Part shown: one piece after another, positions 1-45,174 of the stretch
Numbering within the stretch: the first letter of the stretch is position 1
Layout of the letters: each line of letters starts with the position of its first letter
Assembly: GCA_036381335.1 (NCBI GenBank)
Contig: DASVCZ010000010.1
Span: forward strand, 1-45,174
From: Patescibacteria group bacterium
GTDB taxonomy: Bacteria; Patescibacteriota; Microgenomatia; UBA1400; PJMF01
DNA: 45,174 nt
Direction: 5' to 3'
Notes under the pieces: model-generated
Seen by the model: the letters and a program-made list of their open reading frames with translations, nothing else
Told to the model about the DNA's origin: nothing
Databases searched by the model: none
Program-made: the position numbers and the translations under genes

Positions 1-8055: not shown

Positions 8056-8439
8056 TTAAAAAAAACGCGCAAGTCGGTTTTTCTTCAGCCATGCGATGCC
8101 TACGCCCACCATATCGAAGCCAATGTCCATCAGCGCCGGATGCCGGCCAGGAGTAAATGATTGATGGAGCTCGTCTGAGAGAGCGTAGACAAAACAAAGA
8201 GCGATCGGCCAGACTAAGAGCTGACGTGGAGAGAAAGCGTTGAGAAGCATAGCTCGGTAAATAAGGAGGTATAAGACCGCGTACACGGTCACGTGGGCCA
8301 GTTTTTTAAAGGCAAAGTCGAAGAGATTTGTCTCCATGCTGGGTAAAGTACTTTGATTGGATAAGAAGAAGATCAAGCCGGCCCAGAGCAAAGGCGGCAG
8401 ATAGGTATGAACTGTTTTCCACATAAAGGCAGGAGGCAA
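8056..8439 (-). CDS. VanZ-like family membrane protein
   Basis: The 127-aa protein has 4 TM segments. KLAHVTVYAVL and SDELHQSFTPGRHPALMDIGFD are typical of VanZ-like proteins. Confidence 0.6.
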   Translation of the reverse strand: MPPAFMWKTVHTYLPPLLWAGLIFFLSNQSTLPSMETNLFDFAFKKLAHVTVYAVLYLLIYRAMLLNAFSPRQLLVWPIALCFVYALSDELHQSFTPGRHPALMDIGFDMVGVGIAWLKKNRLARFF

Positions 8440-8443
8440 AAAG

Positions 8444-9670
8444 TTACTTTATAAATGACAGGATGTTGAAGCCAAGTTTTTTAAGCAATAACCAAGTACT
8501 GGAACTACTGATCAGCACTCCTCCCATTATAACAGAGCTAGCTCCAGGAATGTTGGGCTCAGGAGCGGAGATGTGAGCTAAAGGAGTGGGTAGGGAAGCG
8601 GTGAGGGCAGAAGTCGCGAGTTGGGGCAGGTAAGAAGTGGGCAGCCAGCTGAGGTTAGAATCAGTGCTGGTGGATGAAGCAGGGAAAGAAGAGAAGTACC
8701 CAGTATCATCAGTCAGCCGGTTGAGGGGAGTGGTCGAGAAAGAGGTGGTTGAAGAGCTAGGCGAAGGTGAAGCAGAGGAGGATCCGATTGGTGTTTGCCA
8801 CTGGCCATTCACTTTTACCAAAGGTTCACCCTTGGTGCAGCTGGTATAGTTTTCTTCCCAAGCGATGGTACCATCAGGAGCTTCGAGAGTCAGCGTGTCG
8901 CCAGTATTATTTAAGCGGCTGCTCGACAGCTCGGTCACCAGATGACTGTGGGCGGCAATTGACTCACCACTCCACTGCTTGATGGTGGCAGAAGCATCGT
9001 GGAGCTGCCAGCCGGTGAGATTCACACTAGCACTGCTATCGTTAGAAAGCTCGATCCACTCAGGTTCACCCGTCTCAGGGCAAGCCATAATTTTGGCCAG
9101 AGAAATGCTGGAGGTGGGGTAGCTGGTGGGAATGGGTGAAGGAGAAGGCGTAATGGTAGGAGACGGGCTGGGGCTGACCAACGGACTGGGTGATGGCGTG
9201 GGTGGGGGGTTGCTGGTGTTTTTGGTGGGTGGGCCGAGCTCCCAACTACCAGTCACCCAGTCGCTAGTTAGATATGACCACGACTGACCACTCTCACTGC
9301 TGGGGTATGACATGGCGCTTATCGTGGCGCCCTCCGCATTTTTGAGTGTCACCCCGTCTGCGGCGTTATTAAGTTTAGCCGTGGTCAATTCAAGGAGCAG
9401 ATAACTACCTGGCTCAATGACCTGGGTGGTCCATTGAGTAATCAGGGAAGGAGTCGTCAACTGGTCTTCGAGGGTCCAGCCAGCAAGATCAGCCGACGTC
9501 GATGAAGCGTTATAGAGCTCTATCCACTCGCTTTCTCCAGTGGCTGGCGCGGGATAGACTTCAGTGATTATGACTTGGGCATTAGCCGCTCTGGCGAGCA
9601 GGATTAAGTAGATAATGGCGGCCAGCATGAATAAAACCAGCGCTTTGTAGGTAGAGGTATCGAATGGCAT
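8444..9670 (-). CDS. Secreted/anchored protein with two lamin-tail-domain (LTD)-like repeats and P/S/T-rich linkers
   Basis: There is an N-terminal signal/TM segment. The module is repeated twice: ITEVYPAPATGESEWIELYNASSTSADLAGWTLED and IMACPETGEPEWIELSNDSSASVNLTGWQLHD. PSPSP linkers and a C-terminal TM are present. The ATG lies 6 nt after the -10-like hexamer of motif copy 2. Confidence 0.6.
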   Translation of the reverse strand: MPFDTSTYKALVLFMLAAIIYLILLARAANAQVIITEVYPAPATGESEWIELYNASSTSADLAGWTLEDQLTTPSLITQWTTQVIEPGSYLLLELTTAKLNNAADGVTLKNAEGATISAMSYPSSESGQSWSYLTSDWVTGSWELGPPTKNTSNPPPTPSPSPLVSPSPSPTITPSPSPIPTSYPTSSISLAKIMACPETGEPEWIELSNDSSASVNLTGWQLHDASATIKQWSGESIAAHSHLVTELSSSRLNNTGDTLTLEAPDGTIAWEENYTSCTKGEPLVKVNGQWQTPIGSSSASPSPSSSTTSFSTTPLNRLTDDTGYFSSFPASSTSTDSNLSWLPTSYLPQLATSALTASLPTPLAHISAPEPNIPGASSVIMGGVLISSSSTWLLLKKLGFNILSFIK

Positions 9671-9676
9671 ACCCCG

Positions 9677-9712
9677 AGTCTACAGGCCTTTGGTGGCAAG
9701 AAGGTGGCAAAA
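9677..9712 (-). promoter_or_regulatory. Conserved 20-mer plus -10-like TAGACT (copy 2 of 5), immediately upstream of the LTD gene
   Basis: The minus strand reads TTTTGCCACCTTCTTGCCAC (9712-9693), then a 10-nt gap, then TAGACT (9682-9677), then CGGGGT, then ATG at 9670. Confidence 0.6.
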
Positions 9713-9743
9713 CGGGAGCAAAATGAAAATTGCTACAAGAGAC

Positions 9744-9977
9744 TTAAAGTTTTTTCAGCTCTAAGCATTTTTTAAGTACTGATTCAATAGGTTCAACAGT
9801 AGTAGTTCCTTGTTCGAGATTATTAACGGTATAGCTTGAAGTTTTGAGACACTCATCAACAGCCAAATTGTTCATCTCAATTTTTTTGAGATTTAAGTAT
9901 TGGTAGATACCATAACCAACAGAGCTAACTAGAATTAGAGAAGCAATGCTTAGTAGAAATAACGAAAGTTTAGACAT
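9744..9977 (-). CDS. Small membrane-anchored hypothetical protein
   Basis: The 77-aa protein has an N-terminal TM (LSLFLLSIASLILVSSVGYGIY). Its start overlaps the upstream stop (ATGTCTAA) and it shares the AT-rich composition of the upstream gene. Confidence 0.5.
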   Translation of the reverse strand: MSKLSLFLLSIASLILVSSVGYGIYQYLNLKKIEMNNLAVDECLKTSSYTVNNLEQGTTTVEPIESVLKKCLELKKL

Positions 9978-12900
9978 GTGCGTCTTTCTTAAAATTTTTT
10001 CTTAGTAAGATTAAAATACCTATTAATAATATCAGTAAAGAAGCAAGCGATACAAGTTCTGGGACATATACAATGATAACTTTTCCTTGACCAGAAATTT
10101 CCCAAGCATTTGCCCAATTATTATATTTTAGATGAGGAAGCAAGCTATCTTTGAATGCTACCCACCCGTCGTCATAAGACTGATCCAATACGACTAAGCA
10201 GTCACTTTCAGGATAATGACAAACGTAATTCACCACATAGATGGAGTCAAACCAAACATCTACAGAGTTGATCGTCGCTTCACTGTAGAGAGACGAAACA
10301 CTGTTATTGTTTTCTAACCGTAGTTGAGCAATTTGAGTTAAAGGAAATGTTCCTATTTTGATATGGTGTAATTGATTACTGCTTTTTTTACCAAATGACC
10401 GAGTTTCCCAGTTGAGATGAAAACCTAACCGATTGTCATAAGATACTTGTGGCAGAGAGAAAAAGACGTTGTAATTTTTATCCTGCAGTAGATAGTCTTC
10501 AGGAAGTATTTCAGGATCACTATAGTTAACAAAGAACTTGATTCCTCTTCCCTGAAGATTACTTCCCTGAACATTTAAGATATATGAAGCAGCCGAAGAC
10601 AGATAATCAAAGTCATAACCATTACAATTTACACCGTATCTGTCTGCTGAGTATTCAATAATGGTGTCATTAACGTTGGTAACAATGGAACCTCTTTGGG
10701 GTTCAGCACAATTATCTGAAGGATTTTTTTCTAAATTAGCACTGATAATAGGAAACTCCGCAATCACTGTCAGCAGCTCTTCACCTACTAGGGTTAATAC
10801 GATGTCCTTTTTCAATTGGTTCCAATCAACAGGTAAAGTGGTGATAGTTTCAAAGTCTAGTTTTGACCCATCAATTGCTCCATAAGCAGTAAATGGAAGT
10901 TTTGGGGGTCGAACTGTGTATTTAAGATCAATGTTTTGTTCTTGGGGAGTAGTCAGCACAGGGTAAATAGTTTCACCTTGTTTAATAAAAATGGCAGTAC
11001 TATTAAAGAAAAGAATTAAAGCTTCTTCTCTTTCTGGTGTGCCGAAGGTAATGTCAGTGATTTTAGGAAGCTCAATACTTTGATTTTTGGTTTTAAGAAC
11101 AACACTAGGAAAAGTAATGGTAACTGTTTGATCTTCATATTTTATTTCTGCGGGTGTGGTATACGTATGGTCATTATGACCTGGCAAAGTCAGTTGATAA
11201 GTGCCTTTAGGAACCTTGCGTGTTACCTCTACAGCATTATTTTTAAAAGCAACACCAGATAATTCTCGACTTAGCAGTGAGGAAAAGGGATAAATAATTT
11301 GCGCATTGGTAGGCTCACTCACTACGTAGTCACCCCCATCTTGTTGAGCAATATCTACTTTAACTCGGTCTGCTGTGACAGTTGTTTTGATGGCACTAGG
11401 TGGAGCAAAAGCTTCAGCTTCTTTATTTGCTGATTCTCGCTCGTAGATTGTCAAAAAATCTTTTTGCCACACCTGTTTTAAACCAGCCTGTTGGACTATC
11501 TCATAATCTAACTCGTAATCATGCTCAAAGTGGGGAGTAATTTTAGTTTCATCGATGATAATTAAATCAATGCGGTATTTATCCAATAATTGTTGAAAGT
11601 GATCAGAATCCTTACTGTCTAAGGCATACTTAAGCTCGTGATAAAAGAAATCTGAACTTTCTGCCCAACGATCGGAATCACGATTAACTAAAGCTTGAGG
11701 CATACCAAAAAAGTAAAAACCCATTCCCTGATAGCCATTACCTTCACCCAAAAATTGCCAGTCATAGTATTCCCAGCCAGCATGCGAGAGCTGAGGTAGT
11801 TGGAGAGTGCGAAGGTTTCTATCTCGAGAGGAAAGATAAGAAAACATTTCTTGATACTGTTCTGGAAAATCTACTCTTAACCTTTCACTAAGCAAGTGAC
11901 CTTGAAATGACGGCCAGGCTGAATAAATCAGTCCACTCCCCAAAATAAGTATGAAAGAGAGTGAAATACTGTGATGTACCCATGAGGAAACGCTCTTCTT
12001 AAGCTGAAGCAAAAGTGTTTCAACCACGTTGATCATGAGCAGAACAGATGCCAAAGAATAAAGGATCGAAAGCTTGGTGAAAGGATTTCTAAATGCTTCT
12101 AAAAATGAGCCATTATGGTACAACCAGTTAAAAACAAATGAGGTGGGCAACAAATCAATCCAAATGAAGGCCGTGCAAAAGAGATACAGCAGGATAATAG
12201 CCCACTTAATGGAAGATTTCTGGCCATCTGCCATTGAGGTAAATAACCCGGCCACAGTCATTAATCCCAAAGCGTAAAGTACACCTTGAACGAGTGAAGA
12301 AGACAAATGCGCTTCCCAGTCATTGAAAATAAACTCAAACTGCTTGTTTTCAAAAGAATAGTCTTTCCAGGTAAATAAGTATTGGGTTCCTTTTAAAAAG
12401 TTAGCTATTGTTCCTGCCTCTCTAATACTCCAAACAGATTCTGGACCAAAGAGTTTGTTATCGTGGCTTTCTTGGACATAATGAGCATTGTGCAGGGTGT
12501 AGTACGCGTTAGGTAGGATCCAGTAAGCATTGCTGATAAATGTGATTCCTGCCACCAACAAACTGATCTTTAAAGCAGTAAAGACGCTTTTATTAAGTGA
12601 GGCAAAGAATGAGTATCCCACCGAGAAAAGGGCTCCCAAATAAAATAACGTTGGGGTATGACCACTGGGTGCGATCAGCAATTGAAGCACAATAAAAAGT
12701 AAAATACTTCGAGCAGTTATGTTCTTAACTAAGTAATGGATCGCCAACAAAAGAAAAGGCAAGTAAGCAAATTGAATAGTAAAGAGTTCAAAGGCAATAT
12801 AGAACTGTTGCAAAGTTAAGATATGAAGCAAATAGAATAAGGCTCCTAATCCCGCTAGCCAGTTTTTAAATTTTAATGAGTTATTGAGCCAGACTGTATT

Positions 12901-13257
12901 TAAGTAGCTATACATGCCAATTCCACCCAAAGTGTACATGCTAAAAATAAAGACATAGCGAATTAAGTGTGGGGGTAAAACTGCATCCAAGAAAAATAAT
13001 ATCGGTAAACGCGGGATTTCTGATAAATGGCCTAAGTTCATGGGTGAACCAAAAGAGGTGTGTTCTAACCAAGCACCAAAGAATACCTGCCGAGCGTAGC
13101 GAGGTAAATCAAATTCGCCATTAATGTTATCCCAACCAGAATAATGAGTGCCAGGAAGAATATTTTGGTAGGCAATAAAGAGAGCCACGCTAACAACTAC
13201 CATGAGGGGCAGGTAGTGAAAAAAGAGTCTAGTGGCAGAGCTCAACAGTTTTTTCAT
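9970..13257 (-). CDS. Very large (1095 aa) polytopic membrane protein with a big extracytoplasmic domain; possibly a GT-C-like glycosyltransferase
   Basis: It is a long uninterrupted ORF. The first 470 aa or so contain more than 10 predicted TM segments, followed by a soluble region of about 580 aa and a C-terminal TM anchor. I recognised no catalytic motif. Composition is noticeably AT-rich. Confidence 0.75.
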   Translation of the reverse strand: MKKLLSSATRLFFHYLPLMVVVSVALFIAYQNILPGTHYSGWDNINGEFDLPRYARQVFFGAWLEHTSFGSPMNLGHLSEIPRLPILFFLDAVLPPHLIRYVFIFSMYTLGGIGMYSYLNTVWLNNSLKFKNWLAGLGALFYLLHILTLQQFYIAFELFTIQFAYLPFLLLAIHYLVKNITARSILLFIVLQLLIAPSGHTPTLFYLGALFSVGYSFFASLNKSVFTALKISLLVAGITFISNAYWILPNAYYTLHNAHYVQESHDNKLFGPESVWSIREAGTIANFLKGTQYLFTWKDYSFENKQFEFIFNDWEAHLSSSLVQGVLYALGLMTVAGLFTSMADGQKSSIKWAIILLYLFCTAFIWIDLLPTSFVFNWLYHNGSFLEAFRNPFTKLSILYSLASVLLMINVVETLLLQLKKSVSSWVHHSISLSFILILGSGLIYSAWPSFQGHLLSERLRVDFPEQYQEMFSYLSSRDRNLRTLQLPQLSHAGWEYYDWQFLGEGNGYQGMGFYFFGMPQALVNRDSDRWAESSDFFYHELKYALDSKDSDHFQQLLDKYRIDLIIIDETKITPHFEHDYELDYEIVQQAGLKQVWQKDFLTIYERESANKEAEAFAPPSAIKTTVTADRVKVDIAQQDGGDYVVSEPTNAQIIYPFSSLLSRELSGVAFKNNAVEVTRKVPKGTYQLTLPGHNDHTYTTPAEIKYEDQTVTITFPSVVLKTKNQSIELPKITDITFGTPEREEALILFFNSTAIFIKQGETIYPVLTTPQEQNIDLKYTVRPPKLPFTAYGAIDGSKLDFETITTLPVDWNQLKKDIVLTLVGEELLTVIAEFPIISANLEKNPSDNCAEPQRGSIVTNVNDTIIEYSADRYGVNCNGYDFDYLSSAASYILNVQGSNLQGRGIKFFVNYSDPEILPEDYLLQDKNYNVFFSLPQVSYDNRLGFHLNWETRSFGKKSSNQLHHIKIGTFPLTQIAQLRLENNNSVSSLYSEATINSVDVWFDSIYVVNYVCHYPESDCLVVLDQSYDDGWVAFKDSLLPHLKYNNWANAWEISGQGKVIIVYVPELVSLASLLILLIGILILLRKNFKKDAHV

Positions 13258-13303
13258 AAGGAACTCTTTTATTCACTTGGGTGAGGAAATGAACAAAAGA
13301 GTT

Positions 13304-13327
13304 CCCCCCGGCTTTAGGGCCGGGGGG
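13304..13327 (-). terminator. Strong GC hairpin, possibly a terminator for the upstream minus-strand unit
   Basis: CCCCCCGGC (13304-13312) and GCCGGGGGG (13319-13327) form a 9-bp all-GC stem with a 6-nt loop. On the minus strand it is followed by AACUCUUUUGUU. Confidence 0.4.
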
Positions 13328-13570
13328 AGAAAGGCATACAGTTTCAATAACTCTTGCGCATGTCTCCTTGACTGCGTGAAATTAACCCTCGACATCACAC
13401 CAGGGATGCTCGCATATTTCAGCGGCCCCTTGGGTTTGGGAAGGCGGCTTCCACGCGGTGCCGGAGACACCGCTGGGGCTTCGCGCTCAAACTTAGTCCC
13501 AAGTTATTGATATTTAAAGAGGAGGCAGGTACTCTTTAATGCGCATTACCCCGCCTGCCCGGGGGATAGT

Positions 13571-14287
13571 TTAGTCTGTGTTGGTTTCAACCAACACGAA
13601 CTGAACCTGATCGTTCACCAGGTCGAAATCTCCGACGGTATAAGCCCCGTCGTTGACATCAAGAGCGATAAATGATCCACTATCACAGCCTGTTGCCCCG
13701 CAGTTCTTCCTTGTCATGGAGTTCCTCGCATTTTCTGCGAAGTATCCTTGTGCGAAGAATGCACTTGCCTGAACAGGCACGGCATAGATAGTTGCAAGTG
13801 CAGCTCCAGCAGTGTAATTGCTAAAGTTGCAAATGGTGTTTCTGTCTCCTGGGCCTTCATGGCGACCGCGGAGAACAAGTGCCCAAACGTGATCTTCAGA
13901 TGGTTCCTGAGTGATCGTAAAATCACCGCAGCTAACATCTCCTCCTGACCACCAGATCATCAAGTAGCCACTTTCGGGTAAAATGAGATCAGTGGTTTCA
14001 CCTTCGAAGAGTTCTTGCACGTCTCCAGCACCGGACCATACTGCACTCTCATTTGCCTCAGCATCTTCGTAACGAGCCGCAGAAAGTACTCCGCTCTCTG
14101 CGAACATCCAACATGCACCTGGAACAGTGCATGTGGTGGCGTTAGCCTCATTGAGCTGAAACTTGAGCGGAACAACTTGAATCGGTACTGGACCACTAAT
14201 GGTCCAACCTTCTTCTTGCGCCACGGCAGGTGCCGTGACGGCGGTGATAATGGTCACCGCCACCAGTAAAAAAGCTAAAACGCGCAT
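13571..14287 (-). CDS. Secreted hypothetical protein (Cys-containing, acidic)
   Basis: The signal peptide is MRVLAFLLVAVTIITAVTAPAVAQE. A good RBS (AAGGAG) lies 7 nt upstream of the ATG. GC content is higher than in the neighbouring genes. I recognised no family. Confidence 0.65.
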   Translation of the reverse strand: MRVLAFLLVAVTIITAVTAPAVAQEEGWTISGPVPIQVVPLKFQLNEANATTCTVPGACWMFAESGVLSAARYEDAEANESAVWSGAGDVQELFEGETTDLILPESGYLMIWWSGGDVSCGDFTITQEPSEDHVWALVLRGRHEGPGDRNTICNFSNYTAGAALATIYAVPVQASAFFAQGYFAENARNSMTRKNCGATGCDSGSFIALDVNDGAYTVGDFDLVNDQVQFVLVETNTD

Positions 14288-14621
14288 GAGATCTCCTTTT
14301 TGCGCTTATATCGATATAGCAGTTTTCGAGGACCTGCCAACCCCACTCCCCTCAAAATATACATTAAGAGGAAAGAGGCTAGCAGAATCCAACTACTTTA
14401 CGCAAAACGCAAAGGAGTTATTTCTGTATGCCTTGTTAAGGTACCCATCTCGCTCCGTCCGAAGACAAAGCAACATGTTTCCTTGGTGCTATCGTCGCTT
14501 AGGTCGTCGATTGGTCCAGTCAGCGAGTGACTAGCAATTGACGAGTCAGAGTCTCAATAGCCGTATGGGGACGAAGCTCGTCCTCACGCGGCTCGCGAGA
14601 ACCATAGGTACTGTTATGTAA

Positions 14622-15052
14622 GGGGGGAGATGGCGATTTCGATAGGTATATTGACCTAGGAGCAAGAGGTTTCCTCGGCCACCTGACCCCTAGTTTTATA
14701 TATCAAATATGTGCTAAATATATCAGAAAATAGCCTGGTTGTCAAGATTATAGGACGCAATCGTAATACGTCAGAACCTTAGAAACGCTGGTGCTTTAGC
14801 CTGGAAGACTAACATTGACAAATAGGCCTAAAAGCGATATAGTTTGATTATTCTCGGTGCACGGAAACACTATTCCGGAATCAATGCAGAAAAGGCTCTT
14901 GGAAACAGGGGCTTTTTTTATGCTTGCTTCGGAATTGTTTCGTAGTAAAATCTGGGCTGTAGCGTGAGGAAGGTGTTGTGTTCTGGTGAACACCATGCAC
15001 CGAGAATGCATCGATTCCATTTAGGAATAGAGTTCGATTCTCTCTCCTTCCA
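14622..15052 (+). ncRNA. ssrA: tmRNA (one-piece SsrA), CCA not encoded
   Basis: The 5' end GGGGGGA-GAUGGCGAUUUCGAUAGG resembles the tmRNA 5' consensus (GGGGCUGAUUCUGGAUUCGACGGG). The 3' end is TAGAG-TTCGATT-CTCTC (T-arm, 15028-15044) plus TCCTTCC (15045-15051), which pairs with GGGGGGA to give G3.U70, then A73. A PK1-like element CCUAGG..GAGGUUUCCUC..CCCCUAG follows the 5' domain. A weak terminator follows. The tag ORF is not confidently assignable. Confidence 0.65.
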
Positions 15053-15063
15053 CTACATCAAGA

Positions 15064-15094
15064 TCCCGACTTGTATGCCGGGGTTTTTGTTTTA
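15064..15094 (+). terminator. Weak intrinsic terminator after the tmRNA
   Basis: A CCCG(15065-15068)/CGGG(15079-15082) stem is followed by GTTTTTGTTTT. Confidence 0.4.
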
Positions 15095-15132
15095 AAATAT
15101 GATCTGGTCATAAAGTCTCACAAAGGAATAAA

Positions 15133-15594
15133 ATGCCTAAAAACCCAGAATTTCAACCCGGTCCTAGCCTCCTTCAAAAAGCTATTGCCATTAAAGAACA
15201 GATCGATGCTATCTTTGATCAAGAGAGCGGGGACCTTCATATGATGCTCTTTTCACCCTGGGGCAATGAGCAGCTCTCAGCTAACCTGGCTCTGAAAGCC
15301 GAAAAGATCGAAGCTGAAGGCGAACAACTGAAGAAATCTTCTCAAGAGCTCTGGGATGTGTACGAACAGCGGTATGGGACGTTAAACGACATGATGATCC
15401 AGGGGGAGATTACGCTGGAACTAGTGCTGGATAGTCCAGATAAGGCTGAAATCGAAGAATTTGTACAAACGTTAAGCACAGAACTGGGAATAACGCCCGA
15501 GTTAGTTCATGCTGAGGAATCAACTGAACACTTACTTGTCATTGGCATGAATTTGCCTTCGCATAATCATGTATACAAGATTGTGATTAGGTAA
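15133..15594 (+). CDS. Hypothetical acidic cytoplasmic protein
   Basis: 153-aa ORF with AAAGGAA upstream of the ATG. I recognised no motif. Confidence 0.5.
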   Translation: MPKNPEFQPGPSLLQKAIAIKEQIDAIFDQESGDLHMMLFSPWGNEQLSANLALKAEKIEAEGEQLKKSSQELWDVYEQRYGTLNDMMIQGEITLELVLDSPDKAEIEEFVQTLSTELGITPELVHAEESTEHLLVIGMNLPSHNHVYKIVIR

Positions 15595-15610
15595 GTGGTC
15601 TCTAGGGGAA

Positions 15611-15916
15611 TTAAGCAATCTTCTTGCTTAACGCAAAAGCACCCACACCGACAGTGACAACACTCGCCACCGCCACGGCAGTAATAGGATCTAACCCAGC
15701 ATTGGGTAGGTCAGCCACTTCGATCTTGCAGCGTTCTTCTTCAACTTCGCGTTGAGTTTGTTGGCCATAGGCACCTGATTCGGTGATAACTCGGGTCACG
15801 GTCACTTTTTCACATTCCTCTTCAGGTTCTGTGCCATCAGCTAAGACAGGAGTCACCATGCCAGATAACAGGCTCAGTGCTAATACTGTGGAAAGCAATA
15901 ATTTAACTAAGGTCAT
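15611..15916 (-). CDS. Small surface protein with an LPXTG-like (LPNAG) sorting signal
   Basis: There is a signal peptide (LLSTVLALSLLSGMVTPVLADG). The C-terminus has LPNAG, a hydrophobic stretch and a basic tail (SKKIA), the layout of a sortase substrate. Confidence 0.6.
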   Translation of the reverse strand: MTLVKLLLSTVLALSLLSGMVTPVLADGTEPEEECEKVTVTRVITESGAYGQQTQREVEEERCKIEVADLPNAGLDPITAVAVASVVTVGVGAFALSKKIA

Positions 15917-16016
15917 AGATATTTAATAGTAGGACAAAACTACTCTTTTTATAACGAACTGTATCATACAGCATGCTATATCCTCTGTCAACAATTATAA
16001 GGACGTGGAAAAAAGC

Positions 16017-17234
16017 TTAATAATTCACATGCAGATAGTAGGTGGAGATACCACTATCCTCGGTGTGCTCGACGCGGACGTAGCGGAGGAGGCCGCCGCC
16101 ACAAGGAATAGAACCACGGTAAAGCTTGCCCTTGCGGACCGCTTTGACCGCATAGTTACCCGCCGACTTACTGACCATATCAATGCCAGTGTGGGGGGCG
16201 CCGCCGTAGGCGCGCCTGACCCGCGCATAGTACGTCATGCCGTAGCCCTGAGTGATGCGAGCGGGATCATTGACCGGCCACTGCCAGCCGCCACCAAAGC
16301 CAAACGCTCCATCCGGACTATTGCTCCAAGTGGCATCAATTGATTGTAAATAACTAGCCGGATCTCGATGGACGCCATCTTTAGCCACCTCAAAGTGCAA
16401 GTGGGTGCCGGTAGAACAGGCTGAAGCGCCGGCAATAATCGTCGCAATCCGGTCGCCCTCGTTGACATCGCTAACTTCAGACTCATTACCTCGCCCGGCG
16501 ATAATCGACTGAATAGCTTCCAGCTCCGCCAGGGTTTTAGCTAGCTCCGACTGGTATTTAGCCTCATTATTGCGGGTTTCTGTGAGCAAATACTGCTGCT
16601 CTGCTCGTTGTCTGGTTAAGGTTGTCTGTTGCTGAACCAACTGAGCCTGTTTCGACTCCAACTCAGTTTGCGTTTCTTCCTTGAGCGTTTTCTGCTCGTC
16701 ATAGGTAATTCGCTGCGTTTCTGCCCGTTGCATGGCTTCGGCCGTCTGCTGTTGGGTCAATTGCAGGTATTTGTACTCCGACAAGACCGAATTCAGGCTG
16801 CCTTTAGTCAACAGGACCAGTAAAGGATTGACATAGCTGCGCTTATAGTGCTCGGTCACCCGCTTCACCAACACCCCAGTCAAGCTATCCAACGACAGGT
16901 TAAGCCCATCAATCCGTTCCGATAGGGCCGTGATCTGCTTCTCTAGCTGGCTAATCTCGGTTTCCGTTTGGTCAATCTGTAACTCCTGGACACTAATCTG
17001 GCCGTTTAAGATACTAATCGTATTATTGAGGGTAATCTGAGCGTTCCGAGCCTCTTGAATCTTGCCCTCCCAACACTGTTGTTTCTCTCTGTTACAGTTC
17101 AAATAATCATCCTCAGACATCGAACCCTTATCACAGGAGATTGCGTTACAGTCTTGTGCTGAAACGCTTGAGGTCAAAAGTAAAAAACTGCCAACGAGAA
17201 GACAAATAGTGAACGAGTATAAATATTTTTTCAT
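16017..17234 (-). CDS. M23-family metallopeptidase with an N-terminal coiled coil (EnvC-like)
   Basis: There is a signal peptide, a long Q/E/L-rich coiled coil, and a C-terminal M23 signature STGTHLHFEV. It lies immediately downstream of ftsEX. Confidence 0.8.
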   Translation of the reverse strand: MKKYLYSFTICLLVGSFLLLTSSVSAQDCNAISCDKGSMSEDDYLNCNREKQQCWEGKIQEARNAQITLNNTISILNGQISVQELQIDQTETEISQLEKQITALSERIDGLNLSLDSLTGVLVKRVTEHYKRSYVNPLLVLLTKGSLNSVLSEYKYLQLTQQQTAEAMQRAETQRITYDEQKTLKEETQTELESKQAQLVQQQTTLTRQRAEQQYLLTETRNNEAKYQSELAKTLAELEAIQSIIAGRGNESEVSDVNEGDRIATIIAGASACSTGTHLHFEVAKDGVHRDPASYLQSIDATWSNSPDGAFGFGGGWQWPVNDPARITQGYGMTYYARVRRAYGGAPHTGIDMVSKSAGNYAVKAVRKGKLYRGSIPCGGGLLRYVRVEHTEDSGISTYYLHVNY

Positions 17235-17256
17235 TTAGCGAGGATAAGGTGGTAGA

Positions 17257-18126
17257 TTACCTCTTAATCATCCGCCCGACGGCGACGCTACCGGCAATAG
17301 CCCCTAACATCATACCAACCAGAGTACCGATGCTCAACTGCATGACAAAGAAGACCGGGGGCACGGGCAGGACGTTAATTGGACCTAGGAAGTTGCGTAA
17401 CCAAGGCATAAGGTAAATGAAGCCAATCAGCATACAACTCCAGCCCATAACCGAACCCAATAAGCCATAGAGAATGCCTTCAAATAAGAATGGGCTCTTG
17501 ATGAACCACCGAGTCGCCCCAATCACGTGCATAATCTGGATGGCGTAGCGCTTGGAGACGACCTTCATGCCAATGACGATAATCATGATCAGGAGCGAGG
17601 TAATGGCTAAAATTGTCATGCTCGCCAAGCCTAAGAGGCGAATAGAACGGGTCCAGGTGGAGAGAGAGTCAATAATATCTTGCTGCAAGACGACTTCTTC
17701 GACACTGGTTTCAGTCTCGAGGTTTGATTTAATCTTAGCCAAGTCTTCCACCGACGTCCCCGAGACTTCAATACTGGCTGGCAAAATTTGGGCCGTCACT
17801 AATTCCAGCAGTAACGGGTCATCGGCATTTTCTTGTTGATAAATCTCGAGCGCTTGTTCTTTACTGACTACTTTGACATCGGTCACGTATGATTTGCTGC
17901 GAATAGTCTGCTCCACTTGGGTAATCGTCTGACCAGGCGTATCAATCTCAAAAAAAGCAATCACTTGAGGACGAGTTTCAAAGTACTGAAGCACTTTTTC
18001 ACTTCCCAGAAGGAACATTGAGAAAGTGTAGCCCACAAAAAAAGTCAAACTCAACATTAAAATAGCCGCCAGAGACTGATAGGGAGAACGGCGCATTTGG
18101 ACGAGGGCAGTTGTAAATGAGTTCAT
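17257..18126 (-). CDS. ftsX: Cell-division ABC transporter permease FtsX
   Basis: The topology is TM, a large extracytoplasmic loop, then 3 TM. The start overlaps the ftsE stop by 4 nt. Confidence 0.8.
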   Translation of the reverse strand: MNSFTTALVQMRRSPYQSLAAILMLSLTFFVGYTFSMFLLGSEKVLQYFETRPQVIAFFEIDTPGQTITQVEQTIRSKSYVTDVKVVSKEQALEIYQQENADDPLLLELVTAQILPASIEVSGTSVEDLAKIKSNLETETSVEEVVLQQDIIDSLSTWTRSIRLLGLASMTILAITSLLIMIIVIGMKVVSKRYAIQIMHVIGATRWFIKSPFLFEGILYGLLGSVMGWSCMLIGFIYLMPWLRNFLGPINVLPVPPVFFVMQLSIGTLVGMMLGAIAGSVAVGRMIKR

Positions 18127-19115
18127 AGGTGTTCCACTTCTACAATTACTTCTTCTGGGTCTTCAGATTTTTCATCAGGCTTTTTAGCTGATTCTTGGTC
18201 CGTATCTTTATCAGGGGTCACGGTTTTAAGGCTGCGTTTAAAGAGTTTGCCAAAGTTGGGTAATTTGAACTGGAGTCGAGGGCGGCTTTTTTTCTCGGGA
18301 GCGGAGGGGGTGGTTTCAGATTCATCATCAGACTCTTCTTTTTTATTCTTGGTTTCAGGTGGTTCGTTGGTCGGCTCGTCTGTCGGTTTGGCTGCTTTGG
18401 ACGTCTCTGCTTCTGCTTTTGCTTTGGACTTTTTACCACCACTTTTCTGACCAGAATCTTCTACCAGCTTACCTCGATCGAGGATCATGTTTCGCTCACC
18501 TTTGAGCATCTCTTTGACCATCACGTCGTGGGTAGTTACCAGTAAGGTGGTGCCGAGTTCGTTAATTTTTTGGAGGAGTTGGACAATTGATTTAGAAGTT
18601 TCTTCATCCAGATTTCCCGTCGGTTCGTCCGCGAAAATAACTTTGGGGGCGGTAGACAGGGCGCGAGCTATACTGACGCGTTGGGCTTCACCACCTGAGA
18701 GTTGCTGGGGGAAGAGGAACGCCTTTTCCGAAAGCCCGGTCAGTTCCAGTAAGTCTGCCACTCGTTGTTCGATTTCTTGTTCATCGGTGTGAATGATCGA
18801 TAGGGCGAGGGCGATATTTTCCCAGACAGTCAGCTCAGGTAAGAGCCGATAATCTTGAAAAACGACGCCGATTTTGCGTCTAATTTGATAGGCTTGGGCA
18901 GACTTGACCGCGCTCAAAGGAGTATCATCAATTGTAATTTCACCTGCCGTAGGCAGGTACTCTTTGGTCATTAACTTCATGAGGGTGGTTTTGCCAGAGC
19001 CCGAGCGGCCAGTGACCAGGACTAACTCCCCGGGTTGGATATCAAAAGAGACGTCTTCCAGGGCTGGTTGAGTGTCAGGGCCAAAATGCTTCGAGACAGA
19101 GTTAAAGATAATCAT
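18123..19115 (-). CDS. ftsE: Cell-division ATP-binding protein FtsE with a K/E/S/T/P-rich C-terminal tail of about 105 aa
   Basis: Walker A GRSGSGKTT, signature LSGGEAQRV and Walker B VIFADEPTGNLD are present. The tail is ...GGKKSKAKAEAETSKAAKPTDEPTNEPPETKNKKEESDDE... Confidence 0.88.
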   Translation of the reverse strand: MIIFNSVSKHFGPDTQPALEDVSFDIQPGELVLVTGRSGSGKTTLMKLMTKEYLPTAGEITIDDTPLSAVKSAQAYQIRRKIGVVFQDYRLLPELTVWENIALALSIIHTDEQEIEQRVADLLELTGLSEKAFLFPQQLSGGEAQRVSIARALSTAPKVIFADEPTGNLDEETSKSIVQLLQKINELGTTLLVTTHDVMVKEMLKGERNMILDRGKLVEDSGQKSGGKKSKAKAEAETSKAAKPTDEPTNEPPETKNKKEESDDESETTPSAPEKKSRPRLQFKLPNFGKLFKRSLKTVTPDKDTDQESAKKPDEKSEDPEEVIVEVEHL

Positions 19116-19195
19116 AATCCAGAACTAATTAAAGCATCATTTGCCTAATCACTTCAAGTGGAAAGTAACAGAAAATTGTGTAATTTTTGCTCGCC

Positions 19196-19231
19196 TTTTG
19201 CCACCTTCTTGCCACCATTGTTGCTTATACT
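19196..19231 (+). promoter_or_regulatory. Conserved 20-mer plus -10-like TATACT (copy 3 of 5), upstream of the KilA-N gene
   Basis: TTTTGCCACCTTCTTGCCAC is at 19196-19215 and TATACT at 19226-19231. The ATG is at 19259, preceded by GAAAGG. Confidence 0.6.
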
Positions 19232-19258
19232 CGATGAAAGTAGAACAGAAAGGTATAT

Positions 19259-20101
19259 ATGACCCCTATAAGCACTTTGTCTATAAAGGTAAACAATAGT
19301 ACTATCAACGTTACAAAAGTTAGTGGTGAAGATTACATTTGTCTCACTGATATGGCAAAAAGTGTGGGATCAGAACGAGCTCTTCATAGCTGGTTGCGTA
19401 CTAAAAATACAATAGAATTTCTTGGTTTCTGGGAACAAATGTTTAATTCTGATTTTAATCTACACAAATTCGTGTACTTTAAAAACCAAGCAGGGTCAAA
19501 CAGCTTTAATCCCTCGATTACAGAATGGATAAAAACCACAAATGCTAAAGGTATTATTACAAAACGAGGCCGTTATGGAGGTACTTACGCCCATAAAGAT
19601 ATTGCTTTTGAATTTGGTACTTGGCTAAGTCCAGAATTTAAACTACTTGTTATTGCTGAATTCCAGAAATTAAAAGCTCAGGAACAACATCAGATTAAGT
19701 GGGATTCACGTCGATATCTTTCCCGAGTAAACTATCGACTTCATACAGATTCTATTAAAAATGATTTACTCCCAGCGCTTAACCTGGAAAAATCCAAACA
19801 GCCATATGTGTATATAGACGAAGCTGACATGTTAAATATGATTGTCTTTGGTCAGACTGCTGCAGAATGGAGAAAGGCAAATCTAGAGTTAACAAAAAAT
19901 AATCGAAATCAACGAGATTACGCCTCAATAGAGCAGTTAGTGTTATTGGCAAATCTTGAAAACTTAAATGCGCATTTTATCTCTGAGGGCAAAACACAAC
20001 AGGAAAGAATTAAATTACTGATTAAATCAGTAAAAAGGCAATATCAAACTTTAATCAAACAAGAGGAAAAGCAGGGAAAGTTAGAATATAGCACGGAGTA
20101 G
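19259..20101 (+). CDS. KilA-N domain-containing protein (phage/mobile-element-type DNA-binding protein)
   Basis: GTYAHKDIAFEFGTWLSPEFKLLV is the hallmark KilA-N segment. The composition is AT-rich, and this is the only plus-strand gene in a long minus-strand run. Confidence 0.7.
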   Translation: MTPISTLSIKVNNSTINVTKVSGEDYICLTDMAKSVGSERALHSWLRTKNTIEFLGFWEQMFNSDFNLHKFVYFKNQAGSNSFNPSITEWIKTTNAKGIITKRGRYGGTYAHKDIAFEFGTWLSPEFKLLVIAEFQKLKAQEQHQIKWDSRRYLSRVNYRLHTDSIKNDLLPALNLEKSKQPYVYIDEADMLNMIVFGQTAAEWRKANLELTKNNRNQRDYASIEQLVLLANLENLNAHFISEGKTQQERIKLLIKSVKRQYQTLIKQEEKQGKLEYSTE

Positions 20102-20110
20102 CCTCTAATA

Positions 20111-20749
20111 TTACTCCTCGACAGGTTTTTCACCAGTAGGATTGACGATTTCGACACGGCCCACGTCCATCAGCCAGCCTGCAGTTTGGGCTTTGAAGGT
20201 TTCACCCCAGACTTTGACTTCCATGCCATCAAATTTATCGAGGTCAGTTACAGATGAAGTGAGATAGACGGTTTGGCTGTCACCACCTGGGCGGAGCAGT
20301 TTGTGGGAGCCTTCACCATCAATGCCCCCTATTTCAAGATAACCTTGAGCGCTATCTTTAAAGGTTTCTTTATCGGGTACTCCAAAGACGTCACCAGCCT
20401 TGACGGCACCTTCAGCCACTTGCTGAATAGGAGCATTACTGCCGGGTAGTGCCAAAGAGCTGGCATTGCCTTGTAACCGGAAAGCGCCATAGCCCGTGCC
20501 AATCCCGGCCACAATAGCAATTGCGCTTAAAATCAGAGTCAGTTTAAGAGTTGAACTTTTCATAGGTTTTGCTGACGGTGTGGTGTCAAACGAATGTAAG
20601 ACGTGGCTTTGAGCCGTCGAAATAGAGTTTTCATTTTCGGGCAGAGCTGGTGAATTGTCAACGGTGGGTTGCGTATCATTCATTTGCATAGTCTTTATAG
20701 TACCTTGATTGAGAAGTAGGATCAATCTGCAGTTCTGTTGGTAGTCCAA
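20111..20749 (-). CDS. Membrane-anchored hypothetical protein
   Basis: A single TM (LKLTLILSAIAIVAGIGTGYGAF) is followed by a soluble domain. The track start is a TTG; ATG 20686 (MQMNDTQ...) is an alternative start. Confidence 0.5.
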   Translation of the reverse strand: MDYQQNCRLILLLNQGTIKTMQMNDTQPTVDNSPALPENENSISTAQSHVLHSFDTTPSAKPMKSSTLKLTLILSAIAIVAGIGTGYGAFRLQGNASSLALPGSNAPIQQVAEGAVKAGDVFGVPDKETFKDSAQGYLEIGGIDGEGSHKLLRPGGDSQTVYLTSSVTDLDKFDGMEVKVWGETFKAQTAGWLMDVGRVEIVNPTGEKPVEE

Positions 20750-20762
20750 CCTGCTGAAATGA

Positions 20763-21863
20763 TTACTTTCCTAATTTAATTTCTTCCAAAATAAACTGGT
20801 CTAAGTCCCCATCCAAGACGCCATCAGTATCGCTGGTTTCGACACCGGTGCGAGTATCTTTAACTAGATGATAAGGATGGAGGACGTAATTGCGAATTTG
20901 GTTACCCCAGGAAGCATGGTGGTGTTCACCTTTGACGGCCGCAATTTCTTGAGCCCGTTTTTCTTCTTCGATCAGAGCCAGCTTGGCTTTTAAGATTTTG
21001 AGCGCTCGGTCTTTATTGGCCACTTGGGTGCGTTCTTCGCGACACTTGACTACGATGCCAGTCGGCAAGTGAGTTAACTCAACCGCGGTGTTGACCTTAT
21101 TGACGTTTTGACCGCCGGCACCCCCCGCCCGGGAAAATTGCCACTCCAACTCGTGATCCTTAATCTCGATGTCGGTGTCGGCTTCGTCGATCAGCGGCAG
21201 CACCTCCACTAGCGCGAACGACGTCTGACGTAAGTTATCGGCGTTGAAGGGACTTTGCCGGACCAAGCGGTGGGTGCCGGCCTCACCTTTGAGATAGCCA
21301 TAGGCATAGGGCGCTTCAATTTCGTAACTGGCTTCTTTAATACCGGCTTCTTCTCCCCGCGATTCGCTGACCAACCGATACTTCCAGTCTTGTCGCTCAA
21401 AGTAGCGACTATACATGCGGGACAACATTTCTGACCAATCCATGGCTTCGGTGCCCCCTTGACCGGAGTGGATCGAGAGGAGGGCGCCTTTACTATCGTA
21501 CTTGCCACTCAAAAATTGATTCAGTTCGAGTTTATCTAAGGCTCGTTCAAACTTTTTAATCAGGGGGGCCGTTTCTTTTTCCAGCTCGTTTTCTTGTTCA
21601 CTCTCTTCAGTCGCTAATTCGAGGAAGGCCTCCAAGTCGGCTTTGAGCGTTTCAATTTCTTCGATCTGATCCACTTTCCCCTTCAGAATCGACAACTGTT
21701 GCATGATGGTCTGGGCATCCGCTCGCTGCCAAAAATCAGCCGAGAACGTTTGTTGCTCGATATCGTCAGCTTCTGCTTTCAAAATATGCTTATTGGTTGA
21801 GCTGAGGAGGTTGGTGGCGCGGTCTATCAGTCCCGTAATCAGCTCGTGAGTGGCTTGTTGCAT
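20763..21863 (-). CDS. prfB: Peptide chain release factor 2 (uninterrupted ORF, no programmed frameshift)
   Basis: The SPF tripeptide (RQSPFNADN) and the GGQ motif ([11 protein letters not shown]) are present. At 366 aa it is full length. Confidence 0.9.
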
Positions 21864-21870
21864 GAGGCTA

Positions 21871-23457
21871 TTATATATCCTTTTCTAAGATGAAACTTTC
21901 TGTGCCTTCCTCTGTGATGATAGTGTACGGTGTGGGTGGGAGGCCAGGTTGTTTGAGAATCTGCAGGGGAAAATCAGTAGCGGGTTGGTTGGTGGTGTCA
22001 ATTACAATGGTAATTCCCGTAGAGGAGTTGGTTGGCACGGTAACTAAGAACCCAATTTGTCTAAATTCATGACCGTGACTATTGGTGATAACTTCTTCGT
22101 CCCAAGTTTCCAAACGTTGGCCATTGACTTCGATAGACTCAATTGACCAGAGTGGGTTGATAATCAATCGCTGATAATTAATGTACGGCAAGTCAGTGGC
22201 ATTTATTTTTACGTGCATGTCAACTTTAAAAGGTGCTATGTTAAGCTCCACACTGCGTTGTATATCTTTATTAGCTTTATTGATGCCGACGTTGGACTCT
22301 ACTAAGTACATCATTCCTGGTGACGAGGTCAAGCTGCCGGCCACAGCATACTTTTCATAGATTTGTTGGACGTCAGTTTGAGTACTATAAAGCTGAATAG
22401 TTTTATCTATAAATGAATCGCGGAGGATCATCGCCAGTTGCAGTTGCTGCTCTTGATTTAGCTGCGTTAATTTAAACTTAAGGACATTAAAAAAATGCTC
22501 CAGAAAATTAGTTTTTTGTTGGCTGCCAGGGAAAAATTGGTCGCGGTCGGCGCGCGCCAGCGCGGTAAAGTTAGCACTGGTGACAGTCATCCCGTAGTCA
22601 GGTAAATAGATATCACCGGTGACTGTTAAAAGTTTTTCTACCAAATCGGAATTGATGGCTATTACTCCATCAATCGACTGCTCATTACCCAAGGCAAAGT
22701 AATTTAGTATCGTTTGGGCGGCGCTGGGAAAATCCACTTGCCAGTTAGCATCAGGGAGGCGCATGCCTTTGCCACTACTTAAGTACTCACGCACACCAGC
22801 GGGAGGTTCCACATACCCAGTAAATTGACCATCGGGTTCATAAATATCTTCAATTAATAAGTGAGAAATATTTCCATTAGCAAATTGGACTTTGGCATAG
22901 GAACCCATAAAGCCGCCAGTAGCCCGCAGTTCTTCAGTGTTTTGAAATAAGACAATGACCGTCGGATCCTCCTCAGTTAGCCAATTGCCAACTACCAGCC
23001 AATCATCGACAAATTGGTCAGCCGCAGTGAGCTGATGGCACTCAATTATCACCTTGGCAATCAAACTTCTTTGACAGTCTGTTTCCATCTGGGTCAATCG
23101 ATCTGAAACCTGAGTCAGTTGGGTGACTAATGGTTTTAAGGGGAGGGTAGTTAAGGGATCAACATTCTCCGCTGAAAAGCTGTCTAAAGTGGTTACTATC
23201 TGTTCGCTTTCGCTAATCAAAGTCAGCGCTTGGCGCCAAATCTCGATGTCGGGAAGTAACCGCAGTGTCATTAAAGATAAGGGGCGGACTACCATTAGAG
23301 CTTGGTCGGCTTTATCAGAGGCCTCAGCCAACTGGAAAGACTTAGCCTGATTTAGTGACTGGTGTGTCCAGATACCAGCTAGGGTGGCTGAAAATAATAA
23401 AAGTAGACCGCTCCCAACCAAGATTGCCAGCAGCACTTTCTGAGATTTCATTGGCAT
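21871..23457 (-). CDS. DUF4012-like membrane-anchored protein
   Basis: There is an N-terminal TM. The segment [18 protein letters not shown] resembles the conserved core of DUF4012 proteins. Confidence 0.5.
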
Positions 23458-23464
23458 GCTTCTA

Positions 23465-25105
23465 TCATAACAGGGAATATAGACACTTATCTTGAAGACA
23501 CTCTATTTCTTCCACCTTTAACTGACGAAGTGAATCGCGGATGGCAGTGGGCTGGAGAGTCGGCACTTCAGCATACGTGTATTTCTGATCGCTCATTTCC
23601 TCATACACATCATAGTGAACGATCATTACTTCCACGCCTTCATTTTTCAAATGATCAATCGTTTCTGGTGACGGAAACTCTCGCCATAACCACTCCCATC
23701 GTTCTTCTCGGATAGGAGGAGTGAAACCACTAACGCCGTTATAAAGAACCTTCTGGTGATACGCTTGATACAACAATCGGTCATTTTCTAAATAATTGTA
23801 GGGTTGCATCCGCCACGATAGGACTGGGAATTCGGCCGCCACTCTCTCGGGGCGATTTTTTAACACCTGATAGATAGTCGGTGGCTCTAACGGAATGGGG
23901 TAGACTTTTATGGTGTGGTAGTTCCCGAACCAGAAGAAAGTAGTTAGTCCCAAAAAAATGAGAGCTAGGGCTTGATGACGGTATTTACTGATTGTTGGTA
24001 ATTGATACTCAGCCACTGCCCAGCCGACCCATAAAGAGAGTCCAAAATTAAAAACGGTGATCCAACGCGAGGTAGCTCGAAAAGCTTTGAAACCAGGAAT
24101 CACATAATAAAGCACGGCGTAAGGTAAAGGCATCGGCCAGCCAAAAATTTTAAATGTCTGATCATTTACTTTTAAAGCTGGACCTAACATCAAAACGGCT
24201 CCGGTTGCCACCGCTAACAGGGGAAATATCAACAGGTGTTTTTTTTCTAAGGGAGTATTTCCTCGGAAAAATAATATTCCACTGACTGCGCCATAAAGCA
24301 GCCACAATTCAGGTTCAATCATTCTGTTAAGTGAATGGGCAAAGTGAGCCGCGTCCCTAATGGAACGGGTGTACTTAAATTCTTGCGAGACTTGAAAGTA
24401 CGGCCAGTACACTAAGCCGATGGTCAGAAGTGTCAGCACCCCATACATGGCAACTAACAACCAGTTGCGCCGAATCATTTGTCTCAAAGTTTTATCAGCA
24501 ATCAACAGGCAAATAATCAGTGAAACCATGAAAAAAAACGTCATCGGAGCATTAATGGCTTGGAGGATAAAAACTATCGTACTCAAAAATAAAAAGACAC
24601 TTTTTTTACTCTCGGCCCATCTTAGCAAAAAATAAAGTGTCAGCGGCAATCCAGCTACTAGGTAGGTGTGCAAGTGGACCAAGTAATGAAGATGCATCGA
24701 CGAAAAGGTGAAAATTAAAGCTGAAAAAGCAGCCGCCCACCGGGATGTAAAGAGCTGACGGCCAAGTAACCACATGCTTATGAAGGTCAAGATGGTACCC
24801 AGTAGTAAGTGAACATTATGCATGAGCACTATATTGTCGGTTACCCACGTGAGAGGAATGTTCATCAGTCCACTGGTTAAAAATGGATCGGAGTAGGCGA
24901 GGGTGTTTTTAAAAGGATAAAAAGTTGGGACCTGAAAGAGGTCTGCTCCAGTTTGCAGGCTGTGACTAACGTGGTTGATTGTCCACGCAATAAAAATTCC
25001 ATCTTCACGAGACGTTAAATGAGTCCCCATGGTTGAAAGAATCGGATACAAAAAAAGAATGGTCAAGATAAGTGAAATCCCAACTGAATTGAGAAAAGAT
25101 TTCAT
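23465..25105 (-). CDS. Polytopic membrane protein, GT-C/PMT-like putative glycosyltransferase
   Basis: The 546-aa protein has about 12 TM segments followed by a soluble C-terminal domain. The assignment rests on architecture only. Confidence 0.4.
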   Translation of the reverse strand: MKSFLNSVGISLILTILFLYPILSTMGTHLTSREDGIFIAWTINHVSHSLQTGADLFQVPTFYPFKNTLAYSDPFLTSGLMNIPLTWVTDNIVLMHNVHLLLGTILTFISMWLLGRQLFTSRWAAAFSALIFTFSSMHLHYLVHLHTYLVAGLPLTLYFLLRWAESKKSVFLFLSTIVFILQAINAPMTFFFMVSLIICLLIADKTLRQMIRRNWLLVAMYGVLTLLTIGLVYWPYFQVSQEFKYTRSIRDAAHFAHSLNRMIEPELWLLYGAVSGILFFRGNTPLEKKHLLIFPLLAVATGAVLMLGPALKVNDQTFKIFGWPMPLPYAVLYYVIPGFKAFRATSRWITVFNFGLSLWVGWAVAEYQLPTISKYRHQALALIFLGLTTFFWFGNYHTIKVYPIPLEPPTIYQVLKNRPERVAAEFPVLSWRMQPYNYLENDRLLYQAYHQKVLYNGVSGFTPPIREERWEWLWREFPSPETIDHLKNEGVEVMIVHYDVYEEMSDQKYTYAEVPTLQPTAIRDSLRQLKVEEIECLQDKCLYSLL

Positions 25106-25119
25106 GCTGTGGAGGCAGA

Positions 25120-25800
25120 TTACTCGATGACTTCGATGCCAACAATGGTGTCACCAACCTCGATTTGCTTGGCTACATCCATACCTTCTATGACTTGACC
25201 AAAGTTGGTGTACTGGCCTGTTAACCAGGCACAGTCGGTGGTGCAGATAAAAAATTGCGCATCGTTGCTGACTCGAATATCACCACCGCGGGCTACACCC
25301 AAGCTGCCTTCGGCAAAAGGAACCTCGTTTAACTCGGTGGGCATTTTGCCGCCACCGGTGCCATTACCGAGCGGATCACCACCTTGGATAACCCAGTCTT
25401 CTACGCGGTGAAACGTTAAGCCATCATAAAAACCAGCAGCAGATTTAGTGGCAAAGTTAGAGACAGTATTAGGGGCCTGATCAGGATAGAGTTTTAAAGT
25501 GATATTCCCTTTACTGGTTTTGATGACTGCTTTAGTGGCAGTTATCTGAGGACTAGTTGTTTCTTGAACGGAAATTTGATCATTCATAGTAGGTTCTCCT
25601 GGTGGGGTTAATTGTTGATTGGGATCGAGGTGATCTTGACTATATTCTTCAGCTAATTTTAAGTCATCGGTGACGTTACTTTGTGATTCTGTTTCTAGTG
25701 GAACCTGAGGATTGCCGCTAGGATTAGGAGCCACACACGCGCTGAAACTAAAGGCAAACAGGCTAAGAATGACGATGAGAGTCATGTTTTTACTAAGCAT
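25120..25800 (-). CDS. Cyclophilin-type peptidyl-prolyl cis-trans isomerase, lipoprotein-like
   Basis: There is a lipobox-like FSFSAC. The cyclophilin core is LYPDQAPNTVSNFATKSAAGFYDGLTFHRVEDWVIQGGDPLGNGTGG. Confidence 0.88.
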   Translation of the reverse strand: MLSKNMTLIVILSLFAFSFSACVAPNPSGNPQVPLETESQSNVTDDLKLAEEYSQDHLDPNQQLTPPGEPTMNDQISVQETTSPQITATKAVIKTSKGNITLKLYPDQAPNTVSNFATKSAAGFYDGLTFHRVEDWVIQGGDPLGNGTGGGKMPTELNEVPFAEGSLGVARGGDIRVSNDAQFFICTTDCAWLTGQYTNFGQVIEGMDVAKQIEVGDTIVGIEVIE

Positions 25801-25904
25801 AGTGGGAAGTAGTATAGTCGAATTCTCAGTCGGAGACTAGGGGAGTTTAACTGCCATTTCAAACTAGCAAAATCATCCCCCAAATGGCAAAATAGGGACA
25901 CTTT

Positions 25905-26747
25905 ATGAAGCAGTATATTTCCATTGATGTGGGCGGTACCAACATCCGGATTGGTTTGCTGGCGGCTGATCATCAAAGGTGCCAGCTGGAGAAGGTACTC
26001 TCTTTTCCTCTAATCCCAGATTTCAATCAAGCTAAAAAGGTGATAGCGGAAAAAATAAAAACGCTGTCGGCAGAGGTGTCTATTGAAGGGGTCAGTTTGG
26101 CGTTACCGGGACCCGTTACCTCAGAGATGCTGTTGGCTGCTGGCAACTTGCAAAGCTGGGAAAAACGACCAATTAGGAGTGAGTTAGAAGCATTGCTCTC
26201 TTTACCTGTCGCACTCGTCCACGATGGGAGTGCATCAGCATTGGGCGAAGCATTTTATGGTGGGGGTCAAGAGTTAGACACTTTTATCTACTTCACCTGG
26301 GGAACTGGATTTGGGGGCGCCCAACTCGTAAAATCACCTTCGATTTCTTTAACCTACCTAGAGCCTGCTCATCAAATTAAAGAGTGGCAGGGCAAAGAAT
26401 GTACCTGTGGCCAGCGAGGGTGTTTTGAAGCATATATGGGTGGTTGGGCCTTAAATGAGAAATACGATTTGGCTCAAATTGCAGATACTCATTCCATATG
26501 GGAGGATGTGACCCAGATCACTGCCCAGATGTTAATAAATACTCTTATGTTTTACCCCACAGAACACTTTATTTTTGGTGGCGGACTGATTGCTAAACGG
26601 TGGTTTTTACTGCCTAAAATCAGACAAGTGGTCCAAGATAACTTGACCTATTGTCCGGTGCCCACTTTTTCACAAGCAAAGTTGGGAGAATATTCGGCTC
26701 TATACGGTGGGGTAGCCCTCTTCGAACAGCCAATTGTGTTACCCTAA
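25905..26747 (+). CDS. ROK-family sugar kinase/regulator-like protein
   Basis: The N-terminal ISIDVGGTNIRIG (ATP-binding motif) and the Cys cluster CTCGQRGCFEAY are typical of the ROK family. Confidence 0.8.
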   Translation: MKQYISIDVGGTNIRIGLLAADHQRCQLEKVLSFPLIPDFNQAKKVIAEKIKTLSAEVSIEGVSLALPGPVTSEMLLAAGNLQSWEKRPIRSELEALLSLPVALVHDGSASALGEAFYGGGQELDTFIYFTWGTGFGGAQLVKSPSISLTYLEPAHQIKEWQGKECTCGQRGCFEAYMGGWALNEKYDLAQIADTHSIWEDVTQITAQMLINTLMFYPTEHFIFGGGLIAKRWFLLPKIRQVVQDNLTYCPVPTFSQAKLGEYSALYGGVALFEQPIVLP

Positions 26748-26770
26748 CGCCAAGTTTTTTTGAAGCAACA

Positions 26771-27940
26771 TCATTCCTGACTATTTTGCAGAATGTTAGT
26801 CTCAAACGAAGTAATCAGTTTTTCTTTTTGAGCAAAGCGTTGTTCGGCAATTTCTACCAGTCTGTCAATCAACTCGGGATAAGAGACACCACTGGCTTCC
26901 CAGAGATAAAAACTCATACTGCCGGGAATAGTATTCAACTCGGTCACAAAAATTTCTTCAGTCGAAGGGTTGACAAAGAAGTCGATGCGGACCACGCCAC
27001 TACAATCAAAAATATGGAAAATATCTTGGGCTAATTTTTGCAATTTCTCAGTTAACGCTGAACTAATAGGTGCCGGAATCCGTCGGGTGGCACTGGCCAT
27101 GCCGCTTTTCTTGCCCCCACCACGCTCATACTTGTCAGCAAAGCTTAAAAACTCATCTTGCTTAATCGGCTGTTCGGGAACGCTGGCTTTGGTGTCACCT
27201 TCCAAGCCCAACACAGACACGTTGACCTCAATACAGTCCTTAACTTCGGCTTCGACAATGACCCGATGATCATAATGAAGCACTGCTTCGATGGCTGCTT
27301 CCAGCTCCTGGTTGGTTTGAGCTCGTTGAATGCCAATGGTAGATCCGCCGTTGGCAGGTTTGACAAATACGGGCAAGCCTAACGGTGCCAGTTTATTCAA
27401 AATAGCTGACTTGTCGCTTTGCCACTCAGCCAACGTAAACCAAGTATAAGGAGTTTGACCAATGCCTTCAGCTTCTAGAATTTGCCGAGTTACGATTTTA
27501 TCAAAGGCGATGGCCGAAGAGGTGAGCCCTGGTCCTTGGTAGGGAACTTTGGCGAGTTCTAACAAGCCTTGGACATTGCCCGCTTCCCCGTACGCTCCGT
27601 GGAAGCACAAGAGCGCGGCATCGATTTTCCCGCTGTTGACTTCTGCTTCAGAAATTGAGTCAGGTAGCACAGAAGTTCCAGCCGTTAATGTGGTAATATT
27701 ATTTTTCTTGAGCGAAAAAGGTGTAAAACCCGTTGGTTGAAAGAGATTTTGATTTTTATATGACTCAACAGAAGTCAATTCTTCACCACTCCACCAGCCA
27801 CCCGCTTTATCAATGTAGACAGGCACCACGTTGTACTTGTCTTTATCCACGTGTTTCATCAGTTGAATGCCGGTAATGACAGACACTTCATGCTCTGGGC
27901 TAATTCCCCCAAAAAAGACGGCTAGATTTTTTTTAGACAT
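26771..27940 (-). CDS. ddl: D-alanine--D-alanine ligase
   Basis: LAVFFGGISPEHEVSVITG and the ATP-grasp core with ...VTELNTIPG are present. I chose ATG 27940, which overlaps the murF stop (ATGTCTAA). Confidence 0.88.
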   Translation of the reverse strand: MSKKNLAVFFGGISPEHEVSVITGIQLMKHVDKDKYNVVPVYIDKAGGWWSGEELTSVESYKNQNLFQPTGFTPFSLKKNNITTLTAGTSVLPDSISEAEVNSGKIDAALLCFHGAYGEAGNVQGLLELAKVPYQGPGLTSSAIAFDKIVTRQILEAEGIGQTPYTWFTLAEWQSDKSAILNKLAPLGLPVFVKPANGGSTIGIQRAQTNQELEAAIEAVLHYDHRVIVEAEVKDCIEVNVSVLGLEGDTKASVPEQPIKQDEFLSFADKYERGGGKKSGMASATRRIPAPISSALTEKLQKLAQDIFHIFDCSGVVRIDFFVNPSTEEIFVTELNTIPGSMSFYLWEASGVSYPELIDRLVEIAEQRFAQKEKLITSFETNILQNSQE

Positions 27941-29252
27941 AGACCTCCCGATATCCGCCTTCAAATAAGACGATGCTATTCGGTATTATATACTGTTGAA
28001 GTTTTTCGTAGGCCTCAGTTTGGGTTTTACCAATCACAATATGGTTTTTATTGCCGCCGGCTTTGGTAAAACCCTCAATAATAGCCGACGTCCAAGGAGC
28101 TTCAATCAGCCCCACGTAATCCACCTGATCCGCCAGCTGGCGACCAAACTCATAATGGATTTTTTCGGCCTCATCACCCAACTCGGTGAAGCCCAGCGTG
28201 ACTATTAGCCGACGAGCGGGATCCAAGTGATTGAGCAATTTAAGTGAATCGGTAACCGAATCAGCATTAGTATTGTAACTGTTGTCCAGGATGAGAACGT
28301 TGCGGGCCAAAAACATCGGTTCATGGCGTCGAGAAATATAAGGAATACTGCGGAGTTTTTTAATAATTTCAACTTGGGAGATCTTGAGCTTATGCGCCAA
28401 CCAGAGTGCAGGCAGCGTATTAACCGCTTGGTGTTCACCAAATAACGGGCTAAAAACTTGCAAGGTAGCATTCTGAGAATGATCTAAACATTCAAACTCA
28501 GTGCCGGCTCGGCTCACCTTAACATTGATAGCTCGGAAGACAGATTGAGGGGCGGTGCCATAGTAATTGAGCTTTTGGGAAAAGTACTGCGCATTCTCGA
28601 CGGCTACTAACAAGGCATCCGGCTTTTTGTCAAAGTAGTTGAGAAAATGACTAAAAGTGGCCAACACATTCTTAAAAGAACCCAACAGCTCCAAGTGTTG
28701 GCGACCGATGGGGGTCAAAATACCATAGTGAGGTTTGACAAACTTGGTCAACTGCGGAATGTCATGCAGATGATACTCACCAAACTCAACCAGGAATAAC
28801 TTGTGCTCGGGTTTTAAATCAGACAAAATAATCTGGGAAATACCTAAGAGCGTATTGATACTTTTGGGGGTCATTAAGGTTGGTGTCAGTGATGAGTAGG
28901 TGGACTCAATAATAGTTTTGGTGGAAGTCTTTCCATAACTGCCAGCAATGGCCACAACTTTTAAGCCTCGTAGTTTATAGTAACCTAGCTTGATACTAGC
29001 CATGGTATAGATAACGTGGCGGACTATCCACTCAAAAGGAAAGAGTAAATCCAAAGCTAAGGCTATGCGGGTGAGCAATGGCAAAAAGAAAAAAACTTGA
29101 GTTACCAATTTGACAAAGGACAATTTATGGGTCCACTTCTCTGGTTCGATCGCTGGGGTGCTCGCTGAGGTTCGAGTTTTTAGCCACCGTTTTAAACGAG
29201 GCAAGTCATACTCACTTTGTTGCAGAATAGCTAAGACAGTGTCGATATTCAT
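27933..29252 (-). CDS. murF: Mur ligase family protein (MurF-like) with an atypical hydrophobic N-terminal region
   Basis: The P-loop is VAIAGSYGKTSTKT. The gene is adjacent to and overlaps ddl. The N-terminal 100 aa or so are unlike the canonical MurF N-domain. Confidence 0.7.
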   Translation of the reverse strand: MNIDTVLAILQQSEYDLPRLKRWLKTRTSASTPAIEPEKWTHKLSFVKLVTQVFFFLPLLTRIALALDLLFPFEWIVRHVIYTMASIKLGYYKLRGLKVVAIAGSYGKTSTKTIIESTYSSLTPTLMTPKSINTLLGISQIILSDLKPEHKLFLVEFGEYHLHDIPQLTKFVKPHYGILTPIGRQHLELLGSFKNVLATFSHFLNYFDKKPDALLVAVENAQYFSQKLNYYGTAPQSVFRAINVKVSRAGTEFECLDHSQNATLQVFSPLFGEHQAVNTLPALWLAHKLKISQVEIIKKLRSIPYISRRHEPMFLARNVLILDNSYNTNADSVTDSLKLLNHLDPARRLIVTLGFTELGDEAEKIHYEFGRQLADQVDYVGLIEAPWTSAIIEGFTKAGGNKNHIVIGKTQTEAYEKLQQYIIPNSIVLFEGGYREVYV

Positions 29253-30010
29253 AAAAATGTAGTAAGTAAGTTAATACTTTTTTCGGTCTCGTCTAGAAAA
29301 GGGTAATGACCGGAATGAGTCATTATTTCTAGGTTAGCTCCCGGAATGGCTGCTGCAAATTCTCGACCCTTGGTTAAGGGCGTAGCCTGATCATTGGCTC
29401 CCCATATCACCAGCGTCGGGACTTTAATTTTTTTTAGAGTTTGAGATATATTCTCACGCACTATTCTCTTTAACACTGCCTGCTGATACTCATTGGCTTG
29501 TTGATAATCTACAGCCACCCCAGTTTTTTGTAAAAGACTAGTTTTCATTTTTTTACTCATTTGTCTTTTGATAAATGCGGGTAAGAGTTGACTGAGGGTG
29601 TGAACTACTTGCTCTTTAGGCGTCAGATCCACTGGCAGGCCGGAAGCATCAATGATGACCATCTTACTTAAGCCCGAGTGCTTTTTTTCTTCCTCCGCTG
29701 CAAGCAGAGCGGCCACTTTACCACCAAACGAATGACCCACCAGCGAAAATTTTTCCTGGCCGACAGCGGCAGCTATAAATTCTCGTAACCATTCTACGTA
29801 GCCATGTGAATCCCAGACTTCTGTAGGTGTGTCGCTGTGGCCAAAAGCTGGTAAATCAGGAATAACTAGTTGGAACTTTTTGGACAGCTCAGGGATTAGA
29901 GGAGCCCAGATTTGCCAGTCGCATCCCCAGCCGTGCAATAACACAATCACTTGCTGTGAGCTGCCAATCTGCTGATAGTGAGTTTTCACTCCCTTGGCTG
30001 TAATAACCAT
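29249..30010 (-). CDS. Alpha/beta-fold hydrolase
   Basis: The nucleophile elbow GHSFGG and the HGWG oxyanion region are present, and the C-terminal ...HSGHYPF supplies a catalytic His. Confidence 0.8.
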   Translation of the reverse strand: MVITAKGVKTHYQQIGSSQQVIVLLHGWGCDWQIWAPLIPELSKKFQLVIPDLPAFGHSDTPTEVWDSHGYVEWLREFIAAAVGQEKFSLVGHSFGGKVAALLAAEEEKKHSGLSKMVIIDASGLPVDLTPKEQVVHTLSQLLPAFIKRQMSKKMKTSLLQKTGVAVDYQQANEYQQAVLKRIVRENISQTLKKIKVPTLVIWGANDQATPLTKGREFAAAIPGANLEIMTHSGHYPFLDETEKSINLLTTFL

Positions 30011-31413
30011 TACTTCCTTTTGACTTCGTAGCTTTCTAGATATCGTAAGAAAACGGCAGGAGCGTCATCCAGGAAAAATTGCTGGAACTCCTGATAGGTA
30101 GCCAATCGTTCGTTGGTATCCATTTCTTGACGACCTCTTTCGAGCAAAGCATCGATCCGGGTATTCTTGTAGTGGGTAAAGTTGGTCGACTGGTCAGAGT
30201 GCCAGAGGCTGTACTGATCAGGGTCGGGGGGGATTTCTTGACCAATGAGCAAGGCATCATAGTCTTGGGTATCCGGGAAGTTTGAGACCCGAAGCGTGAT
30301 GGCGATCCGCACGTTTTCACATTGGTTTTTATCTTCAATATCATCGTTTTCTTGGCAAGCTTGGTACGCTTGCTGGCCAAACGTCTCCCATTGACGCTTA
30401 ATGTTCTCGGCTTCTTCTTGAAAAGTGGCGGTGGTAGTCAACTGGAATGTCAGGGGTTGTGGAGGTAGCTCGGCCAGTATTCTTTCTTTTGCCCTTTCTA
30501 GGTCGTAGTCATATGACTTGCCACCTTCCAGGTAGGCCCAGGACGTAGGGTTAATTGGCCCTAAGGCTCGGATACTGGGATCAGGCTTTTGTAAGGCGTA
30601 CGATAAAGCTTGGCGAATATTCTTGTTGAAAATGGGTTTGGCGTTATTAAAAAAGACAGCCAAGTAGCGGTCTGTCCTGATGGTAGTGGTGACAGTGGTG
30701 GTATTCCAATTAGCAATATCATGGAGTTTGCTCAGATCTGAGAGGACGTCAATTCGGCCGTGTTTAAACGCCGTCACTGCTTCTTCTTCAGTCAAGTAAA
30801 ATCGATAGACTAGTCTATCTTTTGGTCCATCTAAGACAATTTGCTCTAGGCGACCATCTTTTTCCGAGTAATCAATAACTCGGTAGGAGCCTACCCCCAA
30901 AGGCATGCGGCGAGTAAAGAAAAATAAATATTTTTGATCTGTCCATTTAATAATTGGTTCGGAAACGGTTCCTGGGAAAGGAACATAGGCATCAGGTAGC
31001 TTAAAGACTAAGTCGTTGGGAGTAGCAATCACCTCTACATCTCTCAAATGATACTCAATGTCACTGGGTTGAACTTGAGAGCCATCGTGCCAAAGTAAAT
31101 TTTGCTTAATCACAAACCGATAAGACTTACCATCATCTTCCACAATCCAGCGTTCGGCCACGGCCGGGGAGGTGGAACCATCTTCTTCAATGCTGGTCAG
31201 ACCATAACTGATGAGTTGTTTGACAGGTCGAGGTAAATTGGTCAACGAATATTGGCCAACCACCCCGATATAAACTCGGGGTTTTTGTTCAATGAAAGTG
31301 ACGATAGTCGGGATAAAGACCGAAAAAACAATAATGGCGGCCACAATCGATAACAAGACCACTAAGCCGTGTTTACGAGTATAAGACGTGAGGTACCAGT
31401 AATACTTACGCAT
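30010..31413 (-). CDS. Family-5 (peptide/nickel-type) ABC substrate-binding protein, membrane-anchored
   Basis: There is an N-terminal TM. VAERWIVEDDGKSYRFVIKQNLLWHDGSQVQPSDIEY matches the SBP_bac_5 signature region. No cognate permease or ATPase lies in the window. Confidence 0.65.
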   Translation of the reverse strand: MRKYYWYLTSYTRKHGLVVLLSIVAAIIVFSVFIPTIVTFIEQKPRVYIGVVGQYSLTNLPRPVKQLISYGLTSIEEDGSTSPAVAERWIVEDDGKSYRFVIKQNLLWHDGSQVQPSDIEYHLRDVEVIATPNDLVFKLPDAYVPFPGTVSEPIIKWTDQKYLFFFTRRMPLGVGSYRVIDYSEKDGRLEQIVLDGPKDRLVYRFYLTEEEAVTAFKHGRIDVLSDLSKLHDIANWNTTTVTTTIRTDRYLAVFFNNAKPIFNKNIRQALSYALQKPDPSIRALGPINPTSWAYLEGGKSYDYDLERAKERILAELPPQPLTFQLTTTATFQEEAENIKRQWETFGQQAYQACQENDDIEDKNQCENVRIAITLRVSNFPDTQDYDALLIGQEIPPDPDQYSLWHSDQSTNFTHYKNTRIDALLERGRQEMDTNERLATYQEFQQFFLDDAPAVFLRYLESYEVKRK

Positions 31414-31478
31414 GCTACCATTCTACCTGATCTTGTGGAAAGATAACAGAAAATAAATACTGCAGTTTCTCTTTGCTG

Positions 31479-31700
31479 TTAGAAAATAAATACTGCCAAC
31501 GAAGTAATGATAAACAACGCCAGCGCTCCAATAGTGGCATAAAAGAGGACTTTTTCCAGGCCGCGACGAGTATGGTATGTTTCTCCGCCGCCACCCCAGG
31601 TAGAGCCTAAGCCCGAACCTTGAGCTTGGAGCAAAATAGCGGTGGTAATAAAAACAGACAAAATGATTTGAGCCACGATTAAAATGTTGTTCATATGCAA
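31479..31700 (-). CDS. secG: Preprotein translocase subunit SecG
   Basis: The 73-aa protein has two TM segments and the conserved LLQAQGSGLGSTWGGG loop. Confidence 0.8.
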   Translation of the reverse strand: MHMNNILIVAQIILSVFITTAILLQAQGSGLGSTWGGGGETYHTRRGLEKVLFYATIGALALFIITSLAVFIF

Positions 31701-31742
31701 TTTCCCAGTTACTTAATTACTCTGTTACTCACTTACTGTTAC

Positions 31743-33317
31743 TTACGAAGCCACTTGTTGCCCTCTGGTTTCGCGACTGACAGTCACAGTAACCGTGCCC
31801 GGATACGTCAGCTTCTCTTTAATTTCATCTCGAATTTTGGTAGATAAGACTGTGACATCTGCGTCTTTTGTTCTTTCGGGATCAAGGAGAACCCTGATTT
31901 CTCGGCCAGCTTGGATGGCGTAAGCGTGATCAACGCCGTCATACTTGGTGGCAATTTCTTCCAAAGCTTGCAGACGCTTAACGTACTCTTCATAGTTCTC
32001 GTAGCGAGCGCCAGGGCGGGCACCAGAAATAGCGTCAGCAATATAGACCACCATTTGTTCAGGGCCGCTAAAGGGTTCGTCCTCGTGGTGCTGAGCGATA
32101 CAGTCTACGACGGCTTGGGGCATGCCGTACTTTTTGGCAATCTTGACACCTAGTTCCACGTGACTACCTTCAGCCTCATCCGAGACTTTACCGATATCGT
32201 GGAGTAAACACCCGAGCTTGACGACGTTGGCATCGGCTTTGAGTTCATGGGCCAGTTTAATTCCGATCTTAGTTTCTTCCAGCGTGTGGGCAATTAAATT
32301 TTGGCCGTATGAAGTTCGGTATTTGAACTTACCCAGCATTTTCATTAAGTCATTAGGTAAGTTGTAGACGCCGACTTCATGACAGAGTTTTTTACCGGCT
32401 TCAAAGGTAACTTTGTCAATTTCACTCCGGACCTTATTGACCACTTCTTCAATCCGAGTTGGTTGAATCCGGCCGTCTTTAACCAGCCGTTCCAAGGAAA
32501 TCCGAGCAATCTCGCGCCGGACGGGATCGAAACATGATAAGCGGACTTCGGTGGGGGAGGTGTCGAGATCGACATCGACGCCGGTATATTTTTCAAAAGT
32601 GTGGATATTACGACCACTTTTACCGATAATCTTGCCTTTAACTTCTTCGGAAGGCAAGGTGACAGTCGAGATAGTGTACTCAGCCACGTAGTCGGTAGCG
32701 CCGTGCTTCATAGCGTCCACCAAAATTTCTTGCACTTTTTCGTCGGCGACTTCGCGGGCTTCTTCTTCTTTTTGGCGAATAAATTGAGCCATCTCTTGAC
32801 TCATCTTTTTTTCTACGCCTTCGAGTAGCAGTCGGCGCGCTTCGTCTTTGGTTAAGCCTGAGACTTTTTCGAGTTGCTTGAGCGCTTTTTGACGACTCTC
32901 TTCTATTTGATCTTTGACTTTATCTAAATCTTGACGCTGACGTTCTAGTTGTTCTTCTTTAGCAGCGATCTGGTCTAACCGGGAGTCAATCCGATCTAAC
33001 TTCCGGTTGAGTTCCCGTTGCTGATCTTCCAGTTGTTTGGCTAGTTCGCGTTGCTCTTGTTCGGCTTTGGTCCGCAAGGCTAGGGCTTCGTCTTTGGCTT
33101 CGACGATAATTTCGCGAGCTTTAGCTTGAGCTTCACGCACCAGCGCCTGTTGGTCCACCTGGTGGGTAGATGGAGGGGTAGCTTTAGCGGGTTTGAGTGG
33201 TTGAGGTTGGGGTGTCCGAACCGGAGGGCCGACTTTTTTAGGAGGCAGTGGCTTCCCGGGACCTTGGCCTTTTTTAGGTGTATTGAATAGCTGAGTTAAG
33301 TTGTTAAATAATGACAT
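31743..33317 (-). CDS. rny: Ribonuclease Y (KH + HD domains) with a Pro/Lys-rich N-terminus replacing the usual TM helix
   Basis: There is a coiled-coil region, a KH motif GKIIGKSGRNI and an HD motif LLHDIGK. The N-terminal MSLFNNLTQLFNTPKKGQGPGKPLPPKKVGPP... is not hydrophobic. Confidence 0.88.
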   Translation of the reverse strand: MSLFNNLTQLFNTPKKGQGPGKPLPPKKVGPPVRTPQPQPLKPAKATPPSTHQVDQQALVREAQAKAREIIVEAKDEALALRTKAEQEQRELAKQLEDQQRELNRKLDRIDSRLDQIAAKEEQLERQRQDLDKVKDQIEESRQKALKQLEKVSGLTKDEARRLLLEGVEKKMSQEMAQFIRQKEEEAREVADEKVQEILVDAMKHGATDYVAEYTISTVTLPSEEVKGKIIGKSGRNIHTFEKYTGVDVDLDTSPTEVRLSCFDPVRREIARISLERLVKDGRIQPTRIEEVVNKVRSEIDKVTFEAGKKLCHEVGVYNLPNDLMKMLGKFKYRTSYGQNLIAHTLEETKIGIKLAHELKADANVVKLGCLLHDIGKVSDEAEGSHVELGVKIAKKYGMPQAVVDCIAQHHEDEPFSGPEQMVVYIADAISGARPGARYENYEEYVKRLQALEEIATKYDGVDHAYAIQAGREIRVLLDPERTKDADVTVLSTKIRDEIKEKLTYPGTVTVTVSRETRGQQVAS

Positions 33318-33639
33318 AGGCTCCTTAATGGCTAAGGACCTGAGTTGGAGAAATGTAGCAAGAGAAAGAGAGAGTAAAAACCGTTACCAAGACAACGTCA
33401 GAAATCTGTAAAGATGGGATAGATTTGTACTCATGTAAGTAGTAAAGATAGGTGTAATTAATATTTTCTCTAACTTATCATTTCTTGAGACCAACTAGGT
33501 CAAAAGTACTATTATTGTACTGCTTAAGTCAACGATAGTCAATGTAAGAATGCCTGGGAAGGGGGAAAATAAAAGGCGGAAATATCAACTAAAAGCCTTG
33601 TAAAAACTCCTCTGAACTAAGTTTGTTAGAATACTTATT

Positions 33640-34266
33640 ATGAACATTTCACCTTTACTAAAGGAAGCTGAGCGACTTTTGAAGGCTAATCCTCGAGACG
33701 AGATTCATGATCTTTCCCATCATCAAAGGGTGTGGAAGAATGCGCTACTGATTGTTGGATCCCTAAGCGAACCGATTGATAAAAATGTTCTCCAGGTTGC
33801 CACTATGTGGCATGATGTCATGATTTCCCCCGTGAGTTTGTCCCTCGGTTCCGAAGGACTATTGAATGAAACTATCAGTTATTTACGGCACTACATGGTT
33901 GAAAATGACTATGATCAAAAGTTTCAAAAAGCTGTTATTAGTGCAATCGAACACCACAATTTTTTGACTAAATTTCAAATGAGCCTGGAAGGAAAAGTAC
34001 TATTCGACGCGGATAAATTGGATGCACTTAACCCCGTAAGGTACCGAAAAATCATTGAAGCTTTAAAAAATAAACAAATCCCTAAAGTCCAGATTTTCCT
34101 GTTAACTCAAGCAGCTAAACTTTGGTTGAAAACAATGAGAAACCGTTATCATTTTAAGAAAAGCAAAGAACTACACGATCAACTTATTGCAGACTTGCTC
34201 AACGATCAGGATGCTATCCAAACGGCAAAAGAGGTTGGTGTCGATATTGTTAAGTTAGTTAAGTAA
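33640..34266 (+). CDS. HD-domain phosphohydrolase-like protein
   Basis: H..(HDLSHHQRV)...WHDV...D follows the HD superfamily pattern. The protein is 208 aa. Confidence 0.6.
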   Translation: MNISPLLKEAERLLKANPRDEIHDLSHHQRVWKNALLIVGSLSEPIDKNVLQVATMWHDVMISPVSLSLGSEGLLNETISYLRHYMVENDYDQKFQKAVISAIEHHNFLTKFQMSLEGKVLFDADKLDALNPVRYRKIIEALKNKQIPKVQIFLLTQAAKLWLKTMRNRYHFKKSKELHDQLIADLLNDQDAIQTAKEVGVDIVKLVK

Positions 34267-34275
34267 ACTTTTTGC

Positions 34276-35337
34276 TTAGTGCGCCTGATTATTAGTTTGT
34301 TTCGCTGGTCGAATTTTTTCCCAGATCTCTTTTTCGATCTTCTTCATTAAGCTTTCATTCTCTTGGAGAAGCGTTTTGGTGGCTTCGCGACCTTGAGCTA
34401 AAACCTCGCCGCCGTATTTATAGAAGCTACCGCTTTTCTCGATAACGCCCTCTTTGGCGCCAATGTCGACCACGTCACCTGCTCTCGAGATACCATTATC
34501 ATCCATATCGAATTCAGCTTCTTGGAAAGGAGGTGCGACTTTATTTTTCTTGACCTTGACGCGGTGGCGACTACCGACGACTTTCTCACCCTCTTGGATG
34601 TTTCCAATCTTACGGATGTCGAGTCGCTGAGAAGCGTAGAATTTAAGCGCGTTACCACCAGTTGTGGTTTCGGGACTGCCAAACATGACGCCGATCTTCA
34701 TCCGGATTTGGTTAGTGAAGATAACCAGGGTGTTAGTTTTATTAATCGCCGCTGTTAACTTGCGCATGGCCTGGGACATTAAGCGGGCTTGGACGCCCAT
34801 CTGGGAGTCGCCCATGTCACCTTCAATTTCACTTTTGGGAACTAAGGCGGCCACTGAGTCGATGACGACGATGTCGACGCCACCGGAACGAATCAGAGTT
34901 TCGGCAATTTCCAGGGCCTGCTCACCGTAGTCGGGTTGTGAGATGAGTAAGTTTTCTAAATTAACGCCAATTTTTTCGGCGCGGACGGGGTCCAGCGCGT
35001 GTTCCACGTCGATAAAGGCGGCTACGCCGCCCTCCTTCTGGACATTCGCAATCGCGTGCAAACAAATAGTGGTTTTTCCAGAAGCTTCAGGACCGTAAAT
35101 TTCCACTACCCGCCCTTTAGGAAAACCGCCCACTCCCAAAGCTAAGTTAAGCGATAATGAGCCTGTGGACACTACCGGCATGGTAGCCATGTGCCGCAGG
35201 CTTTCGCCCATCTTCATGATGGATCCTTTGCCAAATTGTTTCTCAATTTGCTCCATAGCGATGTTGACGGCTTGAGAACGACCGGAGTCGGTGGTTTGCT
35301 GGGTAGGGGCATCTACTGTTTTAGAACTTTTTGCCAT
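34276..35337 (-). CDS. recA: Recombinase A
   Basis: Walker [19 protein letters not shown] and [30 protein letters not shown] are the canonical RecA core. Confidence 0.97.
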
Positions 35338-35460
35338 AAGGCCTTTCTATGTAATGAGCAGAATGAATGGTACTATTTGGGTTTTCTTAGTTCATAGTAC
35401 TTGATTACCTAAGAGATATCAAGTGAACAGAATGAACTAAAGCTCATTACTTATTCCTCG

Positions 35461-35496
35461 AGTGTAACAGCCAATGGTGGCAAGAAGGTGGCAAAA
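35461..35496 (-). promoter_or_regulatory. Conserved 20-mer plus -10-like TACACT (copy 4 of 5), upstream of recA
   Basis: The minus strand reads TTTTGCCACCTTCTTGCCAC (35496-35477), then a 10-nt gap, then TACACT (35466-35461). The recA ATG is about 120 nt downstream. Confidence 0.6.
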
Positions 35497-35541
35497 CGGG
35501 AGCAGTTTTTTGCTAGCTATCTCCTTGGTTTCGTGAAGATA

Positions 35542-35778
35542 TTAACTTGACCCAATTTCTAAGCCTTTAATAGTAGTCAATTGTTGATAGATTTGTTGAA
35601 GTTGCTCGTTACTTGCACTATCGATCATAACCACAAACTTATGAATAGTCCCAGTTGTTAATTCAATATCAAGACAACTTAAGGGTAAATCAGCTAAAGC
35701 TTCGTGAATAGCTCTGATGACTTGCCATTCTGAATCATATTCGCCACCATAGTATTCAACGGGAATTTCGACTGACAT
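35542..35778 (-). CDS. Hypothetical small acidic protein (island-borne)
   Basis: 78-aa ORF at the left edge of the island. I recognised no motif. Confidence 0.4.
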   Translation of the reverse strand: MSVEIPVEYYGGEYDSEWQVIRAIHEALADLPLSCLDIELTTGTIHKFVVMIDSASNEQLQQIYQQLTTIKGLEIGSS

Positions 35779-36021
35779 AGATAACCCTTTCGATTGGTTG
35801 TTACTACGAAGATAGTATCTCGTTGGGAGTGAAATTTCAAATTGTGAAGAAACTTTGTCGAGATACCGAAACTTATCTCGAACTGAGTATACAACGCTTA
35901 TAGACTATCTTGAACCAGTTGATTCTTACTTAAACCAAATAGAGCTTTTCTTAAAAGGACAGTTAGATTTTCCTCAAAAAGACTATGGATTTTTAGTATT
36001 ATGATATGGTAATGTGTAGTT

Positions 36022-36174
36022 ATGTTTCAAAGAAAAGACAATTTTAGCGATTTGATGACTGACTTAACGGACGACTCTGATTCTTATGATTCTGATTCGG
36101 ACTCAGATTATCAGGCTGATGAGGAAGTAGATACTTCTGATGGTGACTCTGTAACTTTAGATTTAAACGATTAG
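36022..36174 (+). CDS. Possible 50-aa, extremely acidic Asp/Ser-rich peptide (not in the ORF track because it is under 60 aa)
   Basis: The ORF runs from ATG 36022 to TAG 36172-36174 and translates to MFQRKDNFSDLMTDLTDDSDSYDSDSDSDYQADEEVDTSDGDSVTLDLND. It is convergent with the nuclease gene, and an AT-rich -10-like TATTAT lies upstream. The RBS is weak. Confidence 0.3.
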   Translation: MFQRKDNFSDLMTDLTDDSDSYDSDSDSDYQADEEVDTSDGDSVTLDLND

Positions 36175-36198
36175 CCTAATATCTCTCGAACTAATATT

Positions 36199-37095
36199 TT
36201 AATCAGTGACTTCGACTCGGGCTAGAGTAGTATCGTCTCTTTTTGTTAGTGAAAAAGTTACTTTTTTATCTTGATATGCAAACGTTGTTTCTGCATGTTT
36301 TGCAATTACGTTTCTGTTATCTGCTGCGTCAGAAAGATATGTAGTATCAAAAACAGCTTCTTCCTGAATCCAGAAACAATGAACTATTGCTTCTATCTTG
36401 TCTATTCGAGCATACTCATTCCCAATCTTAGCGAAAAAACAATCATGAGGATTTGTAAAATTTAGATTAAGTCCCTTTACTACTTTTTCACCTTCTTCCA
36501 CTGAGTCATATACACTCTGAGGAATGTGTTTAGGCAAAAGTTGACCTACAGTTCCCCATAGACTATGGTCATTTTTATAAAGTTTTACTTCATTTATGTT
36601 TTTTTCCTTGGTTTCCTCACGAAACTGTTCTAGTAGATTTTCATGTTGGACATTAAGTAAAACCAAAACTTTTTCAGCTTCAACATTTAAATGTTGAATA
36701 ACCATTACTTTACTCAAAATTACTTGCTCTAAATCATCTGGCAAATGAAGTAAGTTTAATGTTTTTATACCATGCTTTTCAGCCTTTTTAATTGCCCCCT
36801 CACTGAATCCTGTTGAAGAAACAGCAATCACTTTATCAACCACAAGGCTAGCCCTTTTTTGTATTAACTGCTCTATCCAAGTTACATCTTCGTTACCTTC
36901 CCTATCTCTGCACTCTATTGCTATCACGAAGGGATGTGGCTGATTTAAATACCTCACCACAACATCAACCTCACGGTTTTCACCAGTGTCTACATCTTTA
37001 AGGAAACCAGGTGACTCTACCTTTACATCGTCAGTGTTGATAGCACTTTCAATTCTTTTAATTAGTTTTTCAAGATTTCTTCCTTTTCTCGGCAT
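36199..37095 (-). CDS. Mrr-like / PD-(D/E)xK restriction-endonuclease-fold protein with an unknown C-terminal domain
   Basis: The N-terminal 110 aa or so read GRNLEKLIKRIE...REVDVVVRY...FVIAIECRDRE...DKVIAVSSTGFSEGAIKKAEKHGI. This follows the Mrr_cat-type D...(E/Q)xK(R) layout. The start codon lies 2 nt after the HEPN gene stop. Confidence 0.6.
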   Translation of the reverse strand: MPRKGRNLEKLIKRIESAINTDDVKVESPGFLKDVDTGENREVDVVVRYLNQPHPFVIAIECRDREGNEDVTWIEQLIQKRASLVVDKVIAVSSTGFSEGAIKKAEKHGIKTLNLLHLPDDLEQVILSKVMVIQHLNVEAEKVLVLLNVQHENLLEQFREETKEKNINEVKLYKNDHSLWGTVGQLLPKHIPQSVYDSVEEGEKVVKGLNLNFTNPHDCFFAKIGNEYARIDKIEAIVHCFWIQEEAVFDTTYLSDAADNRNVIAKHAETTFAYQDKKVTFSLTKRDDTTLARVEVTD

Positions 37096-37097
37096 AT

Positions 37098-37736
37098 TTA
37101 TGGGTATTCAACTCCAATAACATTTAATAAAAGCTCAGTATTTAATTTACTAGAATCTCTGAGTTGATTAACAGTAATTTCGACAATTTCAGGTAGTCTT
37201 GCGAGTAAGGCATCACAATTAACGACCCAATTTCTCCCATCATTGTCACTATCCTCAAACACTTTGTGCTGTTTGGCGTAATCTAGACTTTCTTGTACTG
37301 AATTCTGAGTTCCTACATCAAAGTTAAAAGTAATTACTTGTTTTCCAGGTTGAACTGTCAAACGATGGGCTAACCAATTTCTAAAACCATTCCAAATTAG
37401 TTGCAAAGCATCACCACTGTCTGGTAATCCTAAATCTAATCCTGATTTTTGAATATTTTTCATAAAGTACAAAAATGATGCTGTTTCATCTTTACAAGAA
37501 CCATCATCTTCAAACTTATCTGGGCGAACAGTGCAGTAGTGAACCTTAGCTAGTAAATTCAGGCAGCTAAATAAGCTTAAAGCAATTACTATGTTACCTC
37601 CACCGATATTCTCTTCTTTGTGTTGCAAACTGTTGTTTCTTATATACACGAATGCTTTTAAATCGTTGAAAACTCCACCAACTCTGTCTTCAATATCATC
37701 AATACATTTTTCAACTACTAGTTTCTGATTTTCCAT
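37098..37736 (-). CDS. HEPN-domain protein (putative RNase) with an R-x4-H motif
   Basis: WNGFRNWLAHRL contains RNWLAH, which fits R-x4-H with Asn at +1, as in many HEPN RNases. The context appears helical. The protein is 212 aa and sits between the orphan large gene and the nuclease gene. Confidence 0.55.
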   Translation of the reverse strand: MENQKLVVEKCIDDIEDRVGGVFNDLKAFVYIRNNSLQHKEENIGGGNIVIALSLFSCLNLLAKVHYCTVRPDKFEDDGSCKDETASFLYFMKNIQKSGLDLGLPDSGDALQLIWNGFRNWLAHRLTVQPGKQVITFNFDVGTQNSVQESLDYAKQHKVFEDSDNDGRNWVVNCDALLARLPEIVEITVNQLRDSSKLNTELLLNVIGVEYP

Positions 37737-37761
37737 ATATTATACTTTCACATTGTCAAGA

Positions 37762-40158
37762 TTATTTTTTATTCTCATGATAAAAACCCACTATATTTTC
37801 ATCTGGTACAAATTCTATTTTTTCACCAGCTTGCATTATTACTAATTTGCTAAGATATGCTTTTTGAGCATCTCTATCACCCTTAGTTTGAAGCCATTCT
37901 GATGGATTTTCAACCCATTTTTCGACAATACCTGGGTTAGTTGCTAGGTCTTTTACTTTAATTCTTAGGTGCTGGAATAAGTAGTCTTCTGCATCTTCTT
38001 CAATTAAAGGATAGTGCTGAACAAATGTTCCTATTTTTCTAAAATCAAAAACAGCAAAGTAGGACGGTTTGCCCTCAATCTGGTAATTGTAAACTTTTAC
38101 TTTCTTTTCTCCCACAATAAACCAACCTTGTAAGTGAGGTTCTTTTTCTTCACCAGTTGGTTCAGTCCAATAAGGTTTAAACTTTTCTTGTTGCTCGAAG
38201 TAGTCAAACATTAAGTCTGTCGAGGCAAATATTACAGTACTTTTTGTAATTCTTATCCTTTCAAGCGCGGTTTCAATGCTAGAATCCTCTGTCACCTCAA
38301 GACTTTTGACAATATCATTCAAGATTACAGAATCTTCACCTTCACCAATGCCTCTACCATAACTTTTACCCCAATCACCGAAATCGACATGCCAATCGTC
38401 AAAGAATATTTCACGCCGCTCCAATTTGTCGTAGCCAATTAACGGTTTTTTAATTATTTTTTTATCTTGAACTCTGTCTTCAAACCGACCAAAAGATTTA
38501 AATTGTTTCCTTAGTTGAGCTGAGTACTTATAACCATCAAATACTTGCTGTTTAAACTCATCTATCCTCTTTTGGCTTAAGTCCTGCTGTTCTTTAAGCT
38601 GCTCAATTTTATCCTCAGCACTTTCCTTGATTTTTTCTAAAAATGGAATTAGTTTTTTATTTACCAACTCTTCACCTGCTTGCTTATCTTCCGCCAAGTC
38701 AAGCTCTTTTAGAATGCCCCAATCAGTAAAGGATTTTGTATTTGCAATTAAACCTTCGAGGAGGAATTTAACATCTGCTAGTTTTTGAGGTTCATTGAAT
38801 GGAATTACATATTCTTCGATGACAGGATACTTTGCTTCGCTAGAGTTTTGTGCGGTGGTAGTGGGATTTGCTTCAGCGTAAGGTTTTTCAGGTTTTAAAT
38901 ACTTTAACAACAGAAGTAAGAAGTATTTATCTTTGTATAAACCAGAATCATGGTGGTCATCCCAAAAAAATGGAAACCTATCAGAAAGTGTTTGAAAGAA
39001 AAACAAAACTGTCTCATTTAATGAAGTAGGATAAATATCATTACCGCCATAAGAAGCTCCTGCATCAGGTGGTTGTTTATACGACCAAATTTGTTTTATA
39101 AAAGATGCTTTTCCTTTGTATACAGCCCAAGCGCCTGCCAAAAACATGACACGCCTTAAGGTGTTATTTGCAAAGCATACTAATACTGCATTCTCTACGT
39201 CATCTTTGACTTTCTTAGCCTTTCTCTTATTTTGTGGATTTAGTTTTGGTCTAACTGCATCGATGTATTCTTGAAAGTCTTTTTTCCATTTTTCGAGCTG
39301 TTCTTGTGTAAGCACTGCTTTACCTTTATCAACAAGTTTTCTTTCCAATTTTGAAATGGAAATTTCATCAGCAAGTTTTCGGTATTCGTCTCGGTCTTGA
39401 GAAAGTAGTAAATCAGAATAATCCCACAGTTTGTCAACTGTGTATGTTGGAACATGAACACCATCGACTATATGACCTATTAACTCTTTAAAAATAACAG
39501 TTTCATTCTCATTTATTAGGTGTTTAATGTTCTCAAGTAAGTATGTGTTAAACAACTCTAAGTATTCCTCATAGAGAAAGCCACCTTTTCTTTTTCTGCC
39601 ATAGTCTTTAAATACAACATGTGTATACCACTCATAAGTGGCGGCTGAACTAGCAGAACTTTTCATCTTCAGCGATTCTCTGGAAAATTTCCATAGCTTT
39701 TTTAAAACTTCTTTGACCAACAATTCTGCTTGCTCCATTTCAGAGACTTTTTCGAGGAAAAAAGCTAATTGATAGCTCGCATGTCTAGTGACTTCTTCGT
39801 TTTCTGTCTTTAGGGATGTTTCAAAAACCCTGATAATCTGTTTGAGAATAAAACTGAAAGAAATCAGATATTTTTCTGGATAGAAACCTAGCCTGAATTG
39901 AGCATCATCTTTATTTTTTTGGAGTAGTGCCCAATATTCTTCGGCAAGCATTAGCTTGTCAAACTTGTCGGGGTCTTTATCTCTTAAATCTAGTAAAGAT
40001 TGAAATAGTTTCCCAATTTTTTGCAAGTCTGGGATAACTTCAGAGTTCCTTTTGTTTTTGGTAAGGAAAACTAGAATATCCCCAAGTCCTTCCAGCGACT
40101 CAATAAAATCTTTTTGCTGTTTTAGTGTTTTTTCAGTCGAAGATTTTTTCTGCTTCAT
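37762..40158 (-). CDS. Large (798 aa from ATG 40158; 811 aa from 40197) orphan protein of unknown function
   Basis: It is a long uninterrupted AT-rich ORF with no Walker A, helicase, methylase, RT or nuclease signature visible. There are K/E-rich helical stretches and a WDDHHDSG cluster. It overlaps the upstream membrane-protein gene by 26 nt. Confidence 0.7.
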   Translation of the reverse strand: MKQKKSSTEKTLKQQKDFIESLEGLGDILVFLTKNKRNSEVIPDLQKIGKLFQSLLDLRDKDPDKFDKLMLAEEYWALLQKNKDDAQFRLGFYPEKYLISFSFILKQIIRVFETSLKTENEEVTRHASYQLAFFLEKVSEMEQAELLVKEVLKKLWKFSRESLKMKSSASSAATYEWYTHVVFKDYGRKRKGGFLYEEYLELFNTYLLENIKHLINENETVIFKELIGHIVDGVHVPTYTVDKLWDYSDLLLSQDRDEYRKLADEISISKLERKLVDKGKAVLTQEQLEKWKKDFQEYIDAVRPKLNPQNKRKAKKVKDDVENAVLVCFANNTLRRVMFLAGAWAVYKGKASFIKQIWSYKQPPDAGASYGGNDIYPTSLNETVLFFFQTLSDRFPFFWDDHHDSGLYKDKYFLLLLLKYLKPEKPYAEANPTTTAQNSSEAKYPVIEEYVIPFNEPQKLADVKFLLEGLIANTKSFTDWGILKELDLAEDKQAGEELVNKKLIPFLEKIKESAEDKIEQLKEQQDLSQKRIDEFKQQVFDGYKYSAQLRKQFKSFGRFEDRVQDKKIIKKPLIGYDKLERREIFFDDWHVDFGDWGKSYGRGIGEGEDSVILNDIVKSLEVTEDSSIETALERIRITKSTVIFASTDLMFDYFEQQEKFKPYWTEPTGEEKEPHLQGWFIVGEKKVKVYNYQIEGKPSYFAVFDFRKIGTFVQHYPLIEEDAEDYLFQHLRIKVKDLATNPGIVEKWVENPSEWLQTKGDRDAQKAYLSKLVIMQAGEKIEFVPDENIVGFYHENKK

Positions 40159-40684
40159 TAAACAGTTGCTCCTTAACAAATGATGGACTACGAACATATT
40201 GAAGAATTAAATTAAAAAACAGGGCAAGTAGAACCATTGAGGCTATTGATAACAAAAAAGAGAATCCAGTTAACAAAAACGACTCAACTTTAAAGAAACT
40301 CAAAAATAGTAAATAAGTGATGTTTAAAAGCAATATGATTGCAAGCGCTCTAAAAAAAGGTTCTTTAATAAACCTGTTCATGATAATCTCAGATTTATAT
40401 CGGTCAGAAATTCTCGAAACTATATCTACTGACAAAGGTAGTAGCAGTGCGAGGATTGCAGTTTGAACTGTTAAGGCATCAGAAATAAAGCCACTGGCTT
40501 TTTCTGGTAGAGACAAATATGAAGGGGTGTCAGCACTTTCCGTTTTTTCAGTACCACTATTTCTATTTTCAATACTAACCTCAGATGTGTTACTGATAAT
40601 TACTCCATTCGAGCCGCCCGCATAAACAGGGCTAACCAGAAACAAAAAAACGGTTAGGATGATAGCAATTGATGTATTTCGCAT
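40133..40684 (-). CDS. Polytopic membrane protein (signal/TM, S/T/N/E-rich exposed segment, then 3 TM)
   Basis: MRNTSIAIILTVFLFLVSPVYAGG is followed by three hydrophobic helices. This is the first cargo gene after the XRE regulator. Confidence 0.6.
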   Translation of the reverse strand: MRNTSIAIILTVFLFLVSPVYAGGSNGVIISNTSEVSIENRNSGTEKTESADTPSYLSLPEKASGFISDALTVQTAILALLLPLSVDIVSRISDRYKSEIIMNRFIKEPFFRALAIILLLNITYLLFLSFFKVESFLLTGFSFLLSIASMVLLALFFNLILQYVRSPSFVKEQLFNEAEKIFD

Positions 40685-40736
40685 TACCTTCGGATTTTAT
40701 ATTGGTAACGCCAAATTATCAAATTGAAGTGGAGAA

Positions 40737-40952
40737 TCAATCAATATCAAAGAGGTCTTTTAGTTTTACCCCTAATGCTTTCGCTATTTTATAGGCAGTT
40801 TTTATAGAAATGTTTCTACCTTGCTCAATATCCCAAAAGTATGCTCTATGTAATCCAGCTTCTTCAGCAAGCTTTTCTTGAGTCAGCCCTTTTTCTTTGC
40901 GTAAGTACTCTATTCGTTCACCAACTCGTTTGTAAAAAAAATTGTAGTTCAT
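40737..40952 (-). CDS. XRE-family helix-turn-helix transcriptional regulator
   Basis: The 71-aa protein contains RIEYLRKEKGLTQEKLAEEAGLHRAYFWDIEQGRNISIKTAYKIAKALGV, the classic HTH_3 pattern. Confidence 0.88.
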   Translation of the reverse strand: MNYNFFYKRVGERIEYLRKEKGLTQEKLAEEAGLHRAYFWDIEQGRNISIKTAYKIAKALGVKLKDLFDID

Positions 40953-41042
40953 CTCTGCTACAGTAGATGATTGTTAGACATTTCTTTACCAGATTTATCT
41001 ATCTTTTTATGCTAAAATTATTGAAACAAAGGAAAATTATTT

Positions 41043-41468
41043 GTGAGTATAAACTCATTCAGAAAGGCAAAAATGTTCTTTAATAAGGATAAAAAAGAAG
41101 TAAACTTACTGTATGAAACTAGCTACATGGGTTCTAACATTAAAGTGTTTCCGAATAAGCTAGTTTTCAAAATGATGGGTATTGAACAATCAATTCCGAT
41201 TGGTCAAATTGCAAGTGTAGAACTAGGCATGCCAATGCTATGGCAAATAGTTGTAGAAACAACAGGAGGCAAGAAGTATAAAATACCCACTCGCAAAAAG
41301 AAGGAAGTGCAACAAGCTATCTATGACGCACAAGCAAGTGTAGGTGCTTCTCAAGGTAGTAGTTCCAGCTTGGCTGATGAACTTGAAAAGTTAAACGATT
41401 TGGTTGAAAAAGGAGTCTTAACAAAAGAAGAATTTGATAAAAAGAAAAAAGAACTACTTAACTCATAA
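41043..41468 (+). CDS. PH-like N-terminal domain + C-terminal SHOCT-domain protein
   Basis: The C-terminal LADELEKLNDLVEKGVLTKEEFDKKKKELL is a SHOCT motif. The track start is a GTG, and ATG M11 is an alternative. Confidence 0.6.
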   Translation: MSINSFRKAKMFFNKDKKEVNLLYETSYMGSNIKVFPNKLVFKMMGIEQSIPIGQIASVELGMPMLWQIVVETTGGKKYKIPTRKKKEVQQAIYDAQASVGASQGSSSSLADELEKLNDLVEKGVLTKEEFDKKKKELLNS

Positions 41469-41512
41469 TTACTCAAGTATTCAACTAGATAAATAGACCT
41501 TATTAAGTCATA

Positions 41513-41932
41513 ATGGGCTTTATGAGGTCATGTAATTACACAAAAGAACTGCTTAATGAGCTGTGTACACATATCGGTGCAGGGCTATCGAATAAAGATG
41601 CAGCTCTGTTAGCTGGCATTTCTGAATCAACTTTTTACCTCTGGCAATCAGATAAAGCAAATAATCCTCTCACAGTTGATGAGAAATTGGAGTTATTGGA
41701 GTCTATAAAAAAGGCAAGACTTGCTAGAAAGAAAAAGTTTATTGGCATAATTGAGAAAGCAGCCGAAACACACTGGCAAGCTGCAGCCTGGTATCTTGAA
41801 CGTGCTTATTTTGAAGAGTTTGGAAAAAAACCGACTGGATACCTGCCGCCCACTAATCAACCTGAAAAAAAGGTCTTTATTCTCCCAAGTAATGGTCGAG
41901 AGAAATTTAACGAACATGCAGTCACAGAATGA
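41513..41932 (+). CDS. Phage-type HTH DNA-binding protein (terminase-small-subunit-like; possible recombination directionality factor)
   Basis: AALLAGISESTFYLWQ is HTH-like. THWQAAAWYLERAYFEEFGKK resembles the (N)WQAAAWWLERR.PE.(Y/F)G motif of TerS-like phage proteins. It overlaps the recombinase start by 17 nt. Confidence 0.5.
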   Translation: MGFMRSCNYTKELLNELCTHIGAGLSNKDAALLAGISESTFYLWQSDKANNPLTVDEKLELLESIKKARLARKKKFIGIIEKAAETHWQAAAWYLERAYFEEFGKKPTGYLPPTNQPEKKVFILPSNGREKFNEHAVTE

Positions 41933-43628
41933 AAAACCAGCAGTTACTATTGAAGACCTCACAGATTTTTTCACAGAGCTTAATGCCTCACCTTACGACA
42001 AGATAGATGAAGCTGACTACAGATATGTGATTTACGCGAGAAAATCCACAAGTGGTGAAGAGCGGCAAGAACGTTCCTTAGCCGACCAAATTGCTGAATG
42101 TAACGCCTATGCACAACGACATGAGTTAAAGGTGGTTGGAGAGCCAATTCAAGAAGCTGAGAGCGCTAAAGAACCAGGAACTAGACCCAAATTTAGAAAA
42201 ATACTTGATGATATAAATGCTGGAAAGTATGAAGGCATTCTTTGCTGGCATCCAGATAGGTTAGCAAGAAACATGAAAGAAGCTGGAGAAATAATTGACT
42301 TGCTTGATAAAAAAATAGTTAAAAACCTTCATTTCGTTTCAATGGCTTTTACTAATGATACAGCTGGTATTACCACCTTAGGAATTTCATTTGTTTTATC
42401 GAAACAGTACTCGGACTCATTAAGTACTAATGTTAAACGCGGTAATCTAAGGAGTGTCATGCAAGGTAAGTGGCTTCATTCTGCTAAGCATGGATATTTA
42501 AAAGATAGAAATCAATTACTAAGACCAGACGGTAATAACTTTCATATCATAAAAGAAGCGTGGATGCTTAGAAACTCAGGCAAAACTCTTCAGTCTATTC
42601 AGAACTACATCAATAGTAATAATTTCACAAAGTCATCTAAAGATAAGCGAGGCAACTTACAACATAAACAATACCTAATGGACAAAAAACGCCTTTCGGA
42701 AATGTTTAGAGACCCCATTTATGCTGGTGTTATGGTTCATGGAAATGATGTGGTGAACCTAAATGAAATCTACGATTTTGAACCAATGGTATCTGCAGAA
42801 GAGTTTGCACATATTAACAAAACTACTGATTTGCATGGTTATCTTAAAAGGAAAGCGAGAGCAAGAAATCCTCAAAAAGTTAAAGCTAATTTGTTGCTTG
42901 GTAAGGTAATTTGTCATAGCTGTAGAGAACCACTATATGCAGGTATCACTGTTAAGAAGAAAAAAGATGGTACTAGAAAGAGTTACTTTTATTATCGATG
43001 TGAAACTTACGATTGTGTGGATAGGAATAAATCTACCAGAGCAAAAGTGGTAATGAACTTTGTTTACGACTTTTTAGATAAACACTCTTTTGATACGAAA
43101 GTAACTTACCAGCATTACTTAGATGAGATGAAGCTAGTGCAAACAAAAAAGCTAGCTGAGCTAAAAAGCACTAAGTCAGCTCTCCTGAATAAAAAACGAC
43201 ACTTAAAAAAGCAAACTGAAGAAATAAGGAAATTCTTATTAACTGAAAAAGAGGAACTAATTAAAAATCAATATCGGCATGACCTTATTGATAAATCGGC
43301 AAAGCTTGATGAAGTTGAAGAGCAACTGGTAATAACTGACAAGGAGTTAGCTAAAAACAAAGTAGGAGTTCACAGCTATAAAAGATTCCTCGAACTTACA
43401 AGTAAATTGCCAAAAGTCCTCAAGAAAACACGTTCTTTGGAGAAAAAAGACTATATTGTCGGAAAAATCTTCTCGAACTTTGTCGTTGATAGAAAAAAAG
43501 TATTGGATTATCAATTAGAAGAGCCATTTGCCACATTTGTGGAAAAGGGACTTTTTTTCCAAGTGTCGGAGAGACAGGACTCGAACCTGCGACCTCGCGC
43601 ACCCCATGCGCGCGTTCTAGCCATCTGA
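41916..43628 (+). CDS. Large serine recombinase (integrase); the last 21 codons or so are antisense to tRNA-Pro
   Basis: The resolvase-type catalytic region is YVIYARKSTSGEERQERSLADQ. There is a recombinase domain, the zinc-ribbon cysteines CHSCREPLYAG...YYRCETYDC, and a long coiled coil. I chose ATG 41916 (MQSQNEKP...) over the track start 41751, which overlaps the previous gene. Confidence 0.85.
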   Translation: MQSQNEKPAVTIEDLTDFFTELNASPYDKIDEADYRYVIYARKSTSGEERQERSLADQIAECNAYAQRHELKVVGEPIQEAESAKEPGTRPKFRKILDDINAGKYEGILCWHPDRLARNMKEAGEIIDLLDKKIVKNLHFVSMAFTNDTAGITTLGISFVLSKQYSDSLSTNVKRGNLRSVMQGKWLHSAKHGYLKDRNQLLRPDGNNFHIIKEAWMLRNSGKTLQSIQNYINSNNFTKSSKDKRGNLQHKQYLMDKKRLSEMFRDPIYAGVMVHGNDVVNLNEIYDFEPMVSAEEFAHINKTTDLHGYLKRKARARNPQKVKANLLLGKVICHSCREPLYAGITVKKKKDGTRKSYFYYRCETYDCVDRNKSTRAKVVMNFVYDFLDKHSFDTKVTYQHYLDEMKLVQTKKLAELKSTKSALLNKKRHLKKQTEEIRKFLLTEKEELIKNQYRHDLIDKSAKLDEVEEQLVITDKELAKNKVGVHSYKRFLELTSKLPKVLKKTRSLEKKDYIVGKIFSNFVVDRKKVLDYQLEEPFATFVEKGLFFQVSERQDSNLRPRAPHARVLAI

Positions 43629-43639
43629 ACTACTCTCCG
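43566..43639 (-). tRNA. tRNA-Pro (anticodon GGG), CCA not encoded
   Basis: The minus strand reads CGGAGAG-TA-GTTC-AGATGGCTA-GAAC-G-CGCGC-ATGGGGT-GCGCG-AGGTC-GCAGG-TTCGAGT-CCTGT-CTCTCCG-A. This is a full cloverleaf with the C1-G72 and A73 typical of bacterial tRNA-Pro. The AUGGGGU loop matches E. coli proL as I recall it. Confidence 0.9.
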
Positions 43640-43697
43640 TAAGGACTTTATTATACCGTTACTCTTCGCAAAGTCGAGCAGAGTGATTTTACTCCCA

Positions 43698-43733
43698 TTT
43701 TGCCACCTTCTTGCCACTTTCCACTAGTATGCT
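43698..43733 (+). promoter_or_regulatory. Conserved 20-mer plus -10-like TATGCT (copy 5 of 5), upstream of tRNA-like ncRNA-2
   Basis: TTTTGCCACCTTCTTGCCAC is at 43698-43717 and TATGCT at 43728-43733. Confidence 0.6.
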
Positions 43734-43739
43734 TGAGAA

Positions 43740-43944
43740 AGAGGTGGGCTCGGCAGGCGCTAGGCAAGTCTGATAAACTAGGCCTACCGGGTTCAATTCC
43801 CGGCGAGTCCACCTCTCTCTCGGATGAATCATATTGACAATAAAAGCGTATAGGCTACAATAAATCTACAGTTTATCAGACTTGCATTACCTAGCGCCTG
43901 TTAGGCAATTCAAATACCATCCTTAAGGGGTGGTTTTTTGTTTT
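43740..43944 (+). ncRNA. Unclassified structured RNA with a tRNA-Ala-like acceptor/T-arm core (paralog 2)
   Basis: The core is 43746-43813. GGGCTCG (43746-43752) pairs with CGAGTCC (43804-43810), giving G3.U70. The T-arm is CCGGG-TTCAATT-CCCGG (43787-43803), followed by A43811 and CC. The internal hairpin is AGGC-G-CTAG/CTAG-GCCT with the 14-nt loop GCAAGTCTGATAAA. Segment 43754-43778 is complementary (11 + 14 bp, with a 5-nt bulge) to 43871-43900. A terminator follows. Confidence 0.6.
43917..43944 (+). terminator. Intrinsic terminator of ncRNA-2 (possibly bidirectional with the convergent GT4 gene)
   Basis: CCATCC-TTAAG-GGGTGG hairpin followed by TTTTTTGTTTT. Confidence 0.7.
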
Positions 43945-43960
43945 CAGATCAGAGATGTTT

Positions 43961-45174: not shown

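What the first reader, a model, noticed from the sequence alone, without database searches (positions are those of the whole stretch)
36199..40952. Candidate novel defence/abortive-infection operon on a mobile island: XRE - membrane protein - 800-aa orphan - HEPN - PD-(D/E)xK nuclease
Five co-directional minus-strand genes are packed with minimal spacing inside the AT-rich island. In order they are the XRE HTH gene (40737-40952); after a 52-nt gap, a 183-aa polytopic membrane protein (40133-40684); overlapping it by 26 nt, a protein of about 800 aa (37762-40158); after a 25-nt gap, a 212-aa protein with the HEPN-type R-x4-H motif RNWLAH (37098-37736); and after a 2-nt gap, a 298-aa protein (36199-37095). 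The N-terminus of that last protein has an Mrr/PD-(D/E)xK layout (EVDVVV...IAIECRD...VSSTGFS). The large protein shows no motif I can recognise: no Walker A, helicase, methylase, RT or nuclease signature, only a WDDHHDSG cluster. Pairing a putative RNase effector with a putative DNase effector, alongside a membrane component and a large orphan (possibly a sensor), all on a recombinase-borne island, is the usual logic of phage-defence systems. This gene combination does not correspond to any named system I know (not Gabija, Septu, Zorya, Druantia, Lamassu, Thoeris, CBASS, AbiE or RloC/PrrC-type).
Basis: partly seen in the sequence, partly recalled or inferred. Interest (0 to 1): 0.85.

Follow-up and report, generated by a model that had tools for sequence, protein, structure and literature searches.

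The report
Mosaic defence island, one new pair
The five genes are real, but they are three separate candidate anti-phage modules packed onto a mobile island rather than one system, and one module (a small membrane protein plus an 800-residue protein predicted to end in a virus-capsid-like fold) is a conserved, unnamed pair found across many bacterial phyla.

Summary
All five minus-strand ORFs, their spacing, the AT-rich island, the serine recombinase and the adjacent tRNA-Pro are confirmed.

- **Membrane + 798-aa pair.** This is the only conserved unit. It is adjacent or fused in every related locus that includes the upstream DNA, across many phyla. No 212-aa or Mrr-like homologue lies within 7 kb in the 20 loci screened by BLAST.
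- **212-aa protein.** It belongs to its own family (162 relatives) with an invariant RNxLxH motif in a helical bundle. That is HEPN-like, but no profile or fold match confirms it. Its downstream neighbours vary.
- **298-aa protein.** It is one of more than 400 solitary Mrr_cat-type nucleases.
- **XRE.** It looks like island regulatory backbone.

The pair matches nothing in Pfam, NCBIfam, PADLOC, PHROGs or PDB sequences. A confident AlphaFold model shows an alpha-solenoid (residues 1 to ~550) followed by a domain that Foldseek matches to HK97-type capsid proteins and encapsulin. Its neighbours elsewhere are often restriction-modification, toxin-antitoxin, Abi-type ATPase and recombinase genes.

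Verdict: a defence-island mosaic carrying one new candidate system.

The parts
40133..40684 (-). Module A, gene 1: a 183-aa polytopic membrane protein. It has a signal-peptide-like N-terminus and a conserved core of three hydrophobic helices (my reading of the alignment) with an FLSD...PLS.EIISRISERYNS motif. Its C-terminal tail is inferred to be cytoplasmic because fused forms continue into the large protein.
   Evidence: ORF; a homologue lies immediately upstream of, or fused to, every full-length large-protein homologue; alignment with D69 and P83 invariant, and S68, S90, R95, Y96 nearly so. No hit in any profile library.
37762..40158 (-). Module A, gene 2: a 798-aa cytoplasmic protein. Residues 1 to ~550 form an all-helical solenoid. 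A conserved WxYKQPPD...H402 region lies at residues 355-420. Residues ~556-798 form an alpha/beta domain predicted to have an HK97 capsid-like fold.
   Evidence: 50 homologues. (conserved columns). (AlphaFold2 pLDDT 87, pTM 0.78). (Foldseek hits to HK97 prohead, cf-PICI capsid, encapsulin and at least 10 viral major capsid or head proteins; probability 0.96-1.0, TM 0.3-0.5). No sequence-level family.
40694..40722 (-). Promoter-like site (TTGATA, 17-nt spacer, TAAAAT) between XRE and the membrane gene. It would allow module A to be transcribed on its own.
   Evidence: 10 of 12 consensus matches, but the number of such sites in the region is not above the shuffled expectation, so this is weak. 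Sequence.
37098..37736 (-). Module B: a 212-aa helical protein with invariant GGGN and W..RNxLxH motifs. It is a candidate HEPN-like RNase of an undescribed family.
   Evidence: 22 homologues; R119 and H124 invariant. (162 relatives; G47, R119, H124 invariant across 131). (helical model, pLDDT 80). (HEPN toxins appear only at E > 1). (no Pfam family).
36199..37095 (-). Module C: a 298-aa nuclease with an N-terminal Mrr_cat / PD-(D/E)xK domain (residues ~1-115) and a variable C-terminal domain of about 180 aa.
   Evidence: Mrr_cat, 24.5 bits, above the cut-off. (408 homologues in bacteria and archaea, several named restriction endonuclease). (invariant E9, R41, E42, D44, E61-C62-R63, R65, D70, W73-I74-E75, K80). 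(solitary copy in Sideroxydans).
40737..40952 (-). A 71-aa XRE/Cro-type HTH regulator. It is read here as island backbone or a controller-type regulator rather than a dedicated part of the cargo modules.
   Evidence: HTH_3, 1.3e-14. (PADLOC control protein, 2.3e-18; CapH, 2.2e-14); the same divergent SHOCT/XRE pair heads different cargo in L009. XRE genes lie near the pair in other CPR loci, in other positions.
41043..41468 (+). Island backbone: a 141-aa protein with a SHOCT domain, transcribed divergently from XRE.
   Evidence: SHOCT, 1.7e-8. (80% identical to the SHOCT protein of L009).
41513..41932 (+). Island backbone: a 139-aa HTH protein resembling a terminase small subunit. It may be an excision or packaging factor.
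   Evidence: phrog_4102, terminase small subunit, 1.1e-24.
41751..43628 (+). Large serine recombinase. The longest ORF is given here. The true start is probably an internal ATG near 41895-41919, because the Resolvase domain begins at residue 93. Its 3' end overlaps tRNA-Pro on the opposite strand.
   Evidence: Resolvase 2.9e-21, Recombinase, Zn_ribbon_recom. (phrog_95, integrase, 1.5e-59). (overlap with the tRNA).
43565..43639 (-). tRNA-Pro(ggg), the probable integration target and right-hand end of the island.
   Evidence: ARAGORN. (Rfam tRNA, 58.6 bits).

Best explanation
The region is the cargo of an integrative island of about 7.5 kb, probably in a Patescibacteria (CPR) genome. The island backbone is a large serine recombinase, a TerS-like HTH protein, a SHOCT protein and an XRE regulator, inserted next to tRNA-Pro. 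The cargo is a mosaic of three independent, individually mobile modules, not one five-gene system.

**Module A (the only conserved multi-gene unit).** A small membrane protein with a conserved three-helix core is paired with an ~800-aa cytoplasmic protein. The two genes overlap by about 20-26 nt or are fused into one ~1000-aa protein.
- Inferred working: the membrane protein anchors the large protein at the inner membrane.
- The alpha-solenoid acts as a protein-binding sensor.
- The capsid-like C-terminal domain either mimics or engages phage capsid-assembly components.
- The result is exclusion or abortive infection, possibly through the membrane partner.
- Only the architecture, the conservation and the genomic contexts are shown. 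The mechanism is inference.

**Module B.** A single-gene, Abi-like candidate RNase with a HEPN-type RNxLxH site.

**Module C.** A single-gene Mrr-type nuclease whose variable C-terminal domain would set target specificity, in the manner of type IV restriction enzymes.

**XRE.** It most likely regulates the island's divergent promoter region.
For: **Geometry and island.**

**Module A is conserved as a pair.**
- Of 20 genome loci, 17 have the membrane homologue directly upstream or fused. One more has the upstream gene but the large gene is cut by the contig end. The remaining two hold shorter forms that begin near query residue 235-250.
- The pair recurs in the other loci examined. It is fused in Cylindrospermum, Anabaena, Trichormus, Richelia and Brachyspira, and on a Pseudanabaena plasmid.
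- No third conserved neighbour exists.
- No 212-aa or Mrr-like homologue lies within 7 kb in any of the 20 loci.

**Spread and context of module A.**
- It is patchily distributed across CPR, Thermodesulfobacteriota, Spirochaetota (Brachyspira), Gammaproteobacteria, Alphaproteobacteria, Bacteroidota, Clostridia, Cyanobacteria, Actinomycetota and Zixibacteria.
- Its neighbours include Eco57I-family and type ISP methylase/restriction proteins, an EcoRV endonuclease, HNH, ScoMcrA_N, PtuA/AriA-type AAA_15/21 ATPases, HEPN plus nucleotidyltransferase pairs, PIN/Phd/YoeB toxin-antitoxin genes and serine recombinases.

**Structure of the large protein.** pLDDT 87, pTM 0.78. HK97-fold hits appear in two libraries.

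**Module B.** Motif invariance. Variable tightly coupled neighbours, including AbiU2, DUF3800 and DUF5677.

**Module C.** Mrr_cat above threshold, 408 homologues, invariant acidic and basic residues, solitary copies elsewhere, and a closest relative with a different neighbour.

**XRE and SHOCT as backbone.** L009 has the same divergent pair with other cargo.
Against: - No function has been tested for any of the genes.
- The defence assignment of module A rests on neighbourhood alone. Many neighbours are housekeeping genes, and no enrichment statistic was computed.
- The capsid-like fold rests on a predicted structure with moderate TM-scores (0.3-0.5) and no sequence-level support.
- The tight packing in this window (2-nt and 25-nt gaps) is compatible with co-transcription, so functional cross-talk here cannot be excluded.
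- The 212-aa gene is often tightly coupled to a variable downstream gene. It could therefore work together with whatever follows it, including the Mrr-like nuclease.
Confidence: 0.65

Rival explanations
1. All five genes form one new defence or abortive-infection system: XRE regulator, membrane component, large sensor, HEPN RNase effector and PD-(D/E)xK DNase effector.
For: The genes are co-directional with 2- to 52-nt gaps and one overlap. They share a low GC content. No strong intrinsic terminator was found between them.
Against: None of 20 loci carrying the pair has the 212-aa or Mrr-like gene within 7 kb. None of the other loci carrying a 212-aa homologue has the pair or an Mrr-like gene. 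The nearest Mrr-like relative has another neighbour. Family sizes differ widely: about 50, 22 to 162, and more than 400.
Confidence: 0.05
2. The 212-aa protein and the Mrr-like nuclease form a two-gene cassette. The conserved HEPN-like protein would act as a constant partner (sensor, regulator or antitoxin-like) for an exchangeable downstream effector.
For: In 7 of 11 contexts the 212-aa gene is followed, within 10 nt or overlapping, by a co-directional gene of variable type:
- the Mrr-like gene here (2-nt gap);
- a 243-aa single-TM protein in three loci;
- a DUF3800 protein in two loci;
- an AbiU2 protein in one locus.
Against: In L008, L037 and L038/L039 no tightly coupled partner follows. 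AbiU2 is itself regarded as a stand-alone Abi protein (general knowledge). The Mrr-like family is overwhelmingly solitary. Tight packing is usual in CPR genomes and in defence islands (general knowledge).
Confidence: 0.15
3. Module A is not an immune system. It could be a relic or an active part of a mobile element or an unrecognised virus-like entity (a capsid-derived structural protein). It could also be a cellular membrane-associated scaffold or encapsulin-like assembly. Modules B and C would then be addiction or stabilisation genes of the island.
For: - HK97-like fold.
- A long helical N-terminal region is reminiscent of the scaffold (delta) domains fused to some capsid proteins (general knowledge).
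- In CPR genomes the pair rides on serine-recombinase islands that also carry a TerS-like gene.
- Some copies sit among housekeeping genes.
Against: - No portal, terminase large subunit, protease or encapsulin cargo gene is conserved next to the pair.
- There are no relatives in 50,697 phage genomes or in IMG/VR.
- Obligate pairing or fusion with a membrane protein is not a capsid or encapsulin trait.
- There are frequent restriction-modification, toxin-antitoxin and Abi neighbours.
Confidence: 0.15

Closest known systems
Kiwa (KwaA membrane protein + KwaB) and similar two-gene membrane-anchored defence systems
   Same: A small polytopic membrane protein is encoded immediately upstream of a cytoplasmic partner. 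Both kinds of module are found in defence-island contexts and move horizontally.
   Different: Neither protein hits any PADLOC model, including Kiwa. From general knowledge, KwaB is a ~300-aa DUF4868 protein. Here the partner is ~800 aa, with a solenoid plus a capsid-like domain, and it can be fused to the anchor.
HK97-fold shell proteins: phage major capsid proteins, cf-PICI capsid, encapsulins
   Same: The predicted fold of residues ~556-798 resembles them. Hits include 3qpr_A, 9gyi_B and 7lij, and at least 10 viral major capsid or head proteins, at Foldseek probability 0.96-1.0. The order of secondary-structure elements is hairpin, long helix, mixed alpha/beta, long C-terminal strand.
   Different: - No sequence-profile similarity to capsid or encapsulin families.
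- A 550-aa solenoid lies in front of the domain.
- The protein has an obligate membrane partner.
- No portal, protease, terminase or cargo neighbours are conserved.
- The family is absent from viral collections.
Avs7/8/10 STAND pattern-recognition receptors that bind the HK97-fold capsid protein (PMC12803255)
   Same: An alpha-helical repeat sensor is combined with an HK97-fold partner. In SeAvs7 the TPR sensor envelops the phage capsid protein.
   Different: There is no NTPase or effector domain here. The capsid-like fold is part of the same polypeptide rather than a phage ligand. The protein is tethered to the membrane.
HEPN-domain Abi and toxin proteins (AbiU2, AbiD/F, HepT, RnlA-type)
   Same: The 212-aa protein has an invariant R-N-x-L-x-H motif on a helix of a small helical protein. 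It lives in defence-type neighbourhoods and once sits next to an AbiU2 gene.
   Different: - It matches no HEPN Pfam family. Only 2 of 131 relatives give E of about 0.01-0.02 to HEPN_LA2681 or HEPN_RiboL-PSP.
- Foldseek matches to HEPN toxins are only at E > 1.
- hhalign against an AbiU2 protein is negative.
- It has an extra invariant GGGN motif.
Mrr / type IV restriction endonucleases (Pfam Mrr_cat)
   Same: Mrr_cat scores above the gathering threshold. An acidic and basic constellation is conserved. Several family members are named restriction endonuclease by their sources.
   Different: The nuclease domain is N-terminal and is followed by a variable ~180-aa domain. In E. coli Mrr the order is winged-helix then nuclease (general knowledge). 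The (D/E)xK lysine position is an invariant arginine (E61-C62-R63), with an invariant K80 nearby. Modification dependence is unknown.
Serine-integrase islands and phage satellites that carry defence cargo
   Same: The island has a large serine recombinase next to a tRNA, an XRE regulator, a TerS-like gene and exchangeable defence-type cargo. A related backbone carries other cargo in L009.
   Different: No replication or capsid-redirecting genes were recognised. Satellite status is untested. The att sites were not defined.

Membership tests
HEPN superfamily (212-aa protein) | Conserved Rx4-6H motif | tested here: met
   R119 and H124 are invariant in 22 close homologues and in 131 more distant relatives. 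The consensus is W..RNxLxH.
HEPN superfamily (212-aa protein) | Up-down alpha-helical bundle fold resembling solved HEPN domains | tested here: inconclusive
   The AlphaFold2 model is mostly helical, with pLDDT 80. HEPN toxins (7bxo_H, 6m6w_D, 7ae6_A, 1jog_A) appear among the Foldseek hits, but only at E > 1, probability <= 0.13 and TM 0.32-0.36.
HEPN superfamily (212-aa protein) | Profile match to a described HEPN family | tested here: not met
   There is no Pfam, NCBIfam or PADLOC hit. Of 131 relatives, one gives HEPN_LA2681 at E = 0.014 and one gives HEPN_RiboL-PSP at E = 0.024. There is no PDB sequence hit. hhalign against an AbiU2 protein is negative.
HEPN superfamily (212-aa protein) | RNase activity that depends on the R and H residues | not testable with these tools
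   This needs biochemistry or toxicity assays with R119A and H124A mutants.
Mrr_cat / PD-(D/E)xK nucleases (298-aa protein) | Profile match above the curated threshold | tested here: met
   PF04471 scores 24.5 bits against a cut-off of 21, over residues 33-114. Many homologues carry the precomputed PF04471 assignment.
Mrr_cat / PD-(D/E)xK nucleases (298-aa protein) | Catalytic D...(D/E)xK constellation | tested here: inconclusive
   E9, D44, E61 and K80 are invariant. The canonical lysine position is an invariant arginine (E61-C62-R63) in all 32 aligned members. This is conserved, so probably functional, but it is non-canonical.
Mrr_cat / PD-(D/E)xK nucleases (298-aa protein) | Canonical Mrr architecture, with an N-terminal DNA-binding domain before the nuclease | tested here: not met
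   The nuclease domain is N-terminal. The C-terminal ~180 aa are variable and match no family.
HK97-fold capsid proteins / encapsulins (798-aa protein, C-terminal domain) | HK97-like three-dimensional fold | tested here: met
   The test is on a predicted model only (pLDDT mostly 85-95 in this region).
- 3qpr_A: probability 1.0, TM 0.42.
- 9gyi_B: probability 1.0, TM 0.43, rmsd 5.9 over 260 columns.
- 7lij: probability 0.97.
- At least 10 viral capsid or head proteins: probability 0.96-1.0, TM 0.3-0.5.
HK97-fold capsid proteins / encapsulins (798-aa protein, C-terminal domain) | Sequence-profile membership (Pfam Phage_capsid or Linocin_M18, PHROG capsid families) | tested here: not met
   No such hit was found for 37 full-length members in Pfam or for 20 C-terminal domains in PHROGs.
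HK97-fold capsid proteins / encapsulins (798-aa protein, C-terminal domain) | Genomic association with portal, protease and terminase genes or with encapsulin cargo; presence in viral genomes | tested here: not met
   The only conserved neighbour is the membrane protein. Neighbour Pfam families show no head-module genes. There is no match in phage genomes or IMG/VR.
Named defence systems in PADLOC-DB v2.0.0 | HMM match of any cargo protein to a system component | tested here: not met
   Only XRE matches, to the generic control protein and CapH models. The four cargo proteins give nothing meaningful at E <= 1; the sole entry is a 12.7-bit Cas11a match (E = 0.029) for the 212-aa protein.
Large serine recombinase integrative element | Resolvase + Recombinase + zinc-ribbon domains, next to a plausible target, with a compositional break | tested here: met
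   The att sites and an empty site were not determined.
Restriction-modification controller (C) protein (XRE) | Profile match plus a C-box operator upstream | tested here: inconclusive
   The PADLOC control-protein model matches at 2.3e-18. No inverted repeat was found in the flanking intergenic DNA.

The most novel reading that the evidence does not exclude
The membrane + large pair is a new kind of immune (or anti-mobile-element) module. A cell-encoded domain with the HK97 capsid fold is held at the membrane behind a large alpha-solenoid and works as a capsid mimic. Two versions are possible. It could be a poison or decoy subunit that interferes with phage procapsid assembly. It could instead be a built-in pseudo-ligand that keeps the solenoid sensor off until phage capsid or scaffold proteins displace it and trigger the membrane partner. 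Either would be the first bacterial defence built from an exapted capsid protein.
Probability: 0.2. Interest if true: 0.9.

Novelty: categorically new. Interest (0 to 1): 0.62.

Why it matters
If the membrane + large pair protects against phages, it adds a widespread system spanning at least ten phyla, including the poorly studied CPR. Its components have no relatives among known defence proteins.

If the capsid-fold prediction holds, it would show that bacteria have recruited the most common viral structural fold for a cellular, membrane-tethered role. That is a different route from encapsulins and gene transfer agents.

The 212-aa family would add an undescribed HEPN-like clade.

The result also cautions that tightly packed, co-directional genes on CPR islands can look like an operon-encoded system while being a mosaic of independent modules.

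Tried and rejected
1. **Five-gene co-occurrence.** Rejected.
2. **Profile libraries.** Pfam, NCBIfam, PADLOC and PHROGs give nothing for the membrane, 798-aa and 212-aa proteins. Scanning 37 family members, 131 relatives of the 212-aa protein and 20 C-terminal domains also gives nothing meaningful.
3. **Profile searches of PDB sequences.** Only noise.
4. **Programmed frameshift joining the membrane and large genes.** The large gene is always in the +1 frame with a 20-26-nt overlap. An in-frame ATG sits inside the overlap in most loci, and I saw no conserved slippery site in the 14 junctions. Ordinary overlapping, translationally coupled genes are the simpler reading.
5. **Inverted repeats flanking the island as terminal repeats (I1).** Rejected. 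The 24-mer occurs five times across the window, so it is a dispersed host motif.
6. **C-box-like operator near XRE.** None found.
7. **tRNA-like element at 43746-43814 as tmRNA.** Below the Rfam threshold and not called by ARAGORN.
8. **hhalign of the 212-aa family against an AbiU2 HEPN protein and against the RNYSLH-bearing neighbour in L030.** Negative. A single-sequence target gives low power.
9. **Relatives in phage genomes and IMG/VR.** None for the 798-aa protein. None in IMG/VR for the 212-aa family.
10. **Literature searches for a capsid-fold defence protein with a membrane partner.** Nothing matching.

Full report
**1.

GC drops to 0.34-0.36 between about 36 and 43 kb, against roughly 0.41-0.49 in the surrounding 10 kb.

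On the plus strand, diverging from the XRE gene, are three backbone genes:
- a SHOCT-domain protein;
- a 139-aa HTH protein that matches a PHROG of terminase small subunits (1.1e-24);
- a large serine recombinase with Resolvase, Recombinase and Zn_ribbon_recom domains.

The 3' end of the recombinase ORF overlaps tRNA-Pro(ggg) at 43565-43639 on the other strand. So this is an integrative island next to a tRNA.

XRE is a clear HTH_3 protein. It also matches PADLOC's restriction-modification control-protein and CapH models. The 298-aa protein matches Mrr_cat above Pfam's threshold. The 212-aa, 798-aa and membrane proteins match nothing in Pfam, NCBIfam, PADLOC or PHROGs.

**2. The five genes are not one system.**

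*The 798-aa protein and its membrane partner.* The 798-aa protein has 50 full-length homologues. In Levybacteria, Thermodesulfobacteria and Cylindrospermum it is preceded by a ~150-185-aa membrane protein that overlaps it by ~23 nt, or the two are fused into a ~1000-aa protein.

A scan of one genome per species found 20 loci in at least ten phyla:
- 17 have the membrane homologue directly upstream or fused;
- one has the upstream gene, but the large gene is cut by the contig end;
- two are shorter forms that begin near query residue 235-250.

None of the 20 has a homologue of the 212-aa or the Mrr-like protein within 7 kb. All-against-all clustering of neighbours finds no third conserved gene.

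*The 212-aa protein.* It has 21 close homologues, all about 210 aa. In the other loci examined it has the following downstream neighbours:
- a 243-aa single-TM protein, in three loci;
- a DUF3800 protein, in two loci;
- a HEPN_AbiU2 protein;
- a 138-aa protein;
- no co-directional gene close by, in two contexts.

It is never followed by an Mrr-like gene, and never accompanied by the pair.

*The Mrr-like protein.* It has 408 homologues in bacteria and archaea. Its closest relative (69% identity) follows an unrelated 210-aa gene. The Sideroxydans copy is solitary, beside an MqsRA toxin-antitoxin pair.

*The XRE regulator.* Locus L009 carries the same divergent SHOCT (80% identical) and XRE (49% identical) pair, but it heads entirely different cargo that happens to include a 212-aa homologue. 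XRE therefore looks like island backbone. XRE genes do recur near the pair in other CPR loci, but in different positions. In L010 an XRE heads an EcoRV endonuclease gene just upstream, and in L041 it lies convergent downstream.

A promoter-like site between XRE and the membrane gene would allow separate transcription of the pair. Such sites are not enriched in the region, so this is weak.

**3. What the pair is.**

*The membrane protein.* It has a conserved three-helix core, read from the alignment, with the motif FLSD...PLS.EIISRISERYNS (D69 and P83 invariant). Its tail continues into the large protein in fused forms, which places the large protein in the cytoplasm.

*The large protein.* It is well conserved along its whole length. 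The strongest block is WxYKQPPD...H402. AlphaFold2 with 37 sequences gives pLDDT 87 and pTM 0.78:
- residues 1 to ~550 are all helical;
- residues ~556-798 are alpha/beta, in the order short hairpin, 24-residue helix, mixed sheet with short helices, long C-terminal strand.

*Fold search.* Against the PDB, Foldseek returns designed and natural helical repeats for the N-terminal part. For the C-terminal part it returns:
- HK97 prohead (3qpr_A, probability 1.0);
- the capsid of a capsid-forming PICI (9gyi_B, probability 1.0, rmsd 5.9 over 260 columns);
- encapsulin (7lij, probability 0.97).

Against predicted viral structures it returns at least ten major capsid or head proteins at probability 0.96-1.0 and TM 0.3-0.5.

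*Limits of the capsid-fold call.* There is no sequence-level link to capsid families. The family is absent from 50,697 phage genomes and from IMG/VR. I rate the capsid-like fold as likely (about 0.7-0.8) but not proven. I could not inspect the model's coordinates.

**4. Context of the pair.**

| Setting | Neighbours |
|---|---|
| CPR genomes | Serine-recombinase islands, XRE genes, an EcoRV restriction-modification system |
| L003 / L012 | Eco57I-family methylase; DUF433/DUF5615 and Phd/PIN pairs |
| L044 | Type ISP enzyme, an HNH protein, a ScoMcrA_N protein |
| Cylindrospermum | YafQ and YoeB/Phd toxin-antitoxin genes |
| Pseudanabaena plasmid | PIN genes; PGAP calls the fused gene "hypothetical protein" |

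I scanned 103 genes, the three nearest on each side in the 20 loci. The most frequent Pfam families were:
- NTP_transf_2 (4) and HEPN (2);
- Eco57I (3) and N6_Mtase (3);
- AAA_15/AAA_21 (3, matching PtuA, AriA and AbiL models in PADLOC);
- Resolvase (2) and ResIII (2).

Housekeeping genes were also present. This is a typical defence-island signature. I did not compute an enrichment statistic.

**5. The other two modules.**

*The 212-aa family.* It has 162 relatives in 1.84 billion representative proteins. Across 131 of them, only G47, R119 and H124 are invariant. D25, G45, G46, N48, W115 and L122 are nearly so. This gives the motifs GGGN and W..RNxLxH.

The model is a helical bundle, with the motif at the end of helix 108-125. 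R-N-x3-H is the classic HEPN signature (general knowledge). Against that:
- no HEPN profile matches beyond two marginal single-member hits;
- HEPN toxins appear only at E > 1 in Foldseek.

I therefore call it a HEPN-like candidate RNase of an undescribed family, with a probability of about 0.55-0.6 that it is truly HEPN.

*The Mrr-like family.* Its invariant residues are E9, R41, E42, D44, E61-C62-R63, R65, D70, W73-I74-E75 and K80. The C-terminal half is variable. This is consistent with an active PD-(D/E)xK-type nuclease whose specificity lies in the C-terminal domain. The arginine at the usual lysine position is non-canonical.

**6. Mechanism (inference).**

The island carries three stand-alone immunity candidates.
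- **The pair.** I propose a membrane-tethered sensor and effector. The solenoid binds proteins. The capsid-like domain either mimics phage capsid protein or engages capsid-assembly factors. The membrane partner anchors the complex and may execute membrane damage.
- **The 212-aa protein.** RNA cleavage through the R/H site, in the manner of an Abi protein.
- **The Mrr-like protein.** DNA cleavage in the manner of type IV restriction.

None of these steps was tested.

**7. Comparison and novelty.**

The nearest analogies are:
- Kiwa-type two-gene membrane systems (no homology);
- HK97-fold shell proteins (fold only);
- Avs7/8/10 receptors, which bind the HK97 fold with helical-repeat sensors. 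Here there is no NTPase, and the fold is part of the same protein.

Literature searches found no description of such a family.

- The five-gene "system" is not real as a unit.
- The Mrr-like gene is a new member of a known kind.
- The 212-aa gene is at most a new HEPN-like family.
- The pair lies outside every known kind I could test.

**8. Scores.**

Interest is 0.62. The mosaic itself is ordinary. The conserved pair with a predicted capsid fold would surprise specialists if it is confirmed, and it is directly testable.

Noticed in passing
window 1423-1446(-), 9695-9718(+), 19190-19213(-), 35479-35502(+), 43692-43715(-): A 24-nt motif, GGCAAGAAGGTGGCAAAAYGGGAG, occurs five times where none is expected by chance. 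It contains GGTGGCAA twice, 11 nt apart. None of the copies overlaps a listed ORF of 150 aa or more. Two copies flank the island plus tRNA-Pro in inverted orientation. Because the motif is dispersed across the window, it looks like a host regulatory or repeat element rather than island ends.
   Followed up: partly
window 43746-43945 (+): A tRNA-like element with only an acceptor stem and T-arm lies at 43746-43814. Its Rfam hits are weak (tmRNA 19 bits, mascRNA 25 bits, both below threshold) and ARAGORN does not call it. It sits inside a hairpin of about 28 bp (43750-43780 paired with 43870-43900; folding z-score -5.6). A terminator-like stem with a T-run follows. The element lies just outside the island, next to tRNA-Pro.
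   Followed up: partly
window 43565-43628: The last ~64 nt of the serine recombinase ORF overlap tRNA-Pro(ggg) on the opposite strand. This suggests that the element supplies the 3' part of the tRNA after integration.
   Followed up: no
L009 (GCA_964648715.1, CAZYNM010000004.1) 93-9932: A related island backbone (SHOCT 80% identical, XRE 49% identical, divergent as here) carries different cargo. It has a 789-aa and a 603-aa protein (the latter with a weak NERD hit), a 212-aa homologue, a 242-aa TM protein, a 213-aa protein, a MazG-like protein and a Schlafen-like helicase. This is evidence of cargo exchange on one island type.
   Followed up: partly
window 41513-41932 (+): The 139-aa HTH protein upstream of the recombinase matches a terminase small subunit PHROG (1.1e-24). 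Similar small HTH genes precede serine recombinases in other CPR loci (L001). The island could be a phage satellite, or the protein could be an excision factor.
   Followed up: no
L010 243-5240; L044 2206-10534: In a Harrisonbacteria contig the pair directly follows an XRE, an EcoRV endonuclease and a 360-aa gene in one direction. In L044 the pair sits between a type ISP restriction enzyme plus an HNH protein on one side and a ScoMcrA_N protein on the other. These are the clearest defence-island contexts for the pair.
   Followed up: partly
L030 1-654; L006 4011-4955: Genes upstream of 212-aa homologues include a DUF5677 + HTH_17 protein (L006). In L030 there is a partial protein with its own RNYSLH motif, which matches no family. 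This hints at arrays of small HEPN-like genes in CPR genomes.
   Followed up: no
window 36022-36174 (+): A 50-aa, extremely acidic ORF with D/S-rich repeats (DSDSYDSDSDSDYQADEE) lies at the left edge of the island, convergent with the Mrr-like gene. It could be a DNA-mimic-like peptide or a chance ORF.
   Followed up: no

What the first reader, a model, noticed from the sequence alone, without database searches (positions are those of the whole stretch)
43740..43944. ncRNA-2: second copy of the tRNA-Ala-like RNA; compensatory changes support both the fold and the long-range pairing
This locus has the same architecture as ncRNA-1 but a diverged sequence. The acceptor is GGGCUCG/CGAGUCC, again with G3.U70 followed by A73-CC. 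The T-arm is CCGGG-UUCAAUU-CCCGG, and the internal hairpin has the 14-nt loop GCAAGUCUGAUAAA. The downstream complement (43871-43900) pairs with 43754-43778 over 25 bp. The internal segment differs from ncRNA-1 (ACUUGAGAAACU versus GUCUGAUAAACU) and each downstream segment matches its own partner, which is covariation at the paralog level. The spacers share islands of similarity (UCAUAUU, G(U/C)GUAUA), and the terminator stems are nearly identical (CCAUCC/GGGUGG). The 5' leader and 3' trailer extend the acceptor helix to 18 bp in the DNA sequence. The locus sits directly beside the island/tRNA-Pro junction. Such an RNA might serve as an Ala donor outside translation (Fem-type or aminoacyl-lipid transferases), as a tmRNA/tRNA decoy, or as a regulatory RNA; these ideas are speculation.
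Basis: partly seen in the sequence, partly recalled or inferred. Interest (0 to 1): 0.75.

Follow-up and report, generated by a model that had tools for sequence, protein, structure and literature searches.

The report
tRNA-like small RNA with built-in antisense partner
This is a real small-RNA gene, present twice on this contig from a Microgenomates-group (CPR) bacterium, that encodes an alanine-tRNA/tmRNA-like RNA followed on the same strand by a stretch perfectly complementary to its own core; no relative was found in the collections searched, so its function is inferred, not shown.

Summary
At 43740-43944(+) there is a 7-bp acceptor stem with G3:U70, then A73-CC, a canonical T-arm, and a central hairpin in place of the D and anticodon arms. 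A 56-nt spacer follows, then 26 nt that pair perfectly with the core (43754-43779 with 43870-43885 and 43891-43900), and an intrinsic terminator. The paralog at 1468-1662 has the same plan. Between the two copies, 7 of 24 local pairs changed on both sides and none on one side. The long-range arms are almost unrelated in sequence, yet each matches only its own partner (net -16 and -26 kcal/mol; 0 for swapped pairs). The long-range helix and the tRNA-like fold exclude each other.

Three points are new. Both copies sit behind an exact 20-nt direct-repeat promoter that also precedes recA. Both spacers carry a sigma70-like promoter whose predicted start is the first base of the complement. ncRNA-1 resembles a tmRNA tRNA-like domain, but only at 21.9 bits against a threshold of 47.

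My best reading is an inducible tRNA-like "effector" RNA with a cognate antisense "antidote" RNA. It is not a member of the tRNA, tmRNA, C4 or mascRNA families. No homolog was found, and related genomes lack it at the same positions. I rate it a new variant of a known kind, with moderate interest.

The parts
43686..43733 (+). Upstream promoter module of ncRNA-2: ATTTTACTCCCA-TTTTGCCACCTTCTTGCCAC (exact 20-mer at 43698-43717), 10 nt, then -10-like TATGCT (43728-33). Predicted start is about 43740.
   Evidence: The TTGCCACCTTCTTGCCAC core is found exactly 5 times in the window; allowing 2 mismatches gives 6 matches against 0.47 expected by chance. The five-way alignment A2 shows a conserved block followed by TAnnCT(C/T)GAG at fixed spacing.
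43740..43813 (+). tRNA-Ala/tmRNA-TLD-like RNA: leader 43740-45; acceptor 43746-52/43804-10 (G3:U70); central hairpin 43756-83 with the 14-nt loop GCAAGUCUGAUAAA; T-arm 43787-803; A73-C-C 43811-13.
   Evidence: Sequence. The isolated fold is -29.4 kcal/mol and gives exactly this three-way junction. The paralog comparison shows 7 compensatory pairs. The best Rfam match is mascRNA at 25.1 bits, below its 42.5 threshold.
43814..43869 (+). A/U-rich spacer holding a sigma70-like promoter, TTGACA-16 nt-TACAAT (43834-43861). Its predicted start is the first bases of the complement.
   Evidence: Promoter scan gives 11 of 12 matches. A match this good at this distance from the complement occurs in 0.03% of spacer shuffles. 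The -35 TTG and the -10 align with TTGTTT-16-TATACT of the paralog.
43870..43900 (+). Anti segment: 16 nt (43870-85) plus 10 nt (43891-900) perfectly complementary to 43754-79, which covers the stretch just after the acceptor, the 5' strand of the central hairpin and its whole loop. A 5-nt bulge lies at 43886-90.
   Evidence: 26 of 26 Watson-Crick pairs and no G.U. The duplex z-score is -9.9. Cognate co-fold gives a net -25.8 kcal/mol; the non-cognate pair gives 0.0.
43901..43944 (+). Conserved 3' scaffold: linker UUAGGCAAUUCAAAUA, then the intrinsic terminator CCAUCC-UUAAG-GGGUGG-U6GU4.
   Evidence: Terminator scan. The stem and U-tract are identical in the paralog, and these are the only two such sites in the window.
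1417..1662 (+). Paralog ncRNA-1 with the same plan: promoter 20-mer 1429-48; -10 TACACT 1459-64; tRNA-like part 1474-1543 (acceptor GGGGGUG/CACCUCC, T-arm 1517-33); spacer with TTGTTT-16-TATACT (1558-85); anti segment 1593-1618 pairing with 1481-1506 (13 + 6 bp around a 7x7 internal loop); terminator 1634-62.
   Evidence: (repeats D1, I13). The Rfam tmRNA model aligns 1474-1544 as a tRNA-like domain with the body deleted, at 21.9 bits against a threshold of 47.

Best explanation
ncRNA-2 and its paralog ncRNA-1 are each a small-RNA cassette with two cognate parts on one strand.

Part 1 is a roughly 70-nt RNA that mimics the top half of tRNA-Ala or the tRNA-like domain of tmRNA. It has an acceptor stem with G3:U70, then A73-CC and a T-arm. 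It has no anticodon and no message. It is driven by a direct-repeat, activator-type promoter that the same contig also uses for recA, a KilA-N gene and a lamin-tail-domain operon.

Part 2 is a roughly 75-nt anti RNA. Its first 13-16 nt are perfectly complementary to the apical loop and 5' strand of Part 1's central hairpin. A small hairpin, a conserved A/U-rich linker and a shared terminator follow. Part 2 is the 3' tail of the long transcript. It is most likely also made on its own from a sigma70-like promoter in the spacer.

Pairing starts at the open loop and zips into a 19-26 bp duplex. That duplex cannot coexist with the tRNA-like fold and is long enough for RNase III. Part 2 therefore inactivates or destroys Part 1, each copy acting only on its own partner. 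The logic is an inducible RNA effector held in check by a constitutive cognate antidote.

Shown: the anatomy, the covariation, the cognate specificity, the mutual exclusion of the two folds, and the shared promoter and terminator signals.

Inferred: transcription itself; RNase P/3' processing or alanylation of Part 1; the independent Part 2 transcript; and what free Part 1 does. My preferred guess for the last point is a decoy for factors that handle tRNA-Ala/tmRNA.
For: - Anatomy and stability.
- Paralog covariation: of 24 local pairs, 16 are unchanged, 7 changed on both sides, 0 on one side and 1 is broken, while G3:U70, A73, C74 and C75 stay fixed.
- Long-range arms: they share only 4 of 26 positions in register, yet pair 19/19 and 26/26.
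- Cognate specificity: co-folds gain -16.4 and -25.8 kcal/mol; swapped partners gain 0.0.
- Mutual exclusion: the full-length RNA prefers the long-range fold by 12.7 and 20.9 kcal/mol, and that fold lacks the acceptor stem.
- Transcription-unit signals: the upstream promoter module occurs five times, always at the head of a gene, and both copies end in near-identical intrinsic terminators.
- Internal promoter: TTGACA-16-TACAAT lies 8 nt before the complement (P = 0.0003), and TTGTTT-16-TATACT lies 7 nt before it in the paralog (P = 0.08); the two align with each other. tRNA-Pro next door uses a similar -35/-10 promoter.
- Shape of the free anti RNA: a single-stranded 5' end followed by hairpins, the usual form of a base-pairing sRNA.
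- Strand: G.U pairs in the acceptor, T-stem and terminator fit only the + strand RNA.
- Precedents: tRNA-like-domain-only tmRNA genes exist in phages and can inhibit tmRNA (PMC4131195, PMC11915505). C4 RNA is an RNase-P-processed RNA whose loops pair with a co-transcribed downstream target (PMC5320573).
Against: - No expression data exist.
- Only two copies on one contig and no homolog elsewhere, so covariation rests on n = 2.
- The internal promoter is weak in ncRNA-1 (8 of 12 matches).
- The 45 long-range pairs contain no G.U, which would also fit maintenance at the DNA level.
- No downstream gene and no second target were found in the window, so what is being controlled is unknown.
- The SmpB-contact motifs of tmRNA (UUCGAC...GGAC) are missing. 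Phage tRNA-like-domain-only genes score 56-73 bits on the tmRNA model, against 21.9 for ncRNA-1 and no hit for ncRNA-2.
- The 3' end is encoded as ACC-U/C, not ACCA.
- The leader pairs with the trailer, which would have to be removed to give a free acceptor end.
Confidence: 0.4

Rival explanations
1. It is one cis-folding RNA. The mature, functional form is the long 19-26 bp hairpin with the T-arm hairpin and spacer in its loop. The tRNA-like fold is only a transient co-transcriptional intermediate or a processing and stability signal (RNase P/RNase Z punctuation) that defines the ends of the 3' sRNA.
For: The minimum-energy and centroid folds of the full transcript are the long hairpin, which is favoured by 12.7-20.9 kcal/mol. 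No terminator lies between the two parts. The 3' scaffold is the best conserved part of the RNA. tRNA-like elements that only serve processing are known, for example mascRNA, which is also the best Rfam match for ncRNA-2.
Against: This reading does not explain why G3:U70, A73-CC and a canonical T-loop are kept while neighbouring pairs covary. It also does not explain the well-placed promoter just before the complement. A seed that ends up buried in a 26-bp duplex with its own processing signal would be inactive.
Confidence: 0.2
2. It is a C4/CI-type immunity RNA. The tRNA-like RNA is cut out by RNase P and its variable loop acts as an antisense repressor. The real targets lie on a phage or mobile element that is not on this contig. 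The downstream complement is the co-transcribed target copy, which here only autoregulates.
For: The topology matches C4: a closing stem that starts with GG plus two hairpins. The target lies on the same strand and is co-transcribed downstream. The loop is variable and specificity-determining between copies, and the RNA is multi-copy in one genome (PMC5320573). The same promoter drives a phage-type KilA-N gene. ncRNA-2 lies beside an integrated island.
Against: There is no Rfam C4 match even at E = 10. No open reading frame or ribosome-binding site follows the target, only a terminator and a convergent gene. Only one of the two loops is complementary to the target. Both loci lie outside the island, and ncRNA-1 sits in a ribosomal-protein/ABC-transporter neighbourhood.
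Confidence: 0.13
3. It is a message-less tmRNA relative or a non-ribosomal alanine donor. After processing it is charged by AlaRS. It then either enters stalled ribosomes, as mitochondrial and plastid tmRNAs without a reading frame are thought to do, or it feeds an alanyl-tRNA-dependent transferase. The downstream complement only tunes its level.
For: G3:U70, A73 and CC are invariant in both copies. ncRNA-1 aligns to the tmRNA tRNA-like domain with an identical acceptor GGGGGUG/CACCUCC and a UUGGUC D-loop-like stretch. tmRNAs without a reading frame are reported in mitochondria, plastids, phage DS6A and three Patescibacteria genomes (PMC11915505 and its supplementary table 2).
Against: Both copies score below the tmRNA threshold, and ncRNA-2 has no D-loop analogue. 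There is no conserved reading frame in the spacers; the candidate frames AYCF* and AYRLQ* (my own reading) are unrelated. No smpB, alaS, fem or mprF gene lies nearby. About 78% of Patescibacteria genomes have a standard tmRNA, so a replacement is not needed.
Confidence: 0.12
4. It acts at the DNA level only. The inverted repeat is a recombination or inversion site (an invertible promoter switch) or a cruciform, and the tRNA-like look is a relic of a tRNA or tmRNA gene fragment left by island integration.
For: All 45 long-range pairs are Watson-Crick with no G.U. A promoter lies between the repeat arms. A large serine recombinase and an island border lie 100-2000 bp from ncRNA-2. Both loci coincide with positions where related genomes differ.
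Against: Two sequence-diverged copies keep a promoter, a complete two-sided acceptor helix with compensatory changes, a canonical T-loop and a terminator, all on the same strand. ncRNA-1 has no recombinase nearby. An independent assembly of the ncRNA-1 locus is identical and in the same orientation. Integration relics carry only the 3' part of a tRNA, as seen in loci L008, L010 and L012.
Confidence: 0.06

Closest known systems
tRNA-like-domain-only (message-less) tmRNA genes: mycobacteriophage DS6A, some plastids and mitochondria, and the IMG/VR examples found here (L043, L074, L112, L130)
   Same: About 65-70 nt. Acceptor with G3:U70 and A73. tmRNA-type T-arm. A short hairpin in place of the whole mRNA/pseudoknot body. 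ncRNA-1 even shares the acceptor GGGGGUG/CACCUCC with L043. A molecule of this kind inhibits tmRNA, perhaps by titrating SmpB (PMC4131195).
   Different: The known ones score 56-73 bits on Rfam RF00023, keep GGAUUCGAC...GGAC, encode the full CCA and have no downstream complement. The window RNAs score 21.9 bits or nothing, lack those motifs, end in ACC-U/C, and are followed by a cognate 19-26 nt complement and a shared terminator.
C4 antisense RNA of phages P1/P7 (Rfam RF01695). The P4 CI RNA is a related case, cited from my own knowledge.
   Same: A small RNA closed by a stem formed from its 5' and 3' ends. It is released by RNase P at a GG. It carries two hairpins whose variable loop sets specificity. 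Its complementary target lies downstream on the same strand in the same transcript. Many diverged copies can occur in one genome (PMC5320573).
   Different: There is no sequence or structure match to the C4 model. The second hairpin here is a T-arm, not a second recognition loop. The target is followed by a terminator, not by a ribosome-binding site and gene. The organism is a CPR bacterium rather than a proteobacterium or its phage.
SOS-type effector/antidote loci such as tisB/IstR-1 (my own knowledge)
   Same: A stress-inducible promoter drives the effector. A neighbouring constitutive promoter makes an sRNA of about 75 nt whose 5' end pairs extensively with the effector RNA, giving an RNase III-size duplex.
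   Different: There the effector is an mRNA for a toxic peptide and the two genes are divergent. Here no peptide is encoded, and both RNAs lie on the same strand and share a terminator.
mascRNA/MEN-beta tRNA-like elements (Rfam RF01684)
   Same: Acceptor plus T-arm plus one central hairpin, with no D-arm. It is the best-scoring Rfam model for ncRNA-2 (25.1 bits). It acts as an RNase P/RNase Z processing signal.
   Different: The score is below the 42.5-bit threshold. mascRNA is eukaryotic, lies at the 3' end of a long RNA, and has no cognate complement.

Membership tests
tRNA (Rfam RF00005 / ARAGORN) | Cloverleaf with a D-arm and an anticodon arm carrying a 7-nt loop | tested here: not met
   ARAGORN and Rfam call only tRNA-Pro at 43565-43639. 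At E<=10 the only CL00001-clan hit kept over ncRNA-2 is tRNA-Sec at 17.1 bits. The central hairpins have 10- and 14-nt loops and there is no D-stem.
tRNA-Ala identity set | G3:U70 wobble pair and A73 in a 7-bp acceptor stacked on a T-arm | tested here: met
   Present and invariant in both copies, while pairs 4-6 changed on both sides. Charging itself cannot be tested here.
tmRNA (Rfam RF00023) | Score at or above the gathering threshold (47 bits), with the conserved GGAUUCGAC D-loop and the GGAC junction before the T-arm | tested here: not met
   ncRNA-1 scores 21.9 bits. ncRNA-2 gets only an 11.5-bit T-loop match to the permuted model. Phage tRNA-like-domain-only genes score 56-73 bits.
tmRNA (Rfam RF00023) | mRNA-like domain with a resume codon and a conserved tag reading frame | tested here: not met
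   No conserved frame exists in the spacers of the two copies (sequences; alignment).
tmRNA (any form) | Partner gene smpB in the genome, and binding to SmpB | not testable with these tools
   No smpB is in the 45-kb window. The rest of the genome is not available.
C4 antisense RNA (Rfam RF01695) | Match to the C4 covariance model | tested here: not met
   C4 is not listed even at E<=10 in either locus.
C4 antisense RNA (Rfam RF01695) | Loop(s) complementary to a target co-transcribed downstream on the same strand | tested here: met
   26/26 and 19/19 pairs with the downstream segment. No terminator lies in between.
C4 antisense RNA (Rfam RF01695) | The target overlaps the ribosome-binding site of a downstream gene that is thereby repressed | tested here: not met
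   The target is followed by an intrinsic terminator and a convergent gene.
mascRNA-menRNA (Rfam RF01684) | Score at or above 42.5 bits | tested here: not met
   25.1 bits, E = 0.009 in a 601-nt search.
Invertible promoter switch (inverton) | Inverted repeats flanking a promoter, a nearby invertase, and both orientations present in the population | tested here: inconclusive
   The repeats and an internal promoter are present. A recombinase lies only near ncRNA-2, and it is of the large integrase type. One independent assembly of ncRNA-1 has the same orientation. Raw reads are not available.
Type I toxin-antitoxin | A small hydrophobic toxin reading frame on the RNA targeted by the antisense sRNA | tested here: not met
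   No conserved or hydrophobic reading frame exists in either copy (my reading of the sequences; ORF list).

The most novel reading that the evidence does not exclude
This is an RNA-only effector/antidote pair. Under the stress or competence signal that also turns on recA, the cell makes alanine-accepting decoys that mimic the tmRNA tRNA-like domain. These decoys tie up the tRNA-Ala/tmRNA machinery (AlaRS, SmpB, EF-Tu or RNase P) and slow translation rescue. Each decoy is kept off in unstressed cells by its own constitutively made antisense RNA. The two diverged copies would be orthogonal, because the recognition sequences can be swapped freely.
Probability: 0.12. Interest if true: 0.85.

Novelty: new variant of a known kind. 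Interest (0 to 1): 0.55.

Why it matters
Small tRNA-like and tmRNA-like RNAs without a message are known but poorly understood, and none is known to carry its own cognate antisense partner. If the pair works as proposed, it would be a compact RNA-against-RNA switch in which the recognition sequence changes freely while the scaffolds stay fixed. It would be wired to the same promoter as recA in a bacterium from the little-studied CPR group, for which I found no report of such an RNA in the one literature search run. It would also provide a natural test of what a tRNA-like-domain-only RNA does in a cell. Because it was found only on this contig, its general importance may be small.

Tried and rejected
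- Homolog hunt by DNA pattern. Promoter plus T-loop in genome contigs gave 11 loci, all ordinary tRNAs or tRNA 3' fragments at island ends in other phyla. The 20-nt promoter in metagenome contigs gave 3 unrelated hits. Three RNA patterns and the 18-nt promoter in viral contigs gave only ordinary tRNAs, a tRNA-Ser-like att fragment, or coding hits.
- BLAST against phage records gave only T-arm matches.
- Homolog hunt by synteny. Relatives found through the ABC-2 permease, the TreT-like glycosyltransferase and S9 lack the RNA. In L146 the rpsI-ABC2 gap is 60 nt and in L155 it is 184 nt, with no tRNA-like element. The 70-81% identical relatives (L018, L019, L022) are rearranged at both sites.
- True tmRNA, standard or two-piece, was rejected. 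There is no tag frame, the gene order cannot be derived by circular permutation of tmRNA, and the score is sub-threshold.
- Y-RNA/YrlA was rejected. There is no Rfam hit, and here the RNA ends are at the acceptor rather than at the anticodon-equivalent stem.
- Integron attC was rejected. GTTRRRY-like words follow both complements, but no matching inverse core exists.
- A cloverleaf with the proximal long-range helix serving as a split D-stem was rejected. It works for ncRNA-1 but overlaps the central hairpin in ncRNA-2.
- Other targets of the anti RNAs were sought in the window. Only chance-level 9-mers were found.
- No small peptide is conserved in the spacers.
- The TTGCCAC repeats next to tRNAs in other phyla were treated as unrelated to this window (possible -35 boxes or integrase arm sites).
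Full report
**What is there**

The stretch 43740-43944(+) reads: a 6-nt leader; GGGCUCG; a 34-nt internal segment; CCGGG-UUCAAUU-CCCGG; CGAGUCC; ACC; a 56-nt A/U-rich spacer; a 31-nt segment complementary to the internal segment; a 16-nt linker; and a CCAUCC/GGGUGG hairpin with a U-tract.

Folded alone, the first 70 nt form a three-way junction at -29.4 kcal/mol. It consists of a 7-bp acceptor with G3.U70, a 7-bp central hairpin with a 14-nt loop, and a T-arm. The terminator is found by the scan.

ARAGORN and Rfam at gathering thresholds report only the neighbouring tRNA-Pro(GGG) at 43565-43639(-). In a permissive search the best matches are far below threshold. mir-48 and mascRNA tie at 25.1 bits (thresholds 69 and 42.5); the mir-48 hit is taken as a generic hairpin match.

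**The paralog**

A repeat search and direct reading locate the paralog at 1417-1662(+), directly after rplM-rpsI and convergent with an ABC-2 permease gene. It has the same order of parts.

**Is it more than chance?**

The full-length folds have z = -5.8 and -3.9. The duplex between the internal segment and the tail is -49.1 kcal/mol, against -16.4 +/- 3.3 for 2000 shuffles. For the paralog it is -35.6 against -15.3 +/- 3.2.

The pairing is 10 + 16 Watson-Crick bp around a 5-nt bulge in ncRNA-2. In ncRNA-1 it is 6 + 13 bp around a 7x7 internal loop.

**Formal paralog comparison**

I took the four local helices in structural register: leader/trailer, acceptor, T-stem and terminator. Of 24 pairs, 16 are unchanged, 7 changed on both sides, none changed on one side only, and one is an A.C mismatch in one copy. 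G3:U70, A73, C74 and C75 are unchanged.

The 26-nt 5' arms of the long-range helices share only 4 positions, yet each pairs perfectly with its own tail.

Co-folding a processed tRNA-like RNA with the predicted tail RNA gains -16.4 kcal/mol (pair 1-1) and -25.8 kcal/mol (pair 2-2). The swapped pairs gain 0.0.

**The two structures exclude each other**

The paired arm is the only strand that connects the acceptor 5' strand to the T-arm, and just 7-10 nt lead back from its far end. A 19-26 bp rod there is not compatible with an acceptor stacked on a T-arm; this is a geometric inference.

The energy model agrees. The unconstrained fold forms the long helix and drops the acceptor. It is 12.7 kcal/mol (ncRNA-1) and 20.9 kcal/mol (ncRNA-2) better than the best fold that keeps the tRNA-like part.

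The downstream segment covers the same structural region in both copies: from position 8/9 to the 3' end of the apical loop.

**Signals of transcription**

Both copies are preceded by the exact 20-mer TTTTGCCACCTTCTTGCCAC. The TTGCCACCTTCTTGCCAC core occurs exactly five times in the window; allowing 2 mismatches, 6 matches were found against 0.47 expected by chance.

The other three copies head a KilA-N gene, a lamin-tail-domain/VanZ/HU operon and recA.

Aligned, the five show a roughly 45-nt module. It has three 7-nt half-sites phased 11 bp apart, then 10 nt, then TAnnCT(C/T)GAG. This is the layout of promoters activated by OmpR/PhoB-type regulators. That is an inference from established knowledge, and no regulator was identified.

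The predicted starts are about 43740 and about 1470-1472. The leader is therefore 6 nt and 2-4 nt, and most of the "18-bp" acceptor extension lies upstream of the RNA.

**A probable internal promoter**

Inside the ncRNA-2 spacer the scan finds TTGACA-16-TACAAT, 11 of 12 matches, ending 8 nt before the complement. The paralog has TTGTTT-16-TATACT ending 7 nt before its complement, and the two promoters align with each other.

A match this good at this position arises in 0.03% (ncRNA-2) and 8% (ncRNA-1) of spacer shuffles. tRNA-Pro next door has a similar TCGACT-16-TATAAT promoter, so this promoter type appears to be used in this organism.

A transcript starting there would be about 75 nt long. 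It would have a single-stranded 5' end made of the complement, a small hairpin, a conserved linker (UUAG...CAAAU) and the terminator. That is the usual build of a base-pairing sRNA.

**Relation to tmRNA**

In a permissive search, the Rfam tmRNA model aligns ncRNA-1 as a tRNA-like domain with the 328-nt body deleted. The acceptor GGGGGUG/CACCUCC, a UUGGUC stretch in the D-loop position and the T-arm all match, but at only 21.9 bits against a 47-bit threshold. ncRNA-2 gives no tmRNA match beyond the T-loop.

The tmRNA database paper reports message-less forms in mitochondria, plastids, phage DS6A and two bacterial groups. Its supplementary table lists 3 "Standard NoCDS" among 6765 Patescibacteria genomes, 78% of which have an ordinary tmRNA (PMC11915505). 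The earlier survey states that a molecule consisting only of the tRNA-like domain strongly inhibits tmRNA, perhaps by titrating SmpB (PMC4131195).

A viral-contig scan filtered for a closed acceptor found several such genes (L043, L074, L112, L130). They score 56-73 bits, keep GGAUUCGAC...GGAC, encode CCA, and have no downstream complement.

The window RNAs therefore resemble this class but fail its membership test, and the complement is not a feature of the class.

**Relation to C4**

C4 RNA of P1/P7 is cut from a longer transcript by RNase P at a GG. It is closed by a stem formed from its ends, and it pairs through variable loops with a target co-transcribed downstream. It can occur as many diverged copies with antisense sRNAs against them (PMC5320573).

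The logic and topology match. The covariance model does not, and here no gene follows the target.

**Distribution**

The organism belongs to the Microgenomates group of the CPR, judged from the source names of homologous proteins. Its nearest S9 proteins are only 63-68% identical.

Relatives that keep the convergent rpsI/ABC-2 arrangement have gaps of 60 nt and 184 nt with no tRNA-like element. The closest relatives (70-81% protein identity) are rearranged at both sites and lack the RNA there.

An independent assembly of the same strain is identical over ncRNA-1. Pattern scans of the genome, metagenome and viral collections found no homolog.

On present data the cassette is a lineage-specific insertion, present twice in 45 kb.

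**Interpretation**

I favour (0.4) an effector/antidote pair. An inducible tRNA-Ala/tmRNA-like RNA is neutralised by a cognate antisense RNA. That antisense RNA is both its own 3' tail and, probably, a separate constitutive transcript. The duplex unfolds the tRNA-like body and is long enough for RNase III.

What the free tRNA-like RNA does is not shown. Conservation of G3:U70-A73-CC and the tmRNA-like traits of ncRNA-1 point to the tRNA-Ala/tmRNA machinery.

The rivals are:
- a single cis-folded RNA in which the tRNA-like part is only a processing signal (0.2);
- a C4-type immunity RNA with off-contig targets (0.13);
- a message-less tmRNA or alanine donor (0.12);
- a DNA-level inverted repeat (0.06).

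For the DNA-level rival, the complete absence of G.U among the 45 long-range pairs is the main argument in favour. The arguments against are the strand-specific G.U pairs, the promoter and terminator, and the two-sided acceptor.

**Verdict**

It is a new variant of known tRNA-like small RNAs. The function is inferred only. Interest is moderate, because the architecture is unusual but is so far known from a single contig.

Noticed in passing
window 1417-1470(+), 19184-19240(+), 43686-43740(+), 9733-9676(-), 35506-35452(-): A roughly 45-nt promoter module (ATTTTGCTCCCnTTTTGCCACCTTCTTGCCACCA-N9-TAnnCTCGAG) heads five units: the two ncRNAs, a KilA-N gene, the LTD-VanZ-HU operon (its ATG lies 6 nt after the -10, so the mRNA is probably leaderless) and recA. 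It has three half-sites phased 11 bp apart, which suggests a regulon under an OmpR/PhoB-type activator. The motif is kept upstream of the LTD gene in relative L019 (2502-2519).
   Followed up: partly
window 35338-35450(-): The roughly 130-nt recA leader folds into a long imperfect hairpin (-31.6 kcal/mol, z = -2.8), with GUAAUGAGC...GCUCAUUAC closing UUUAGUUCAU...AUGAACUAAG.
   Followed up: partly
window ~35540-43640: A probable integrated island lies at the 3' end of tRNA-Pro(GGG). It holds an Mrr-like nuclease, an 811-aa protein and other proteins with no Pfam match, an HTH_3 repressor-like gene, a SHOCT protein, and a large serine recombinase (41751-43628) whose reading frame runs about 60 nt into the tRNA gene on the opposite strand.
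   Followed up: partly
L043 4080-4146(+), L074 3079-3143(+), L112 3502-3565(+), L130 2677-2743(-): IMG/VR viral contigs carry 64-67 nt tmRNA genes that consist only of the tRNA-like domain (56-73 bits on RF00023). This is the same kind as reported for mycobacteriophage DS6A.
   Followed up: partly
L005 1600-1840(-); L006, L008, L010, L012, L015, L016: TTGCCAC-N4-TTGCCAC repeats lie 10-60 nt upstream of tRNA genes or tRNA 3' fragments in Verrucomicrobiota, Actinomycetota, Pseudomonadota and Myxococcota. In L005 two 31-nt copies flank a tRNA-Ser-like 3' fragment beside a 364-aa ORF. These are possibly integrase arm-type sites or -35 boxes, and are probably unrelated to the window's promoter.
   Followed up: no
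window 1375-1416 and 1634-1669; 43917-43961: No terminator lies between rpsI and ncRNA-1, so ribosomal-operon read-through could also produce the RNA. Both ncRNA terminators abut the stop codons of convergent genes (7 and 17 nt away) and may act in both directions.
   Followed up: no
L020/L021 18262-18918(+): In a related Microgenomates genome, a 218-aa OmpR-type winged-helix (Trans_reg_C) protein is encoded inside the ribosomal-protein/infA/map cluster. It is a candidate for the kind of regulator that would read the direct-repeat promoter.
   Followed up: no
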